Source: a virus
Lineage: Duplodnaviria > Caudoviricetes
IMG/VR virus record: IMGVR_UViG_3300024328_000748
Span: 1 to 59,169 of that record
Reading direction: 5' to 3' (one strand)
Length of the DNA: 59,169 nucleotides
The first letter of the stretch is position 1; each line of letters opens with the position of its first letter. The position numbers were made by a program, and so were the translations under genes. The notes below the pieces were generated by a model. It worked only from the letters and a program-made list of their open reading frames with translations, searched no databases and was not told the origin of the DNA. Below, in pieces: positions 1 to 59,169 of the stretch.

Positions 1-25
1 AAGGTATTATGGAAGAAGCACACTT

Positions 26-604
26 ATGATAGTAAACACAGATATTGATATTGATGTAGCAGATAGAACTAAGTTGTTAAACTTAATTAAACACACACCT
101 GCAATGATTAATGATAATGGTAGACGCAAAAAGCATAACACTGGTGTATACTTCCATGAAATGCCAAGCGATCCATTTACTGGGTTAAGCACAATTGATC
201 ACAAGGAAGCTGAAGCTAAAGGCTATTTTAAACTTGATGTGTTAAATGTAAGTTTATATAAAGATGTTGAAAGCTATGATCAATTAGAAAAATTACTTGA
301 AATGCAACCAATGTGGGATTTATTAGAACACAAAGAAGTTGTTGAAAAATTATTTCACATACATGCACACTACAACATTGTAAGCAGAATGAAACCAACA
401 AGCGTTGAAGAACTTGCAGCCGTACTGGCAATCATTAGACCAGCTAAACGTAATTTATTAGGTAAAGATTGGAATACAGTGTTTGCTACTGTATGGGATA
501 AACCAACAGACGGAACATATTATTTTAAAAAAGCACACGCAATAAGTTATGCAATGGCTATTGTACTACAACTTAATATGCTAGTTATGGGTCTTTCTTT
601 ATAA
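26..604 (+). CDS. Miniature DNA polymerase III alpha (DnaE)-like protein
   Basis: Motifs DIDID, HNTGVY, GYFKLDVL and YYFKKAHAISYA match the DnaE catalytic core (PDIDxD, HAAGV, KxDxL, YxFNKSH). ATG overlaps an upstream TGA (ATGA, 26-29). Confidence 0.75.
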   Translation: MIVNTDIDIDVADRTKLLNLIKHTPAMINDNGRRKKHNTGVYFHEMPSDPFTGLSTIDHKEAEAKGYFKLDVLNVSLYKDVESYDQLEKLLEMQPMWDLLEHKEVVEKLFHIHAHYNIVSRMKPTSVEELAAVLAIIRPAKRNLLGKDWNTVFATVWDKPTDGTYYFKKAHAISYAMAIVLQLNMLVMGLSL

Positions 605-956
605 GACTGATATTACGGCGTTTAATACGTTTTGTAATACTGTCGCTTAGTCTAACTTCAGGTCCAGCAACTACTTCCATTTGTTTTATATTAAAACTTT
701 GACTTGTAGCACTAAATGGCCATCTATTTAATAATGCAATATTGATAGGTAGTTTCCGATTTGTTTCCCACCACCACTCATCGCCCAATCTCAAAAACGA
801 TTGACGTTCCGCATTTGATCCTAGTCTATCGTAAACATACATTGTAGCTATATGGTTATCGATATTTTGCATTATTCCTAGGTATTCATTTCCGGCATAC
901 TCTATGACAGTTAAGAATGGAAATTCTTCTAACAAGGTTTTATATTTTTCAATCAT
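585..956 (-). CDS. Hypothetical phage protein
   Basis: ORF; start moved to MIEKY (956), which lies 8 nt downstream of a minus-strand TAAATA. Confidence 0.65.
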   Translation of the reverse strand: MIEKYKTLLEEFPFLTVIEYAGNEYLGIMQNIDNHIATMYVYDRLGSNAERQSFLRLGDEWWWETNRKLPINIALLNRWPFSATSQSFNIKQMEVVAGPEVRLSDSITKRIKRRNISLIKKDP

Positions 957-1029
957 TGTACATATATTTATTAATTTTTTTACCAGCGGTTTTTGTAATT
1001 TGCATAAATACATACACAGGAGAATATGA

Positions 1030-1851
1030 ATGTCAAATTACGCAACAACTTATAATATTAATCAAACAGGCGATTTATATGCAATAGATGCCTCAGGTAG
1101 CAAAGCTGGATTGGGTAGCTATGCAAGTGCGGCAGGAACTACTATAAACTCTCCTGTCAATTATCGTTTCTTAAAGCTATTTACCGGTTTAGATAATGAG
1201 TTTATTTTTTACATAAAAAACATAGATCGTAAACCAATACAGCTACATGGTCAAACTATTATGGCTAATTTAACCAATAGAGAAACCCAAGCAAAAATAG
1301 TAGCAAAGAAATGTCAAATATTAGACTTCGACGAAGGCAAAGTTAAGCTAGTTGTCTCTGCCGGTGAGATAAGTTCAATACAAAACGGTTTCCTTGATCT
1401 TGTATTTACCTATGTAAATTCACAGGGTTTAAATCTTCCATTATTTGTAGATCAAAACCTAAGACCAAATTATACAGTTGAAGTAAGCGACCAAACAAGA
1501 AATATTCCATTAACAACTTCTACAGGTGATACATTTATAGAATCTGATGGATTTTACTACAGTAGTCATTTACCAGGACCTGGTGCATACAACAAAGTTA
1601 ATGGAATGATTACATTGGCAGTATACGCCACTAACTATACAGGTAACTTTTACATACAGGGCGCATTAGAAGAAAACCCTACAGAAAACGACTGGTTTAA
1701 TATTATATTGGGTACGCACACAGATGAACATTATCCATATATTGGCTTTACTGGAATTGATCCATGGACATTCCGTACTAATATAAAATATCTTAGAGCA
1801 AAATTCACACAAACGCAAGGAACACTTGACAAAGTCATAATTCGAGTGTAA
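1030..1851 (+). CDS. Putative virion structural protein
   Basis: 273 aa, beta-rich T/G/N composition, preceded by CATAAATA and an AGGAG SD. Confidence 0.5.
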   Translation: MSNYATTYNINQTGDLYAIDASGSKAGLGSYASAAGTTINSPVNYRFLKLFTGLDNEFIFYIKNIDRKPIQLHGQTIMANLTNRETQAKIVAKKCQILDFDEGKVKLVVSAGEISSIQNGFLDLVFTYVNSQGLNLPLFVDQNLRPNYTVEVSDQTRNIPLTTSTGDTFIESDGFYYSSHLPGPGAYNKVNGMITLAVYATNYTGNFYIQGALEENPTENDWFNIILGTHTDEHYPYIGFTGIDPWTFRTNIKYLRAKFTQTQGTLDKVIIRV

Positions 1852-1854
1852 TAT
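1826..1854 (+). promoter_or_regulatory. Sigma70-type promoter for primase (predicted leaderless)
   Basis: TTGACA-N17-TAATAT, with ATG 6 nt after the -10. Confidence 0.5.
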
Positions 1855-1860
1855 ATACAC

Positions 1861-2868
1861 ATGAGTTTAATGATCGAATACGTCAGAAATCTGATTCCGA
1901 CGAACTGGAAGCCTAGCCCTAGTGGTTGGCATTCTGGTAATTGCCCTATGTGTATAACAAATGGACAAGCTAGGCCAGATACACGTGGACGTGGTGGATT
2001 TCACTTTGATGACGATAAGTTTCAGTATCATTGCTTTAACTGTCATTATAAAACAGGTTGGAGTCCAGGTAATAAAGTTAATAATAGACTAAAAAACTTA
2101 TTATTAAAATTTGGTGCAGATGAAGCCGCAGTACAGCGTTTACAATTAGAGCTTATGCGTGAACTTGATATCACACATACACTAATGGTACAAGAGCGCA
2201 GAAAGAAACTAGTAATTGATTGGCCAGAAGTAGCATTGCCTGAAAATACAAAGCCATTTATGGAACATACGCCAGATACAAACTGGACTGAAGCAGTAGA
2301 ATATTTAACAAACAGAGGATTTGATATAACAGATCCTAGACTGATGTATAGTCCGGCTAAACAGCCAGCTAGAATGTCAAAGCGTTTTGTAATACCTTTT
2401 TATTATAAAAATAAAGTAATTGGATATACAGGTCGTTGGATAGGTAAGCCACCAGAAGGAATGCCTAAGTATTATAATCAACAACCAGCTAAAAACTTTG
2501 TTTATGGATTAGACAGACAACATGCTGACAAAGAAATTGTTATATTGACAGAAGGTCCTTTAGATGCTATAATAACAGATGGAATCAGTGCAGGCACTAA
2601 TACTATTAGTGAAGAACAAGCAGACGTTATTTTGAGTTTAAACAAACAAATTATTGTATTACCAGATGCCGACGAGGCAGGAATGAAAATGGTAGATGCA
2701 GCAGTTAAATACGGATGGAGTGTTGCATTTCCTGAATGGGAAGATTGCAACGATGCCGGCGATGCGTTAATGAAATACGGCAGATTATTTACAGTGCGTA
2801 GTATATTAGATAGTGCTATAAGTAATCCTACAAAAATACAGGTTATTGGAAGGAAATATTGTAAATGA
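1861..2868 (+). CDS. DNA primase (T4 gp61-like)
   Basis: Zn ribbon CPMC...HCFNC; TOPRIM motifs EGPLDA and DAD. Confidence 0.9.
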   Translation: MSLMIEYVRNLIPTNWKPSPSGWHSGNCPMCITNGQARPDTRGRGGFHFDDDKFQYHCFNCHYKTGWSPGNKVNNRLKNLLLKFGADEAAVQRLQLELMRELDITHTLMVQERRKKLVIDWPEVALPENTKPFMEHTPDTNWTEAVEYLTNRGFDITDPRLMYSPAKQPARMSKRFVIPFYYKNKVIGYTGRWIGKPPEGMPKYYNQQPAKNFVYGLDRQHADKEIVILTEGPLDAIITDGISAGTNTISEEQADVILSLNKQIIVLPDADEAGMKMVDAAVKYGWSVAFPEWEDCNDAGDALMKYGRLFTVRSILDSAISNPTKIQVIGRKYCK

Positions 2869-4262
2869 GTGAACAAAAAGAATATACATTTGAACTACAA
2901 AAACTATTTGTAGAATTTTTAGCACACGATCAAGATTTGTTTGTTCGTGTTAATGGTATATGTAATCCAGAATATTTTACAAGAGAATTACGTAAGACAG
3001 TAGAGTTCATTCAAGAACATGCAAACGATTATGGCGCACTTCCTTCAGGCGAACAAATTGTAGCAACAACTGGATTAGAGCTACAGAGTTTAAAAGACAT
3101 AGATGCAAGACACGATGATTGGTTTATTGATGAGTTTGAAACATTTTGTAAACACAAAGCACTAGAAACTGCTATTTTGAATTCAACAGATTTACTTGAA
3201 CAAGGTGAATTTGGTGCAGTAGAATTAATGATTAAAGAAGCAGTAGGTATTGGGCTTGCTAAACACTTAGGTACAGACTATTGGGCAAATCCATTAGAAC
3301 GTATTGAAAAAGTTCGCAATGCACGTGGTGGAACAAGCACAGGCTGGACTGAAATTGACAAAAAACTGTATGGTGGATTTAATAGAGGTGAATTAAATAT
3401 ATTTGCTGCACCGTCAGGTGGTGGTAAGAGTTTGTTCTTGCAAAATTTAGCATTAAACTGGGCGTTAGATGGAAAGAATGTATTATATATTAGTTTGGAA
3501 CTTAGTGAAGAGCTATGTAGTATGCGTCTTGATAGTATGCTTACAGGATATAACACAAAAGAAGTATTTAAAAATGCAGAAGACGTTGGATTAAAGGTTG
3601 GAGCAATTGGTAAAAAAGCAGGTAACCTACAAATTGTGCAAATGCCAAATGGTGTTACAGTAAATGATTTAAATAGCTTTATGAAAGAGTATGAAGTAAA
3701 GCATAATATTAAATTAGATGCAGTATTACTTGATTATTTAGACTTAATGATGCCAGCACAACGTAAAGTTCCGCCAAGTGACTTGTTTATTAAAGATAAA
3801 TTTGTATCTGAGGAGTTACGTAACTTTGCAGTAGAAAAAGATCTATTGTTTGCAACAGCATCTCAGTTAAATAGAGCAGCAGTAGAAGAAGTAGAGTTTG
3901 ATCACTCTCATATTGCAGGTGGTATTAGTAAAATCCAGACAGCAGATAACGTAATTGGTATTTTTACAAGTACAGCAATGCGTGAACGTGGCAGATATCA
4001 GATTCAATTTATGAAAACACGTAGTAGTGCAGGTGTTGGACAGAAAGTTGACTTAGCATTTGATATTGCAGGGCTACGTATTACTGATTTACCAGAAGAT
4101 GAACAAGGATCCACAATGCATCAACCGAGTGCAATGATGGATAAGTTAAAAAGAAACACTACAGTAACACACCAAGAGAAAACTATTGCAGAAGAGAGTA
4201 TAGTTGAAGACACAGATGCATCAGATAGACTACGAAGCATGTTGAAAAAAGTTAACAAATAA
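2865..4262 (+). CDS. Replicative DNA helicase (DnaB/T4 gp41-like)
   Basis: Walker A APSGGGKS, SLELSE, Walker B LLDYLDLM, ASQLNR, KTR. Confidence 0.93.
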   Translation: MSEQKEYTFELQKLFVEFLAHDQDLFVRVNGICNPEYFTRELRKTVEFIQEHANDYGALPSGEQIVATTGLELQSLKDIDARHDDWFIDEFETFCKHKALETAILNSTDLLEQGEFGAVELMIKEAVGIGLAKHLGTDYWANPLERIEKVRNARGGTSTGWTEIDKKLYGGFNRGELNIFAAPSGGGKSLFLQNLALNWALDGKNVLYISLELSEELCSMRLDSMLTGYNTKEVFKNAEDVGLKVGAIGKKAGNLQIVQMPNGVTVNDLNSFMKEYEVKHNIKLDAVLLDYLDLMMPAQRKVPPSDLFIKDKFVSEELRNFAVEKDLLFATASQLNRAAVEEVEFDHSHIAGGISKIQTADNVIGIFTSTAMRERGRYQIQFMKTRSSAGVGQKVDLAFDIAGLRITDLPEDEQGSTMHQPSAMMDKLKRNTTVTHQEKTIAEESIVEDTDASDRLRSMLKKVNK

Positions 4263-4311
4263 CTGTATAATAGATAAATACAAGTAATATCCAGTTTAGG
4301 AGTTTGGGCTG

Positions 4312-4560
4312 ATGAAAAAGAGAACACGTAGTTTATTAGAAGAAATTAATAATCTATCACCTACAAAAGATAGAATTAATATATTGGAATCACGTGGTAC
4401 CAATGCCATCAGTGCAATTATGAATGTACTTGAGATGGTAGATGCAAATTATAGTGAAGAAGATGCCCAAGATATACAAAAACGTATAATGCTTAGTATT
4501 AAGAATAGAGATCCTGAACGTTTTAATAGAGGTATAAAAAACCTAAGGAATAAAAAATGA
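4312..4560 (+). CDS. Hypothetical protein
   Basis: ORF after GATAAATA and an AGGAG SD. Confidence 0.6.
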   Translation: MKKRTRSLLEEINNLSPTKDRINILESRGTNAISAIMNVLEMVDANYSEEDAQDIQKRIMLSIKNRDPERFNRGIKNLRNKK

Positions 4561-5492
4561 ATATTCAAGATATCGTAGGCACAGTTAAGCGTAAAGCACG
4601 TGATAGCAGAAAACATCGCAAAATTCAGCCCGATAATTTATATAAAGTAAATGTTAAGAAGCTATCCGAAGGCGGAGCAATGCCTGGCGTTGGCGCAATT
4701 CATCATACTGAAATAGATGCTACAATAGAAGCACTAGAAAAGTCCTTGGGTGTGTCACTTAAAGACAATGTTTTAGGATCCGTAGGTAAAAAAGAATATA
4801 GTGGCGATATAGATGTAGCAATTGATCTACCAACAGAAAAATTACCAGAATTTGCGGCAAAATTAGAAGCATCACCTCTTATACAAGATGTAAAAAAGTC
4901 TAGTGTGTTTATGACAGTAGTAGACATTGTTGGATACAACGCAGAAAACACTAAAGAAGGAATAAATCGCACAGGTAAAGTACAAATTGACTTTATGCCA
5001 GGTGAACCAGAGTGGATGAAAACATATTATCATAGCCCACACGAAAAAGGCATGAGTAAAGACGGACGTTCTAGTAACTACAAAGGAACTTTCCGTAATA
5101 TTATGTTAGCAACAATGGCTGCAGTTTATCAAGCAGATAGCAGCGAAGAACAAAATGAACATGGACGTCCATTAGAACAAAAGCGTTGGATATGGAGCCC
5201 ATCAGATGGATTAAATTGGATCTCACGTAAACCTAAACCTAAAGCAAATGGACAAGGCTATACAAAAGCAAACATTGATACACGAATAGAAGGTCCATTT
5301 AAAAATCCAACAGAAATTGCAACAAAATTTGGTCTTGACAGTGCTGAAGATTTATATAGTTTTGAAACACTATTAGCAGCAATTAAGAAAAACTATCCAA
5401 GTGAAGTTGTTGATAAAATTATTAGACAGTTTAAAGATAACGGTCAAATTCAAAGCATGGGCATTCCAGCAGAACTAGAAGGTGAAGGCTAA
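4557..5492 (+). CDS. Pol-beta superfamily nucleotidyltransferase-like protein
   Basis: LGSVGKKEYSGDIDVAID (GS...DxD) plus a third acidic motif VQIDFM. Confidence 0.65.
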   Translation: MNIQDIVGTVKRKARDSRKHRKIQPDNLYKVNVKKLSEGGAMPGVGAIHHTEIDATIEALEKSLGVSLKDNVLGSVGKKEYSGDIDVAIDLPTEKLPEFAAKLEASPLIQDVKKSSVFMTVVDIVGYNAENTKEGINRTGKVQIDFMPGEPEWMKTYYHSPHEKGMSKDGRSSNYKGTFRNIMLATMAAVYQADSSEEQNEHGRPLEQKRWIWSPSDGLNWISRKPKPKANGQGYTKANIDTRIEGPFKNPTEIATKFGLDSAEDLYSFETLLAAIKKNYPSEVVDKIIRQFKDNGQIQSMGIPAELEGEG

Positions 5493-6607
5493 TGTTTATC
5501 AAAGAAATATTATTAGAGAAGGCAGGTAGTGCCAGAATCCAACACCTCGAAGACCTCATTCTTTGGAATGGTAAAGCAGGTGCCCAAAAAGCAATAGCAT
5601 CATTGCACAGTTTAGAAAGCAACCCAAGTGATACAACTATCAAATGGGACGGCTCACCGGCGGTTATATTTGGTCGTAATGAAAACGGCGAGTTCATATT
5701 AACAGATAAAAGTGGATTTGGTGCAAAAGGTTATGACGGCAAAGCCACATCAGCAGATGGTCTAGAAGCTATGCTAAAGAATCGTCCTGGCTACACTAAA
5801 AACCCACAAGAATACGGCGGCTTTATTAAGCAAATGAAAAGTGTATGGCCTGCATTTGAGCAAGCAACACCAAGCGACTTTAGAGGATATGTACATGGTG
5901 ATTTACTTTGGTTTACAACACCACAAGAAAAAGATGGCAGGTTAATATTCACACCAAACACAACACAGTACTCAGTTGATCCTGCAAGTGACATCGGCAA
6001 GAAAATTGCCAATAGTAATACAGGTGTTGTGCTACATGCACACATTGACTTAGAAGGAAACAAAAGCTCAGTTGATGCAACTAAGTTTCAAGAAGGTCCA
6101 TTGTTAGCAATGCCTCCACAAACACTTACAGATGTACCAGACATTCAAAGTGCTAAACTAAAAGAACTTGAAAACTTTATTAATCAAGCAGGCGGAGACA
6201 TTGATGCAGTATTAACACCTCCTGTAGAACTTAAAATGAAAAACTTTCCAGATATCTTGTACATGTATATGAACAATGCAGCAAAAACAAGATCAACCGG
6301 TAAAATTGGTAGTAAGCATTTTGTACAATGGTTAACAGCAGATGGTTCTAAGGTAAGTAAAGCTAAACAAGGCAGACTTGTAGAATATTTAAAGCAACAT
6401 CAAAAAGGTTTAGATGCCGTATTTGCATTTATGCGTAGTATTGGACCTATTAAAGATAACATTATAGCACAACTAGATGCCAACCCAGCTGATATTGAAG
6501 CAAGTACAGGTGGACAACGAGGTGGCGAAGGTTATGTAATTGGCAAAGATGTCAAACTAGTAAACAGAGCAGGCTTTACAGCCGCTAATATGGAAAAGAA
6601 CAATTAA
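5492..6607 (+). CDS. HLED/KWDG protein (DUF6267-like, ligase-type nucleotidyltransferase fold suspected)
   Basis: HLEDL, TIKWDGSPA, HGDLL, GEGYV and VKLV resemble ligase motifs I, III, IV and V. Confidence 0.55.
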   Translation: MFIKEILLEKAGSARIQHLEDLILWNGKAGAQKAIASLHSLESNPSDTTIKWDGSPAVIFGRNENGEFILTDKSGFGAKGYDGKATSADGLEAMLKNRPGYTKNPQEYGGFIKQMKSVWPAFEQATPSDFRGYVHGDLLWFTTPQEKDGRLIFTPNTTQYSVDPASDIGKKIANSNTGVVLHAHIDLEGNKSSVDATKFQEGPLLAMPPQTLTDVPDIQSAKLKELENFINQAGGDIDAVLTPPVELKMKNFPDILYMYMNNAAKTRSTGKIGSKHFVQWLTADGSKVSKAKQGRLVEYLKQHQKGLDAVFAFMRSIGPIKDNIIAQLDANPADIEASTGGQRGGEGYVIGKDVKLVNRAGFTAANMEKNN

Positions 6608-6805
6608 ATGTATAGTAAGCAATGTAAGTTACACTTACACGAAGCAAAAATGACACGTTGGCAACACTTTAAACATGCATGTAGCATTAGTTGGCGTTTA
6701 GAGAAGGCAGCATGGGCAGTATTTTTACATGCACTTGCGCCAAGATACTTTAAAACATACGCAAGTGATACTTGTGATGCAATAGCAAAAGAGAATAAAA
6801 AATGA
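6608..6805 (+). CDS. Small DUF6356-like protein
   Basis: HL...WQHF...FLHALAP...TYASD pattern. Confidence 0.5.
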   Translation: MYSKQCKLHLHEAKMTRWQHFKHACSISWRLEKAAWAVFLHALAPRYFKTYASDTCDAIAKENKK

Positions 6806-7560
6806 ACGAAAAACAATATACAGCAAAGCAATGGGCAGAACTAGAAGGTGGACACACAATGAGCGAAGATTCAAAAGCTCTACCATTTATGCAATCTTTA
6901 GGTGAAGCACGTATGTACAAATCAAAAGCGCAAATCTCACGTGAAGGCGCACGTAGTATCACTGACCATGCATTTGTTAGTATGTTAAGTTTATATGCAA
7001 TGAGTCAAGATTATGACTCAGCACCAATGGCAGCCAATTATGCAAAAGCAACAATTTCTAGAGGTAGCTTTTCTGCACCAAGCCCAGGCGGAACAGATTT
7101 ATATCAAACACTTTTTACACTAAACAAACCAGAAGGGTTAGTCAATAGTGCAAACGACAAAATGTTAATGAGTAAAGTACAACTTGATAACAATAAAATT
7201 AAAGGTTTTCTTAGAAAAATACAAAATGGTAATTTGTCACATGGTGAAGCACAATCATTTTTCTATAGACTAGAAAGCCAACTAGCAATACAAGATCCTA
7301 AGTTAAGAGCAGCAAGACGCTTAACACAAAACTGGAGCAAATTAACTACAGCACAGCGTACATTAGTTGCTACACAACTTGATAGATATTATAAAACAGC
7401 CGCATACAGAAGTGACATGCGTCCACTGTTTATGAAGTTTGCTAAAAATAATGGACTTATTGTTGGACAAGGAAAAGTTAAAAAGATTGCGAAGCGAGTG
7501 GCAAGAGGAGCGGCAGCTTTTGCGGCTGGATATGCAGCTGGCAAAATGACAGAGCTATAA
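6802..7560 (+). CDS. Hypothetical protein (possible head protein)
   Basis: 252 aa ORF in a coupled operon, Ala/Gly-rich C-terminus. Confidence 0.6.
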   Translation: MNEKQYTAKQWAELEGGHTMSEDSKALPFMQSLGEARMYKSKAQISREGARSITDHAFVSMLSLYAMSQDYDSAPMAANYAKATISRGSFSAPSPGGTDLYQTLFTLNKPEGLVNSANDKMLMSKVQLDNNKIKGFLRKIQNGNLSHGEAQSFFYRLESQLAIQDPKLRAARRLTQNWSKLTTAQRTLVATQLDRYYKTAAYRSDMRPLFMKFAKNNGLIVGQGKVKKIAKRVARGAAAFAAGYAAGKMTEL

Positions 7561-7561
7561 T

Positions 7562-8029
7562 ATGCGCTCTACAGGAACACAAAGACCGTCGGAAGTAATC
7601 GGTGGCAATACGGCCTTTTACACTATATACACATTAATAGATATTACTGATTCAAATGTATCAAGTCCAAAAATAAATGAGAAAAAGTTTTATCAAAGTC
7701 AAAACTTAAATACATTTATGCAGGTAATTGGATTAAGAACACAACCAATTATAAGTAGTATAACAAAACTAGAATCACAGAATTTAACTGATTACAAATT
7801 TGGATCAAGCATTACTGGTACACAAACAGTATGGATATTAAAATTTGTGTCAGATACAGATCGTGCCTGGTACGGCAATGATAGTAATACTGCATTATTA
7901 TCACAGGATTTTGATTTTGTACCAGTACACGATCAGTTAGATGAAACTGTAGTAATAGACGGAGATGTTATAAACACCAATACAGTTGATAAGTGTAATA
8001 CTTACTTCAGTTTTAGTGAAAACATATAA
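7562..8029 (+). CDS. Hypothetical protein
   Basis: 155 aa ORF in the operon. Confidence 0.6.
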   Translation: MRSTGTQRPSEVIGGNTAFYTIYTLIDITDSNVSSPKINEKKFYQSQNLNTFMQVIGLRTQPIISSITKLESQNLTDYKFGSSITGTQTVWILKFVSDTDRAWYGNDSNTALLSQDFDFVPVHDQLDETVVIDGDVINTNTVDKCNTYFSFSENI

Positions 8030-8108
8030 ATAGTACTATATGCACGAATGCATATAATAGAAATCAGCTCTTTAAGAGATTGTAATTAAATGGAATTGGA
8101 CGGGAATT

Positions 8109-8390
8109 ATGTCAATGCAACAATCAAGACTAGAGCGTGAAAACCTAGAAGCACATGTAGACTTATGTGCAGAGAGGTATCGCGTGTTAGAAGAAAAATT
8201 TACAAGATTAGAAAACAAAGTTGACGATCTGTCAGATTCAATTAAAGCGTTGTCGGATAAGAATACAGCTGATAAAGTTTCTGGTAACAAATTAGTAATA
8301 GGTGCAGCGGCAACTGTGATTGCAGGATTATTAAGTACAATTGTATTATTATTGCTTAATTTACAAGGAATGCAGGTACTGGTACAATAA
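8109..8390 (+). CDS. Coiled-coil protein with C-terminal transmembrane helix
   Basis: Heptad region followed by LVIGAAATVIAGLLSTIVLLLL; TATAAATA upstream at about 8025. Confidence 0.6.
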   Translation: MSMQQSRLERENLEAHVDLCAERYRVLEEKFTRLENKVDDLSDSIKALSDKNTADKVSGNKLVIGAAATVIAGLLSTIVLLLLNLQGMQVLVQ

Positions 8391-8677
8391 TGATACTGAA
8401 CGAATCATATAGTAACGTTGTTACAGAAGCTAAAGTAGTGTATGCTCGCAGAGGCAGAAGTGTTACTACTAAGTTTAGATGTACAGTAGGACCTAGAAAA
8501 GGTCGTGTTGTAGCATCACCGGCTCAATGTAGCAAACCTATAGATTTGAAAAAGAGATTTGTGTTAAGAAAAACAAGAGCAGCAAAAGGCTCACGTATGA
8601 TGAAAAAAGCACAAAGAACAAAAAGAGTTAACCCACAAAGTAGAATTGTGAGACAACTAAACAAAGCGAGAAAATGA
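8390..8677 (+). CDS. Small highly basic protein
   Basis: Arg/Lys-rich; TAATG coupling to the upstream ORF. Confidence 0.65.
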   Translation: MILNESYSNVVTEAKVVYARRGRSVTTKFRCTVGPRKGRVVASPAQCSKPIDLKKRFVLRKTRAAKGSRMMKKAQRTKRVNPQSRIVRQLNKARK

Positions 8678-8678
8678 T

Positions 8679-9383
8679 ATGAAAACAGAAAGTTTAATTA
8701 ATAAAGTACAAGAATTTTTAGAAGGTCAAGATATCAAAATTGATCAGGAGCTATTATCAAACTCGCTAAGAGAATTAAATTTTACTCAAACACTTAGTTT
8801 AATAGATAACTTAAAAGTGAATGATAAAAATGCAGTATTAGAATTACTAAACATTAATGCGCCGGTAACAGAAGAAGAATCACCGTGGACAACAACAGGT
8901 AAACATCCTGAAGATATGGACGCAGATGAACTAAGAGATGAACTTGCAGTATTTGATGAATTAAGAGATAGAGGTGATTATTTGTCACCACAAGAATTAG
9001 CACGTGAAGATACATTATTTGATTACTTAGAGCAAATTGATGGACCACAAGTAGACGAAGCATATGGAACAGTTGGAACACAACAACCATCAGCTTCGGC
9101 AATTAAAGCACAATCAACAAAAGACAATAACAACCAGCGTGATTTTACAAACAATCAACAAGATCAACAAAGAAATGCTTCAAATCCTGTGCCTAGAGGT
9201 GTACCGGGTCTCAAAAATCCACAAGCAACAGGACAAGGCGCAGCAAGATCAGTTGGCGCAGATCCAGATGATGTACAACGTGGACAAAATGCAGCACAGT
9301 CAAATGCAAACGCACAACTGGCAGATCAAAATAGACAAGAAATTGAAAGATTAAAACAACTCGCATACGGGAGGCGCGGCTAA
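8679..9383 (+). CDS. Hypothetical protein (acidic/Gln-rich, possible internal head protein)
   Basis: 234 aa ORF with a low-complexity Q/N tail. Confidence 0.55.
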   Translation: MKTESLINKVQEFLEGQDIKIDQELLSNSLRELNFTQTLSLIDNLKVNDKNAVLELLNINAPVTEEESPWTTTGKHPEDMDADELRDELAVFDELRDRGDYLSPQELAREDTLFDYLEQIDGPQVDEAYGTVGTQQPSASAIKAQSTKDNNNQRDFTNNQQDQQRNASNPVPRGVPGLKNPQATGQGAARSVGADPDDVQRGQNAAQSNANAQLADQNRQEIERLKQLAYGRRG

Positions 9384-9589
9384 TGAGATCTATATTAGGC
9401 CCTGGCGGAATCCCAACATTTGTAAACAAATTGGAAAATAAAGTATATGAATCTATAACTGAAACAGTATCTAAAGAAGATCTTTCAGAAAGAGATGTAT
9501 ATCTTATGCAATGCTTAGTAAACAAGAACTTAATTAAAAAAGTTGTTGAAGGCAAAAAAGTTTATTATAAAAAAACAAGGAGTATGTAA
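9383..9589 (+). CDS. Hypothetical protein
   Basis: TAATG-coupled ORF with a GGAGG SD. Confidence 0.6.
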   Translation: MRSILGPGGIPTFVNKLENKVYESITETVSKEDLSERDVYLMQCLVNKNLIKKVVEGKKVYYKKTRSM

Positions 9590-10197
9590 TGTCGTCGCCA
9601 GAAGTACGTGGAATGCAAGATATTTTGGACAAGCTAAATTCAGCTGCCCAAACGCACGAATCAAATCAATCAACTAAGCCCACAGCAAATGTATCTACAG
9701 ATGCAAAAGCTATGTATGATATACTAGCTAAATTAGAAGAAGCTACTAAGACGGCAGCAACAGAAGTGGCAGCAAGTGCAGAACATGACACATCATTGAT
9801 AACAGCAGGTGCAGTTCGTAACCGTGAAACTGATTCAATAGAAATAGACGGCAATTATAAAATTCAGTTAGTGGAAAGAAAAGTAATAGAAAATGTAAAC
9901 AAAAAGTTTTACAATATTGAAGATTCCACTGGCACAGTACTATACAAAGAATTAGCACTTTTTGAAAGTGCAATGGGTATAATAAAAAACTTAATGTTTG
10001 ATAAAGGCGATCACAAAATTGATAAAATTGTTCAACTTGATGATCGATATGCGGCATACTTAACTGAAGCAGCTATGTATAAACACAAGTCAATAACATT
10101 AACAGAAAGCTATAAGACAGATGTATACGTTGCAAAGCAAGGACACGCTATGCATAAGTTACATTCTATCAAAAAACAGATCAAATCACTGCTCTAA
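9589..10197 (+). CDS. Hypothetical protein
   Basis: TAATG-coupled ORF with an AAGGAG SD. Confidence 0.6.
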   Translation: MSSPEVRGMQDILDKLNSAAQTHESNQSTKPTANVSTDAKAMYDILAKLEEATKTAATEVAASAEHDTSLITAGAVRNRETDSIEIDGNYKIQLVERKVIENVNKKFYNIEDSTGTVLYKELALFESAMGIIKNLMFDKGDHKIDKIVQLDDRYAAYLTEAAMYKHKSITLTESYKTDVYVAKQGHAMHKLHSIKKQIKSLL

Positions 10198-10234
10198 GCA
10201 TAAATACAATATAACAGGAAAACGGGGTTCTAAC

Positions 10235-11011
10235 ATGGAATTACAACAATTACAAGAAAACAAACTAACAACGCTCAAGCGTGTGCTTGACGATGTGTTT
10301 AGTTTAAAACTAGACTTTAATGCACCTAGCTCTAAGTTAGAAGCAATACAAGAGTCTACACAAAGAAAAATAACAAGTCTAAGAGATGCAGGACAAGACG
10401 TGTCTCATAAAGATTTTCAAAAGCTACTATTAATTGCGGAAGGAATGGACATGGCAATAGAGAAAAAGAAGCTAGAAGAATCAGCTGATTTAGATCAAGC
10501 TGAAGTCCTACTAGCGGCAAAACAAATGGCAGATGACTTACAAAAAATGGCTGAAAACTTAGCAAGTATGCAAGTTGAAGACTTAATGAGTATTCATAAT
10601 GCTATGAAAGAACAAGTAGGTACAGCAGAAGCAGACGCATTTAATTCAAGTGCCGAAGCAGCAATTGGCTCGGCATTAGATGCAGTTAAGTCTGCAAATG
10701 AGCAAGTTGGAAATGCAGTGTTAACAGCACAAGGTATGGCACCAGAAACAACAGACATGGATATGCCAATGGGTGAACCAGAAGGCGACATGGAAGCAGG
10801 TCTTGATGATTTAGACGCTCCTATGGATGCACCAATGGACGATGAGTTTGGTGGAGCAGATGCAATGGATGCCGATTCTGACATGGACGGACGTGAAATG
10901 AAAGAAGATGCATACTTGGCAGCAGTACGTACTATTAAAGAAGCACAAGCGGAAGGTAAAGTATCACCAGCTATTCTTAAACAAGCATTCGCACAGTTAA
11001 AGAATAAGTAA
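10235..11011 (+). CDS. Acidic coiled-coil protein (scaffold/prohead core-like)
   Basis: Start moved to MELQQ after CATAAATA; D/M/P-rich linker and helical repeats. Confidence 0.5.
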   Translation: MELQQLQENKLTTLKRVLDDVFSLKLDFNAPSSKLEAIQESTQRKITSLRDAGQDVSHKDFQKLLLIAEGMDMAIEKKKLEESADLDQAEVLLAAKQMADDLQKMAENLASMQVEDLMSIHNAMKEQVGTAEADAFNSSAEAAIGSALDAVKSANEQVGNAVLTAQGMAPETTDMDMPMGEPEGDMEAGLDDLDAPMDAPMDDEFGGADAMDADSDMDGREMKEDAYLAAVRTIKEAQAEGKVSPAILKQAFAQLKNK

Positions 11012-11311
11012 ATGAGATACAACGATTTAATAAGGCATACTCTAATTGATCTGCTGTCAGTGATGACTGCAGAAGGGTCAACTTCTTTATCGTTGGATAC
11101 ATTAGAAAAAACATTAGATGCACAAAACATGCATGTTGATGAACAAGAACTACGTGACTTACTTGATAGTATCCCCGTTGTAAATACAATCAAGGATGAT
11201 GTAGTGTTCTTTAACAATGATGGCGATGTTGATGCACCTGATCCGGAAAAACAAGATAAGACAGTTGCAAAACTGGCTAAGAAAAAAGTAGACAAAGAGA
11301 TGAGCAAATGA
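11012..11311 (+). CDS. Hypothetical protein
   Basis: ORF abutting the upstream stop. Confidence 0.6.
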   Translation: MRYNDLIRHTLIDLLSVMTAEGSTSLSLDTLEKTLDAQNMHVDEQELRDLLDSIPVVNTIKDDVVFFNNDGDVDAPDPEKQDKTVAKLAKKKVDKEMSK

Positions 11312-11925
11312 ACATAGGATTAAACGCAGCACAGGCAAGAGCAAAAAGCTCACAAGATATGGTTGTTTTTAACGAGTGTACTGCCATCATGAATGCTATT
11401 ATAACAACAAGTGCAACCGGTGTATATGAAACTTATATCGGCGATGGAACAACAATGACTGAATGTACTCCTAGCACAATAAAGATTGGTACAGTAAATT
11501 CTCCAACAGTTAATGTAGGTGATACACTTATTATCAATTCAACAACAATTACATTAGGCACAACAGGAACAAACTTAAACTCTATTATTGCAGACATTAA
11601 TGATGCAGCGGTAACAGGTATAACAGCATCAAAGGATGCTGGATATTTAGTTTTAAATGTTGTACTTGATGCATCAGCTACTTGGTCCTATGAAATAGGA
11701 ACTGGAACAGCAAACACGGCATTAGGTTTCACTGATGGAATCTATGTCCCACCTACGCCTACTAGTACAACATACTTTACTTCATGGCAAGGTGCACTTA
11801 CTGACAGAGCATTAGATAACCAAATGAACGCAGTAATTAAGTACTTTGGTAATTTAGGTTACAAAGTAAACAGACTAACAAATTCAGCTACTGGAAAGAC
11901 TTTCAGATGGCATATATATTGGTAA
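11308..11925 (+). CDS. Putative virion structural protein
   Basis: Thr/Gly-rich, with a GDTLIINSTTITL...LNSIIADIN pattern common in tail proteins. Confidence 0.5.
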   Translation: MNIGLNAAQARAKSSQDMVVFNECTAIMNAIITTSATGVYETYIGDGTTMTECTPSTIKIGTVNSPTVNVGDTLIINSTTITLGTTGTNLNSIIADINDAAVTGITASKDAGYLVLNVVLDASATWSYEIGTGTANTALGFTDGIYVPPTPTSTTYFTSWQGALTDRALDNQMNAVIKYFGNLGYKVNRLTNSATGKTFRWHIYW

Positions 11926-11946
11926 ATTACAAGGAGAATACCCACT

Positions 11947-12246
11947 ATGGCACATAATTTAACAACAACAATAACTCCAGATCTAATTGCAGAAGCACAT
12001 GATGCCGGCACAGTACCCGAAGATGCAATAATCAGTGATGCAGCAATTGTTATTCACGAAAGATTTGAAGCAGAAGGCAAGATCTTAGATTTGACAGAAA
12101 CCGACAACGGTAATGGCACATATCAGTCAGTAATTAAGTTTGTTGATTCAGCAGCATGTGATGCCTACCTAGCAGAAATGGCAGCTATTAACGAATTCGA
12201 AACAAGCGGCGCATCGAGATCTAATCAAACACGAGCAGACGTATAA
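11947..12246 (+). CDS. Small acidic hypothetical protein
   Basis: AAGGAG SD, 99 aa. Confidence 0.6.
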   Translation: MAHNLTTTITPDLIAEAHDAGTVPEDAIISDAAIVIHERFEAEGKILDLTETDNGNGTYQSVIKFVDSAACDAYLAEMAAINEFETSGASRSNQTRADV

Positions 12247-12324
12247 TATAAACAGTGTCCCTACGTTGCAAGACGAGACACAAATATTAAACACTTAATA
12301 GAGTATAATATAAGGGGAAATACA

Positions 12325-13032
12325 GTGAAAGATCTACAAGAAACACTCAATGCAGTAAACAGATCAAAGATTTGTGCGAGAAACTATAAATCAGATGCAG
12401 TTCCTGAAGAGCTAATCGAACATTTACAAAAAGTTGGAACCGGCGGCCCATTTAAACAGGGTAGACGGTATTTTGATTTATATGCAATTACAAACGCTGA
12501 AAAATGTAATGCTATATGGAAACATACAGCACGACCAGACGAAGCTAATGCATTAAAGCACATGCCAAAAATAAACAAAGATGGAACACCAGCAACGTTT
12601 GTAGGTAATGCACAGGTACTAGCACCGGTGCTATTTGTATTTGCCGCTTGTGATCCAACACCAGATTATCCAGAAGAAGATTTTTGGGATCCAACCCAAA
12701 TTGATATAGATAACGAAGAAGAACAAAACAGTAGATTTGCAATGGGTACTGGAATGGGAATGTTAGTATTAGAAGCTAACAGACAAGGACTACACACAGG
12801 TAATTGTGTATGTTTTGAACCTGGACCAATTACAGCACTAATTAAAGAATGGTCAGGCAGAGATGATTTTAATCATGCAGGACTAATGGTTGGCGCAGGA
12901 TATCCAGTAGAAGAATGGACAGGACCGGATGGATATTTGCAAATGCGCGACCATCCATTAGTTGCAGACCACGAATATTCTCCACCAGACGATAGCGATA
13001 GAGACGATCCAAGATATTATAGAATTACATAA
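12325..13032 (+). CDS. Nitroreductase-family protein
   Basis: RSKICARNY...VPEELIEHL N-terminus and MLVLEANRQGLHTG motif; GTG start with an AAGGGG SD. Confidence 0.65.
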   Translation: MKDLQETLNAVNRSKICARNYKSDAVPEELIEHLQKVGTGGPFKQGRRYFDLYAITNAEKCNAIWKHTARPDEANALKHMPKINKDGTPATFVGNAQVLAPVLFVFAACDPTPDYPEEDFWDPTQIDIDNEEEQNSRFAMGTGMGMLVLEANRQGLHTGNCVCFEPGPITALIKEWSGRDDFNHAGLMVGAGYPVEEWTGPDGYLQMRDHPLVADHEYSPPDDSDRDDPRYYRIT

Positions 13033-13034
13033 AC

Positions 13035-13829
13035 ATGACGACTGCATCTAAGAAGATAGCCTTCATTGGGTGCAGTCATTTTGCTGGACTCGAACAAGAA
13101 ACACAAGGCAAGAACAACTGGACATTTCAGTTGTCTCAAAAATTCCCACAACACGAATATAGAAATTATTCCAGAGGCGGCCAAGGAATACAAGGATTTC
13201 AGCTGGCTCTATTAGATGCTAAAATGTGGGGCGCAGATATTATATTCTTAAACAGAACATATTTAGGTCGCTGGCAACTTGAATTTGATGTAACAGGACA
13301 TGATTTTAAATTCATAAAAACCCACAGCATCGGAAACAATTGGACAGAGTGGCTATGTGATTTTTCTTTTATGTGGGGTAGCACCAATAGTGGACCAAAC
13401 AGGGCTTATGGTCCCAACGATCGTCTAGAAGATACAGAATTTGATGACGTTGCAAAGTACTTTGAGAAAAATAAGAATTTTTGGAGAGTACAGTACTGTA
13501 ATAATCAATGGCGTACAGATTGGGAATTAAAATGGTATTCAAACGTAGAAAAATTATATAATTTTGAGCATATATTTTTACTTGATTGGACACGGTTTAG
13601 TCATCAAGTTACTAATGAGAACGGAACAGATCTACCAACTCGTTCTTCAACTACGTGGGATGTAGATGTAGAAACTCATTTCACTAAAGGCAATTGGCAA
13701 ACTCCATATTATCAACTCGGAATAACAATAAGCAAGATAGATCAACATCTTAATCCACATGGAAATAAGAGATTATTAGACGAATATATTCTTGCAAATC
13801 ACAAAGTTAAATCAGCACTAACCACTTGA
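13035..13829 (+). CDS. SGNH/GDSL hydrolase-like protein
   Basis: FIGCSH, NYSRGGQG and DQHLNPHGN blocks. Confidence 0.5.
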   Translation: MTTASKKIAFIGCSHFAGLEQETQGKNNWTFQLSQKFPQHEYRNYSRGGQGIQGFQLALLDAKMWGADIIFLNRTYLGRWQLEFDVTGHDFKFIKTHSIGNNWTEWLCDFSFMWGSTNSGPNRAYGPNDRLEDTEFDDVAKYFEKNKNFWRVQYCNNQWRTDWELKWYSNVEKLYNFEHIFLLDWTRFSHQVTNENGTDLPTRSSTTWDVDVETHFTKGNWQTPYYQLGITISKIDQHLNPHGNKRLLDEYILANHKVKSALTT

Positions 13830-13854
13830 CTTTTTAGTAAATTAGTAGTATACT
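13826..13854 (+). promoter_or_regulatory. Sigma70-type promoter (predicted leaderless)
   Basis: TTGACT-N17-TATACT, with ATG 6 nt after the -10. Confidence 0.6.
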
Positions 13855-13860
13855 AATACT

Positions 13861-14553
13861 ATGATAAACATTACCAAAAAATACGATTACAAAGAACTAA
13901 AGCGTCAGAGTGTAGATGGAAAGCGTCTATATGAGAATCCATACGGCGATCCAGTTCCAAGTGTAACAACAATCCTAAGTGCTACACAACCAGCAGAAAA
14001 GCGACAAGCATTAGCTAACTGGCGTAAACGTGTTGGAACAGAAGAAGCACAACGTATTACTACAACTGCCGCTAATCGTGGAACAGTTATGCACAATATA
14101 TTAGAACATTGGGCATTAGGTGAATACGAAACATATAACCCTGGAAATAATATTGTACACAGACAAGCCAAGGATATGGCACAAGTTGTTATTGACAATA
14201 TTGAAAATGATGTAAATGAAATATGGGGCACAGAAGTAAATTTATGTGCCGCTAATTTATATGCAGGTACAACAGATTTAGTGGGCATGTATAAAGACAA
14301 GCCAACTATTATGGATTTTAAGCAAACTAACAAACCTAAAAAACGTGAATGGATTGACGACTACTTTTTACAAGGAGCCGCATATGCATTAGCACATAAT
14401 GAGATGTTTGAAACAAAGATTGAAAACATTGCCATCTTTATGTGTAGTGGTGATTGCCAGTGGCAACTGTTTGAATCTACCGAAGAAGACTTTTCTTATT
14501 GGGCTACACAATGGGCCAAGAGATTAGAGAAGTTTTATGGCATGTCTTCATAA
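13861..14553 (+). CDS. PD-(D/E)XK exonuclease (Cas4/MGME1-like phage exonuclease)
   Basis: PSVTTIL, RGTVMH, YAGTTDLV, IMDFKQT, QGAAY. Confidence 0.85.
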   Translation: MINITKKYDYKELKRQSVDGKRLYENPYGDPVPSVTTILSATQPAEKRQALANWRKRVGTEEAQRITTTAANRGTVMHNILEHWALGEYETYNPGNNIVHRQAKDMAQVVIDNIENDVNEIWGTEVNLCAANLYAGTTDLVGMYKDKPTIMDFKQTNKPKKREWIDDYFLQGAAYALAHNEMFETKIENIAIFMCSGDCQWQLFESTEEDFSYWATQWAKRLEKFYGMSS

Positions 14554-14583
14554 ATACAGTATATAGAAAACGAGGAATAGCAG

Positions 14584-15336
14584 ATGGCAACAACTAAAGT
14601 ATCACAGATTATAATCAAAAAAGACATATTGACAAATTTACCTGTATTAGCACCTGGCGAATTTATGCTTGCAACAGACGAGCAAAGATTATTTCTTGGA
14701 CAACTAACAGACCAAAGAACTGGCGACGATGCTGGTACAGATACTACTACAGCAACAGTTAAGTTTACAGTTAAGAGTGCAGGATCAGTTGTACCATTGG
14801 ATCTAGACGGAATAAGTGAATTTTCTATTTCTGTGTATGATGGCCAAAATCCTACATCTGACCCACTAGTTATTCCAGGATCAAGTGTTGACATTAATGA
14901 TGATGCACTTACATTCAATCATGGACTTGGAAGAGCACCTGCTTTTAACGACACTTTTACATTACATTATAATAAAGAAGTGACATCTTTTACTGCCGAA
15001 ACTGGTACCAAATTACATTCAACAGCATTTACCAACAGTGGCAATGTAGTAAAAGAAATAGATGGCATAGAGTTTAATAGCGATATTAAAAATACTATTG
15101 TTATGAATTATACATTGTTTAACGTAGCAGGCAAAATGCGTAAAGGCACATTAACTATATTAGTGTCAGGCACCACAAACAGTAATATTGAAGATAAGTA
15201 TTTTGGCGACAGTGAATTAAGTGATGTTGAATTTTCACTAACAAATACTGGTAAAATATTTAAATTAAATTTTAACACATCGATTACAACTGAATTAAAT
15301 TTCGACTACACACAAACATCTACACAAAATTCGTAA
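14584..15336 (+). CDS. Putative virion structural protein
   Basis: LPVLAPGEFMLATDEQRLFLG N-terminal motif typical of fibre/tail proteins; CATAAATA upstream. Confidence 0.55.
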   Translation: MATTKVSQIIIKKDILTNLPVLAPGEFMLATDEQRLFLGQLTDQRTGDDAGTDTTTATVKFTVKSAGSVVPLDLDGISEFSISVYDGQNPTSDPLVIPGSSVDINDDALTFNHGLGRAPAFNDTFTLHYNKEVTSFTAETGTKLHSTAFTNSGNVVKEIDGIEFNSDIKNTIVMNYTLFNVAGKMRKGTLTILVSGTTNSNIEDKYFGDSELSDVEFSLTNTGKIFKLNFNTSITTELNFDYTQTSTQNS

Positions 15337-15345
15337 GGTAATACA

Positions 15346-15780
15346 ATGAACGAATTTTGGCAGAGTTCGCCTAAGCAACGTTTGAATTTGTGGAGGCAAT
15401 TTCGTAAAAGTTTATCAGATATGGAATATCTGGGAAGACTACAAGCCGTTGTAGACTTTTGGAAAATGGCACCGATGTCTAGTATGCACACAGACATTTA
15501 TGATGCCAGTACATGGACCCAACCTTGGGATTTTATTTGGGAAGGCGTCTATGATGAGAATAACGTAGCTTTGGGAATAGCGTATACATTACAGCTAGAA
15601 GGTTATGCAGAATGTGAGATTTTGCTTGTACAAAACTCAAAAGAAAGTTATATTTCTTTAATAGTTTTGGTAGACAAAACACACATTTTAAATTATAATT
15701 ATGGTAAAGTAAATAGTGTGAATGATTTAGATTCTAACACTACTATACTAGAAAAAACGCAAGTTAGCGAGTTAACGTAA
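15346..15780 (+). CDS. Hypothetical protein
   Basis: 144 aa ORF with an AAGGT SD. Confidence 0.6.
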   Translation: MNEFWQSSPKQRLNLWRQFRKSLSDMEYLGRLQAVVDFWKMAPMSSMHTDIYDASTWTQPWDFIWEGVYDENNVALGIAYTLQLEGYAECEILLVQNSKESYISLIVLVDKTHILNYNYGKVNSVNDLDSNTTILEKTQVSELT

Positions 15781-15841
15781 TACTTTATACGTCAAGTGTT
15801 ATTGTAAATAACTTACAGCTAATTAAAGAAACGGATAACAG

Positions 15842-18145
15842 ATGACAAATATAATAGTAATTAAAAGAGATCAAACTAAAGAGGAACTTGATCTAGAAAA
15901 AATGCACAAAGTAGTTTTTTATGCATGTGAAGGAATAACAGGCGTTAGTCCAAGTGAAGTAGAAATTAGAAGTCATATTTCGTTTTACAATGGAATTGAA
16001 ACAGCAAAAGTCCAAGAGACTTTAATTAAAGCAGCCGCAGATCTTATTAGTGAAGAAACACCAAACTATCAATGGGTAGCTGGTAGACTTATCAATTATC
16101 ATTTACGTAAAGAAGTATATGGACAGTTTGAGCCATGTAGTCTTAATGAAATTGCTAAACGTAATGTAGAACTAGGTTATTACGATGAGAATTTTTTCGC
16201 CGTTTATAGTCCAGAAGAAATTTTTCAAATGGATAGCTATATTAGACATGATCGTGATGAAAATATTGCATTTGCAGGCATGGAACAGTTTCGGGGAAAG
16301 TATCTAGTACAAAATAGAGTAACAGGTGCAATATACGAAACACCACAAATAGCATACATGATGATTTCAGCAACACTGTTTGCTAACTATCCACAAAAAA
16401 CAAGATTAAAATATGTAAAGGATTTTTATGACGCTATTAGTAATTTCGATATTAGTTTACCTACTCCTATTATGGCCGGACTCCGCACGCCGCAACGTCA
16501 ATTCAGCAGTTGTGTACTTATTGAGACCGATGATAGTCTTGACTCTATTAATGCTACTAGTAGTGCTATTGTAAAGTATGTGAGTCAAAAAGCAGGCATT
16601 GGTATTGGTGCAGGTAGCATACGTGCTATTAACTCACCTATTCGCAATGGCGATGCAAGTCATACAGGAGTTATTCCGTTTTACAAAATGTTTCAAAGTG
16701 CAGTCAAGTCATGTAGCCAAGGTGGTGTACGTGGCGGAGCAGCAACATTGCATTATCCAATATGGCATTTAGAAGTAGAAGATTTATTAGTATTAAAAAA
16801 TAACAAAGGTACAGAAGATAACAGAGTACGTCACTTAGATTACAGTGTACAGTTTAATAAACTTATGTACGAACGTTTGCTTACAGGTGGAAACATTACA
16901 TTATTCTCACCAGCAGATGTACCTGGATTATACGAAGCATTTTTTAATGACCAAGATGAATTTAAACGTCTTTACGAAACAGCAGAACGCAACACACATA
17001 TACGTAAAAAGTCTGTATCAGCAATTGAGCTAATTGGTAGCTTTATGGAAGAACGTAAGAATACAGGGCGTGTATATTTACAAAATGTAGACCATGCAAA
17101 TACACACGGTGCATTTGATGAAGAAATAGCACCTATTCACCAGTCAAATTTATGCCAAGAAATTGACTTACCAACAAAGCCATTGAACAGCTTTGAGGAC
17201 GAAGATGGTGAAATTAGCCTATGTACACTTGCCGCAATTAATTGGGGCAATATTAGAACCACACGTGATTTTGAACGTGTTTGTAGATTGGCAGTGAGGG
17301 CATTAGATGAATTACTTGATTACCAAAACTATCCTGTTAAGGCTGCAGAACGTAGCACAATGCATAGACGTCCACTTGGCGTTGGTATTGTTAACTTCGC
17401 ATACTGGCTGGCTAAGAATGATTTAAACTATCAAGATATTGATGCAACAGGATTAGAATTAGTTGACGAATGGGCAGAAGCATGGAGTTATAATCTTATT
17501 AAAGCAAGTGCAGATTTAGCCGTAGAAAAAGGCACAATTAGTGGCAACAAAGAAACAAAGTATGGAAAAGGAATTACACCTAACGAAACATACAAAAAAG
17601 ATCTTGATGAATTAGTCAAGCATAAAGAACGCCAAGATTGGAAAGGATTGCGTGAACAACTTAAAGCAACAGGTATTCGTAATTCAACTCTAATGGCACT
17701 TATGCCTGCAGAAACATCAGCGCAAATTAGCAACAGCACGAATGGAATTGAACCACCACGTAGTCTTGTTAGTATTAAACAATCAAAGCACGGTGTATTA
17801 AAGCAAGTAGTACCAGAATACAGACGTTTGCAAAACAAGTATGATTTACTATGGGATCAAAAGTCACCAGAGGGTTATTTAAAAATTATGGCAGTATTAC
17901 AAAAATACATTGATCAAGGCATCAGTGTTAATACAAGTTATAATCCACAGTTTTACGAAGATGAAAAAATACCAATGTCAGTAATGATTCAACACTTGTT
18001 GATGTTTTACAAATATGGCGGGAAACAATTGTATTACTTTAATACATTCGATGGTCAAGGCGAACTTGATGTCAACAAACTAAACGAAGAACAATTAGCA
18101 CCAGGACTCGTCGATGATGAAGACTGTGATAGCTGCAAAATATAA
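15842..18145 (+). CDS. nrdA: Ribonucleoside-diphosphate reductase class Ia alpha subunit
   Basis: ATP cone, PTPIMAG, FSSCVL, SNLCQEI, MPAETS, C-terminal CDSC. Confidence 0.97.
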   Translation: MTNIIVIKRDQTKEELDLEKMHKVVFYACEGITGVSPSEVEIRSHISFYNGIETAKVQETLIKAAADLISEETPNYQWVAGRLINYHLRKEVYGQFEPCSLNEIAKRNVELGYYDENFFAVYSPEEIFQMDSYIRHDRDENIAFAGMEQFRGKYLVQNRVTGAIYETPQIAYMMISATLFANYPQKTRLKYVKDFYDAISNFDISLPTPIMAGLRTPQRQFSSCVLIETDDSLDSINATSSAIVKYVSQKAGIGIGAGSIRAINSPIRNGDASHTGVIPFYKMFQSAVKSCSQGGVRGGAATLHYPIWHLEVEDLLVLKNNKGTEDNRVRHLDYSVQFNKLMYERLLTGGNITLFSPADVPGLYEAFFNDQDEFKRLYETAERNTHIRKKSVSAIELIGSFMEERKNTGRVYLQNVDHANTHGAFDEEIAPIHQSNLCQEIDLPTKPLNSFEDEDGEISLCTLAAINWGNIRTTRDFERVCRLAVRALDELLDYQNYPVKAAERSTMHRRPLGVGIVNFAYWLAKNDLNYQDIDATGLELVDEWAEAWSYNLIKASADLAVEKGTISGNKETKYGKGITPNETYKKDLDELVKHKERQDWKGLREQLKATGIRNSTLMALMPAETSAQISNSTNGIEPPRSLVSIKQSKHGVLKQVVPEYRRLQNKYDLLWDQKSPEGYLKIMAVLQKYIDQGISVNTSYNPQFYEDEKIPMSVMIQHLLMFYKYGGKQLYYFNTFDGQGELDVNKLNEEQLAPGLVDDEDCDSCKI

Positions 18146-18157
18146 AAGGTAATATAA

Positions 18158-19291
18158 ATGAGCTCAGTATTTAATTCAGCCAACAAAACAGATCACACTA
18201 AGGCATTAGCTTTTTTAGATTCTGCCGGCGCAGTAGCTATTCAACGCTATGACACTATGAAGTATAAACAGTTTGATAAACTAACTGATAAGCAGTTGGG
18301 ATTCTTTTGGCGTCCAGAAGAAGTTGATGTCACTAAAGATTCAAATGACTTTAAACTATTAACAGATCACGAACAGCATATTTTTACAAGTAATCTTAAA
18401 AGACAAATTCTTTTAGATAGTGTACAAGGCCGTGCGCCAAGTGAAGCATTTGGTCCACTTGCATGTTTACCAGAATTAGAAGCATGGATTCAAACTTGGA
18501 CATTCAGTGAAACAATTCACTCACGTAGTTATACACATATTATTCGTAATATCTATTCTAATCCAAGCATTGTATTTGATGGAATGATGGACATTGAAGA
18601 AATCATGGATTGTGCTGGAGACATTTCAGAATGCTACGATCAGCTTATTGATTTATCTTCTTATTATAATTTGCTAGGTGTTGGTAAGCACAAAGTAAAT
18701 GGTAAAACAGTTGAAGTAGACTTGTATGAAATGAAGAAGCTACTATACAAAACACTAATGAGTGTTAACATCTTAGAAGGCGTTCGTTTTTATGTAAGTT
18801 TCGCATGCTCTTGGGCATTTGCAGAACTTAAAAAGATGGAAGGCAATGCTAAGATTATTAAACTAATTGCACGTGATGAAAACTTGCACTTAGCATTTAC
18901 ACAATCTTTATTAAAGGTTCTACCAAAAGATGACCCAGATTATATTAAGATTGCAAAAGAAACAGAAGCTGATTGTATCCAAATGTTTGTTGATGCAGTA
19001 GATCAAGAAAAGGCATGGGCTGAATACTTGTTCAAAGATGGATCAATGATTGGACTAAACACACAGCTACTAAGTGATTATATTGAATGGATCGCATCAA
19101 AGCGTATGACCGCAGTTGGACTAAAGTCACCATACACTGTATCACAAGCAAACCCACTACCATGGACACAAAAATGGATTTCAGGCGCAGAAGTACAAGT
19201 TGCTCCGCAAGAAACTGAAATTAGTAGTTATGTTGTTGGTGGTGTTAAACAAGACGTATCCGAGGATACATTTAAAGGATTTAGTTTATGA
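18158..19291 (+). CDS. nrdB: Ribonucleoside-diphosphate reductase class Ia beta subunit
   Basis: FFWRPEEVD, ETIHSRSY, LEGVRFYVSF, DENLH, APQETE. Confidence 0.97.
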   Translation: MSSVFNSANKTDHTKALAFLDSAGAVAIQRYDTMKYKQFDKLTDKQLGFFWRPEEVDVTKDSNDFKLLTDHEQHIFTSNLKRQILLDSVQGRAPSEAFGPLACLPELEAWIQTWTFSETIHSRSYTHIIRNIYSNPSIVFDGMMDIEEIMDCAGDISECYDQLIDLSSYYNLLGVGKHKVNGKTVEVDLYEMKKLLYKTLMSVNILEGVRFYVSFACSWAFAELKKMEGNAKIIKLIARDENLHLAFTQSLLKVLPKDDPDYIKIAKETEADCIQMFVDAVDQEKAWAEYLFKDGSMIGLNTQLLSDYIEWIASKRMTAVGLKSPYTVSQANPLPWTQKWISGAEVQVAPQETEISSYVVGGVKQDVSEDTFKGFSL

Positions 19292-19545
19292 CAAATGTAG
19301 TAGTATACAGTAAGCCACATTGTCCTTATTGCGATAAGGCTAAGGCATTACTTGAAAGAATGAATATCGAGTTTGAAGCAAAAATGCTTGATAAAGATTT
19401 TACAAGAGAAGATTTAATGGAAGTTGCCCCAACGGCTCGAACCTTTCCACAAGTGTTTATTAATGGAACAAACATCGGCGGGTATGATCAATTGACAACA
19501 TACATTGAAACAACTAATTTTAACGGAACAGGATTTACATTATGA
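19288..19545 (+). CDS. Glutaredoxin
   Basis: CPYC, TFPQVF, IGGYD. Confidence 0.93.
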   Translation: MTNVVVYSKPHCPYCDKAKALLERMNIEFEAKMLDKDFTREDLMEVAPTARTFPQVFINGTNIGGYDQLTTYIETTNFNGTGFTL

Positions 19546-19838
19546 TTATTGAAGCACCTTACAAAGTAGGGGATATAGTAAGTATCAAACTAAGCAGTGG
19601 CGAAGAAATGATTGCGAAACTTGAAGAAGAAACAGCAACACACATTTCACTAAACAAACCACTTATTTTAGTAGCAGCAGAACAAGGCGTAGGCTTATCA
19701 CCATTTATGTTCACAGTTAGCCCAGATGCTAAAGTGCGTTTGAATATAAATAGTATTATATGTGTAGTTAAGTCTGCGAAAGACGCCAGCTCAACATATA
19801 TTCAACAAACAACAGGTATACAGTTAGCAAAAGCATAA
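19542..19838 (+). CDS. Conserved T4-like phage protein (Sm-like fold suspected)
   Basis: KLSSGEEMIAK motif common in T4-like phages. Confidence 0.55.
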   Translation: MIIEAPYKVGDIVSIKLSSGEEMIAKLEEETATHISLNKPLILVAAEQGVGLSPFMFTVSPDAKVRLNINSIICVVKSAKDASSTYIQQTTGIQLAKA

Positions 19839-19839
19839 T

Positions 19840-20133
19840 ATGGCAGCAGTTCACAGAAATACAGATAGTCGTGCATGTGGAGCCTCAACTGAAGTTGCAG
19901 GCCAAACCACAGTCTATGTCAATAACAAATTATGTAGTGTTGACGTAGATCCAAACAGTCACGGCGGTGGTGAACTAGAAGCAGCAAATCCAAATGTATA
20001 TGTGAATAATAAACTTGTAGTTATTGTAGGTAATAGTGCAAAGAGAGATAGCAAATGTCCAATACCAGGCGGCAATCATTGTAATCCAAAAGCAACAAGC
20101 GGTAGCGGTAATACAGCTATAGGCGGCGAGTAA
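19840..20133 (+). CDS. PAAR-like spike tip protein (gp5.4-like)
   Basis: MAAVHRNTD, repeated VYVNNK, Cys/His residues and GSGNT. Confidence 0.75.
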   Translation: MAAVHRNTDSRACGASTEVAGQTTVYVNNKLCSVDVDPNSHGGGELEAANPNVYVNNKLVVIVGNSAKRDSKCPIPGGNHCNPKATSGSGNTAIGGE

Positions 20134-21422
20134 TGGCAGATTTTCAATCAGCAGCAAACTACTTAAAAAATACTGATGTAGACTTAGTTACAAGTACTAC
20201 TATAGATGTTGGCACAGGCGAAGTAGAAGCGAGAACAACTAGTTTTAGTTTAAGAGAAATTATTTGTAGTTTACTTGCTGGTAATGGAATTTTACTTCCT
20301 AATTTACAATTATGTTTGAAAATTAATATTGGCAGATTATTAGGAATTCCTGGAATTCCACCAGAGCTATATAAAGCATTACAAGAAGCCGAAGGTGCAT
20401 TAGATGAATTTATTGCACACACAAACATTGATAATGTGTTAGGTAGACTTAATGCCGCAATTGCAGAATTTGCCGCAATTGCTAATATGATTAACTTTTG
20501 TGGAACACCAATTAATCCAAAGCCAATTCCAAATGTATTAGAAGATTTATTTGGGTCCTATTTAGGCGCAGGTAAAGATTTACTTGATAAACTAGGTACA
20601 ATGTTTGATAGTGATGTTGGAGGATGTACAAGTGGCGGCGGATTTAATGCAGGAATATTCCAAGGTGGAGTACTCAAGTCACTCGGTGATATCATTGATG
20701 AATTTGGAAGTATTGCTAATGCACCTGCAAATACAATTGACTCATTAACTAATGAATTAAAAGCGTTTGCATCTGACATGCAAAATCTAGTAGAGTTTGA
20801 AAACAATTTTAGTGGCACAGAATCAAATGGTGGTAGTTCTTTTACAACAGGAACAGAATCGTCAACGCACACAGGTGTTGGAACAGCAATTGACACAAGT
20901 ACACTTACATTATCACATGCACAACAAGTAGCAGGTGGATTAAAATCAGCTTATTCAAGCCTAAGTGGCTATAAGGTTGGTCCTGAAAATAAGAACATAT
21001 TTGAATATCTATTGGAACCAAAAATGCTTGGACAACTTGCATCAGAAGATTTACCTACAGTAAACACAGTTGAAAGAACACCAAATTATGACTATTGTGG
21101 AGTAATTGAATCATACACAGCATCACCTAACAATGTAGTGGAAAAAAGCGCAGGCGCACCACCATCTGCATCAACTGATCCCGGAATAACTGGATTAGCA
21201 GAAAGTGGAATCGTAAGCAATAGTTCACCAATTACAACAACAAATTTAACTAATCCTAACCCAATGGTTAGAAAAACAGTTCCTAATTCAACCATAGGAA
21301 CGCCAGGCGACAAAAAAGGTGATATTGCATCTGACTCGTCGCATATATACATAGCAAATGCAGATTATGATGGATCTACTGCAATTTGGGTAAGATCTGC
21401 CGTAGATCAGTCCTGGTCGTAA
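20133..21422 (+). CDS. Putative baseplate/virion protein
   Basis: Coupled to the PAAR-like gene; C-terminal GTPGDKKGDIASD...IYI...IWVR motif seen in virion fibre proteins. Confidence 0.5.
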   Translation: MADFQSAANYLKNTDVDLVTSTTIDVGTGEVEARTTSFSLREIICSLLAGNGILLPNLQLCLKINIGRLLGIPGIPPELYKALQEAEGALDEFIAHTNIDNVLGRLNAAIAEFAAIANMINFCGTPINPKPIPNVLEDLFGSYLGAGKDLLDKLGTMFDSDVGGCTSGGGFNAGIFQGGVLKSLGDIIDEFGSIANAPANTIDSLTNELKAFASDMQNLVEFENNFSGTESNGGSSFTTGTESSTHTGVGTAIDTSTLTLSHAQQVAGGLKSAYSSLSGYKVGPENKNIFEYLLEPKMLGQLASEDLPTVNTVERTPNYDYCGVIESYTASPNNVVEKSAGAPPSASTDPGITGLAESGIVSNSSPITTTNLTNPNPMVRKTVPNSTIGTPGDKKGDIASDSSHIYIANADYDGSTAIWVRSAVDQSWS

Positions 21423-21448
21423 AAAAATCTAAAAAAACAAGACATTTC

Positions 21449-21479
21449 GGTTGACAAAACCATATCTTACTGTTATATT
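21449..21479 (+). promoter_or_regulatory. Early sigma70-type promoter (GGTTGACA family)
   Basis: GGTTGACA-N17-TATATT. Confidence 0.65.
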
Positions 21480-21516
21480 ATATATAATTGGACTATAAAA
21501 GAAAATCGGTATAAAC

Positions 21517-21804
21517 ATGAGAGCACAAATATATAAAGATGGAGTTAAGCGAATCAATGCTAAAATTGAAGTTCCGCTTAGTGACGAAGATGTTGGCGAC
21601 TATATTCTTAGCGCATTAGTCGGCGAATCTATAGATTTAAAAAGTTTACAGACAATGAATAAACGACAACTTTTACATCTTGCTAAAGAAGAAATTAAAA
21701 CATTTGGCACAGAGAATCCACGAGTACGAGTTAACGGAATAGACAATGACACTGAAGTGATTGTTAAGAATTACGTTAAACAAATGTTCCCCGAACTACA
21801 ATAA
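21517..21804 (+). CDS. Hypothetical protein
   Basis: ORF downstream of the early promoter. Confidence 0.6.
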   Translation: MRAQIYKDGVKRINAKIEVPLSDEDVGDYILSALVGESIDLKSLQTMNKRQLLHLAKEEIKTFGTENPRVRVNGIDNDTEVIVKNYVKQMFPELQ

Positions 21805-21817
21805 CCAGGAGATTATT

Positions 21818-22369
21818 ATGAACAAGATTAAATATTTTATTATAGCAACAGCGATACTATTAGCCAACTCGGCAATTGCTGGTACAGTACAACTAGATGC
21901 AGTTGTAATAAAAGTTGTACCACAATATTCAGAAGTACAAGTAACTACACCCATTAGAACATGTAAAATAGTAGATGTTCCAATTTATGGAAATACTGGT
22001 AAAGCACAAACAGGTGAAGTATTAGGTGGTGCAATTATTGGTGGTATACTAGGTAACCAAGTAGGCGGTGGTAAAGGACAAGATGCTGCAACTATACTAG
22101 GTGCAATTTTAGGGGCAGACTTTGCCAATAAAAAAGGCGGACAACAAACTATCGTTGGATACAAACAAGTAGAACAATGTGAACTTAGAAATAGAATAAC
22201 TACAAAACCTGGGCCTACAACATACAAAGTAACAGTTAAAATGCCTAGTATGGGAAGTAGACAAAACACAAGGAAAGAAGTGTATACATTTACAAGTGAA
22301 ACAAAATATTCAATTAACGAAAAAGTATTCGTAAGTGTTGATTATTCAATCACAGATGTATATAGATAA
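21818..22369 (+). CDS. Glycine-zipper 2TM exported protein
   Basis: Signal peptide MNKIKYFII...; GGAIIGGILGNQVGGGKG...GAILGA; AGGAG SD. Confidence 0.8.
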   Translation: MNKIKYFIIATAILLANSAIAGTVQLDAVVIKVVPQYSEVQVTTPIRTCKIVDVPIYGNTGKAQTGEVLGGAIIGGILGNQVGGGKGQDAATILGAILGADFANKKGGQQTIVGYKQVEQCELRNRITTKPGPTTYKVTVKMPSMGSRQNTRKEVYTFTSETKYSINEKVFVSVDYSITDVYR

Positions 22370-22389
22370 ATAAAAAGTAGAAAGAATAT

Positions 22390-22465
22390 GCCGGTATAGC
22401 TCAGTTGGTAGAGCAACTGATTTGTAATCAGTAGGTCACAAGTTCGAATCCTGTTACCGGCACCA
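22390..22465 (+). tRNA. tRNA-Thr(TGT)
   Basis: Cloverleaf with anticodon arm ACTGA-TTTGTAA-TCAGT, TTCGAAT T-loop and encoded CCA. Confidence 0.95.
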
Positions 22466-22564
22466 GATATAAAGAAAAGGCGATTGGACTGCCGGGCTGC
22501 AAAATGCCTTAAAACGGAAATACAAAAGAGAAACAATTTAATAAGTATAAATATAAAGAGACAT

Positions 22565-22640
22565 GGGGCTGTAGCTCAGTTGGGAGAGCGACTGGTTTGC
22601 AACCAGTAGGTCGTAGGTTCGATCCCTATCAGCTCCACCA
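22565..22640 (+). tRNA. tRNA-Ala(TGC)
   Basis: Cloverleaf with G3:U70 pair, anticodon loop TTTGCAA and encoded CCA. Confidence 0.96.
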
Positions 22641-22645
22641 TTATC

Positions 22646-22672
22646 AACCCAGCCTTAGTGCTGGGTTTTTAT
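22646..22672 (+). terminator. Rho-independent terminator
   Basis: AACCCAGC-CTTAGT-GCTGGGTT followed by a T-run. Confidence 0.85.
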
Positions 22673-22683
22673 TTAGTTTTATA

Positions 22684-22712
22684 TTGACAAATAAATACTA
22701 CTATTATATACT
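22684..22712 (+). promoter_or_regulatory. Sigma70-type promoter (predicted leaderless)
   Basis: TTGACA-N17-TATACT, with ATG 6 nt after the -10. Confidence 0.6.
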
Positions 22713-22718
22713 ATAAAC

Positions 22719-24107
22719 ATGAGACCATATCATTTACTAATACCGTCTGATCAATTAGCTATCAGTGACAAAAATACAAAACTAACTTACAATGAATTTA
22801 TAACAGAAATACACAAAATTAATGCGTGGTATAAACAAAATGGATATCATGCAGGACATAGAATTAGTGTAGTAGGAATAAATTCAGTGCATACGTATTT
22901 GTATCTATTCGCTGCGGCACTTGATATGTGTGCAACCACATTACCATATGGCGGCACTGAAGACGAATGGCGTTTTAGATTAGATTCAAATAACAGTAAT
23001 GCTATTGTGCATGTTAACACAGATGGTACAGTAAAGTTAGAACATTTACATTATGAGAAAAGCACAGTTCTTGATAAAGAAATAATGCTTTACTATAGTA
23101 GTGGCACAAGTCACCCATATGGCTGGACAAAAAGCTATCCAGTTCCATATGAATTAGATGAAAATAATTATGGCACTAGTCAAGATGTAACACACTATTA
23201 TCGTGAACGTGGAAACAAATGGTATCGTAACCCAGAAACAAACAAAACAATAAATGCAATGGCACCTTACATTGGGTGGGGACAAGAAGTTACATTTACA
23301 ACTATTGCCAAAGGCGGTCATGTGCATCTTATTGATAAACAAAGTGAATACACAGAAGCATGTAAATGGGTAAAACCCACATGGTTAGCAGGCTTTCCTT
23401 TAGCATGGCAAAAAGTAATAGACAGTGGTGATAATGGTGGTCATAATATTAAAGTGTTTGAATACAGTGGTGCAAAACTTATTGATGGACAAAAGGAAGA
23501 GTTTGAAAACTTCTTTGGACATAGTAATTGGATATGTGGATATGGAGACGCTGCAACAGGAATGACACTTGTTAATTACAGCAATAACTTTGATACAATA
23601 GGTAAGCCAATACAGTGTCTTGTTAATGCTGGTGCCGAATATAGACTGTCAAATGAAAATAGCACTATTGAATTTAGAGGTCCCATGACACCAGATGGTG
23701 ATTGGTGGGATACAGGAGATATAGCTGAAATAGACAGTAATGGAGATTGGATACTAAAAGGTAGAGCAAACGAACTTATTATTGTGCGTGGCGGAGGCAA
23801 AGTATATCCATTCGAAGTAGAACATGTTATGTCACAGCATCCTAATGTGAAGGAAGTATATGTTTATCCACAGCCAGATGATAAATTACACTTTGTTCCT
23901 GCATGCATATACAGTGGAGATATAAGTCCAGCAGAATTAAAAGAATGGTGCAAAAGTAAAATGCAATCTTTTAAATGTCCAGTAAAATATACAAGATTAA
24001 CAGATACAATCGCAGTATTAGGACAAGCTGCGTGTATACCAAAGGTAAGTCGAGTAAATATGTATAATACATTAAATGATAACCCAGAATGGATTAAAGA
24101 TGAGTAA
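22719..24107 (+). CDS. ANL-family adenylate-forming (AMP-binding) enzyme
   Basis: YYSSGT P-loop, GYGDAATG, DTGD, GRANELI...GGKVYPFEVE, terminal K in PKVSR. Confidence 0.8.
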   Translation: MRPYHLLIPSDQLAISDKNTKLTYNEFITEIHKINAWYKQNGYHAGHRISVVGINSVHTYLYLFAAALDMCATTLPYGGTEDEWRFRLDSNNSNAIVHVNTDGTVKLEHLHYEKSTVLDKEIMLYYSSGTSHPYGWTKSYPVPYELDENNYGTSQDVTHYYRERGNKWYRNPETNKTINAMAPYIGWGQEVTFTTIAKGGHVHLIDKQSEYTEACKWVKPTWLAGFPLAWQKVIDSGDNGGHNIKVFEYSGAKLIDGQKEEFENFFGHSNWICGYGDAATGMTLVNYSNNFDTIGKPIQCLVNAGAEYRLSNENSTIEFRGPMTPDGDWWDTGDIAEIDSNGDWILKGRANELIIVRGGGKVYPFEVEHVMSQHPNVKEVYVYPQPDDKLHFVPACIYSGDISPAELKEWCKSKMQSFKCPVKYTRLTDTIAVLGQAACIPKVSRVNMYNTLNDNPEWIKDE

Positions 24108-24705
24108 TCTAAAACAAAATTTAGGTGATAGTTATAACAACGGCTTTGATGATGCAAACGAACAAATAAAGTTATATAGCACGTGGGAAACATATACGAA
24201 AGATATATGCGAAGAAGCAGGCTGGTTAGGACCGTTAAAAACAACACAGTATGTAATAGACAATGTCGATGTTAGACATGAGATTGCTGACCTTGCCTGT
24301 GGACCAGGTCCTGGTGGTGAAATATTATGGCAAAAGGGATATGCTAATGTTGATGGATACGATCTAACCAAAACATTTCTAGAGAAAGCAAAACAACATT
24401 ATAGAAATGTTAGTGTCATTGATATTGTAAAACAACCATTGCCTAAACAATATGATATAATATTAGCAAGTGGATTGTTTACAAAAGGACATCTAAGTTC
24501 AGCACCAGCAGAAAATATTGCAAACAGTCTAAAAGAAAATGGACTGTTGATTATTACAACACCACATATGGATGATTATGACTACATAGCAGAATCAGGT
24601 TGGGATAAACAAACATTCTTAACACAAATAGAATGCATAGGTCCATGGCCAAGTTTAGTTACAACACATCAACATTATCATTACCTTCGAGTATACAAAA
24701 AATGA
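24100..24705 (+). CDS. Class I SAM-dependent methyltransferase
   Basis: DLACGPG, DGYDL, YDII, LKENG. Confidence 0.85.
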   Translation: MSNLKQNLGDSYNNGFDDANEQIKLYSTWETYTKDICEEAGWLGPLKTTQYVIDNVDVRHEIADLACGPGPGGEILWQKGYANVDGYDLTKTFLEKAKQHYRNVSVIDIVKQPLPKQYDIILASGLFTKGHLSSAPAENIANSLKENGLLIITTPHMDDYDYIAESGWDKQTFLTQIECIGPWPSLVTTHQHYHYLRVYKK

Positions 24706-26558
24706 AGAATATATATCTTGCAAACTTTAGTATGACAATCAACCCAGGCGAGCATAAATTCTTGCCTTATAGTGTTGCTGGTCTATGGACTTATGCTGAG
24801 CAAGATGAACAAGTTAAAAACAATTATCAGTTGGCAGGAATTTACTACGACAAAGTAGATCACGATGAAATATTAGACGAACTCGACAATCCATTTCTAT
24901 TTGGTTTTAGTGTTTACATTTGGAATGAAAATTATACAAATATACTATCACAAAAAATTAAAGAACGCTGGCCAGAATGCATTATTGTTTATGGTGGTCC
25001 ACAAGTTCCACAAGATTCAAAAAACAAATGGTGGAATGAACATGAATATGTAGATGTTGTAGTATTTAAAGAAGGCGAAGAAATATTCAAGGATATACTA
25101 AAAAATCCAGATAAGAAATGGATATCTGAACAAATTAATACAGCGGTTAACTTTGGAACACATTGGAGTAATAGTGTATCAAATGATAAACGTGCAACAC
25201 GACAACGTGATTTAACTAAGTTACCAAGTCCGTATCTAAGTGGAACAATGGGCAAACCTAAAAAGCATCATGCTATGCTGTTTGAAACAAATAGAGGCTG
25301 TCCATATGCTTGCACATTTTGTGATTGGGGTGGACTAACATACAGTAAACTTGTTAACCACGATATTAACAGGTTAGAAGCAGAAATAGAGTATGCAGGC
25401 AAAAACAAGATTGGATTCTTATACAGTGTTGATGCTAACTTTGGTATTCTCAAAGACCGAGATAATTCCATTGCTGATATGATTATTGCTACAAAGAAAA
25501 AGTATGGATATCCAAAAACATTTTTTGCTAATTGGGCCAAAAATGCAAACGAAGATATATTAAAAATAGCAAAGAAAATGTATGATGCAGAACTTATCAA
25601 AAGTTTTATTATGAGTTTGCAAACATTAACACCATTGGCAATTGAACTTATTAAACGTGATAACATGGATAGCAACGATTATGAATACTTTGCTAAACGT
25701 TGTAGTGAAATAGGTTTGCCATTTGACTGTGAACTTATTATTGGTAATCCAGGAGAAACATTAGACAGTTGGAAAGATACATATTTAGAAATTACAAAAT
25801 ATGATTCATTGTCAACATACTTGTATCCATTAGCACTATTACCAAATGCTGAAATAAGCACTACAGAAAGTAGAGAACGATTTGGATTTAAAACTGTTCG
25901 TAAACCATTTCCAGGTGTATTAAATGAGAACACTCCAGAAGAGATTGAATTAGTAGTAGAAACCAATTGGTTAACAGAATCCGATATGAGAGAAATATGG
26001 GAATGGACATGGACTACACGAACAGGACATGAGTTTAACCTTTTACGTGATGCTGCAGACTATTTAACTAGACAAAAAATTGTAACTAAAAAACAGTTTT
26101 ATGATGATTGGTATAAGTTTGTTGTTAATAGTAATGGTATAACAAAAAAGCATTTTAACAAAGCAAAAGGCAGAATTGATGATTATGTATTTGGATTAGC
26201 AAGTCAAAGTTTAGGATATAAAGAAAATATAAGTGATCACCGTGATAAGTTTTATGCAGAAGTAAAAATATTTTTACTACAGTATGAAATTGAAGAATGG
26301 CTACTTGATGAATTATTACGCTATTGTGATGCTAGATTATTTAATCACAACATAGAATATCCACATACACAAACGTTTGATTACGACTTTATACATGATG
26401 TAAAACGAGAAACAACAATAGAGTTTACACCAACACTAAGAGGCGCCGCTTCTACTACAGCTCAAATGCTACTCGACGGTAGTGATAAAGTAAGTGAAAA
26501 TTTCAAAGCAAAGGTGACAATGACATGCACACTGAACAATCCAAAAATAATTTTATAG
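24702..26558 (+). CDS. Cobalamin-binding radical SAM enzyme
   Basis: N-terminal B12-binding domain (GFSVYIWN, VYGGPQ, EGE) and RGCPYACTFC, GNPGET. Confidence 0.88.
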   Translation: MKNIYLANFSMTINPGEHKFLPYSVAGLWTYAEQDEQVKNNYQLAGIYYDKVDHDEILDELDNPFLFGFSVYIWNENYTNILSQKIKERWPECIIVYGGPQVPQDSKNKWWNEHEYVDVVVFKEGEEIFKDILKNPDKKWISEQINTAVNFGTHWSNSVSNDKRATRQRDLTKLPSPYLSGTMGKPKKHHAMLFETNRGCPYACTFCDWGGLTYSKLVNHDINRLEAEIEYAGKNKIGFLYSVDANFGILKDRDNSIADMIIATKKKYGYPKTFFANWAKNANEDILKIAKKMYDAELIKSFIMSLQTLTPLAIELIKRDNMDSNDYEYFAKRCSEIGLPFDCELIIGNPGETLDSWKDTYLEITKYDSLSTYLYPLALLPNAEISTTESRERFGFKTVRKPFPGVLNENTPEEIELVVETNWLTESDMREIWEWTWTTRTGHEFNLLRDAADYLTRQKIVTKKQFYDDWYKFVVNSNGITKKHFNKAKGRIDDYVFGLASQSLGYKENISDHRDKFYAEVKIFLLQYEIEEWLLDELLRYCDARLFNHNIEYPHTQTFDYDFIHDVKRETTIEFTPTLRGAASTTAQMLLDGSDKVSENFKAKVTMTCTLNNPKIIL

Positions 26559-27082
26559 TAGAAACTTCAGTTGAATACAATCCTGATGACTTTGCATACA
26601 TGTATGCAAAATACGACAGTGAGTTTGAAATGTATCACAGTAGACATGGATCACCACTGGGTTTAGAAGTTGTTTACAATCCAGATATATTACAAGAGCC
26701 AATTGTAGATCATTGGGTAAAGTATTTTACCAAGCATGGATTTGAATTTAATTTTGACATGAACGATGACATGGAAGGAAGTGGACAAGCAGGCTTTCAA
26801 CTTATTAGAACTAATTTATTAGAAGGACAAGATTTAAGCATACATCAAGATGGATATAGAAATGCAGGATTAGTTATACCATTAAGTTTCCCACAAAGTA
26901 TACAATGGTATGACAAAGACAACAACGAATTATACAATCATGAATACACACAGATTACCTGCATAAATGCCGGCGGCGCTAGACACGGAGTAAAATACTC
27001 AGCTGAAAAGCGTTGGCAGTTTCAATTTGATGTGTTTAATACTTGGGAAGAACTACAAGATCTTATTTTAAAAATTGCTTGA
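26525..27082 (+). CDS. 2OG-Fe(II) oxygenase-like protein
   Basis: HQD...HGV...R triad pattern. Confidence 0.5.
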   Translation: MHTEQSKNNFIVETSVEYNPDDFAYMYAKYDSEFEMYHSRHGSPLGLEVVYNPDILQEPIVDHWVKYFTKHGFEFNFDMNDDMEGSGQAGFQLIRTNLLEGQDLSIHQDGYRNAGLVIPLSFPQSIQWYDKDNNELYNHEYTQITCINAGGARHGVKYSAEKRWQFQFDVFNTWEELQDLILKIA

Positions 27083-27779
27083 TCTCTTTCCAGTTCTTAT
27101 CTTTGACATTCAATACTAGCTGGTGATCAGTATTGACTCTTTCTTTCATTCTATGAGTGAATGTAGTTGTTATACTATCTTTGTATTCGTTGTAGTAATC
27201 ATCTTTGTATAAAGTTCCGTGTGTGCGTTGAGCCCATATATCTGCAAAAGTAAAATCCTTTTTTGATTCACGCAAACACTGTAGGAATATTAAGTGTGGA
27301 TTATCTTCTGGAACTAAATTAGCCATTCTAAGCCACCCAGGAAACTTTGCAGTAGTTTGCATATAGCGTTCTACTAGTGAGTCTACATCGTGTATTAAGT
27401 TAATTACTTTACATTCTGGAAACCAACGTAATAGTTCATTAGGCTTACTATGTGTGCAATACACGAACGATTTATCTGTGCTTGGCGCTAACCTTGTAAA
27501 TTCCTTTTTAAATACACTATAATAATATTCTGGAAATGGAAAAAAGTCCTTAACATAATCCCATGTAGGCGGAAGTTTGCCATCTGGCACAATTCTGTCA
27601 AAGTGTGCTGGTGCAACACTACGTTGTCTTATTGTAGTGTTCTTTGTGTTTATATTCCATGGATTAATTCCATTGTCGGCATGACTATACCAATACATAT
27701 TTGGAAGTGCTGAAATAGTTCTAGCAAACCTATGTCCACCACCACCATTTTCAAAACTAACAAATACAATATTATTCAT
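27063..27779 (-). CDS. Hypothetical protein (sulfotransferase-like P-loop suspected)
   Basis: N-terminal FVSFENGGGGH and later TH...FPECKVINL pattern. Confidence 0.45.
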   Translation of the reverse strand: MNNIVFVSFENGGGGHRFARTISALPNMYWYSHADNGINPWNINTKNTTIRQRSVAPAHFDRIVPDGKLPPTWDYVKDFFPFPEYYYSVFKKEFTRLAPSTDKSFVYCTHSKPNELLRWFPECKVINLIHDVDSLVERYMQTTAKFPGWLRMANLVPEDNPHLIFLQCLRESKKDFTFADIWAQRTHGTLYKDDYYNEYKDSITTTFTHRMKERVNTDHQLVLNVKDKNWKEIKQFLK

Positions 27780-28308
27780 TTACTATAATTCCCATTTGAC
27801 GCATTTTGTCTGTTGCTTCTTCTACAGACCCAATTGACGCACATGCATTTTTGATAACAGTAACATTATAACCTAATTTAGCTGCATCTGTGGCACTCCA
27901 TGCCACACAATAATCATATGCTACACCAACAAAGTCTAAGTCTGTGATACCAAGTTGTTGTAAGTATCCATGTAAGCCTGTTGTTGTAGTGTGATCGTTT
28001 TCGTAAAAAGCACTATAACTGTCTATGTGTTGTCTAAACCCTTTACGCACAATCAGTTGTGCTTTATGTGTATCTAATTCGTCTACACACTCGGCACCTT
28101 TTGTATTTGCTACACAGTGAACAGGCCATGTTGTTTCAAAACTACTATGGTCTTCTGGATGCCAATCTTGTGTGATAATAATATGCGAGTATTGATCTTG
28201 TAATTCGTTTATCTTTGGTATAACATGTTCAGCACCTTCAACAGGTAAACTGCCCCAACTCATAAAGTCGTTTTGAACGTCAACTATTATTAGCGCCTTA
28301 TTTTCCAT
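27772..28308 (-). CDS. pncA: Nicotinamidase/pyrazinamidase
   Basis: IIVDVQNDF, DWHPEDH, WPVHCV, RKG...DSYSAF, GVAYDYCV. Confidence 0.9.
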   Translation of the reverse strand: MENKALIIVDVQNDFMSWGSLPVEGAEHVIPKINELQDQYSHIIITQDWHPEDHSSFETTWPVHCVANTKGAECVDELDTHKAQLIVRKGFRQHIDSYSAFYENDHTTTTGLHGYLQQLGITDLDFVGVAYDYCVAWSATDAAKLGYNVTVIKNACASIGSVEEATDKMRQMGIIVNE

Positions 28309-29041
28309 ACATGTCATAATACCACCTAGCATGAATGTTATGGAGAGCAAAATAGTCATCGTCCATCCATTCTGGATTACTTTTTAATACATTTACTTCT
28401 ATACAACTTGGTGTTTCGGCCAATACCCATTCTGCACTTTGTTTTACAATTTCATCTGGGTGTAATACATATGTTTTATCAATATAGGGACGTTCACCTT
28501 CAAGTTGTTCACCGTCTGTTGTGCTAACGTTAACAAATAAGCTACTCACCATATTGTTGTGTTCGTTGTCACCATAAAATTTTCTATATAATCCACGCAA
28601 TATATCTTTTGCTTTTGTAAAACTATTCCAATAAGGAACATCATATAAATCAGCAGTTGAACCAATTGCTACAATACGTAAATGTTCAGCATCATTTCCT
28701 AGTTTGTATAATGCAGGAGTTATATTAGCAAATGTAGTTACATTGCTATTAAATATACTGTCGTCTAGTCCATCACCGTCACTGTCTATAATAGGATGAT
28801 TCTCATCTTCAAATCTAAACTCTCCAGGTAAATGTATATACACAACTAATCTATCTGATATTTCACTAAAGAAATCTTCAGGCACAGGTGACATTAAGTC
28901 ACATGTCATATGTGTGTATGCTAATCCATCAACAGGAGTGTCAGTACGACTAATTCCATATATTTTTCCATAATTTTTTAAGTGGTGGGCATATGCTAAC
29001 CCAATGTCTGATCTAATGCCAGCAATAACAAATGATATCAT
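28298..29041 (-). CDS. Short-chain dehydrogenase-like Rossmann protein
   Basis: VIAGIRSDIG, GISR and CDL motifs; the YxxxK position is replaced by FTKAK. Confidence 0.55.
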   Translation of the reverse strand: MISFVIAGIRSDIGLAYAHHLKNYGKIYGISRTDTPVDGLAYTHMTCDLMSPVPEDFFSEISDRLVVYIHLPGEFRFEDENHPIIDSDGDGLDDSIFNSNVTTFANITPALYKLGNDAEHLRIVAIGSTADLYDVPYWNSFTKAKDILRGLYRKFYGDNEHNNMVSSLFVNVSTTDGEQLEGERPYIDKTYVLHPDEIVKQSAEWVLAETPSCIEVNVLKSNPEWMDDDYFALHNIHARWYYDMYGK

Positions 29042-29053
29042 GTTTGTCTTTCT

Positions 29054-29575
29054 CTAAAAATGTCTATTTCGTATGTTAGTGTAATTTTCTACGTTAACTT
29101 TCCATATACTTTGTTGTGTATAAAATATCTCTTCATCTCCACAGTATTCTACCATTTGTCCATGCTTTTCCATTATAGAAAATGATTTATGTATTCTATT
29201 CATTCTGCCACTAGAGTCGTTAGCAACATTTGTTGTGATATAAACAGGAGCCCCCATTGCAAATTCTAATTGCAGAGGCAAATGGTCTGCTATACAAAAA
29301 CTTTGCATTTGGTATCTAGTTAGTCCATTAATTGACTTTGGTTCTAATTGAGCACCCCTAAACAATGCTCTAAATCCATCTTTGAATAAATGTATACCAC
29401 TGATAGCTATTAACTTGCCATCCTTGAATGTTCCATGCCACATACCATTCTCTAAACACCAGTCAAATTTTAATGACTTTAGAGAGTTATTATTTTTGTA
29501 ACCTAATTTATCGCATTCAGCAATAAATTCTTCTAGTTCTGGTGTTACTTGGTCTAGTAGAGTTGTGTTTATCAT
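29054..29575 (-). CDS. Hypothetical protein (GNAT-like suspected)
   Basis: KDGKLIAISG...RALFRG pattern. Confidence 0.45.
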   Translation of the reverse strand: MINTTLLDQVTPELEEFIAECDKLGYKNNNSLKSLKFDWCLENGMWHGTFKDGKLIAISGIHLFKDGFRALFRGAQLEPKSINGLTRYQMQSFCIADHLPLQLEFAMGAPVYITTNVANDSSGRMNRIHKSFSIMEKHGQMVEYCGDEEIFYTQQSIWKVNVENYTNIRNRHF

Positions 29576-29581
29576 GCTTAT

Positions 29582-29624
29582 ATTATACTATTTGGTTGAC
29601 AATTTGTCAAGATATACTTATAAT
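29582..29624. promoter_or_regulatory. Overlapping divergent sigma70 promoters
   Basis: Palindrome TTGACAATTTGTCAA gives TTGACA-N17-TATAAT on both strands. Confidence 0.75.
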
Positions 29625-29671
29625 AAATAAAGTAGTAATGTATTTATATAATCAACATGAGGTAAGAAACA

Positions 29672-29953
29672 ATGTGGTTTAATTGGACGCATCTTAGAGA
29701 TGCAGAATATCTTAGTAAAAGTAAACGTGAAAATGCAGTAGTGTTATACTTTAAGCATATGTGGGTAGGATTTAGAGAAGCAGGTAAACAATTGCTTATG
29801 GCCATTGCTAGTGTACTACACGCAATATTTCCACCATTGTTTGATTTTAAATTACTTGATATAGTAATTAATCAAACTATAGGCTTACATAAATTTTTGC
29901 CAGACCATCCAAGTTGGCAGAGACTAAAAGACGAATTAAAAAAGAAGAAATAA
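29672..29953 (+). CDS. DUF6356-like protein (second copy)
   Basis: HL...YFKHM...SVLHAIFPPLF pattern. Confidence 0.5.
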   Translation: MWFNWTHLRDAEYLSKSKRENAVVLYFKHMWVGFREAGKQLLMAIASVLHAIFPPLFDFKLLDIVINQTIGLHKFLPDHPSWQRLKDELKKKK

Positions 29954-29954
29954 T

Positions 29955-30653
29955 ATGAATTTAGATGGACTTAAACTAATACTGTTGAACGGTATTAGTA
30001 TTAATACAAGTGGCTCTACAGGCGACCCAAAAAAGATATTGCAAACACCTGAAAAGATGAGATTTGCAGATGAGATTGCAATCGACAGTCAACAGATAAC
30101 AAAAGACAGTAAAATATACACAGTTTGTAAACTACAACATGCAGGTGGACTATTGGCACAAACTTTACCAGCTTTACGCATTGGTGCAGAAGTAGTAGTA
30201 GAAGATTTTAGTGCATATAGATGGGTTAAAGAAATATACAAGTACACACATTCCCATCTTACACCAAATCATGCAAAAGCAATAATGAAAACTAAAGGCT
30301 GGCGTAAAGCAGACCTAACGGGAATATGGATAACATGTGGAAGCGATCCAGTTCCTTGGGATACTATTAGTGCGTTTGTAGAAAAAGGTGCAACAGTTAT
30401 GGCAAATTGGGGCATGACAGAAGTTGGACCATGCGCTATTAACACAGTATTTGAAACATTAGATAAAGTTGAAGAATACAAACATGAACTAACCATCTTA
30501 GGCGATAGATTCTATTGTGACACTACAATAGGACCAGATGGGCAATTATACATTAAAGGTGATATAAGCGTTTATGGAGATAATTGGTTCGCTACAAAAG
30601 ATGTAGTGAAAGAAGAGAATAACAGGTATTATTACGTTAAAAGGGCACCTTAG
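29955..30653 (+). CDS. Truncated AMP-binding (ANL) enzyme core
   Basis: TSGSTGDPK, HAGGL, WGMTE, ATKD; lacks the N-terminal region and the C-terminal subdomain. Confidence 0.75.
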   Translation: MNLDGLKLILLNGISINTSGSTGDPKKILQTPEKMRFADEIAIDSQQITKDSKIYTVCKLQHAGGLLAQTLPALRIGAEVVVEDFSAYRWVKEIYKYTHSHLTPNHAKAIMKTKGWRKADLTGIWITCGSDPVPWDTISAFVEKGATVMANWGMTEVGPCAINTVFETLDKVEEYKHELTILGDRFYCDTTIGPDGQLYIKGDISVYGDNWFATKDVVKEENNRYYYVKRAP

Positions 30654-30707
30654 ACGCTCAAATACCGTCACACACGCACGAACTATACATAGGAAACAAA
30701 TTATAAC

Positions 30708-31493
30708 ATGGCAATATTAGAATTAGAAGTGCTGAAAGTTCAGCATTACACAGACGACTTATTTCATTTCACAGTAGCGAGAGATCCAGGACTAAGATTT
30801 AGAGATGGTGAATTTGTAATGATTGGACTAAACAACTGGTCTGAAAAACTACAAAAGAACAAACCAATTATGCGAGCATACAGTGTAGCAAGTCCTAATC
30901 ACCAAGATACTATTGAATTTTATAGTATTAAGGTGCAAGACGGACCACTAACAAGTAGACTGCAACACGTAGTTCCAGGTGATAAAATTTTAGTTAATGA
31001 TAAAGCAGTAGGCACACTAGTTCATGCAAATATAAAACCAGGACGTAATTTATACTTACTTGCAACAGGCACAGGCGTTGCTCCTTTCCTATCATTAGCA
31101 CGTGGAGTAGACACATATGAATATTATGACAATGTTATTTTAGTATGGGGTGCAAGAACAGTAGCAGAACTTCCATTCGATGCAATGTTTAGAAATCTAA
31201 ACGAAGATGAAATATACCAACATGTAACAGAAGGCAAGTTTAAGTTTTATCCTACTGTCACAAGACAACCATATGAAAACGAAGGCCGTGTAACAACAGC
31301 AATGTATGAAGGCAAAGTGCAAGAAGCATTAGACTTACCAGCGTTAGATCCAGAACATGATAGAATTATGATATGTGGTAGCATACCAATGAATAATGAA
31401 CTAGTAGAATGGTTAGAAGTTGAAGGCTTTGAAGAAGGTAATAATAAGACACCAGGAACTTATGTAGTTGAAAGAGCATTTGTGGAACAATGA
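30708..31493 (+). CDS. fpr: Ferredoxin/flavodoxin-NADP+ reductase
   Basis: RAYSVAS, GPLTSRL, ATGTGVAPF, MICGS, C-terminal VERAFV. Confidence 0.92.
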   Translation: MAILELEVLKVQHYTDDLFHFTVARDPGLRFRDGEFVMIGLNNWSEKLQKNKPIMRAYSVASPNHQDTIEFYSIKVQDGPLTSRLQHVVPGDKILVNDKAVGTLVHANIKPGRNLYLLATGTGVAPFLSLARGVDTYEYYDNVILVWGARTVAELPFDAMFRNLNEDEIYQHVTEGKFKFYPTVTRQPYENEGRVTTAMYEGKVQEALDLPALDPEHDRIMICGSIPMNNELVEWLEVEGFEEGNNKTPGTYVVERAFVEQ

Positions 31494-32239
31494 TTTATAG
31501 TGAGTTACTTGATAAGCACAGACATACTATTGTAAATAACTTTGAACCAGCACGGTGCGAAGAAAATGTATTTACTGAACGTGACTTACATCAATTAACT
31601 TTATATCAATTTCAAAATGCTGACGATTTACGTTGGACAGACTCAAGCAGTAATATACAACCTATATTAAATGTTACACGTTTGTTTGAAGACTTTCCGT
31701 GGATGCAAGACAAATTTGAATCAATACTAAAACACGACTTCAGTGAACATCACACAGGTAATTATTACATTACTACACAGTTACATGATGCACACGTAGA
31801 CCTAATGACAGAATCAGAAACAAAATTTGATTGGGCAGAGAAGTTAATACCATATAAAAGTTGTGTAATACCATTGGGTATCACAGCAGGCGCAGAAGCC
31901 TACACAGCATTTTTTAAGCAACGACATATTGGAACAAGCATAACATTTGATCGTGTTGGACAAAGTTCACAAGACAAAAGCATGTATGAGATTGCACGTG
32001 AGTATCCAGAGTTAGAAACACTAGATACGCCAACATTAGAAAATACAGATTATATATTCCCACACATAGACGAGGGTAATATATGTGACTTTGATTTGGA
32101 AGCAGTTTTTCCATTTCAGCCCGGCAATGCATTAGTATTTGATGCATGCCAGTTACACGCAAGTTGTGTAACACGTAGAAGACCAAACTTTAATTCACTA
32201 AAAACAGGAATAAATATTCAGTTTTATATTAAGGTATAA
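31490..32239 (+). CDS. 2OG-Fe(II)/PhyH-like oxygenase-type protein
   Basis: HDAHVD...FDACQLHAS...K; paralog of 57020-57784. Confidence 0.55.
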   Translation: MIYSELLDKHRHTIVNNFEPARCEENVFTERDLHQLTLYQFQNADDLRWTDSSSNIQPILNVTRLFEDFPWMQDKFESILKHDFSEHHTGNYYITTQLHDAHVDLMTESETKFDWAEKLIPYKSCVIPLGITAGAEAYTAFFKQRHIGTSITFDRVGQSSQDKSMYEIAREYPELETLDTPTLENTDYIFPHIDEGNICDFDLEAVFPFQPGNALVFDACQLHASCVTRRRPNFNSLKTGINIQFYIKV

Positions 32240-32242
32240 ATA
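32235..32242 (+). promoter_or_regulatory. T4-type late promoter TATAAATA
   Basis: Perfect T4 late consensus; one of about 20 intergenic TAAATA sites in the window. Confidence 0.7.
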
Positions 32243-32247
32243 TTAAT

Positions 32248-32338
32248 ATAGGGTAAACCAAAATTGGCCCGGGTAGAGATTCATTGCTTGCATGTCAACA
32301 CTCTTAGGACGATAGCTATCGGACAGGTTTTACCCTAA
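32248..32338 (+). ncRNA. Candidate structured RNA / 5' leader
   Basis: GC-richer island; closing stem TAGGGTAAACC/GGTTTTACCCTA; internal AGAG/CTCT stem and CGATAGCTATCG palindrome. Confidence 0.5.
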
Positions 32339-32358
32339 TTAATTTACAAGGAAAAAGT

Positions 32359-33111
32359 ATGCACACATTATATTTGGTGGTAAGTAGAAGTTGTATTAAT
32401 CAAATGGAAATTCCATATTTGTTAAACAACAGCCCAGACTTACACGGAACCAGCAGCCCAGGAGAGCATTGGGCAGGATATGAACTTGATGGAGAACCTA
32501 TAGATCATGAACCTGGTCCATTGGGCAAAGTAAGAGTACATGATGATTATTGGAATCTAGATGCAGAAGATAAAGAATGGTACAACTTTGATATTCGTAA
32601 CGAAATGCATATATCAGAAGAACAATTAAATGGATTGCTTAATATAAGCAACAAATATTCTATTGCACTACTGCTACATGCACAAAATTATGAAGATATA
32701 TGGGCATGGAGTAGAACACAAAATGTTATTATAGTTAACCCGGTTATTAGTCATTGGGAAGATAATATCAATACATGGGCGGCACGTGAATATAATTACC
32801 TAATGGAAGACGATAGAAATGCCAACTACAGTGGGTACGACCATACATGGCCAGGAGTAGATCAAGTAGTAGAAGCATTTGTACAACGTATGAAATTTGA
32901 CGATGACATAGCAACATGGAATACTGATAGATTAATTACACAGCCACAATGGATGAGAACTCCAGAAATATATACATTATGGGATTCAGTAAAATTAACC
33001 CCACCATCCAACGAATGGATAGATGCATACATTAAAGATTATGCAGAACATCAGGAACACGAAACTGACCTTATTAATGAACTAAAGGAATCATATAATG
33101 CCACAAAATGA
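32359..33111 (+). CDS. Hypothetical protein
   Basis: 250 aa, Trp/Asp-rich, AAGGA SD. Confidence 0.65.
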   Translation: MHTLYLVVSRSCINQMEIPYLLNNSPDLHGTSSPGEHWAGYELDGEPIDHEPGPLGKVRVHDDYWNLDAEDKEWYNFDIRNEMHISEEQLNGLLNISNKYSIALLLHAQNYEDIWAWSRTQNVIIVNPVISHWEDNINTWAAREYNYLMEDDRNANYSGYDHTWPGVDQVVEAFVQRMKFDDDIATWNTDRLITQPQWMRTPEIYTLWDSVKLTPPSNEWIDAYIKDYAEHQEHETDLINELKESYNATK

Positions 33112-33454
33112 ATTTTTACCATTTACTAAACCAATTAAAATGTACTTGTTTAAAGCCGAGAATGCAGTACAACTAAGTTTTCGTATCTCAGATTACGCAG
33201 TAATTACCGAAAGAGTAAGCATACAAGACATGGATATTATTTGCAAAGAATGGAACAACGGCGGTGTAAACGGTATTGAAACTTGGATGGGAAAAGTGTT
33301 TTGGGAAGAACGTAAGTTTGGACCTAGGCCAAAATGTGAACCAGCAAGTTTTGTTGCTATTGCGTTCGCTAAATGGAATTTTAGAATTACGGTACATGCA
33401 ATGGAATCTCTTGTACTTGATTACGAGGCAGCAAAAGCTAAGTTAGAAGAGTAA
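33098..33454 (+). CDS. Hypothetical protein
   Basis: AAGGA SD; overlaps the upstream stop. Confidence 0.6.
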   Translation: MPQNEFLPFTKPIKMYLFKAENAVQLSFRISDYAVITERVSIQDMDIICKEWNNGGVNGIETWMGKVFWEERKFGPRPKCEPASFVAIAFAKWNFRITVHAMESLVLDYEAAKAKLEE

Positions 33455-33491
33455 AACAAGTACATAATACTGCATTATCATAAATAGCAGT

Positions 33492-33986
33492 ATGGACGCT
33501 AAAAAAAGAATGAATTGTATGAAAATAATGCTGGTTGCGGCACTTTTGTTGCTAATCGGAGCTATTTTTTCATTGGTACATTCATACGTTAAATTACAAC
33601 AATCTTACCCATTAGAAAACTTACGTGGTGCAATATTACAGCCGGTGTACGATGGTGATCCAGTTTTAGAATTCCAAGGTACATATGATAGGTTTGTAAA
33701 GTGTAATATGACAGGATTTGATGTGCATTTATATAATGAAGAAACAGCAGATATAATTACACTTACTCATAATCATTTAGCAAAACCAATCCCAATAATA
33801 CCTGAACCAGCACACGACATAAAAACACAGTTTGCATTATTCATGCCAAAAACAATGTACCCAGGCACATGGAAACCTTCATTTACAGGATTCTACATAT
33901 GCCAATTAGGAATATTTGTAGATCCTAAAGTTCAAGTAATTACTCCTGAAGCATTTATAATCAAGCCAGCAGTAGCCGAAAAATAA
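33492..33986 (+). CDS. Membrane-anchored hypothetical protein
   Basis: N-terminal TM helix; TAAATA-N5-ATG. Confidence 0.6.
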   Translation: MDAKKRMNCMKIMLVAALLLLIGAIFSLVHSYVKLQQSYPLENLRGAILQPVYDGDPVLEFQGTYDRFVKCNMTGFDVHLYNEETADIITLTHNHLAKPIPIIPEPAHDIKTQFALFMPKTMYPGTWKPSFTGFYICQLGIFVDPKVQVITPEAFIIKPAVAEK

Positions 33987-33988
33987 TA

Positions 33989-34019
33989 GGTTGACATAAC
34001 CAAGACTTCTTGTTATAAT
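33989..34019 (+). promoter_or_regulatory. Early promoter (GGTTGACA..AACCAAGAC.TCTT family)
   Basis: TTGACA-N17-TATAAT with extended TG. Confidence 0.8.
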
Positions 34020-34048
34020 ATACACTATTATGATAAATGGAGATACAA

Positions 34049-34216
34049 ATGATCTTGGGTAAAATTCAAAAGAAAAAACTATTCGAAAAGCTCTTTGCTG
34101 ATTGGCAAATGAAAATTAAAGCAATGTCGCCGACATTGAAAAACAAGTCAATTAATTTATTAGCCGAATGGGCAGCAGAGTCACAAATCCAAAATTATGA
34201 AAACACTAGAACATAA
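34049..34216 (+). CDS. Small hypothetical protein (55 aa, not in ORF track)
   Basis: GGAG SD; MILGKIQKKKLFEKLF...; directly after the early promoter. Confidence 0.55.
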   Translation: MILGKIQKKKLFEKLFADWQMKIKAMSPTLKNKSINLLAEWAAESQIQNYENTRT

Positions 34217-34424
34217 AGATACGTGTAACATTTGCGATAGTGAATATGATGAAGATGCAGGCGGTATAAAAGGATACTTTGGTATATTACCTGTTACTTT
34301 TTGTGAGTGGTGTGCAAGTAGCATACACGATATGGTTTATCAGGAGGTAAAAGAAGAAGTCATTGATCAATTCAAAGAATGGCAACGATTGAACCCAGAG
34401 CCATGTGGAATGAGCAGAAAGTAA
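34197..34424 (+). CDS. Small zinc-finger-like protein
   Basis: CNIC...CEWC. Confidence 0.55.
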   Translation: MKTLEHKDTCNICDSEYDEDAGGIKGYFGILPVTFCEWCASSIHDMVYQEVKEEVIDQFKEWQRLNPEPCGMSRK

Positions 34425-34439
34425 AGTATAAATATAATT

Positions 34440-35474
34440 ATGTTATACCCTATTATAGATAATGTTCAGTTTGACTTAAATGTTACATGCAATGCATTCT
34501 GCCCAGGATGTCATCGTTATGCATTTAAAGACGACAAAATGTATCTAAACCCATATCTAACTTTTAATACAAGTGTAGATCTTAGTGTAATTGAAAACAT
34601 AGTACAAAATCCAAGACTTGCAGATGATGTATGGCTAGACTTTGTAGGATTAGTAGGCGAACCTGTAGCTCATAAGCAGTTTTTAGAAATCACTGATATT
34701 GTATACAAATACAAACCAAATGCAGTTATTCAAATACACACAAATGGTGGACTAAGATCTACTGAGTTTTGGGAAGAGTTGGCACCAAAAATAATGAGAC
34801 AAGATGCCGCAAGCAGTGTTGTCTTTTCTATTGATGGATTAGAAGATACAAACAACACATATCGAATTGGTGTTCTATGGGAAAAAGTAATGGAAAATGC
34901 AAAAGCATACATTGACGCAGGTGGAAGAGCAACCTGGAAATGTATTGAGTTTCCATGGAATTCTCATCAAAAAGACGAAATACAACAGTTAGCAAACTCT
35001 ATGGGAATGCAAAAATTTCGATGGGAACCAAACAGAGATGCTGATTCAGAGCGTATGATAAAGTATATGAAAGCAGCAAAAGAGTTTCATAAAAAAACAA
35101 AAATAGATTCTGAAGATTTCAATATAACAAATGAAGACTCTAACTATCCGGGTACAAAAAATCTAAATGCAGAAATAGGCAATCAATACAATAGCTTTAC
35201 TGAAATAGAAGATCAATGCTTTAGTCAAAAAACAATATATGTAAATTACGATGGTAGAGTATTACCTTGTTGTCAGTTTAATGGTTCTACTACAGATCCA
35301 GCATTCAAAGAAGAAATGATTCCATTTATATATGATGGCAATGACAAAGATTGGAATAACCTATATAAAAATAGTTTAGAAGATGTATTGACTAACAGTT
35401 GGTGGACACGACTATATTCAAGTCTTACGGATACACCCTGTTCCGTTTGTGTAAGTGCATGCGAAAAAAGATAA
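34440..35474 (+). CDS. Radical SAM protein with C-terminal SPASM/twitch domain
   Basis: CNAFCPGC, GEP, HTNGG, FSIDG; C...GRVLPCC...CSVCVSAC. Confidence 0.88.
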   Translation: MLYPIIDNVQFDLNVTCNAFCPGCHRYAFKDDKMYLNPYLTFNTSVDLSVIENIVQNPRLADDVWLDFVGLVGEPVAHKQFLEITDIVYKYKPNAVIQIHTNGGLRSTEFWEELAPKIMRQDAASSVVFSIDGLEDTNNTYRIGVLWEKVMENAKAYIDAGGRATWKCIEFPWNSHQKDEIQQLANSMGMQKFRWEPNRDADSERMIKYMKAAKEFHKKTKIDSEDFNITNEDSNYPGTKNLNAEIGNQYNSFTEIEDQCFSQKTIYVNYDGRVLPCCQFNGSTTDPAFKEEMIPFIYDGNDKDWNNLYKNSLEDVLTNSWWTRLYSSLTDTPCSVCVSACEKR

Positions 35475-35491
35475 AAAAAGATGTATTTTCT

Positions 35492-35522
35492 GGTTGACAA
35501 CCAAGACGTCTTAGTGTATATT
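35492..35522 (+). promoter_or_regulatory. Early promoter (same family)
   Basis: GGTTGACAACCAAGACGTCTTAGTGTATATT. Confidence 0.8.
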
Positions 35523-35554
35523 GTATATATAAGCTAATAAAACAGGAGTTGAAA

Positions 35555-35893
35555 ATGCAAAACGAAATACAAACATTGATCCAAAAATGTAAAGCAGATT
35601 ATACAAAGTTCGCTACAGCAGGCGATCGTGGAACACCAGATCCAGATAGTTACTTTGGTAAAACACTTGCTAACTTTGAAAATAGTTTTACTATTAAAGA
35701 AGGCAAAAAGTATATTAAGATTATACGTGATAATGGTGTATGGGGCTTTATTGTTAAAGAAGATGGTCCTAAGTTTAAAAAAGGTGATATCCTTAAAGCT
35801 GCAGGCTGGAATGCACCAGCAACAAATGCCGCACGTGGTAACATTTTTGAAGACTTTAGTGTTGCGTGGACAGGTCCACATTACTTGAAATAA
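35555..35893 (+). CDS. Conserved phage early hypothetical protein
   Basis: KYIKI...VWGFIV...GDILKAAGWNAPA...RGNIF motif; AGGAG SD. Confidence 0.7.
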   Translation: MQNEIQTLIQKCKADYTKFATAGDRGTPDPDSYFGKTLANFENSFTIKEGKKYIKIIRDNGVWGFIVKEDGPKFKKGDILKAAGWNAPATNAARGNIFEDFSVAWTGPHYLK

Positions 35894-35903
35894 GGAAAAG
35901 CAA

Positions 35904-36053
35904 ATGAGTAAAATGGGAAACTGGGTACTAGAAATGCAAGATGATGCATATGACATGACTCTTGCAGAATTTATTAAAAAACATGGCGAAAGCCAAACAT
36001 CAATTTGGCACCAAGCACAAGAAGAAGGTGAAGGGGTTCTAATTGATGAATAA
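35904..36053 (+). CDS. Small acidic protein (49 aa, not in ORF track)
   Basis: TAAGGA SD; MSKMGNWVLEMQDDAY... Confidence 0.6.
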   Translation: MSKMGNWVLEMQDDAYDMTLAEFIKKHGESQTSIWHQAQEEGEGVLIDE

Positions 36054-36771
36054 AGCATATGTGTTCGATGTAGATGGAACACTAACACCAAGTCGTGGAA
36101 GAATGGATTTTAATTTTAATCAATTCTTCTACGAATTCTGTTTGCACAATCATGTATATCTGGTCACAGGAAGTGATAAAAGCAAAACAGTAGAACAAGT
36201 AGGTAACATTATATACAGTGGTGCTAAACGTGTATATAATTGCAGTGGAAACGATGCATATGAAAACTTTACTAATGTATATCGTAACGAATGGACATTA
36301 GCAGAAGCACCATGGAAATATTTAGAAAACAGATTAAATCATAGTGAGTTCCCACAAAAGTCAGGATGGCATTTTGATGAACGTCCTGGACTATTAAATT
36401 TTAGTATTGTTGGAAGAAAATGCACAGCACAACAACGAAAAGATTATGTGTTGTATGATACATATCACAAAGAACGTGAAGATATTTCAAAGGAATTTAA
36501 CACAGCATTTGGCGAAGAATACAATATCATGTCAACTGTAGCTGGTGAAACAGGAATAGATATAACACAACAAGGTTGTGGTAAAGCACAAATACTCAAA
36601 GACTTAGACTACGAAGAAATTATTTTCTTTGGTGACAAGACCATGAAGGGCGGAAACGATCATGATATTGCACAAGCATTAATAGGAATGGGCCATACTG
36701 TATTTTCAGTAAAGGAATGGCAAGACACCTATGGTATTTTAACACAAATGCATGAAACCCATACGATCTGA
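36046..36771 (+). CDS. HAD-IIB phosphomannomutase-like enzyme
   Basis: FDVDGTLT, VTGSD, LNFSIVGR, FFGDK...GGND. Confidence 0.85.
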   Translation: MNKAYVFDVDGTLTPSRGRMDFNFNQFFYEFCLHNHVYLVTGSDKSKTVEQVGNIIYSGAKRVYNCSGNDAYENFTNVYRNEWTLAEAPWKYLENRLNHSEFPQKSGWHFDERPGLLNFSIVGRKCTAQQRKDYVLYDTYHKEREDISKEFNTAFGEEYNIMSTVAGETGIDITQQGCGKAQILKDLDYEEIIFFGDKTMKGGNDHDIAQALIGMGHTVFSVKEWQDTYGILTQMHETHTI

Positions 36772-36940
36772 TAAACAATGGACATGGTTGCCCAAGCGTA
36801 TGAGCAGTGGAAAACTAGTGTTCTGCACATACTATTACTATGAAGAATTCCTAAGAACAGCAGACCCAAGACACAATTGGGTTCACAGATATGAATATTC
36901 CAAACGAGAATATTTTATAAAAAAACTTTCAGAAAAATAG
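36752..36940 (+). CDS. Small hypothetical protein
   Basis: WTWLPKRMSSGKLV motif. Confidence 0.5.
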   Translation: MKPIRSDKQWTWLPKRMSSGKLVFCTYYYYEEFLRTADPRHNWVHRYEYSKREYFIKKLSEK

Positions 36941-36948
36941 CATTTTTT

Positions 36949-36979
36949 GGTTGACAGAACCAAGACTTCTTGCTATAAT
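36949..36979 (+). promoter_or_regulatory. Early promoter (same family)
   Basis: GGTTGACAGAACCAAGACTTCTTGCTATAAT. Confidence 0.8.
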
Positions 36980-37012
36980 ATAACTATATTAACAATAAAA
37001 GGAACAGTCTAT

Positions 37013-38221
37013 ATGAAAACCATTGAAAGACTGCTTATTGATAAATTAAAAACATTGATGCCAACTGCTAGATTTGAAAGAAAAAAAGATAAAACAGGCG
37101 GCACTTTTCATGTGACTATTAAAGATATTGCTAAGACAGAAGTAGATAGTGTACTTACTGAACAAGGCTTTACTTGTAAAAATAGTGATCGGAATCATAG
37201 TAGTAGATATACAGGCGAATATATCATATTTGATAATGAAAAAGTTTATATTGTTGTTAGAACTGCAAAGGCACGCAAAGGCGGACATTATATAATTCAG
37301 AAGCAAACTGCACCAGAAAAGTTATTTTTAAAACTAAAATATACTAATGCTAATGCAATGAAAGATGATATTATAAATGGATTAGATAAAGCAAATATAC
37401 CTAATAATGTAAGTGATGCATTAATAAGTTTATTAGATGTAGCTGATGGTACTGATGTTTTATTTAGAAATAAAGAAATATTAAATACAGACAAATCATT
37501 TATTACCAGTGACTTTGGCGAAGTACTAGGCGCTTATAATCACTTAGTAAATGGTGCCAAGTGTATAGAATTTCCTAGTGCAAGTAATAACTTAAATATT
37601 GATTATGTTGTTGATGGTGTTGGGATAGCACATAAAAGTGTAAACGGTTCAAGTAGATTTACACTTGACTCTAGTGTAGCAAGTAGTTTGCTTGCATTAA
37701 CTAGAGATTGTAATCACTTAAAAGTATTACAATCAATTGTAAGTAGAGATAAGTTTGGAATTTTATCAAACGCATCAGTTAATTGTCCAGAATTAAAATA
37801 CTGGAATGATATGTTAAATGGGTTTAGTATCGAATCGTTACAGAATTACGTAGATACACATACATTTGATCAATACATAGATGATGTATATAAATCACAA
37901 ACTGGTAAATTAGGAATTTCAACTAAACAAGATCAAGTAAGAACTGCTTGGAAAAATGGTAGCATAGAACCAATGTTGTTTACTTTGCTGACATTTATGG
38001 CAAGATATTATAGTGAAAATTATGTTGATAAACTAGGTAAGATTGTTAAGTCAGTTATAGGAGATAATATATTTGAATATGTTGACTATGATACTGATAC
38101 TAACGAAATAAAGGTTGCACAAAAGCCATATCAATTGTATAATAAGTGGAAGATACATTATCACGGAAACAGTATTAATGCATTTAATAATTGGCCAGCA
38201 CCAGTGGGAATAGAGGAATAA
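37013..38221 (+). CDS. Putative PD-(D/E)XK endonuclease-like protein
   Basis: DFGEVLG...IEFP...IDYVV...IAHKS pattern; adjacent to a DNA methyltransferase. Confidence 0.4.
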   Translation: MKTIERLLIDKLKTLMPTARFERKKDKTGGTFHVTIKDIAKTEVDSVLTEQGFTCKNSDRNHSSRYTGEYIIFDNEKVYIVVRTAKARKGGHYIIQKQTAPEKLFLKLKYTNANAMKDDIINGLDKANIPNNVSDALISLLDVADGTDVLFRNKEILNTDKSFITSDFGEVLGAYNHLVNGAKCIEFPSASNNLNIDYVVDGVGIAHKSVNGSSRFTLDSSVASSLLALTRDCNHLKVLQSIVSRDKFGILSNASVNCPELKYWNDMLNGFSIESLQNYVDTHTFDQYIDDVYKSQTGKLGISTKQDQVRTAWKNGSIEPMLFTLLTFMARYYSENYVDKLGKIVKSVIGDNIFEYVDYDTDTNEIKVAQKPYQLYNKWKIHYHGNSINAFNNWPAPVGIEE

Positions 38222-38224
38222 AAT

Positions 38225-39154
38225 ATGATATTAAACGGAAATATGCTAGAAAAAATTAAAGAAGTAGATGATAATATAGTAGATATGTTATTAACAGATC
38301 CTCCGTATAACATCAGTGAAAAAGGTGCTAAACCAGAATGGTTTAAAACTGATGAAAATACAGGTGAACGTGTAAATGTCAATAACATACATAGTCAAAA
38401 GTTTGATGAAACATTTGATGATAATTGGGATAGTGTTGACAATATAGACTTTAAGGATCAAATGAATGAATGGGCTAAGGCATGGTTTCCAAAACTTCGT
38501 AAAGGTGCTACTTTTTGTATTTTTATTAGTGATGTATATATCAGTCATTTATGGGAAAGTTTAGAAAATGCTGGGTTTGAACCAAAGCGTGTATTTACTT
38601 GGAAGAAGCCAGCTGCAGTTCCATTTAACCGTAAAGTGAATCCTGTAAGTGGTTGCGAGTATATTATATTTGGAATTAAACCGGGTGGCAAAAGAACATT
38701 TAATTCTGATGCAGTTGAAGGAACTATTGTAGAAAGATATGCAATGGCTGATAAAGCCAGTAGTATTTTATATAAACTAATTAAAGATGATATTTTTGGT
38801 AATTTAGATGAATGTTTTGAAACTGCTCTTAAAGAAGCAAAAGCAGTTAAAAACAAACTAAAGAAAACAGGAGATATAGTACATTGTGTTGTTCCTAATA
38901 CAATTACATATAGTGGTGGGCTAGGAAAAAATAAAATACACCCCACACAAAAGCCACAAGAAATATTAGAATACTTTATTAGTTTATGTAGCAATAAAGG
39001 TGATATGATTATGGATACATTTGCAGGCTCTGGCAGTACTGGAAAAGCAGCAGAAAAATTAGATAGAAATTACATACTAATAGAACGTGATAAAAAGATG
39101 TTTGACAAAATGAATGATAGATTTGATCAACAATTTGACTTATTATTTGAATAA
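38225..39154 (+). CDS. DNA N6-adenine/N4-cytosine methyltransferase (beta class)
   Basis: TDPPY precedes HPTQKP and DTFAGSGST. Confidence 0.9.
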   Translation: MILNGNMLEKIKEVDDNIVDMLLTDPPYNISEKGAKPEWFKTDENTGERVNVNNIHSQKFDETFDDNWDSVDNIDFKDQMNEWAKAWFPKLRKGATFCIFISDVYISHLWESLENAGFEPKRVFTWKKPAAVPFNRKVNPVSGCEYIIFGIKPGGKRTFNSDAVEGTIVERYAMADKASSILYKLIKDDIFGNLDECFETALKEAKAVKNKLKKTGDIVHCVVPNTITYSGGLGKNKIHPTQKPQEILEYFISLCSNKGDMIMDTFAGSGSTGKAAEKLDRNYILIERDKKMFDKMNDRFDQQFDLLFE

Positions 39155-39183
39155 CATTATTAAATAGAATCAAACTATTTTAC

Positions 39184-39210
39184 AAACCCTTGTTTTGCAA
39201 GGGTTTTTTC
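39184..39210 (+). terminator. Rho-independent terminator
   Basis: AAACCCTTG-TTTTG-CAAGGGTTT followed by T-run. Confidence 0.85.
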
Positions 39211-39221
39211 TTTACGAATTC

Positions 39222-39252
39222 GGTTGACAACCAAGACATCTTAGTGTATATT
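39222..39252 (+). promoter_or_regulatory. Early promoter (same family)
   Basis: GGTTGACAACCAAGACATCTTAGTGTATATT; one mismatch to the 35492 copy. Confidence 0.8.
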
Positions 39253-39284
39253 AGTAGTATAAGTTAACTAAAAAGGAATACAAT

Positions 39285-39521
39285 ATGTTAGACGCAAAAT
39301 TTATCCAAGCATTTGAAAAAGCTGCAACAAACCCAGAAAACATTGATGAGAACAATGAAGTTAATTGGAACTATGTTGATGCAGATATGCACTTAGATGG
39401 TATTGCTGATGCAATTGGTGAAAACTTTTATAGCTGGTTTAATGATATGGCTGATCAGTTTGAATTGAATCAAGCTGCAGATCGTTTGGAAGTATTGAAA
39501 ACAGATTATTTGGGACAATAA
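39285..39521 (+). CDS. Small acidic hypothetical protein
   Basis: AAGGA SD after the early promoter. Confidence 0.65.
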   Translation: MLDAKFIQAFEKAATNPENIDENNEVNWNYVDADMHLDGIADAIGENFYSWFNDMADQFELNQAADRLEVLKTDYLGQ

Positions 39522-39522
39522 T

Positions 39523-40029
39523 ATGGTAGTAGAATCAAAAATGTTTGCAACAGCGGCGCATGCCGCAGTAGGGCAAAAACGTAAATACTCAGGTGATGAT
39601 TACATTGTTCACCCACAACGGGTTGCTGCAATTGTAGAAAGGCATGGCGGGTCAGATGAAATGGTTGCCGCTGCATGGTTGCATGATACTGTAGAAGATA
39701 CAGATGTTACACTAGAGCTTATCACTAAAACGTTTGGTTATGAAATTGCAAGTATTGTCGAAGGTCTTACTGATGTTAGTTTGCCTAGTGATGGTAATCG
39801 AGCAAAGCGTAAATCAATTGACCGTATGCACAGTGCAAGTGCCTCAACTGAAGCACAGTTTGTAAAGTGTGCAGACATTATTGACAACAGTTGGGATATC
39901 GCTGAAAACGATCTTAGTTTTGCAAAAGTATATAAATCAGAAGTATTTCTTTTGTTAAATGCAATGACCAAAGTCAAGCATACTGAGATTTGGGAACAAG
40001 CAATGCAAAGCGTAGAGTTAATGCCTTAA
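39523..40029 (+). CDS. HD-domain (p)ppGpp hydrolase-like protein (SpoT/Mesh1 type)
   Basis: AH..GQKRKYSG..YIVHP, AAWLHDTVEDT, VEGLT, VKCADIIDN. Confidence 0.85.
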   Translation: MVVESKMFATAAHAAVGQKRKYSGDDYIVHPQRVAAIVERHGGSDEMVAAAWLHDTVEDTDVTLELITKTFGYEIASIVEGLTDVSLPSDGNRAKRKSIDRMHSASASTEAQFVKCADIIDNSWDIAENDLSFAKVYKSEVFLLLNAMTKVKHTEIWEQAMQSVELMP

Positions 40030-40051
40030 TTGGCATTAACTAAATACTTGT

Positions 40052-41026
40052 ATGCTTTACAAAGAAATAGATACAGTTGAGTTCGATCTCAATACAGTCT
40101 GTAATTCATACTGTCCTCCATGTCATCGATATACAGTTCAAGACGGTGAACTGTATCATAATCCATATGTAAAATTAGGTGTTAACTTAGAGCTTGATGT
40201 GATTGAGAAAGTATTCAGCAATGACCGTTTATCTGATGATTGTTTTGTTGATCTTGTTGGATTAGTGGGCGAGCCAATCGCACATCCAAATTTTATGGAA
40301 ATTATAGATATTATCTATAAGCATAGACCAAATGCAGCAATTAACTTACATACAAATGGTGGATTACGAACTGAAAAAATGTTCTATGATTTAGGTAAAA
40401 AGTTTAACAAGCATAGTTGGATTAAATTCTCATTAGATGGATTAGAAGATACAAACGGCATATATCGTATTGGCGTAGACTATAATAAAGTAGTAGCAAA
40501 CATGCGAGCATTTATAGATGGCGGCGGCCGAGCAATATGGAAATTTGTTACATTTAAATGGAACGAACATCAAGTAGAACAAGCAAAAGCGTTGTCAGAA
40601 GAATACGGCTGTGAAAATTTCCAACAAGATTGGGATGTTAATGATCAAGATATAGATACATTTATGGCTGCAGCCAATACAAAAATTAATAAAAAGGTAG
40701 CCTCAAGAGTAGCAGACTTTATTGAAGTACCAAAAAACAGATCACGTAAAATTAAAGATAGATGTTTTTCATATAAGAAAATATATGTAAATGCACATGG
40801 ATATGTTATTCCGTGTTGTATGTTTAATGGGTCATTTACATATGAATCTATGCGTGAACAAACTCTAAATTTTATTAAAGAAGATAGAGGCGAATATTGG
40901 AACAGTTTATATCACAATGACCTAGAAACTATAATGAGCGACACTTGGTGGCAAAAACTAAAAGATAGTTTTGAAACTGGTCCATGTGATATTTGTGTAA
41001 GCCAATGCGGTGTTAAATTAGATTGA
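40052..41026 (+). CDS. Radical SAM/SPASM protein, paralog of 34440-35474
   Basis: CNSYCPPC, VGLVGEP, HTNGGLR, GYVIPCC, CDICVSQC. Confidence 0.88.
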   Translation: MLYKEIDTVEFDLNTVCNSYCPPCHRYTVQDGELYHNPYVKLGVNLELDVIEKVFSNDRLSDDCFVDLVGLVGEPIAHPNFMEIIDIIYKHRPNAAINLHTNGGLRTEKMFYDLGKKFNKHSWIKFSLDGLEDTNGIYRIGVDYNKVVANMRAFIDGGGRAIWKFVTFKWNEHQVEQAKALSEEYGCENFQQDWDVNDQDIDTFMAAANTKINKKVASRVADFIEVPKNRSRKIKDRCFSYKKIYVNAHGYVIPCCMFNGSFTYESMREQTLNFIKEDRGEYWNSLYHNDLETIMSDTWWQKLKDSFETGPCDICVSQCGVKLD

Positions 41027-41072
41027 CTTAACCCATAAAATAGTGTATTATATATTATAACAAATAAAGGAA

Positions 41073-41303
41073 ATGACGATGATGTTAGAACTAATTAAAG
41101 ATCCGATAGTATGGGGCATGGGCCTATTTGTTTTTTTATGCGCCTGGCATAATTTTAGAGTTGGACATAGGCAAGGTGTTACAGAAGGTGTAGATGTAGT
41201 TTTACACATGCTTAGTGCAGAACAACTCATAGACTTAGAACATGGTGCAGACGGAGAGATTATTATTCACGCCAAAGATGGCAGTGCAAAAAAGAAAACA
41301 TAA
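41073..41303 (+). CDS. Small membrane protein
   Basis: One TM helix; AAGGA SD; TTGACT-N17-TATTAT upstream. Confidence 0.55.
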   Translation: MTMMLELIKDPIVWGMGLFVFLCAWHNFRVGHRQGVTEGVDVVLHMLSAEQLIDLEHGADGEIIIHAKDGSAKKKT

Positions 41304-41306
41304 TAG

Positions 41307-42146
41307 ATGTATAGTAAGCAACAATTATTAGATAAACAAAAGACTGCCGCACTTGCATTAGAAAAATCACAAGCATTGGAAACAAAGTTTGCTGACAGAT
41401 TTGAAATGGCAAAGTCTTTGTTTGCAGTATTAGATAAAGAACTTTTTATCGAATGCAATGATATTGATGAAAATGATCCTTATAATATTGAACCATGGCA
41501 AGATGAAGATGTACCCGATAAAAGCTATGCATGGAAACATCAAGGACCTGTATTTGGGTTTGATATAGACACTATGGTTGGACCAGAAAGCTGGTACGAT
41601 GAAACATGTGGTGTAGATGATTATGTATTGCGTAGAAAATGTTACATATATGATTGGACTGCTGATAAGCTACAAGCAGACTTTCCTGAACTAAAATATT
41701 TTACAGATTTACACAAAGAATTTGTTCCAGTGTTGCAACATTATTATAATGAATGCTTTGAGGACCAACATGTAGATGTTGCAAAAACTTTACATAAACT
41801 TATGGTTATTGAATATTCGCATCCAACTGCAAACGCAGGCAATATTATAGATCATAAAAAACACAACACAGATAGATTTGGCGATATACATTGTGACGAA
41901 ACATTAGGCGGATTACACTTAGGTGAAAACGTAGTAGAGTTTTACATAGAAGACCACATAACTACAGAACGTAAATATGTAAAAGAACTATCAGAGAATA
42001 ATACATTATGGTTCTTTGGTGAGTTTAGTGAACGCAGTGGGTGGCAACCTAGTATGCACGGAATGAAGCATAACCCAAGTGATGATACTTGGAAAAGATA
42101 TAGTATAATTTTTGATTTACAAGCAAGATATAACGGAGAAGAATAA
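41307..42146 (+). CDS. 2OG-Fe(II) oxygenase (IPNS-like motif)
   Basis: HCD...MHG...RYS. Confidence 0.6.
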
Positions 42147-42147
42147 A

Positions 42148-42738
42148 ATGGCATTAGTACCAATGGTGGTCGAACAAACAGGCCGCGGAGAAAGAAGTTA
42201 CGATATTTACAGTCGTCTATTAAAAGATCGTATTGTAATGTTAACTGGAGAAGTAAACGACATGACTGCTAATTTAGTAGTTGCACAGATGTTGTTTTTA
42301 GAATCACAGAATAATAGCGATCCTATTAATTTTTATATTAACAGTCCAGGTGGTGCAGTTACAGCCGGTCTTGGAATATACGATACAATGCAGTTTATTA
42401 AATCTCCAGTAAGCACAATTGTAATGGGTCAAGCATGTAGCATGGGTAGTTTCCTTGCTATGGCAGGCGAAGCTGGACAACGTTTAGTATTGCCAAACTC
42501 ACGCACAATGATTCACCAACCAAGTGGTGGCGCAGGTGGACAAGCAACTGACATGGAAATTCAAGTACAAGAAATTCTTAAGATGAAAAAGAACCTAACA
42601 GAAACTTATGTCAAACATAACAGTGTAGGTAAAACGTATGACGAATTGGCAGCGGCTATGGAACGTGATAACTTTATGTCAGCACAAGAGGCAGTAGACT
42701 TTGGATTAGCTGATAAAGTTATAGAAAGAAAACCATAG
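42148..42738 (+). CDS. clpP: ATP-dependent Clp protease proteolytic subunit
   Basis: [10 protein letters not shown]...[19 protein letters not shown] (Ser), MIHQP (His), ERDNFM (Asp). Confidence 0.96.
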
Positions 42739-42773
42739 CGTTAAGTTAGTTATATTTTTGTATAAATACTTAT

Positions 42774-43472
42774 ATGAAAATATACGACATACTAGAAAAT
42801 CATCAAATTGAAGAAGGTCCAAACGACCCAGCCATATTTAAGGCTGTGTTTTTAGCTGGCGGTCCTGGTTCTGGTAAGAGTTATGTAGCAACAAAGATAC
42901 TCAGTGGACTAGGATTAAAACCAGTTAACAGTGATGAGATATATGAATACTTAGCATACAAGCAAGATCTTGATTTGGGAAATCCAGATGAAGTTGCTAG
43001 TGACCAAGGACAAGAAGTGCGTGATCGTGCAAAACAACTTACTGATAAAAGACAAAACATATACATTGATGGTCGTATTGGATTGATTATTGATGGCACA
43101 GGTAAAGACGTGCAAAAGGTAAAAGATCAAAGTGAGAAATTAAAAACTTTAGGATACGAATGTTCAATGATATTCGTTAACACTAATTTACAAGTAGCAC
43201 AAGAACGTAATGCTGCAAGAGCTAGAACAATACCAGCCGACATGGTACAAACTATGTGGCAAAAAGTCCAAGAAAACATTATGAAGTTCCAACAAGTATT
43301 TGGTGCAAAAAACTTTCATGTTGTAGATAATAGCGGTGGATTAGAAGATCCAGAACGCAAGGAAAACTTTGATAATGTATACAAGAGTATTAGAGCATTT
43401 ACTTCTTCAGAACCAAGTAGTCATATTGCTAAAAAATGGCTAGATAATGCAAAAAGTAAAAATACTACTTAA
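42774..43472 (+). CDS. P-loop kinase (zeta toxin/AAA_33-like)
   Basis: GGPGSGKS, NSD, IIDGTG, RNAAR. Confidence 0.75.
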   Translation: MKIYDILENHQIEEGPNDPAIFKAVFLAGGPGSGKSYVATKILSGLGLKPVNSDEIYEYLAYKQDLDLGNPDEVASDQGQEVRDRAKQLTDKRQNIYIDGRIGLIIDGTGKDVQKVKDQSEKLKTLGYECSMIFVNTNLQVAQERNAARARTIPADMVQTMWQKVQENIMKFQQVFGAKNFHVVDNSGGLEDPERKENFDNVYKSIRAFTSSEPSSHIAKKWLDNAKSKNTT

Positions 43473-43548
43473 ATACCCCCAAAAAGTGATAAATATATAG
43501 TAACAGCGTCTTTGTTGGCGTGAATTAATTAAGGCATACGGATTTAAC

Positions 43549-43896
43549 ATGTATACATATAAAGCAAAACTTATTCGTATTGTCGATGGCGATACTATTG
43601 ACGCAGAGATAGATCTTGGGTTTGATACTATTGTTCGTAAGCGAATAAGATTATTCGGAATTGATACACCTGAAACAAAAACTAAGGACATGAACGAAAA
43701 GACAAAAGGACTTGCAGCAAAGCAAAGACTTACTGAACTTTTAAATAGCGAGTTTGTAGTAGAAACAATTCTAAACAAACGAGGCAAATATGGTCGTGTT
43801 CTAGGAGTAGTATACAATCTATTAGACGATAACAAACGATTGAATATTAACGAAGCTTTGGTAGACGAAGGACACGCTGTTAAGTATCTATTTTAA
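43549..43896 (+). CDS. Staphylococcal nuclease-like (thermonuclease) protein
   Basis: VDGDTID, RIRLFGIDTPE, KYGRVL, LVDEGHA. Confidence 0.88.
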   Translation: MYTYKAKLIRIVDGDTIDAEIDLGFDTIVRKRIRLFGIDTPETKTKDMNEKTKGLAAKQRLTELLNSEFVVETILNKRGKYGRVLGVVYNLLDDNKRLNINEALVDEGHAVKYLF

Positions 43897-43918
43897 ATAG
43901 AGCAGTGGGAGAATTATT

Positions 43919-45514
43919 ATGAGATTATTTGGTTATTGGACAATTTTAGTAGCACTTGTTATTAGTGCAATCGCGGCATGGTATAGTATTATAGGCCTTG
44001 TTGCAATTTTCGCCGCCGCAGTAATGCCAGTTATTATAATGGGAACAGCATTAGAAATTGGTAAAATCACATCAGCTATATGGCTACACTTTAACTGGAA
44101 AACTAAACGATGGATGATAAAATCATACTTGGTTTTTGCAGTTGCATTGCTTATGTTTATTACAAGCATGGGTATTTTTGGATTCCTATCAAAAGCACAC
44201 GTAGAACAAAACGCATCTATGTTAGAAGGTGTTGCACAACTAGAACGTATTGAAGTAGAAATTACACGTGCCGAAGGTGAGATAGAACGTGCTGAAGGTA
44301 AAATTGAAAAACTTTCAACAGCAGATACAAGCACAGATGATGGCATACAAGAAAAGATTAGAGTAGCAGAACAAAGTATAACAACTGTATACGATAGATT
44401 AAAAGACGATATTAAATTTACACAAGACTCATTAGCAACAGCAGCCGAACCATATGAGAAGCAAGCCGAACAAGCAGACGCTACACTAGAAAAAATGAAT
44501 ACTTATGTTGAGGAAAACAACATAAGAGCATTACAAGGTTTAGTAGGTGCTGCACAAGACGGAAGAATGGGAACCAAGACAGCTGATAAAGTTACAGAAT
44601 TCCGTGACAAAATTGAAAAGAGCAGAATGATGGCTCTATTCCAACTTGGAAAAATCAGAGAATCATCACAGGAAGATATTGTTAAATTAAGAGAAGCAGC
44701 AGACAAAACAATAGCACAAACAAATGAACTTATTAATCGTTTGCGTGAGCAATTGGGAACAGCAACAGATACAGATGTTGAACCACAGATACAAGAATTA
44801 CAAGTTAAAATTAAAGATTTTGAACTAAATTTAGATACACTGTTTGAACAAAAGTATGCTATAGAAGCCGAAAGTAGAGAACTTGAAGCTGAAGTAGGTC
44901 CTGTAAAATATATTGCAGAGTTAGTATACGGAGAAGAAGCAAATAGAGACACACTAGAAGATGCAGTTAGATGGGTAATACTTATACTTGTTGTAGTATT
45001 CGATCCACTTGCAATCGTATTAGTTATCTCAGGTATAGCTCTTGTTGAAGAAAACCCTAGAAAAAAGAGGATACGTAATGAGCAACCACATACAGAAAAT
45101 GCAAAAAAAGAGACCAAGTTGGTGGAAAAAACTATCAAAAAAGATACCACCAAAAAAGATAATACAACACCTGAAGAACAAATAGAGTCTAAAAAAAAGA
45201 CAATAAAACCTGAGGCTATTGAGTTCCAAGGAAAAGTATATCAACCCACACATTATAACTATCAACGTATCAAAGAACAGATAGAACAAAACGACAGACA
45301 TCGCAGTATTGAAGCCAGACAAGAGATGGTAAATAATATTGTAGGCAGATTAGAAATAACTGATCCTAAGAAGTTTGACGATGTAGATATTGTTAAAAAG
45401 CAATTAGAACAAATCTTTGAAGACGACCAAAAAGAAGCAGAAAGATTAGCTAATGCAGATACTAAACATATACTTGAAGTATATGAAAAGATAATTAAGG
45501 GCACTAAGAAATAA
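43919..45514 (+). CDS. Membrane protein with long coiled coil
   Basis: Three N-terminal TM segments, coiled coil, EVGPVKYIA, TM with VFDPLA. Confidence 0.7.
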   Translation: MRLFGYWTILVALVISAIAAWYSIIGLVAIFAAAVMPVIIMGTALEIGKITSAIWLHFNWKTKRWMIKSYLVFAVALLMFITSMGIFGFLSKAHVEQNASMLEGVAQLERIEVEITRAEGEIERAEGKIEKLSTADTSTDDGIQEKIRVAEQSITTVYDRLKDDIKFTQDSLATAAEPYEKQAEQADATLEKMNTYVEENNIRALQGLVGAAQDGRMGTKTADKVTEFRDKIEKSRMMALFQLGKIRESSQEDIVKLREAADKTIAQTNELINRLREQLGTATDTDVEPQIQELQVKIKDFELNLDTLFEQKYAIEAESRELEAEVGPVKYIAELVYGEEANRDTLEDAVRWVILILVVVFDPLAIVLVISGIALVEENPRKKRIRNEQPHTENAKKETKLVEKTIKKDTTKKDNTTPEEQIESKKKTIKPEAIEFQGKVYQPTHYNYQRIKEQIEQNDRHRSIEARQEMVNNIVGRLEITDPKKFDDVDIVKKQLEQIFEDDQKEAERLANADTKHILEVYEKIIKGTKK

Positions 45515-45517
45515 TTA

Positions 45518-45970
45518 ATGAAACTAGATGATAATAGCAGTTATACAGTAACCGCACCAGATTTATTCCTTTCTGAAAATGGAGTAAACGTCTTAATAAC
45601 AAGTACAAACGAAGAACTAGTTAACGGAATCAAATTATTATTTGAAAAGTTTATCAGAACAAGTGTCATCTTTAACGTACAACTTACACAATCAGACCCA
45701 GCAACTATGCCTTGGATGTGGCACGTAAGTAGAACATGCGAATATATGGTTGTTGACCTTGATACATGTGCATGGGAAGATATAATGGCTGCACTATTAA
45801 AAACAAAAACGCCTAACCATACTGTAGTATTTTATGCAGAAAAACGAGTAAGACGAGAAGCAATAAAATTAATCAATGCAACCAGTAAGTACATTACTAT
45901 TACTAACTTAGAAGAATTAAATAAATTTTTAGATATAGATACTAGGTACCCAGGCATGACAGATGAGTAA
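45518..45970 (+). CDS. Hypothetical protein
   Basis: ORF in the operon upstream of clpX. Confidence 0.6.
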   Translation: MKLDDNSSYTVTAPDLFLSENGVNVLITSTNEELVNGIKLLFEKFIRTSVIFNVQLTQSDPATMPWMWHVSRTCEYMVVDLDTCAWEDIMAALLKTKTPNHTVVFYAEKRVRREAIKLINATSKYITITNLEELNKFLDIDTRYPGMTDE

Positions 45971-47162
45971 TCCATACTGTAATTTTTGCGGTAAAAACAA
46001 ACATCAAACCAAAAAATTATTAGCCGGTAATGATGGAACGCATATCTGTGACGGGTGTGTGGATCTTTGTCACGACATTCTAATTAAAGAAAAAGCTAAA
46101 ACTAGCGGCACACCGGAGCAAGCAACACGCCTTAAGCTACCTACACCAACAGAACTACACGAACACTTAAATAGATATGTAATAGGACAAACCTCCGCTA
46201 AAAAGACGCTTAGTGTAGCTGTATACAACCACTACAAGCGTATTAAGAACACTACACAAGTAAAGCTTCAAAAGAATAATGTGTTAATTGCAGGTCCTAC
46301 AGGAACAGGTAAAACACTTATTGCTTCTACACTAGCATCATATTTAGATGTTCCATTTGTAGTTACAGATGCAACAACAATAACTGAAAGCGGATATGCT
46401 GGTGATGACTCTGAAGTGTTAATAGATAAACTATTACAAGCTGCAGATTATGATATAGAAAAAGCACAATTAGGTATTATATACGTAGACGAAATTGATA
46501 AAAAAGCAAAGCGAAATGATATGGTAAGTCTAAGTCGAGATGTATCAGGCGAAGGTGTACAACAGAGCTTGCTAAAATTAATGGAAGGTGTTACAATAAC
46601 AGTACCAAACAAACACGGAGATCATCCAGAAAAAGTAGATATAGATACTACTAATATATTGTTTATAGTGGGTGGTGCATTTATAGGATTAGACGATATA
46701 GTAAAACAACGTGTTGGTAAAGGTAGAATCGGATTTAATGATGATAACCAGTCAAAGCTAGATAATTGGGAATTGCATTTACAAACACCTGACTTAGTCA
46801 AGTATGGACTTATACCTGAATTTGTAGGAAGATTGCCAAGTGTTAATGTTTTACACCAATTAACCAAAGAAGAATTGATAAAAATACTAACAGAACCACA
46901 AGATTCAATAATAGATCAAATAAAAGTGCTTTTTTCACTTGACAAAATACAAATAGAGTTTAATATAAAAGCATTAGAGGAAATTGCCTCTATTGCAATA
47001 GAACAAGACCTCGGTGCTAGAGGGTTAAGAAAGATACTGGATGCAGCACTTGTTGAAACACAATACCAGTTACCACAACTAAGAGAAAGCGGAGTGACAA
47101 AAATTATAATAACAGATAAAGTAATCAGCGATGGACATATGCCATTAATGGTTAAAGGGTAA
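45963..47162 (+). CDS. clpX: ATP-dependent Clp protease ATP-binding subunit
   Basis: C4 zinc finger, GPTGTGKT, DEIDK, RDVSGEGVQQ, IGF loop, GARGL. Confidence 0.96.
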   Translation: MSNPYCNFCGKNKHQTKKLLAGNDGTHICDGCVDLCHDILIKEKAKTSGTPEQATRLKLPTPTELHEHLNRYVIGQTSAKKTLSVAVYNHYKRIKNTTQVKLQKNNVLIAGPTGTGKTLIASTLASYLDVPFVVTDATTITESGYAGDDSEVLIDKLLQAADYDIEKAQLGIIYVDEIDKKAKRNDMVSLSRDVSGEGVQQSLLKLMEGVTITVPNKHGDHPEKVDIDTTNILFIVGGAFIGLDDIVKQRVGKGRIGFNDDNQSKLDNWELHLQTPDLVKYGLIPEFVGRLPSVNVLHQLTKEELIKILTEPQDSIIDQIKVLFSLDKIQIEFNIKALEEIASIAIEQDLGARGLRKILDAALVETQYQLPQLRESGVTKIIITDKVISDGHMPLMVKG

Positions 47163-47163
47163 T

Positions 47164-47682
47164 ATGAGAAAACCACATAGCCCACATAACAAATTTCGTG
47201 TTACATCAAATGATCAAATACGATACAAAGAAGTAAGAGTAATTGCACGTGAACAAGAAAGTGTAGTTATGGCAACAAAAGATGCATTAAATTCTGCAAG
47301 AAATCAAGGACTAGATCTAATCCTTATTAATGATAAAGCTAATCCACCATTGTGTAGAATCGTAGAAATGAATAAATACTTATACGAACAGAAACAAAAA
47401 GAAAAAGCAGAGAAAAAGCGCCAACGTGAGAATTTAACAGATCAAAAAGAAATACGTATGGGGTTAAATATTGATGTACATGATCTACAAACAAAGGCTA
47501 ATCATGCCAAAAAGTTTTTAGAGCAAAAAGCAAAAGTCACGGTGACAATTGTGTTAAAAGGCCGCGAAAGAGGCAAACAAGACATGGCAAGAGATCTATT
47601 GAATAGCTTCGCTGAATTATTAGAAGCTGAGTATGAAACGATAAATAGTCAAAACAATAGAGTAATTGGACGTGTAAAATAG
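47164..47682 (+). CDS. infC: Translation initiation factor IF3
   Basis: NDQIR..EVRVI, GLDLILI...PPLCRI, KEIR, HDLQTK, KGRE. Confidence 0.9.
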   Translation: MRKPHSPHNKFRVTSNDQIRYKEVRVIAREQESVVMATKDALNSARNQGLDLILINDKANPPLCRIVEMNKYLYEQKQKEKAEKKRQRENLTDQKEIRMGLNIDVHDLQTKANHAKKFLEQKAKVTVTIVLKGRERGKQDMARDLLNSFAELLEAEYETINSQNNRVIGRVK

Positions 47683-47689
47683 GTAATAA

Positions 47690-47971
47690 ATGGCGAAGTA
47701 TAATAACAACAACTATTCTCGAGATAGAAACAAAAATAACAGAGACGATAAGAATTACGGATTATCTGTCGAAGTAAGAAACAACAACGTAGAACAAGCA
47801 ATGCGTAAGTTGAAAAAGAAAATAATGAATGATGGCATGTTACAAGAATTACGTGAACGCCAGCATTTTGTAAGTAATACAGAAAAGCGATTAAAGGCCG
47901 AGGCTGCGGCTCGTGCCAGACATCGTAAACGTATAGCCAAAGATAGTATCGAAAAGAAAAGGCTATACTAA
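47690..47971 (+). CDS. rpsU: 30S ribosomal protein bS21 with N-terminal extension
   Basis: VEVRNNNVEQAMRKLKKK...GMLQELRERQHF...EKR. Confidence 0.85.
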   Translation: MAKYNNNNYSRDRNKNNRDDKNYGLSVEVRNNNVEQAMRKLKKKIMNDGMLQELRERQHFVSNTEKRLKAEAAARARHRKRIAKDSIEKKRLY

Positions 47972-48005
47972 ACAGAATTTGTATACATGTAGTATACGAA
48001 TAGGC

Positions 48006-48057
48006 GGGATGCCGAAAGGGTCCCATAATTAACATCTTGCTTAAAAGGAGATAAAAG
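48006..48057 (+). promoter_or_regulatory. ROSE-like RNA thermometer in the hsp20 leader
   Basis: Hairpin GGGAT-GCCGAAAGG-GTCCC, then ATCTTGCT pairing with the SD AGGAGAT with a bulged G. Confidence 0.6.
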
Positions 48058-48498
48058 ATGAAAACATTAACAACACTTGATCTAAATAAGATCACACCAT
48101 ATGCAGTTGGATTTGACAGAATTATTTCTGACATGTTTCAATATGCAGAAAATAACGTAGCAAGCACAGGCTACCCACCATATAACATTCGTAAAGAAGG
48201 TGACAAATTTCAAATTGAAATTGCACTAGCTGGAGTTACTAAAGAAGATTTAGATATTACAGCAGAAGGTGGAAAGCTAACAATCGCATACAATCCAGAA
48301 GAAGTAGAACCAACAGTTGAAGAAGCAATGACTGAATGGTTGCACAAAGGTATTGCACAGCGTAAGTTCAAACGAGTTTGGACACTTGCAGATGATGTAG
48401 TTGTAAACGGTGCTCAGATGGAAAACGGAATGCTTTATATTGAATTAGAGCGTATCGTGCCAGAAGAGAAAAAAGCACGTTCAATTAAAATCAAGTAA
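48058..48498 (+). CDS. Small heat shock protein Hsp20 (IbpA-like)
   Basis: GFDR, YPPYNI, IALAG, HKGIAQRKF, NGMLYIELER. Confidence 0.93.
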   Translation: MKTLTTLDLNKITPYAVGFDRIISDMFQYAENNVASTGYPPYNIRKEGDKFQIEIALAGVTKEDLDITAEGGKLTIAYNPEEVEPTVEEAMTEWLHKGIAQRKFKRVWTLADDVVVNGAQMENGMLYIELERIVPEEKKARSIKIK

Positions 48499-48513
48499 AT
48501 ACTAACGTTAACG

Positions 48514-48540
48514 GTGTAGGGGGTTATCCCCTACACTTTA
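48514..48540 (+). terminator. Hairpin / probable terminator after hsp20
   Basis: GTGTAGGGG-GTTAT-CCCCTACAC with a short T tail. Confidence 0.6.
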
Positions 48541-48563
48541 CAAACTAACTTAAAAGGTAAAAC

Positions 48564-48872
48564 ATGTCATCGACACAATCAACAAATGAAGCAGTAGTAG
48601 AAAAACAAAGAGTAACAGCACCTAATAAATATATGGTTATTTTTCTAAATGACAACGTAACACCTATGGAATATGTTATACAGGTATTGATGACATATTT
48701 TAATAAAACCACAGAACAAGCGAACGAAATTACATTAGAAGTTCACGAAAAAGGCAGATCAATTGCTGGTGCTTATAGTTACGAAGTAGCAGAACAAAAA
48801 TGTATTGAAACAGTTACAGACGCAAGAAAACATAACTACCCACTTGATGTAGTTATGGAAGAATCAGCCTAA
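48564..48872 (+). CDS. clpS: N-degron adaptor ClpS
   Basis: YMVIFLNDNVTPMEYV, LEVHEKG, YEVAEQK, YPL. Confidence 0.92.
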   Translation: MSSTQSTNEAVVEKQRVTAPNKYMVIFLNDNVTPMEYVIQVLMTYFNKTTEQANEITLEVHEKGRSIAGAYSYEVAEQKCIETVTDARKHNYPLDVVMEESA

Positions 48873-48880
48873 AAAAACAT

Positions 48881-48909
48881 TTGACAACTTAAACATTTGA
48901 TGTTATAAT
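48881..48909 (+). promoter_or_regulatory. Sigma70-type promoter
   Basis: TTGACA-N17-TATAAT. Confidence 0.7.
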
Positions 48910-48936
48910 ACATATAACGAATGAGGTATTCTGACT

Positions 48937-49266
48937 ATGAAAGTAAACATAAATGATATACAAGGCGAAATAGCCAAACAAGACGAACGTTATACAGTTA
49001 CTGATAATAAGACTCTTACGAATCTAGTGCTTAGTTCTACTAGATTACAACCTAATTGTGCTACAAATGGCCATTCACATGCAGGCCAAGAAGAAATTTA
49101 TTATTTTGTAGGTGGTTCAGGTAAAATGCAATTAGGTGAAGAATACATTAATTTTATAGAAGGTGATGTTATTCTAATTCCAGATGGAATATTCCACAAA
49201 GTATCAGCAGGACCATTTGGTGCATATTTTGTATGCGTATTTGATGGGAAACGATATGATCATTAA
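48937..49266 (+). CDS. Cupin domain protein
   Basis: HSHAGQEEIY...GDVILIPDGIFH. Confidence 0.85.
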   Translation: MKVNINDIQGEIAKQDERYTVTDNKTLTNLVLSSTRLQPNCATNGHSHAGQEEIYYFVGGSGKMQLGEEYINFIEGDVILIPDGIFHKVSAGPFGAYFVCVFDGKRYDH

Positions 49267-49684
49267 TAAAGTAGGATTCACGTGTAGCACGTTTGATTTA
49301 CTCCATGCAGGACATATTGGCATGTTAAGAGAAGCAAAAGAACATTGTGATTATTTAATTGTAGGACTACAAAGCGATCCAACTATTGATAGACCTGATA
49401 CTAAAAACAAACCAATACAAACAATGGTAGAACGTTACGCACAACTTAATGCATTGCATCTAGTTGATGAGATTGTTCCATATCAAACAGAAGAAGATCT
49501 AATTGACATACTAGAATTGTTTGCAATTGATGTAAGATTTTTAGGTGAAGAATACAGAGAAAAAGAATTTACTGGAAAAGACGTATGTCGTAAGCGTGGC
49601 ATAGATTTACATTTTAACAAACGTGACCATAGGTTCAGCACAAGTTCACTACGGAAACGTGTTTGCGAAAAGGAAACTAAATGA
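49256..49684 (+). CDS. Cytidylyltransferase (TagD/RfaE-like)
   Basis: TFDLLHAGH, LIVGLQSD, ER, FSTSSLR. Confidence 0.88.
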   Translation: MIINKVGFTCSTFDLLHAGHIGMLREAKEHCDYLIVGLQSDPTIDRPDTKNKPIQTMVERYAQLNALHLVDEIVPYQTEEDLIDILELFAIDVRFLGEEYREKEFTGKDVCRKRGIDLHFNKRDHRFSTSSLRKRVCEKETK

Positions 49685-50220
49685 CAATACATGCAATGAT
49701 TGATTTGGAAACATTAGGCACTGCACCTGATTGTGCCGTGTTAACTATTGGCGGTGTTAAGTTTAATCCCAATGCTATATCAGAACCATATCAACCTTTC
49801 TACTATAGATTTGAAGTAGACGAGCAATTAGAAAAAGGTCGCACAGTATTAGACAGCACATTAGAATGGTGGGGTCAGCAAGCAGACGATGTTCGTGAAG
49901 AAGCATTAGGCGATGCAGACAGAACACCCGTGCTAGAAGTATTACAAGCACTAAACAAATGGTGTGTAGGTGTTGATACTATTTGGTGTCAAGGACCTGC
50001 ATTTGATATTGTAATACTGGAGAGCATGTTTAAAGAATACAATCATCACATACCTTGGCCGTTTTGGAAGATACGTGATAGTAGAACACTGTTTGGTATT
50101 ATGCCAAAAGATCCACGCAAAGCAATTAACTTTGCGGCTCACAATGCATTAGAAGATTGTAAAGTTCAAGCATTGTGTGTTCAGCAAACACTACAAAAGT
50201 TACAACTGGAGGTTAGGTAA
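49681..50220 (+). CDS. DEDDh 3'-5' exonuclease
   Basis: MIDLETLG, FD, RDSRT, HNALED. Confidence 0.85.
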   Translation: MTIHAMIDLETLGTAPDCAVLTIGGVKFNPNAISEPYQPFYYRFEVDEQLEKGRTVLDSTLEWWGQQADDVREEALGDADRTPVLEVLQALNKWCVGVDTIWCQGPAFDIVILESMFKEYNHHIPWPFWKIRDSRTLFGIMPKDPRKAINFAAHNALEDCKVQALCVQQTLQKLQLEVR

Positions 50221-50468
50221 TGTTACACACTGTAGAAGCACTAATAGACAAGATTAAAGCAATGCACGATAAAGCAATTTTACTACATAGACTTCGAAAT
50301 CAGTATTCAGAACATGCAGACCAAACATACGACAAAGCAGAATGCCAGTCTCTAATTGATGATATTCAATACATGGCTAAACTTATTTCAAACGATAAAC
50401 AAGGTGATGAGATTAAAACCGAGATGGAATACAAGAAATTTTTAAAGGATAACGAAAATGAGAATTGA
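50220..50468 (+). CDS. Hypothetical protein
   Basis: TAATG-coupled ORF with a GGAGG SD. Confidence 0.6.
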
Positions 50469-51588
50469 CCAAGATATTAAACTAGACTACAGTGATGTGT
50501 TAATTCGCCCAAAGCGTAGTACATTAAGTTCACGCAAACAAGTAAGACTTGAACGCAAGTTTAAATTTAGAAACAGCAGACACGAGTACGAAGGTATTCC
50601 TATTATGGCTGCTAATATGGATGGTGTTGGAACATTTGAACTAGCAGATGAACTTGCACAACAAAATATATTTACATGTTTAGTAAAAACATATTCAGTG
50701 GAAGAACTTGTAGATTTTTTTAACAATGATTATCCAGATAATAGAAGAACACAAAACATTGCTATGAGCATTGGTACAGGAACAATAGACTTTGATAAGT
50801 TAGAAGCCGTGTATAATAAAGTAAGCAATAAACTAAAATATGTATGTATGGATATTGCAAATGGTTACAGTGACCATTTTGCACAACACGTTAAAAAAGT
50901 ACGTGATAAATTTCCGAACTTAGTAATTATAGCAGGTAACGTAGTTACTGGAGAAATGACAGAGGAGTTAATTTTAAATGGAGCTGATATTGTTAAAGTG
51001 GGCATTGGTCCCGGGTCTGTTTGCACTACTAGGATTCAAACTGGTGTGGGATACCCGCAACTATCTGCGGTCATCGAATGCGCCGATGCAGCACACGGAC
51101 TTGGGGGTCACATTATTGCTGATGGTGGGTGCAGTTGCCCTGGAGATGTCGCTAAAGCCTTTGCTGCTGGAGCAGATTTTGTTATGCTTGGTGGCATGCT
51201 CGCTGGGCACGATGAAGGCGGCGGCGAAGTAATTACCCGATACTATGAAACTAGTGAACTAGAATATGAAGTTGGCGAGCATTTAAATAATCGCAAACAT
51301 AAAGTAGAAGAAAAGAAGTTTGTACAATTTTATGGAATGAGTTCAGATGCAGCCAACACAAAACATTTTGGCGGACTAAAAGACTATCGTTCAAGTGAAG
51401 GACGTGAAGTACTTGTGCCATATCGCGGTGCAGTTGCTAACACACTTCAAAATATATTAGGTGGAATTAGATCAACTTGCACATATGCAGGCGCAATGAA
51501 ACTCAAACAACTTAGTAAATGCACAACGTTTGTTCGTGTTAACAATCAGTTTAACAAAACATACGAAAGCACAACAACCAAAATATAA
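50458..51588 (+). CDS. guaC: GMP reductase
   Basis: [46 protein letters not shown]. Confidence 0.93.
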
Positions 51589-51672
51589 CTTTTAAACAGG
51601 TATGTATACAGTGCATATCGTCTTTGCATAAATAAGTATGGTTTATTGCGTTCATACGTGATAAATAAAAGT

Positions 51673-51919
51673 GTAATAAACAACAGCACAACGTTGTGTT
51701 GTTATTTACATATACAACGTAGTATAGAGCGACCTCGGCTCGGAAAAAAAGAGCGGCAGTTAGTGCCACGCTAACTGACTCTGGGAAAGACCAGGGCATA
51801 ACCCATGCCTTACAAGCGATACGTTAGCAGGTATCGTGGTAGCGGCCAGGAGAGACTGGCAAAGAAGAAACGGATGCTTTCCCAAAAACATCCCATATAA
51901 AACATTTAAGGAGAAGCCA
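51673..51919 (+). ncRNA. Candidate multi-hairpin structured RNA leader (about 250 nt)
   Basis: At least seven consecutive hairpins, two GARAGA-loop stems and an 8-nt long-range complement; begins 5 nt after TAAATA (51662-51667). Confidence 0.6.
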
Positions 51920-52114
51920 ATGGCAACCAATTTTTTTGGTGCATGGGCAGGACTCTTCAACGGATCACGTAGAACTCGTGTGAGATATGAGGCTGAACTG
52001 CTTACCTATGCAAAAACGGAATACACTAACGACTGGCAGTATGCATATCAGTATATGCTGGCCAACAAGGGCAAAGGCCCACAAACAGTATCACTGAAGG
52101 TGGGTGCAAAATAA
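51920..52114 (+). CDS. Small protein 1 (64 aa)
   Basis: TAAGGAG SD; start moved to MATNFF. Confidence 0.7.
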   Translation: MATNFFGAWAGLFNGSRRTRVRYEAELLTYAKTEYTNDWQYAYQYMLANKGKGPQTVSLKVGAK

Positions 52115-52284
52115 TGATTAAACGATTAATTAAAATGGCAAGAATGTCAACGTTATCAAGAGAAGAAAAATACTTAGCTAGTTCAACGGATCTAGTTGAG
52201 CTCGAAAGACGTCAAAGACTAATACAGAGAGGCCAAGCACCTTGGCAACCTGTAACTAATAAAAATTTAAGAGGATGGGTATAA
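52114..52284 (+). CDS. DUF3563-like small protein (56 aa, not in ORF track)
   Basis: EEKYLASSTDLVELERRQR resembles the AYL/DLE signature; TAATG coupling. Confidence 0.65.
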   Translation: MIKRLIKMARMSTLSREEKYLASSTDLVELERRQRLIQRGQAPWQPVTNKNLRGWV

Positions 52285-52469
52285 TGACTACAACAGTATT
52301 ATATAACACTACATGCAGAGTATGTGACACAATCAAAGTAGGTTTAGTAACAGCCGCTATGGCAGTATGGGCATTTGGCGAAAGTGCCGGAAGAGCAAGA
52401 GCAGCCGCAGAACTACACCGCCAAGGCTATACAAAAGAAGCTAAAGCATTAATGTTGAGTGACAACTAA
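52284..52469 (+). CDS. Small protein 3 (61 aa)
   Basis: TAATG coupling; GESAGRARAAAELHRQGY. Confidence 0.7.
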   Translation: MTTTVLYNTTCRVCDTIKVGLVTAAMAVWAFGESAGRARAAAELHRQGYTKEAKALMLSDN

Positions 52470-52603
52470 TGTTTAAGAGATTTTTAAAAGCAATGGAATA
52501 CAGAAGTTATTGCATGAGCATACAGCAACTTAGAAACATGGGCGAGTTTGAAAAAGCCAATGAAATATCTGAGTTCAAGCATAATATGTATCCTACACAC
52601 TGA
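52469..52603 (+). CDS. Small protein 4 (44 aa, not in ORF track)
   Basis: TAATG coupling; MFKRFLKAMEYRSY... Confidence 0.6.
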   Translation: MFKRFLKAMEYRSYCMSIQQLRNMGEFEKANEISEFKHNMYPTH

Positions 52604-52614
52604 GGAATAATAAA

Positions 52615-52788
52615 ATGAAACTGATCAGAACACTGAAAAACATTTTGAGTTCAAGCTATGATAGACAAGGTGCTCGTGCTTTACACAGCATGACTGACCG
52701 CGAACTAGCAGACATTGGAATATGTCGTGGTGATATCAATAGACTAGTTAGAACACAAGGTGAATTTAACAGAAAAAACCAAATGTAA
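52615..52788 (+). CDS. DUF1127 (YjiS-like) small protein (57 aa, not in ORF track)
   Basis: LHSMTDRELADIGICRGDI matches the LxxxxDxxLxDIGxxRxxI signature; GAGGA SD. Confidence 0.85.
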   Translation: MKLIRTLKNILSSSYDRQGARALHSMTDRELADIGICRGDINRLVRTQGEFNRKNQM

Positions 52789-52811
52789 CAACCTATAAAT
52801 ATCTTTACATT

Positions 52812-52848
52812 AAAAACCGTATATTGTTAACGCAGTGTACGGTTTTTT
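52812..52848 (+). terminator. Probable terminator closing the small-protein operon
   Basis: AAAAACCGTATATTG...CAGTGTACGGTTTTTT. Confidence 0.7.
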
Positions 52849-52881
52849 ATTATGTACAGTTTTAATCGGCTAAATACTATT

Positions 52882-53865
52882 ATGAGTAAAGTAAATCTAA
52901 TACCCGACTTAGTACAACAAATAACTGTAGCTAAAACGCAGGAAGAAAAGTATGAGCTTGTAAAAAAGTATGAAAAAGAAACATTAGTTAAGCGTATAAT
53001 GATTTTTGCATACAATCCATGGATAGATTTTAAATTACAAACTTTTACACCAAAGCACAGCGGTAAACAATTTGGCATGGGTATAAGTAAATTTATGCAC
53101 ATGTTCGAAGAAATTATTGAAGGACAACTTGATCCAAAGGATGCAGAGTTTGGATTTAATATGGCATTTTTGCATATAGAGACAAACCAAGCACCTGTTA
53201 TGCTTGCACTAATTAATCAGACATTAGACAAACAACTAGGACTTACTGCAGAAACAATAAACCGTGTGTGGCCAAATTCAATACACACATACCCATTACG
53301 TGTAGCATTAGAATCAAATTACACAAAATTTGATAACTTTCCTGCATCTGTGCAAACAGTAAGTGAAGGTCTACGTATAAATGTTATTGTATATGATGGA
53401 ACTGTATCTTTTAGACAAAAAGATGGCACTGTAATTGAAGGATGGAAATATTGGAATCAACAGTTTCTTAATCTTGCACAAGGGCAGAATACTGTATTTG
53501 ATGGACATGCCGTAATTGCAAAAAACAACAAGGTAGCTGAAACAGACAACGCCAAAGTATTAGAGGCCGATATTGAAGATATAAGATTTATATTTTGGGA
53601 TGTTATACGTTACGATGGATTTGTTCACGGCGAAGATACACGCATAGGGTACAACTGGCGTTACAACGGACTTGAACATATGATGATGTTAGCATATGCA
53701 AAGAACCCAGAACCATGTTATGATATATTAAAAGCAGAAATGGTTGGGTCCAAAGAACAATTAGAATCTACTATTAAAAACTATAGTAAGGCAGTTATAA
53801 AGTCGTTAGATAGTACTTGGTCTGATGGCTCAACTGAGAATGAAATTATTTTTTCTCAGAAATAA
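52882..53865 (+). CDS. Degenerate ATP-dependent DNA ligase-like protein
   Basis: T4 gp30-like order AYNP...ETINRVWP...FPASVQTVSEGLR...VFDGH...FIFWD, but motif I KxDG reads VSEG and there is no OB domain. Confidence 0.65.
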   Translation: MSKVNLIPDLVQQITVAKTQEEKYELVKKYEKETLVKRIMIFAYNPWIDFKLQTFTPKHSGKQFGMGISKFMHMFEEIIEGQLDPKDAEFGFNMAFLHIETNQAPVMLALINQTLDKQLGLTAETINRVWPNSIHTYPLRVALESNYTKFDNFPASVQTVSEGLRINVIVYDGTVSFRQKDGTVIEGWKYWNQQFLNLAQGQNTVFDGHAVIAKNNKVAETDNAKVLEADIEDIRFIFWDVIRYDGFVHGEDTRIGYNWRYNGLEHMMMLAYAKNPEPCYDILKAEMVGSKEQLESTIKNYSKAVIKSLDSTWSDGSTENEIIFSQK

Positions 53866-54166
53866 TTTGTTCTAGTCTGTGATTATTTTGCACTCTTGTA
53901 TTTCTAATATATCTCCAAATCTTACCTCTGCCGTTATCAACTTCAAAGATAGTTTCTGAATAACCTATACTGATAATAGTAGCACGTTCTCCATCCAAAT
54001 ATACTACATCTCCGGGCTCAAATCCAGGTTTCATTTTCCAGCGTATACTCGCTACTACGTCACCTACTAATTCTTTAACCCATAGTGCAACAATACCTGA
54101 TACTAGTAATGCTAATACTGGTGTTACATAAGCAGTTATGCCTGCCTCTAATACTGATTGATCCAT
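53846..54166 (-). CDS. Small MscS-like membrane protein
   Basis: TM helix followed by FEPGDVVYLDGERATIISIG beta domain. Confidence 0.6.
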   Translation of the reverse strand: MDQSVLEAGITAYVTPVLALLVSGIVALWVKELVGDVVASIRWKMKPGFEPGDVVYLDGERATIISIGYSETIFEVDNGRGKIWRYIRNTRVQNNHRLEQIISEKK

Positions 54167-54169
54167 AAT

Positions 54170-54535
54170 TTATTCCTCATTTTCAATTTTTATATGATCT
54201 TGATGCGCTTGTCCGCTTCTACCACATTCATAAACACAAACCGGTGATGGATTATCGCTATTCCATCCTTCAAAATTTATATACGATTTGTATATAGGGT
54301 TCTCCATAATTTCTTTCCATGTATATTTTCCTAAGTCATTAAAATTTGGATCGCTTTTTAAAAGTTCCTCTAATTTTTCATCAGGATGCTCTTTAAGTAT
54401 CCTCTTCCATCCTCGTATCCACACACAACATGGCCATAATTTACCACCCTCGTCTACTTCCCATTCCCTTCTATTACTAGTAGAGTTAGCATCATAACTA
54501 TGATTAAGACATTCGGGTACTATTGTTCCCTTCAT
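54170..54535 (-). CDS. Stand-alone SPASM/twitch-like Fe-S domain (copy 2)
   Basis: PEC...GKLWPCC...CVYEC. Confidence 0.7.
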   Translation of the reverse strand: MKGTIVPECLNHSYDANSTSNRREWEVDEGGKLWPCCVWIRGWKRILKEHPDEKLEELLKSDPNFNDLGKYTWKEIMENPIYKSYINFEGWNSDNPSPVCVYECGRSGQAHQDHIKIENEE

Positions 54536-55179
54536 ACTAATTTCTCCAATATTTTCTCACATACTTTTTTATTTTCAGAACTTATTAGACCGATGTGACG
54601 TCTATTAAATTTGAAAATAATATTAATATTATGTTTTTTTGCAAAGTTATGAGCTTCTTCTACTTCATGCCAGTTCCATTCAAATATAAGAAAGTGCCAT
54701 TCTATGTCAGCATCTGTTTTTGAAAATGCTATCATGTTATCCATAGCACGTTGCCAATTAACTCCTTCTCGGTATTTCCAATTTGAATCATGTGACATTC
54801 CATCTATACCAAAACATATAAATAATTTATTTCCATACTTGTTACCCATTCTAGTATACCATTCTGGATCTCGCAATCCACCATTTGTATTAATAATTAA
54901 TCGTCCTATACTTTCTTTAGAAAATATTCTATTAACAAAGTCTGTTATTCGGGGATGCATCATAGGGTCACCTAGTTCTCCGCAGAATTGTGCAATTGTT
55001 AAATTATCGGAGCAATTATTAACTATTTTGTTGAATAAATCATATGGCATATGAGTAGGAGTTAACCAATCTGCTGTTTCTCCAGTATCTGGATTAGTTC
55101 GTTGACAACTTCTACATTTAGCTTGACAGTATGTAGTAATAGCAAAATCAGTTTGAACCAGTTTTGGTTGATGTATCAT
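54532..55179 (-). CDS. Radical SAM core (copy 2)
   Basis: CQAKCRSC, CGELGDP, NTNGG, FGIDG. Confidence 0.85.
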   Translation of the reverse strand: MIHQPKLVQTDFAITTYCQAKCRSCQRTNPDTGETADWLTPTHMPYDLFNKIVNNCSDNLTIAQFCGELGDPMMHPRITDFVNRIFSKESIGRLIINTNGGLRDPEWYTRMGNKYGNKLFICFGIDGMSHDSNWKYREGVNWQRAMDNMIAFSKTDADIEWHFLIFEWNWHEVEEAHNFAKKHNINIIFKFNRRHIGLISSENKKVCEKILEKLV

Positions 55180-55532
55180 CTCTTTGTCAATTCCTTTTGA
55201 TATGCATCTGCTCTTGCCTTCCCACACTCTTTAATACACATAGGTGGCGGGTTATCACTATTCCACCCATCAAAATTTATATACGATTTATATATTGGAT
55301 TGTTTGTAATTTCTTCCCACGTATATTTGTTTAAATCATTAAAGTTTGGATTGGCTTTTAACATTTCGGCTAATTTGTCATCTTGTCTTATTGCCATTGA
55401 ATGATCCCACCCTTGTATCCAAACACAACACGGCCATAGTTTTCCAGCTTGATCTACTTCCCACTCTTTTCTCTTGCCACCGTCACTGTCTGAATCTAGT
55501 TTAATGCAATCCGGTACTACTTCATTTTTCAT
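55176..55532 (-). CDS. Stand-alone SPASM/twitch-like Fe-S domain (copy 1)
   Basis: PDC...GKLWPCC...CIKEC. Confidence 0.7.
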   Translation of the reverse strand: MKNEVVPDCIKLDSDSDGGKRKEWEVDQAGKLWPCCVWIQGWDHSMAIRQDDKLAEMLKANPNFNDLNKYTWEEITNNPIYKSYINFDGWNSDNPPPMCIKECGKARADAYQKELTKR

Positions 55533-56172
55533 CTTTGATTATCCTCGACAAAATTTTATTACATTCTATTTTATTTTCTTTGCTTATTAATCCGTGTTTC
55601 CTATAGTTATATTTAAATGCAATTTCAATATCAGCTTCAAGTGAAAAATCATAGGCTTGTTGAACTTCTTGCCAATTCCAGTCAAATATAATATAATGCC
55701 ACTCAGTTCTTCCGCCTGATTGGTTGAACGCTATCATGTTATCCATTGCTCGTTGCCAATCAACACCTTCTCTGTATTTCCAATTAGTGTCATGTGACAT
55801 GCCATCAATACCAAAAAACATTTGTAATTTTCTTCCATATTTTTCAGCCATTGTAGCATACCAGTCTGGAGTTCTTAGGCCACCATTTGTATTAATAAGT
55901 AAACTAACTAAATTTGGATGGTCAAATATACGATCAACAAAATCTGTTATTCTGGGATGCATCATAGGGTCACCAAGTTCTCCACAAAATTGTGCCATAT
56001 ATAAATCATGTGGAGATTTGTTAAGTATATTATCAAACACTGGATAAGACATATGAGTTGGTGTTAACCAACTATTAACCTCTCCAGTATCTTCATTGGT
56101 TCGTTGACAACTTCTACATTTAGCTTGACAGTATGTAGTAATAGCAAAGTCAATCTGAGTGTTTAATTTCAT
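55522..56172 (-). CDS. Radical SAM core (copy 1)
   Basis: CQAKCRSC etc.; TAAATA-N5-ATG. Confidence 0.85.
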   Translation of the reverse strand: MKLNTQIDFAITTYCQAKCRSCQRTNEDTGEVNSWLTPTHMSYPVFDNILNKSPHDLYMAQFCGELGDPMMHPRITDFVDRIFDHPNLVSLLINTNGGLRTPDWYATMAEKYGRKLQMFFGIDGMSHDTNWKYREGVDWQRAMDNMIAFNQSGGRTEWHYIIFDWNWQEVQQAYDFSLEADIEIAFKYNYRKHGLISKENKIECNKILSRIIKDEK

Positions 56173-56219
56173 ACATGTATTTATCATAAATAAGTATGTA
56201 CTTAATTAAAGGATAACAC

Positions 56220-57014
56220 ATGAAAATAGCATTCTGTATCTCAGGTGAAACAAGAGAACATAATAAGTTTTATGGTCCTGATAGTATGATAACATATCTA
56301 ATGGAACTAGGTCATACTGTAGATGTGTTTGGGCATACATGGGACCACTCAGAAGTGCCAAATTCTAGTTTGTATAATTTTAAATTATTGCAAATAGACA
56401 ATCAACATAAAATTATAAGCGATTGGAAAAATGTCGACTTAATAAATAGAGCATGGTTTGCCGACTCTACGCAAATTGTTAAAGAATCAGGCAAAGAAAT
56501 GATACAGTCGTTAGATATTACAAATGCAAAAATAGGCCAACATGTTAGTGGATGGAAATGTTTGCAAATGCCAGATACAGATCAATATGATGTATTTTAT
56601 CGATGGAGATGGGATTTAAAATTAGATCCTGGTCTACTTGAGAATGAAAGATACATGATAGATAAAACATTAATTCCATGGTTAGATTATGTAAAAACTA
56701 ATAACAAAATACCAATAGTTATAACAGATAATAGTGGGTGGATAGCAAGAAACATTAGTGTACAAGATCAACATTTTTTTATGAATAAATTAACACATCT
56801 AAATATAAAACAAAAATCATGGGAAGAGGCGATATTAAATGTCTGGTACAGAAATAGAGAAAAATGTAGCTATCATATGTTATGGAACTGGATGTTAATA
56901 GATGAAGCAAGCGCATTCATTGGCGAAAAAGTTCATGATATAGTATCGCTTACAGCAACGTTGCCACACAACAACAATGAAAACTTTGAATTAACTGACT
57001 TGGATGAAACGTAA
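56220..57014 (+). CDS. Putative glycosyltransferase-like protein
   Basis: MKIAFCISGETR...DVFGHTW...YDVFYRWRWD pattern. Confidence 0.5.
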   Translation: MKIAFCISGETREHNKFYGPDSMITYLMELGHTVDVFGHTWDHSEVPNSSLYNFKLLQIDNQHKIISDWKNVDLINRAWFADSTQIVKESGKEMIQSLDITNAKIGQHVSGWKCLQMPDTDQYDVFYRWRWDLKLDPGLLENERYMIDKTLIPWLDYVKTNNKIPIVITDNSGWIARNISVQDQHFFMNKLTHLNIKQKSWEEAILNVWYRNREKCSYHMLWNWMLIDEASAFIGEKVHDIVSLTATLPHNNNENFELTDLDET

Positions 57015-57019
57015 AAACT

Positions 57020-57784
57020 ATGAACTACTTGACTAATTGCCAAAAATATAGACAGGATATTATAAGCAGGTTTGAGCCTGCATATATCTTGGAGGAGTTT
57101 TTCTCTGATGATGAGTTACAAACACTTATGGATTATCAATTCCAAAATGCAAAGCGTGTAAAAGCAAGAGTGTCAGGAATGAATATACAAAGTGTCGTAA
57201 GTGTGCAACGTATGTTCAGAGAAAATCAATGGCTGACAGATAAGTTTACAGAAGCATTGGGCGAGTTCGACGAGATACTGACAGGTAATTTTTACATTAC
57301 AATAATGCACCACGATGCTCACGTAGATTTAATCAATGAAGATGAAGAAAACGATCCAGTGTTCCATAACCTAATACCTTGGAAGAGTGTAGTGTTTCCA
57401 ATATTCCTATCAGATAATGCAGACTGCTACACAGCATTTATGGATCAACGTAGAATAGGATATGCAGCCACATTTGATAGACTATCAGTTACTGACCAAG
57501 GAGATAGTAGTTATAAATTGTTTAGAGATTACGATGGATTTATAGATATTAATGGTAATCCGTTACCAAGCACAAATGACAGTCCAGGTTGGTCAGAAGA
57601 AAAGTATCCAATAATACCTAAAGAAAACTTCAGTGGATTTAGCGAAGAAGCAATATTCAGGCAGGTAACAGGTGATGTTATGGTGTTTGATGCATGTCAA
57701 GTTCATGCGAGTTGTCAACTTCCAGGTTCAAATCCACACTGGATGAAAAATGGAATGAACATACAGTTTTATAAATCAGCCTAA
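57020..57784 (+). CDS. 2OG-Fe(II)/PhyH-like protein, paralog of 31490-32239
   Basis: Shared TGNxYIT..HDAHVDL, KSxVxP and FDACQxHAS. Confidence 0.55.
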   Translation: MNYLTNCQKYRQDIISRFEPAYILEEFFSDDELQTLMDYQFQNAKRVKARVSGMNIQSVVSVQRMFRENQWLTDKFTEALGEFDEILTGNFYITIMHHDAHVDLINEDEENDPVFHNLIPWKSVVFPIFLSDNADCYTAFMDQRRIGYAATFDRLSVTDQGDSSYKLFRDYDGFIDINGNPLPSTNDSPGWSEEKYPIIPKENFSGFSEEAIFRQVTGDVMVFDACQVHASCQLPGSNPHWMKNGMNIQFYKSA

Positions 57785-58851
57785 ACGTCTAAACATTCTT
57801 TCCAGTCTATTTTTCTAATAGTAGAAAGGGTGTCGTAATAAGAAAGCATCATTGCTCTAAGTTTATCATAATCTTCTTGTGTGCTATTGAACTTGAGTAA
57901 CTTATTAAGTTTCTTATTATCTAAACTTCTTGCTTTCTCAATAATATGCGGTTGTGCTAAAAATGGTTGTAGATGCTTTGGCTTATAAACACTATTTGCA
58001 TCCCATCTAATATTTCTTTGTTGACACCAATCTATTAATTGTGGTAAACTGTCCACACTACCTGCTTGCAAACTTGTTTCAATGTTAACAGTAATATTAT
58101 CGTATTCTAACATTTTGTCAATATTACTTTCTATCTTATTCCATTTAAGTGGCCAGCGTATAAAGTCATTAGCAGTACCATATGCATCTATACTAACATT
58201 AATATAAACTTCTCTGAATCTCTTTAGTGTTTCTTGTAAACGTTTGCTAAAGCTACCGCCATTGCTTGTTATTTGTATACGCATGTCACTGTTAAGTTCA
58301 ACAAGTTGTGTTAGAAAATCATCTAGCAATCCTCTAACTGTAGGTTCACCGCCTGTGAATCTGATACGTTTTGCTCGGCGAGCAAACTCAATTACTTCTC
58401 TAAATTTGTTCTCATCTTCAAACCAATTTGTTTCTAATGGGCTACTAAAAACTCTAAACTGTTCCAATTGTGGATTTGATTTGTTTTCAGCATCAAGTAA
58501 ACTACTGTTGTATGCACTACACATAATACAGCCTGCATTACATATATTGCCAAACTTAATTTCCATATCAAACAGATCAAATTCTTCTCTATCTGGATAT
58601 CTACTTTCGCCAGTTTGTACCATGCCTTCTATGCCAGCTTCTTCATCTAAAGCACATTCGTTGCAACCTACAGAAAACTTATCTGCTTTCATGTCAGTCA
58701 TTACGTTTTTATAGAAGTCACTATTCAAGTAATCCTCTATACTATTTGTTGCTACATCTAATTGATTGTCTTGTTCTTCCCATGCACAACAGGGTCTGTA
58801 TTTGCCTGTAGAACTTATACTTACATGGTTTGACGGCCATTTACACTTCAT
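57781..58851 (-). CDS. Radical SAM protein with N-terminal SPASM/twitch domain
   Basis: CKWP...GKYRPCC...CNEC; CNAGCIMC, FTGGEP, SIDA; TATAAATA-N5-ATG. Confidence 0.87.
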   Translation of the reverse strand: MKCKWPSNHVSISSTGKYRPCCAWEEQDNQLDVATNSIEDYLNSDFYKNVMTDMKADKFSVGCNECALDEEAGIEGMVQTGESRYPDREEFDLFDMEIKFGNICNAGCIMCSAYNSSLLDAENKSNPQLEQFRVFSSPLETNWFEDENKFREVIEFARRAKRIRFTGGEPTVRGLLDDFLTQLVELNSDMRIQITSNGGSFSKRLQETLKRFREVYINVSIDAYGTANDFIRWPLKWNKIESNIDKMLEYDNITVNIETSLQAGSVDSLPQLIDWCQQRNIRWDANSVYKPKHLQPFLAQPHIIEKARSLDNKKLNKLLKFNSTQEDYDKLRAMMLSYYDTLSTIRKIDWKECLDV

Positions 58852-58880
58852 ATTACTATTTATAAGGTAAATACAAGTGG

Positions 58881-58909
58881 TTGCAAGAATATGCAACTTG
58901 TAGTATAAT
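58881..58909 (+). promoter_or_regulatory. Sigma70-type promoter for iscU
   Basis: TTGCAA-N17-TATAAT. Confidence 0.55.
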
Positions 58910-58933
58910 TATAGTTATTTTACAGGAAATATT

Positions 58934-59169
58934 ATGGCTTATTCAGAAAAAGTGTTAGACCATTATAATAATCCACGTAACGTAGGTAAATTTGATCCAA
59001 AAGACCCTGACATTGGAACAGGCATGGTAGGTGCACCTGCATGTGGAGACGTTATGCGTTTACAAATAAAAGTAAACGATGAAGGAATTATAGAAGATGC
59101 AAAATTTAAAACATACGGATGCGGCAGTGCTATTGCCAGTTCAAGCATGGTAACAACAATGCTAAAAGG
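58934..59169 (+). CDS. iscU: Fe-S cluster scaffold IscU (partial, runs off the window)
   Basis: MAYSEKVLDHYNNPRNVG...GAPACGDVMRLQI...FKTYGCGSAIASSS. Confidence 0.95.
   Translation, partial: MAYSEKVLDHYNNPRNVGKFDPKDPDIGTGMVGAPACGDVMRLQIKVNDEGIIEDAKFKTYGCGSAIASSSMVTTMLK

What the first reader, a model, noticed from the sequence alone, without database searches (positions are those of the whole stretch)
51662..52848. Self-contained unit: ~250-nt multi-hairpin RNA leading five tiny coupled proteins ending in DUF1127
Seen: a late-type TAAATA promoter, an ORF-free GC-richer structured leader, five 44-64 aa ORFs (the first four linked by TAATG overlaps, three missing from the ORF track) and a terminator. 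ORF2 looks DUF3563-like and ORF5 carries the DUF1127 signature. Several of the proteins are Arg-rich or begin with amphipathic helices. Known: Rhodobacter DUF1127 protein CcaF1 binds RNA and is co-transcribed with the CcsR sRNAs, and other DUF1127 proteins affect phosphate/Pho regulation. Inference: this is a phage-encoded RNA plus small-protein regulatory module that may act on host RNA turnover or phosphate signalling. It is my best candidate for an undescribed system in this window.
Basis: partly seen in the sequence, partly recalled or inferred. Interest (0 to 1): 0.82.

Follow-up and report, generated by a model that had tools for sequence, protein, structure and literature searches.

The report
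Folded leader RNA heading phage microproteins
An uncultured giant ocean phage carries a strongly conserved folded RNA of an uncatalogued family directly ahead of five tiny, genuinely protein-coding genes, a unit that recurs in hundreds of marine phage fragments and whose job is still unknown.

Summary
A GATAAATA late-type promoter motif (51660-51667) precedes a GC-rich, non-coding RNA with a 169-nt core (51725-51893). Five coupled small genes follow. ORF2 passes Pfam DUF3563 and ORF5 passes DUF1127. All five evolve under purifying selection, with median dN/dS 0.19-0.38.

The RNA is far more conserved than its flanks: 93.9% mean pairwise identity against 73-78% for neighbouring coding DNA (171 pairs). 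Its stems covary. It matches no Rfam 15 family.

It is one subtype of a much larger family. A second subtype occurs in at least 120 viral contigs. An ORF1-family gene follows it in 77 of 79 distinct loci. Contigs of seawater RNA libraries hold the locus. I found it in no cellular genome and no GenBank phage.

The mechanism is inferred only. My best guess is a protein-binding leader that sets expression or processing of its own Arg-rich microprotein operon. The 8-nt loop-loop pairing is not supported across the family.

This scan found the same RNA family earlier on other DNA, with concordant verdicts.

The parts
51660..51667 (+). T4-late-type promoter motif GATAAATA; the extended conserved block ATAAATARAWGTGT runs to 51673
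   Evidence: locates it. It is invariant in 18 of 18 aligned relatives and reads TATAAATA in several relatives. Promoter activity is inferred, not shown.
51677..51708 (+). Variable 5' hairpin, not part of the conserved core
   Evidence: Fold. Compensatory changes at A1 column pairs 73/90 and 76/87. The hairpin is absent in L007 and shortened in L005.
51711..51726 (+). Small hairpin AUAC...GUAU just ahead of the core
   Evidence: Pair 101/114 is A:U in 8 sequences and G:C in 8.
51725..51893 (+). Conserved RNA core (169 nt): P1 51727-51741, P2 51757-51777, P3 51779-51796, P4 51795-51809, UUACAAG 51810-51816, P5 51810-51842, P6 51845-51860, P7 51872-51893
   Evidence: Covariance model R1 scores it 197 bits. 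There are 44 distinct variants among 74 matches. 99.1% of cells pair and 8 of 48 pairs show compensatory change, against at most 2 pairs and 27-37% paired for slid controls. No Rfam match at E <= 10.
51779..51796 (+). P3 hairpin CUCUGG-GAAAGA-CCAGGG (family signature: G|GANAGA|C loop)
   Evidence: Across the family 94 of 109 sequences keep at least 4 contiguous pairs with many different stems. Shuffled partners average 28.3, maximum 39.
51845..51860 (+). P6 hairpin GCCAG-GAGAGA-CUGGC (second GANAGA loop)
   Evidence: P3 and P6 are the only two such hairpins in the 59-kb window on either strand. Pair 143/152 occurs as A:U (37), G:C (3) and U:A (1).
51872..51893 (+). P7 hairpin GGAUG-CUUUCCCAAAAA-CAUCC. 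It holds the family-wide GCUUUCC element next to the ribosome binding site.
   Evidence: GCUUUCC is kept in both subtypes but sits in different local hairpins.
51908..51913 (+). Shine-Dalgarno AAGGAG of ORF1
   Evidence: Read from the sequence. GGAGA precedes the ORF1 start in the relatives shown.
51920..52114 (+). ORF1, 64 aa, with the core motif YAKTEY..DWQYAY.YM; the constant partner of the RNA
   Evidence: No Pfam, PHROG, NCBIfam or PADLOC hit. A profile search finds 127 clusters of small proteins. dN/dS 0.25. AlphaFold2 predicts one helix at 18-48, mean pLDDT 66.
52114..52284 (+). ORF2, 56 aa, DUF3563
   Evidence: PF12086 at 31.1 bits, cut-off 26.9. dN/dS 0.19. Present in 6 of 22 representative loci.
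52284..52469 (+). ORF3, 61 aa (an alternative ATG at 52275), with CxxC and a GRARAAAEL.RQGY.KEAKAL motif
   Evidence: A profile search finds 1765 clusters, none with a Pfam domain among the 120 listed. The ESM Atlas neighbours are viral. dN/dS 0.38.
52469..52603 (+). ORF4, 44 aa
   Evidence: dN/dS 0.20. Present in 10 of 22 representative loci. No family hit.
52615..52788 (+). ORF5, 57 aa, DUF1127
   Evidence: PF06568 at 35.4 bits, cut-off 23.3. The only DUF1127 in the record. dN/dS 0.35.
52794..52847 (+). TATAAATA (52794-52801), then a hairpin with a U run (52812-52847), lying between ORF5 and the ligase-like gene
   Evidence: Contigs of two RNA libraries from two studies run into adapter-like letters right behind 52790. 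This is only a weak hint of an RNA end upstream of this hairpin.

Best explanation
Shown:
- This is a late-promoter-headed operon of an uncultured marine giant phage. Its 5' leader is a member of a large structured-RNA family that is not in Rfam.
- The family's features are an array of hairpins with G|GANAGA|C loops, a P4 hairpin, a UUACAAG joint, and a GCUUUCC element 15-40 nt from the ribosome binding site.
- An ORF1-family microprotein gene always follows directly. It is coupled to further microproteins: DUF1127 and/or DUF3563-like, the ORF3 family, and sometimes ORF4.

Inferred (my commitment):
- The leader acts in cis as a protein-binding scaffold for the operon's own Arg-rich microproteins. 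DUF1127 is the published RNA binder.
- Binding to the repeated GANAGA hairpins and the GCUUUCC element beside the RBS sets translation, stability or RNase processing of the transcript. In short, it is a feedback or maturation ribonucleoprotein.
- This resembles the ccaF1-CcsR and SMc02051-NfeR loci, where a DUF1127 protein binds and shapes the hairpin-array RNA made from its own transcript.
- The released proteins, and possibly a processed leader, then act on host RNA metabolism late in infection.
For: - RNA reality: z = -4.2. Mean pairwise identity is 93.9%, against 73-78% for flanking coding DNA in 171 pairs, while dS of the neighbouring ORFs is about 1.
- Covariation: 8 of 48 pairs are compensatory and 99.1% of cells pair, against 27-37% for slid controls. 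P3 keeps pairing with many different stems in 94 of 109 sequences, against 28.3 for shuffled partners. P4 shows 35 distinct stem and loop combinations.
- Strand: G-U pairs fit only the + strand.
- Linkage to ORF1 rather than to guaC: a 1.7-kb insertion in L004 separates guaC from the RNA but not the RNA from ORF1. In the sister subtype guaC is upstream in 12 of 96 loci, while an ORF1-family gene follows within 80 nt in 77 of 79.
- No terminator lies between the leader and ORF1.
- A contig of a seawater RNA library runs from the 3' part of the leader through ORF5 without a difference (X2, 51834-52790).
- Repeated identical loops suggest a repeated binding site. The only two G|GANAGA|C hairpins in 59 kb are both in this RNA.
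- Near-invariance of loops and joints is more than folding alone requires.
- Published: CcaF1 (DUF1127) binds CcsR RNAs and their precursor, and acts with RNase E in their maturation. In S. meliloti the hairpin RNAs appear to come from the 5' UTR of the DUF1127 gene (passages of PMC8034643).
- Published: a cellular DUF1127 gene is controlled through its mRNA leader (abstract of PMC12218461).
Against: - No binding, processing or regulation has been measured.
- The same protein cassette works without this RNA in L011/L013, L020, L021 and the Melnitz phages.
- 22 of 79 sister-subtype loci (19 '1-2-3' and 3 '1-3') have no DUF1127 match within 1.6 kb. DUF1127 therefore cannot be the universal partner.
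- The Arg-rich stretch of ORF1 is not conserved across the wider ORF1 family.
- Salmonella YjiS (DUF1127) showed no RNA association in pull-downs (passage of PMC11707872).
- A. tumefaciens DUF1127 proteins act through PhoR (abstract in the listing).
- The minimum-free-energy fold leaves the SD unpaired.
- Most relatives were retrieved with motifs of the RNA itself, which inflates its apparent conservation.
Confidence: 0.4

Rival explanations
1. A leader-derived trans-acting small RNA. The 5' UTR is cut off and accumulates. Its C/U-rich loops (ACCUC in P1, AACCC in P4, CUUUCC in P7) pair with purine-rich ribosome binding sites of host or phage mRNAs, as cuckoo/CcsR RNAs do. The microproteins help its maturation.
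For: - C/U-rich loops are present.
- The CIN1 precedent has hairpin RNAs from the 5' or 3' UTR of DUF1127 genes (PMC8034643 passages).
- The GCUUUCC sequence is kept while its local hairpin differs between subtypes. That fits a pairing seed.
Against: - There is no terminator or mapped cleavage site after P7.
- Conservation covers nearly every base, not just a seed.
- Only contigs, not raw reads, were available, so no separate RNA species can be shown.
- No target was sought, because the host is unknown.
Confidence: 0.2
2. A riboswitch-like or thermosensing switch. CUUUCC in P7 pairs with the GGAGA of the ORF1 SD (OFF state). The GGGAAAG of P3 competes for it (ON state). A ligand, protein or temperature decides between them.
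For: - UGGGAAAG (51782-51789) is perfectly complementary to CUUUCCCA (51877-84). Both motifs are invariant in the complete subtype-A variants; only the truncated L099 differs.
- By my own reading of the sequence, UUUCC can pair with GGAGA.
- A multi-helix junction with highly conserved joints resembles an aptamer.
Against: - In the sister subtype the P3 loop is GAUAGA in 37 of 81 variants while its partner stays CUUUCC, giving a U-U mismatch.
- The 3 variants that change the middle base of CUUUCC show no compensating change.
- L099 lacks the partner altogether.
- The distance and sequence between P7 and the SD vary.
- The SD is open in the minimum-free-energy fold.
- There is no Rfam riboswitch match.
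Confidence: 0.12
3. A decoy or sponge for a host RNA-binding factor or defence sensor, for example a GGA-binding CsrA-type protein, Hfq or ProQ. On this view the RNA is made in bulk late in infection and works independently of the downstream genes.
For: - GGA-containing purine loops are repeated 2-3 times, and ACGGAUG resembles the CsrA site as I recall it. That is recall, not a test.
- There is an A-rich (ARN)-like linker, AGAAAAAAAGAG.
- Extreme conservation fits a conserved host partner.
- The locus is held by contigs of 20 listed runs from 17 studies, 15 of them on record as RNA.
Against: - The strict position directly ahead of ORF1 (77 of 79) is not needed for a sponge.
- The host is unknown.
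- There is no match to the Csr/Rsm families in Rfam.
Confidence: 0.1
4. A nut/put-like antitermination element. The GNRA-like purine hairpins are bound by an arginine-rich peptide of the operon, as lambda N binds boxB, and modify RNA polymerase to read through downstream terminators.
For: - The RNA sits next to the promoter.
- The purine hexaloops resemble boxB loops as I recall them.
- ORF1 of this window has an RRTRVR stretch, and DUF1127 is Arg-rich.
- A terminator-like hairpin follows the operon.
Against: - The Arg-rich stretch of ORF1 is not kept across the family.
- I saw no boxA-like element.
- T4-type late transcription is not known, to my recollection, to use such factors.
- Nothing was tested.
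Confidence: 0.06

Closest known systems
CIN1 loci of Alphaproteobacteria: the DUF1127 gene ccaF1 with CcsR1-4 (R. sphaeroides), and SMc02051 with NfeR/cuckoo RNAs (S. meliloti; Rfam ar14)
   Same: A small DUF1127 gene is co-transcribed with an array of short hairpins carrying C/U-rich loops. In S. meliloti the RNAs appear to come from the 5' UTR. The protein binds and shapes its own RNA (PMC8034643 passages).
   Different: - No CCUCCUCCC loop motif occurs in the leader (the only near-match in the window is at 56821).
- There is no ar14 or other Rfam match.
- The phage RNA has GANAGA loops and a multi-helix core.
- The gene next to the RNA is ORF1, not DUF1127.
- The setting is a phage late promoter, not an RpoH-dependent one.
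Leader/uORF attenuation of a DUF1127 gene in Sinorhizobium meliloti (PMC12218461)
   Same: DUF1127 expression is set by its mRNA leader and by translation of upstream small ORFs. C-rich and RBS pairing is involved (abstract).
   Different: In that system a uORF and premature termination do the work. Here the leader is non-coding and no terminator lies between it and the genes. The upstream ORFs are conserved proteins.
Lambda N / boxB (nut) and autoregulatory phage translational operators such as the T4 gene 32 leader (recalled, not tested)
   Same: A promoter-proximal or RBS-proximal folded RNA is recognised by a small basic phage protein encoded nearby. The loops are purine-rich and GNRA-like.
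   Different: I saw no sequence or family match. The loops here are hexaloops (GANAGA) repeated 2-3 times. No binding partner has been shown.
Pfam DUF1127 (PF06568) and DUF3563 (PF12086) small proteins
   Same: ORF5 and ORF2 pass the curated cut-offs. DUF1127 genes are annotated or detectable in 12 GenBank phage records.
   Different: The published functions are divergent: RNA binding, PhoR binding, membrane association. None was studied in a phage. My full-text search for DUF3563 found 0 papers.

Membership tests
Pfam DUF1127 (PF06568) | Profile match above the gathering score | tested here: met
   ORF5 scores 35.4 bits against a 23.3 cut-off, E = 8.8e-9. A six-frame search of the record gives 34.8 bits.
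Pfam DUF3563 (PF12086) | Profile match above the gathering score | tested here: met
   ORF2 scores 31.1 bits against a 26.9 cut-off, E = 2.4e-7.
Cuckoo / CcsR / NfeR RNAs (Rfam ar14, CIN1) | Hairpin loops carrying the CCUCCUCCC anti-SD motif | tested here: not met
   With up to 1 mismatch the motif has a single match in the window, at 56821-56829 on the minus strand and outside the leader.
Cuckoo / CcsR / NfeR RNAs (Rfam ar14, CIN1) | Match to the family covariance model | tested here: not met
   No such hit at E <= 1 over 51000-53500 or at E <= 10 over 51650-51930.
Cuckoo / CcsR / NfeR RNAs (Rfam ar14, CIN1) | Adjacency to, and co-transcription with, a DUF1127 gene | tested here: inconclusive
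   A DUF1127 gene lies in the same coupled gene row 720 nt downstream. One RNA-library contig spans 51834-52790, but a contig does not prove a single transcript.
Any Rfam 15 family (4227 models) | Covariance-model match | tested here: not met
   The window leader gives only chance-level rows at E 0.6-7.7. Eight sister-subtype loci give no hit on the RNA at E <= 0.1.
T4-type late promoter | TATAAATA at about -10, with no -35 element | tested here: inconclusive
   The window has GATAAATA (7 of 8), which is invariant in relatives; some relatives have TATAAATA. No start site has been mapped, and the late sigma/co-activator genes are not in this 59-kb fragment as far as I looked.
The phage leader-RNA family described here (subtypes A and B) | G|GANAGA|C hairpin, P4 hairpin, UUACAAG joint and GCUUUCC element, followed by an ORF1-family gene | tested here: met
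   The window scores 197 bits with R1. R1, built from subtype A alone, also finds 26 of 80 subtype-B loci at E <= 0.01. Intermediates L126, L128 and L156 join the subtypes.

The most novel reading that the evidence does not exclude
The leader and its Arg-rich microproteins form a new kind of phage ribonucleoprotein effector. A hairpin array displays SD-like purine loops (GANAGA) and an anti-SD-like CUUUCC element. Together with ORF1, ORF3 and DUF1127/DUF3563 peptides it engages the host translation or RNA-decay machinery late in infection. On this reading it is a widespread, highly expressed, RNA-based host-takeover device of ocean giant phages, rather than a mere expression control of its own operon.
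Probability: 0.15. Interest if true: 0.9.

Novelty: new variant of a known kind. Interest (0 to 1): 0.7.

Why it matters
If this is right, ocean giant phages share a strongly constrained RNA of unknown function that is absent from RNA catalogues. It sits in front of a cassette of microproteins that annotation pipelines largely miss.

The RNA is held by contigs of many seawater RNA libraries. It offers a natural partner RNA for testing what DUF1127, DUF3563 and two unnamed microprotein families (127 and 1765 clusters) actually bind.

It gives a concrete, testable model: a 170-nt RNA, five peptides short enough to synthesise, and a cultured phage (Melnitz on an OM43 host) that carries the protein cassette. 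That model could answer the open question of how DUF1127-type proteins work and how phages use small RNAs and microproteins.

Tried and rejected
- **Chance or DNA-level element:** rejected on covariation, strand-specific G-U pairs and conservation.
- **Hidden coding leader:** rejected, because frame-breaking indels occur in relatives.
- **Known RNA family:** rejected.
- **Loop-loop 'kissing' pairing as a family-wide feature:** not supported. Within subtype A it is invariant and therefore untestable.
- **RNAalifold variants:** the consensus on A2 preferred a long-range GGGAAAG/CUUUCCC helix. The C:G to A:U change in 6 variants fits the local P3 hairpin instead.
- **P2 outer helix (GAG/CUC):** this competes with P3 for column 59. 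I did not count this variant (S2).
- **ORF3 C-terminus and ORF4 as homologues:** hhalign probability is 11%, so this is not supported.
- **ESM Atlas:** no usable hit for ORF1.
- **PADLOC and NCBIfam:** no hits for any of the five peptides.
- **Complex prediction on ORF1 with DUF1127:** 'no answer', score 0.00. This is evidence neither way.
- **Depth in RNA-library contigs:** it was highest over the RNA core, and the ligase-like gene was little covered in 3 of 4 runs. Contig depth sums all strains that share the conserved RNA, and holes prove nothing, so I draw no conclusion on relative expression.
- **Host:** not identified. The two genome-collection hits for ORF1 are MAG contigs that look like phage DNA.
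- **Architecture tally:** it used crude peptide regexes. Of 38 distinct subtype-A loci reaching the ligase-like gene, 3 seemed to lack ORF1 or DUF1127. Two of these (L069, L113) were regex misses. I did not inspect the third ('3DL').
- **Supplementary files:** I requested none. Supplementary Figure S2 of PMC8034643 (locus orientations) might bear on the CIN1 comparison.
- **'Not in print':** this rests on the paper search only.
Full report
**What is there**

The window is a 59-kb viral record that CheckV puts at 17% complete. It is a fragment of a giant phage. Its DnaB-like helicase is closest to those of jumbo phages PA5oct (51.6%) and Atu_ph07.

Between a GMP reductase gene (50458-51588; Pfam IMPDH, E = 4e-72) and a ligase-like gene (52852-53865; PHROG 114) lie these elements:
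- a GATAAATA motif (51660-51667);
- a 250-nt leader;
- five small ORFs, the first four joined by TAATG overlaps;
- a hairpin with a U run (52812-52847).

ORF2 passes Pfam DUF3563 and ORF5 passes DUF1127. ORF1, ORF3 and ORF4 match nothing in Pfam or PHROGs at useful levels, and nothing in NCBIfam or PADLOC.

**Is it more than chance?**

The leader is GC-rich: 0.53 against about 0.3-0.4 in the flanks. It folds with z = -4.2, and 0 of 200 shuffles fold as well.

Loci anchored on the neighbouring ligase-like protein, and so not chosen by the RNA, carry the leader in 8 of 10 cases. All 10 carry ORF1 and a DUF1127 gene.

Leader identity to the window is 80-96% in loci whose GMP reductase is only 69-92% identical at the protein level. 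Over 171 locus pairs, the RNA core averages 93.9% identity. That compares with 77.9% for the guaC 3' end, 74.9% for ORF1 and 73.3% for the ligase 5' end. The caveat is that most loci in that set were retrieved with RNA motifs.

The five ORFs are real genes. Median dN/dS is 0.25, 0.19, 0.38, 0.20 and 0.35 at dS of about 1. The frames that cross the leader are broken by indels in relatives.

**Structure**

A covariance model of the 169-nt core (R1) finds one copy in the window. It finds 74 copies in 74 fetched loci, of which 44 are distinct.

I wrote a structure of seven local hairpins plus the loop-loop pairing. On it, 99.1% of cells pair and 8 of 48 pairs show changes on both sides. Slid controls give at most 2 such pairs and 27-37% paired. 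That alignment was fitted to R1, which leans it towards the structure.

P2 is dispensable. It is replaced by 1-2 nt in 12 of the 44 distinct variants. The P5 stem and loop vary freely with compensation. P6 occurs as A:U, G:C and U:A at one pair.

G-U pairs place the function on the + strand.

**A much larger family**

An ORF1 profile scan of genome contigs gave a MAG contig, L117. It has ORF1-DUF1127-ORF3-DUF1127 and a weak R1 hit directly upstream.

Its 3' element, shared with the odd variant L099, was found in at least 120 viral stretches. These give 87 distinct 237-nt segments.

These 'subtype B' RNAs share the following with the window's 'subtype A':
- the late-promoter motif;
- a P3 hairpin with a G|GANAGA|C loop;
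- P4;
- a UUACAAG joint;
- one or two further purine-loop hairpins;
- GCUUUCC close to the SD.

R1, built from subtype A alone, detects 26 of 80 B loci at E <= 0.01, with a graded score series. L126, L128 and L156 are intermediates.

Across both subtypes P3 keeps at least 4 contiguous pairs in 94 of 109 sequences with many different stems. Shuffled partners average 28.3, maximum 39. P4 shows 35 stem and loop combinations among the 84 sequences where my script found it.

No Rfam family matches the RNA in the window or in 8 B loci.

**Gene linkage**

In 22 of 22 subtype-A representatives ORF1 and DUF1127 are present. ORF3 is in 20, ORF4 in 10 and DUF3563 in 6. Gene order varies.

In subtype B an ORF1-family gene starts within 80 nt of the RNA in 77 of 79 distinct loci that have at least 700 nt downstream. 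The other two begin with an ORF best matching my DUF1127 profile. 19 of the 79 have ORF1, a DUF3563-like gene and ORF3 but no DUF1127 within 1.6 kb, and 3 more have only ORF1 and ORF3.

guaC is upstream in only 12 of 96 B loci. In L004 a 522-aa gene is inserted between guaC and the promoter. The RNA therefore travels with ORF1.

The reverse does not hold. The protein cassette occurs without this RNA in L011/L013, L020, L021 and the cultured Melnitz phages of Methylophilales.

**Distribution and expression**

- The three-motif pattern has 35 viral matches and 0 in 185,579 species genomes.
- A two-motif pattern has 51 metagenome matches.
- GenBank phages show no match to either RNA subtype or to ORF1.
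- The ORF1 family has 127 representative clusters, nearly all 42-99 aa (the two exceptions are among the weakest hits). Of 86 members scanned, none has a credible Pfam hit.
- The ORF3 family has 1765 clusters.
- 20 of 22 listed runs hold at least half of the sampled words. 15 of them are on record as RNA, and they come from 17 studies of sea water.
- Contigs of 4 of 4 runs cover roughly 51695-52790. One 979-nt contig spans 51834-52790 without a difference.
- Contigs of two studies end in adapter-like letters right behind 52790. Contigs cannot show levels, starts or strands.

**Mechanism**

Nothing is measured. The near-invariance of loops and joints, the repeated GANAGA hairpins and the fixed place beside the RBS of ORF1 point to a cis-acting, protein-bound leader.

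The published precedent is the DUF1127 protein CcaF1. It binds and helps mature the hairpin RNAs of its own transcript. The S. meliloti orientation has those RNAs in the 5' UTR (PMC8034643, passages read). A DUF1127 gene is also controlled by its leader (PMC12218461, abstract read).

Against a universal DUF1127 partner stand three points: the 22 B loci that showed no DUF1127 match, the negative RNA pull-down for YjiS (PMC11707872 passage), and the PhoR route in Agrobacterium (PMC12501420, abstract in the listing).

The proposed loop-loop switch is perfect in this window. In subtype B, however, 37 of 81 variants carry GAUAGA opposite an unchanged CUUUCC, and the rare changes in CUUUCC are not compensated.

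The AlphaFold2 model of ORF1 is a single helix of modest confidence.

**Comparison and novelty**

The closest known systems are the CIN1 loci. The defining cuckoo motif and the Rfam model are both absent, so this is not a member. It may work like one.

I found no paper on this RNA.

Earlier follow-ups of this scan described the same family on other genomes. They reached the same verdicts, including the rejection of the loop-loop switch. I reached the family and the linkage independently before reading them. They gave me the CIN1/cuckoo lead, which I then tested.

**Verdict**

This is a real, widespread, uncatalogued phage leader-RNA family with a microprotein cassette. Its function is open.

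Noticed in passing
L117:87-140 (minus strand): A glutamine riboswitch aptamer (Rfam RF01739, 49 bits against a gathering score of 35) lies about 130 nt upstream of the leader RNA, on a contig binned as a Flavobacteriales MAG that otherwise looks like phage DNA.
   Followed up: no
window 52263-52284; also L058, L060, L061, L079, L113, L117: The C-terminal motif N-L-(R/T/K/D)-G-W-(V/I) recurs on whichever small protein precedes ORF3: DUF3563 here, ORF1 or DUF1127 elsewhere. It overlaps the ORF3 ribosome binding site. It looks like a shared recombination or coupling junction that moves with ORF3.
   Followed up: partly
window 52311-52322; L058, L060, L063, L079, L097: ORF3 has an invariant T-C-x-x-C near its N-terminus. 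In some loci the DUF1127 protein carries a similar N-terminal T-Y-C-x-x-C extension. This could be a shared metal or dimer site.
   Followed up: no
L001 (Methylophilales phage Melnitz-3, MZ577098.1) 1968-2668: A cultured phage carries TATAAATA, a leader of about 95 nt that is unlike this RNA, a 52-aa ORF faintly ORF1-like by eye (RTEY...AFYNHVM; not detected by my profile), then ORF3-family and DUF1127 genes. It is a possible laboratory model for the protein cassette.
   Followed up: partly
L004:3139-4707: A 522-aa gene followed by a strong terminator is inserted between guaC and the leader's promoter in one relative. By eye it looks like a PAP2/haloperoxidase-type protein; I did not search it.
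   Followed up: no
L011:3395-3560: In the clade that lacks the RNA, the guaC-ORF1 spacer holds a sigma-70-like TTGACA-17-TATGTT, a region of about 130 nt and a strong intrinsic terminator. Then comes a TATAAATA and a short leader. This may be a separate small RNA gene (fold z = -3.4).
   Followed up: no
window 52790: Contigs of two RNA libraries from two studies continue into adapter-like letters immediately behind 52790. That is 2 nt after the ORF5 stop and upstream of the terminator-like hairpin.
   Followed up: no
window 52852-53865: The downstream ligase-like protein matches PHROG 114 (ATP-dependent DNA ligase) only weakly (E = 6.8e-16) and has 22-28% identity to phage ligases. I did not check this.
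   Followed up: no

Follow-up and report, generated by a model that had tools for sequence, protein, structure and literature searches.

A large family of structured 5' leader RNAs upstream of mini-protein operons in phages

What is encoded in the 331-nt gap that separates a GMP-reductase-like gene (50458-51588, PF00478) from a run of five tiny open reading frames (ORFs) in a viral genome fragment? The stretch of DNA analysed here (the window; 59,169 nucleotides (nt)) is the whole of IMG/VR viral record IMGVR_UViG_3300024328_000748, a 59-kb fragment with an estimated completeness of 17%. To our knowledge, few structured regulatory RNAs have been described in phages, and essentially none in uncultured marine jumbo phages. 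A sequence-only reading had proposed that the gap holds a leader RNA with a series of stem-loops, two of which share a GARAGA loop on stems of swapped sequence, and a long-range pairing of 8 nt. We find that the stretch is a real, strongly conserved and folded leader RNA of the + strand (Table 1). In its anatomy, a NATAAATA promoter-like motif is followed by 5' hairpins that may be absent, an H-type pseudoknot with an A-rich third loop, a hairpin unit present in one to four copies, further accessory hairpins in some members and a hairpin whose loop is rich in pyrimidines (UUCCY); an A-rich linker then leads to a strong Shine-Dalgarno (SD) sequence and the tiny ORFs.

Table 1 Features of the leader and its operon, in window coordinates (MFE, minimum free energy).
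Feature	Position	Strand	Basis
Promoter-like GATAAATA (T4-late-like NATAAATA), then conserved AAAGTGTAA	51660..51667	+	Motif; invariant in relatives
5' hairpin 1 (core stem 51682-51690 / 51695-51703)	51677..51708	+	MFE fold, self-complement; double changes at 4/8 pairs
5' hairpin 2 (UAUAC / GUAUA)	51711..51726	+	MFE fold; absent from the list of the sequence-only reading
H-type pseudoknot; stem 1 (S1) 51727-51730 with 51738-51741	51727..51755	+	62 leaders
Pseudoknot stem 2 (S2); A-run 51744-50 is loop 3	51733-51736 with 51751-51753 plus 51755	+	
Inserted accessory hairpin CAGUUAGUG-CCA-CGCUAACUG	51757..51777	+	97.8% paired; found only in the window's subfamily
H1, hairpin unit 1: CUGG-GAAAGA-CCAG	51781..51794	+	Every pair with double changes (99 relatives)
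H2: GGCAU-AACCC-AUGCC, then conserved UUACAAG	51795..51809	+	98% paired family-wide
H3, variable accessory hairpin GCGAUAC / GUAUCGU	51816..51837	+	Double changes at 5/7 pairs (e.g. CG 9 / UA 9)
H4, hairpin unit 2: GCCAG-GAGAGA-CUGGC	51845..51860	+	100% paired, double changes at 4/5 pairs (19 relatives)
H5: GGAUG / CAUCC, pyrimidine-rich loop CUUUCCCAAAAA	51872..51893	+	MFE fold
SD AAGGAGA (GGAG 51910-51913) and ATG of first ORF at 51920	51908..51922	+	GGAG nearly invariant in aligned leaders
Operon of five tiny ORFs	51920..52788	+	ORF calls, Pfam
ORF1, 64 aa, 'LTYAKTEYxxDWxYAY' family	51920-52114	+	No Pfam
DUF3563 ORF	52114-52284	+	Pfam
Third tiny ORF	52275-52469	+	
Fourth tiny ORF	52469-52603	+	
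DUF1127 ORF	52615-52788	+	PF06568, E 8.8e-9

The MFE fold of 51673-51925 (253 nt) has an energy of -75.8 kcal/mol, compared with -56.6 +/- 4.3 kcal/mol for shuffled sequences (z -4.51; 0/200 shuffles as stable). All the stem-loops named in the sequence-only reading lie where it had placed them and are reproduced by this fold, and paired columns covary in alignments of both 19 close relatives and 99 family members. For the 19 closest relatives, an independent MAFFT alignment in which 61 pairs were examined has 96.4% of cells pairing (92.6% in shuffles) and double-sided changes in 21 pairs, as against 5.7 in shuffles (0/500 reach 21). Compensatory changes in this set fall within helices 51682-51703, 51711-51726, 51757-51777, 51781-51794, 51816-51837 and 51845-51860; the helices at 51795-51809 and 51872-51893 are nearly invariant. 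Among the 99 relatives, 93.7% of cells are paired (76.6% in shuffles) and double changes affect 24 of 28 pairs, a result that 0/500 shuffles reach in an alignment that was fitted to a covariance model and so leans towards it. G-U pairs indicate the strand, since they occur on the + strand only (for example, GU 40 at one pair and UG 20 at another).

The RNA is widespread in viral contigs. Searching these with ORF1 recovered 20 loci whose intergenic DNA is 80-96% identical to the leader and whose ORF1 protein is 57-95% identical. An exact pattern of the 5' domain retrieved 73 stretches in viral contigs, a pattern with the pseudoknot stems left free gave 83 matches, and an exact 20-nt pattern from the commonest 3' hairpin was found in at least 120 viral contigs. 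With a covariance model built from 62 leaders we obtained 99 matches in 98 sources, one per source plus a weak extra in L207; the window has a single match (51727-51922; 112 bits, E 1.4e-22). Of five large contigs (200-306 kb) scanned with the 3' hairpin pattern, three contained exactly one copy and two contained none by this pattern. The element is therefore a single-copy orthologous locus of a large marine-phage clade. The extra match in L207 (5843-5967; 23.8 bits, E 0.0076) lies ~700 nt downstream of the main copy and begins with a GAGC...GCUCAGAAAAA-like 5' domain. Separately, the 5' pattern matched two contigs among bacterial and archaeal species-representative genomes, both without the rest of the leader, and we consider these to be chance.

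Across the 13 nearest relatives, the leader core is 89.9-98.2% identical, compared with 66.7-95.8% for the ORF1 DNA behind it, and in the most divergent ORF1 case (L165) the values are 93.5% and 66.7%. The leader is thus better conserved than the coding DNA that follows, which is a sign of selection on the leader itself. The family is also modular, with 2 to 8 helices per leader. Its minimal form measures 91 nt from pseudoknot to ATG and is made up of the pseudoknot domain, a single hairpin unit and the hairpin with the pyrimidine loop. Up to five more hairpins are inserted in longer leaders, and the form in the window is among the longest.

The sequence-only reading had recognized no known Rfam family, and this was borne out: a scan of the whole window with Rfam 15 returned only two tRNAs at gathering score. 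At E values up to 10, the region 51500-52100 gave six matches (E 0.85-7.6), all far below gathering score, and the loci of 10 relatives gave none. A match of the freshwater-2 motif (RF02980) to relative L275 (17.8 bits, E ~1-2, gathering score 49.9) spans a hairpin, the linker, the SD sequence and the AUG; we attribute this likeness to chance, as the SD/AUG part and a single generic hairpin supply the score, the middle is skipped, and the window has no such match. As far as listings and abstracts tell, we found no printed description of this leader family. It is new and large, belongs to no catalogued RNA family, and is in kind a structured 5' leader.

Judged by the DnaB-like helicase of the window, its closest cultured relatives are the PA5oct group of Pseudomonas jumbo phages (51.6% amino acid identity) and Agrobacterium phage Atu_ph07. 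Among 50,697 GenBank phage records, a set from which those very close to the window may be missing, there was no cultured-phage DNA match to the leader region (blastn with the window leader, megablast with 6 kb around it and blastn with a type-B leader), nor any tblastn match to ORF1.

The two GARAGA loops had been read as repeated protein-binding sites on swapped stems. As to the loops, they are copies of a conserved hairpin unit that occurs at least once in 119/120 leaders (1-4 each; mean 1.88, compared with 0.225 in shuffles), a distribution that would fit repeated recognition sites. As to the stems, the swap is particular to the window's subfamily and is incidental, since unit stems covary freely across the rest of the family. 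The unit loop is of N-A-N-A-G-A type, has 6-8 nt, ends in A-G-A and closes on C (GAAAGA 66, GAUAGA 30, AAAAGA 28, GAGAGA 22, CAAAGA 12, AAACAGA 9 and AAGAGA 8), and UGAC precedes each unit in many relatives. The loop of H1 is GGAAAGAC in 59/99 relatives and GGAUAGAC in 25/99. Elsewhere in the window there is no sign of a regulon of such units: both strands together hold seven, two of them in the leader, compared with 6.9 in shuffles.

Loops of this kind might instead make the leader a target or sponge of a host CsrA/RsmA-type regulator, whose GGA targets lie in hairpin loops and at SD sequences. GGA is present at the H1 stem-loop junction in 86/99 members; the majority of H4 loops have it too, as does the SD sequence AAGGAGA. 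Pseudomonas and Agrobacterium are the hosts of the cultured phages closest by helicase. However, the invariant part of the loop is A-N-A-G-A-C and not GGA. The 12 units with CAAAGA loops are without GGA, the 28 AAAAGA loops rely on the GG of the adjoining stem, and the loop context is unlike the CsrA consensus. We therefore regard a CsrA-type partner as improbable.

The remaining hairpins differ in how strictly they are kept. The accessory hairpin at 51757-51777 has a different sequence with the same fold in L121 (three pairs double-changed) and is absent in 4/19 close relatives. H2 shows double changes at 4/5 pairs family-wide (e.g. GC 54, CG 23, AU 3). At H5, most relatives have UGCUU-YCCUC-AAGCA and one, L296, has a GGAUUC/GAAUCC stem (by eye); the near-invariance of H5 across the family is partly due to one search pattern having fixed it. 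The H5 loop is always pyrimidine-rich, with CUUUCCCAAAAA in the window and UYCCUC, CUCCUC or UUCCUAAAA elsewhere.

The sequence-only reading had also paired 51782-51789 (TGGGAAAG), in H1, with 51877-51884 (CTTTCCCA), in H5. The complementarity is exact, but the pairing neither covaries nor is conserved, and dinucleotide shuffling of the 247 nt yields at least one such 8-mer pair in 327 of 2000 cases (16%). In the nearest-neighbour model, the fold with the 8-nt pairing and the fold with local hairpins have nearly equal predicted energies of -61.1 and -62.1 kcal/mol, with pair probabilities of ~0.53 and 0.47. RNAalifold on the 19 close relatives prefers the 8-nt pairing; in that set 6/8 of its pairs never vary and none covaries. 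In the wider family, the central loop base is changed without compensation in 28/99 relatives, and at least three expected H1:H5 pairs appear in the predicted ensemble of 13/89 evaluated relatives, a count that leaves out 10/99 rows, the window among them, in which the H1 stretch exceeded 30 nt on account of an inserted hairpin. On these grounds we reject the pairing as a conserved family feature; judged by the folding model, it may be an alternative fold specific to the subfamily and not a defining feature of the RNA.

At the 5' end, hairpin 1 is a dispensable accessory, being missing in 4/19 close relatives and represented by a different hairpin sequence in two more. Hairpin 2 is present in 13 sequences, where its pairing is 100% and double changes affect 2/5 pairs (AU 7 / GC 6). 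The domain that follows had been drawn as a nested GCTC/GAGC hairpin (51738-51754; columns 12-15 with 25-28), and here the proposal gave way to another structure. Across 62 leaders this hairpin has no double changes, and four changes at its G (column 27) are uncompensated at the proposed partner and compensated at column 8. By comparison, column pair 1/15 is GC in 42 leaders and AU in 20, and pair 8/27 is CG in 58, UA in 3 and AU in 1, with none unpaired in either. Both stems therefore carry compensatory change and the nested hairpin does not, from which it follows that the 5' domain is an H-type pseudoknot. Its consensus has stem 1 RAGC/GCUY, a stem 2 formed by loop CCUCA with downstream UGAG, and six or seven conserved A in loop 3; further compensated S2 variants are CAUCA/UGAUU, CUUCA/UGAAG, CUUCA/UGAAU, CACC/GGUG and UUCCA/UGGAU. 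The G/A-C/U switch separates near-identical leaders (e.g. L126 and L163) and so arose more than once. In the window's subfamily S2 is shorter (3-4 pairs) because G 51737 and A 51750 do not pair.

A small pseudoknot with an A-rich loop raises the idea of a metabolite-binding riboswitch like the preQ1-I and SAM-II classes, to which the topology (hairpin, A-run and 3' pairing into the loop) and 32 nearly invariant nt would correspond. Against this, Rfam riboswitch models give no match, no expression platform was found (neither a terminator nor conserved SD pairing), and 2 to 8 helices would be unusual for an aptamer. Moreover, among the 3'-pattern matches listed, the strict pseudoknot pattern is missing in 86/111 relatives, a few of them with variant pseudoknots, and most of the relatives listed have a plain hairpin and ACACAUAGACAC in its place before the same gene family. 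With plain hairpins replacing it in most such relatives, the pseudoknot cannot be essential to what all members share. A riboswitch is the least probable of the readings we considered.

Upstream of the leader, an (A)TAAATA-type motif precedes 120/125 distinct leaders. The 8-mers ending at the motif are TATAAATA in 58 cases, GATAAATA, the form in the window, in 31, AATAAATA in 16 and others in 15. The exact TATAAATA equals the T4 late-promoter consensus, which sits at -10 without a -35 element. Over the whole window the motif is not enriched (10 found, 11.35 expected). It is this motif that suggests a late promoter, and from the sequence we infer a transcript start near 51673. Promoter tables for PA5oct (PMC7318152) might bear on this reading. 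Both tRNA genes of the window (22390-22462 and 22565-22637) have their own NATAAATA motif 12-18 nt upstream (22365-22372 and 22546-22553). Upstream of the promoter-like motif, 51600-51640 contains a small covarying hairpin, GGTATG...CATATC (GCTATG...CATAGC in relatives), followed by GTCTTTGCA, which may mark the end of the GMP-reductase transcript. In many type-B relatives, an inverted repeat AGGRCAGT...CTGTACTAT abuts TATAAATA.

The locus also appears in RNA libraries. Near-identical sequence was present in 20/22 listed runs (15 recorded as RNA; 17 studies; labelled seawater, marine or aquatic metagenomes), and contigs of four RNA-library runs cover leader and operon, in libraries of a kind that can contain DNA. 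Record 8 of run X1 covers 51834-52790 with 0 differences and record 20 of run X6 covers 51695-51863. Positions 51610-52819 are covered in all four runs, and in X1 and X2 depth is low or nil over 51247-51609 and 52820-53303; the greater depth over the leader is due to contigs with variant sequences of relatives. These contigs document presence in RNA libraries and are not proof of transcription, transcript ends or levels. Contigs of X1 and X7 stop at 52790, two bases past the last ORF stop, and continue in adapter-like letters; neither contig ends nor uncovered parts are evidence for where transcripts end. Downstream of 52790 lie TATAAATA (52794-52801), a 16-pair hairpin (52812-52847) and the ATG of the next ORF (52852).

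What follows the leader is similarly recurrent. Among 122 distinct first ORFs, 99 fit the ORF1 family by motif, most of 20 classed as 'other' visibly belong to the same family (two of the 'other' are DUF3563-like) and three are DUF1127-like. By regular-expression labels, ORF1-family members occur in 102/111 operons (missing in 9) and a DUF1127-motif ORF in at least 71/111 (not found in about a third). ORF1 has no Pfam match in 70 members, no PHROG and nothing in the ESM Atlas, its only relatives being unnamed metagenome proteins, and AlphaFold predicts three helices in a weak model (pLDDT 64.1). A C-terminal motif, N-L-(K/R/T)-G-W-(V/I), is shared by DUF3563-like, DUF1127-like and some ORF1-family proteins; in the window it ends the DUF3563 ORF (52260-52284, NKNLRGWV). 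The same tail on unrelated mini-proteins suggests that they share a partner or a sorting signal.

Beyond the operon, the ORF at 52852-53865 has a weak match to an ATP-dependent DNA ligase PHROG (phrog_114, E 6.8e-16) and no Pfam match, and such a ligase-like ORF follows the leader operon in 58/189 loci. On the minus strand, 54170-56187 contains radical SAM ORFs (54532-55227 and 55522-56187, PF04055) and a Cys-rich ORF of 121 aa (54170-54535). The idea of a RiPP system combining tiny peptides and radical SAM enzymes was rejected, as radical SAM genes are found in only 4/55 loci with at least 4.5 kb downstream.

How might such a leader act? The SD sequence is partly paired in the predicted ensemble (GGAG unpaired probability 0.17-0.60), and no conserved SD-sequestering helix was found in the leaders, so a translational switch is not evident. 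Neither leader nor operon has a + strand terminator-like site; within 51000-53000 there is a single one, at 52812-52847. One explanation is that the leader is a passive stabilizer and translation enhancer with no specific partner, in which 5' structures block decay that depends on the 5' end and the A-rich linker is a ribosome landing site, which would allow the tiny proteins to be produced in large amounts late in infection. Pseudoknot and plain hairpins are interchangeable at the 5' end, as if any stable structure sufficed; the A-rich linker before the SD sequence is predicted to be open, and a leader with neither terminator nor SD-sequestering helix is what this explanation expects. It leaves unexplained, however, why near-invariant loops (GGAAAGAC, UUCCY and UUACAAG) sit on freely varying stems and why the leader is conserved above coding DNA. 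We consider passive enhancement unlikely, though the strongest of the rivals.

Instead we tentatively favour a protein-bound leader acting in cis. We give a probability of roughly 0.4 to the joint reading that the window derives from an uncultured marine jumbo phage with the leader in a late-type transcription unit, and that the leader is a cis-acting, protein-bound RNA controlling the stability or translation of its own operon. The cis-acting role is suggested by the motif upstream of nearly all leaders, by the way all of them run into an SD sequence and ATG, by the lack of a + strand terminator-like site in the window's leader and operon, by the single copy per locus and by the recurrent ORF1-family and DUF1127 neighbours (DUF1127 and DUF3563 being Pfam-confirmed in the window). 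Under this proposal the RNA would act on the mRNA to which it belongs: its pseudoknot or hairpins at the 5' terminus would protect that end, and the repeated units would be binding sites for a small RNA-binding protein whose binding would set mRNA stability or translation, possibly by determining whether the pyrimidine-rich loop pairs with the purine-rich loops or with the SD site. The most plausible candidate binders, as a guess from neighbourhood and analogy, are the operon's own products, namely the DUF1127 protein and/or the ORF1 family. The best precedent is CcaF1, a DUF1127 protein reported to bind, and to change the stability of, the hairpin RNAs (CcsR, 'cuckoo') transcribed together with its gene (PMC8034643). 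Against the proposal count the operons in which the ORF1 family or a DUF1127-motif ORF is missing and the replacement of the pseudoknot in most 3'-pattern relatives.

The DUF1127 neighbour also allows a trans-acting alternative, in which a multi-hairpin RNA is cut from the mRNA, in the way that CcsR RNAs arise from transcripts of DUF1127 genes, and would persist as a sponge for a host RNA-binding protein or, through its pyrimidine-rich loop, as an anti-SD regulator. According to PMC8034643, CcsR RNAs with anti-SD loops adjoin DUF1127 genes, those of S. meliloti apparently derive from the 5' UTR of such a gene, and CcaF1 binds them. The window likewise has a DUF1127 ORF in the operon, adjacent on the same putative transcript, and a UUCCY loop is present in nearly all members of the family. 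Yet Rfam models, including those of ar14/cuckoo type, give nothing at E up to 10; each leader has one pyrimidine-rich loop (CUUUCCCAAAAA or UYCCUC) and not CCUCCUCCC; and both the processing site and the separate RNA are putative, contigs being unable to show ends. A trans-acting RNA is accordingly less probable than passive enhancement and, in our view, quite unlikely. Slightly less probable again is a bolder version, a phage form of the bacterial DUF1127/CcsR module: the leader, once cut off, would accumulate late as a stable multi-hairpin RNA and, with the co-encoded DUF1127, DUF3563 and 'AKTEY' mini-proteins, would redirect RNA decay or translation in the host, by sponging up protein or by anti-SD regulation. 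If true, the DUF1127/CcsR-like module would be a viral RNA-plus-miniprotein takeover device conserved throughout a large marine jumbo-phage clade. Whatever probability the five readings of the leader (cis-acting and protein-bound, passive, trans-acting, CsrA-type and riboswitch) leave over falls to something else.

The leader was found in at least 120 viral contigs, its pairs clearly covary, and it combines a pseudoknot with a loop motif that recurs; it is a candidate new Rfam family and bears on the post-transcriptional control of late genes in giant phages. The DUF1127 domain has been linked to RNA binding only recently, and leader and mini-protein operon together form a concrete RNA-protein system for asking what DUF1127-type mini-proteins do.

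Several known systems share parts of this design. In the T4 gene 32 mRNA leader, a 5' pseudoknot nucleates autoregulatory protein binding. It resembles the marine leader in having an H-type pseudoknot near the 5' end of a phage mRNA and in the autogenous logic proposed here, but the marine leader precedes tiny proteins instead of a single-strand DNA-binding protein and is structured throughout instead of open. Csr/Rsm sponges and CsrA-bound leaders similarly have several hairpins with GGA in the loop and GGA in the SD sequence; the marine RNA differs in its ANAGAC loop core, in units without GGA, in having 1-4 units and in being a leader and not a free small RNA. Lambda nut boxB, to which the sequence-only reading had loosely likened the loops, also has small purine-rich hairpin loops in an RNA just behind a phage promoter. 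This analogy fails on loop size, the units having hexa- to octaloops (6-8 nt) and not GNRA-like pentaloops, and they are repeated up to four times. For another DUF1127 gene, PMC12218461 reports a uORF-dependent attenuator, which is a different kind of leader control. By analogy, the closest counterpart would be the bacterial DUF1127/CcsR ('cuckoo') arrangement (Rfam ar14 group, Alphaproteobacteria), which likewise joins a multi-hairpin RNA to a DUF1127 gene and has a pyrimidine-rich, anti-SD-like loop. The two have no sequence or model similarity, and the phage leader is set apart by its mostly purine-rich loops (NANAGA), by a single pyrimidine loop of UUUCCCA or UUYCCUC where CcsR has CCUCCUCCC, and by being viral, placed behind a T4-late-like motif and often equipped with a 5' pseudoknot.
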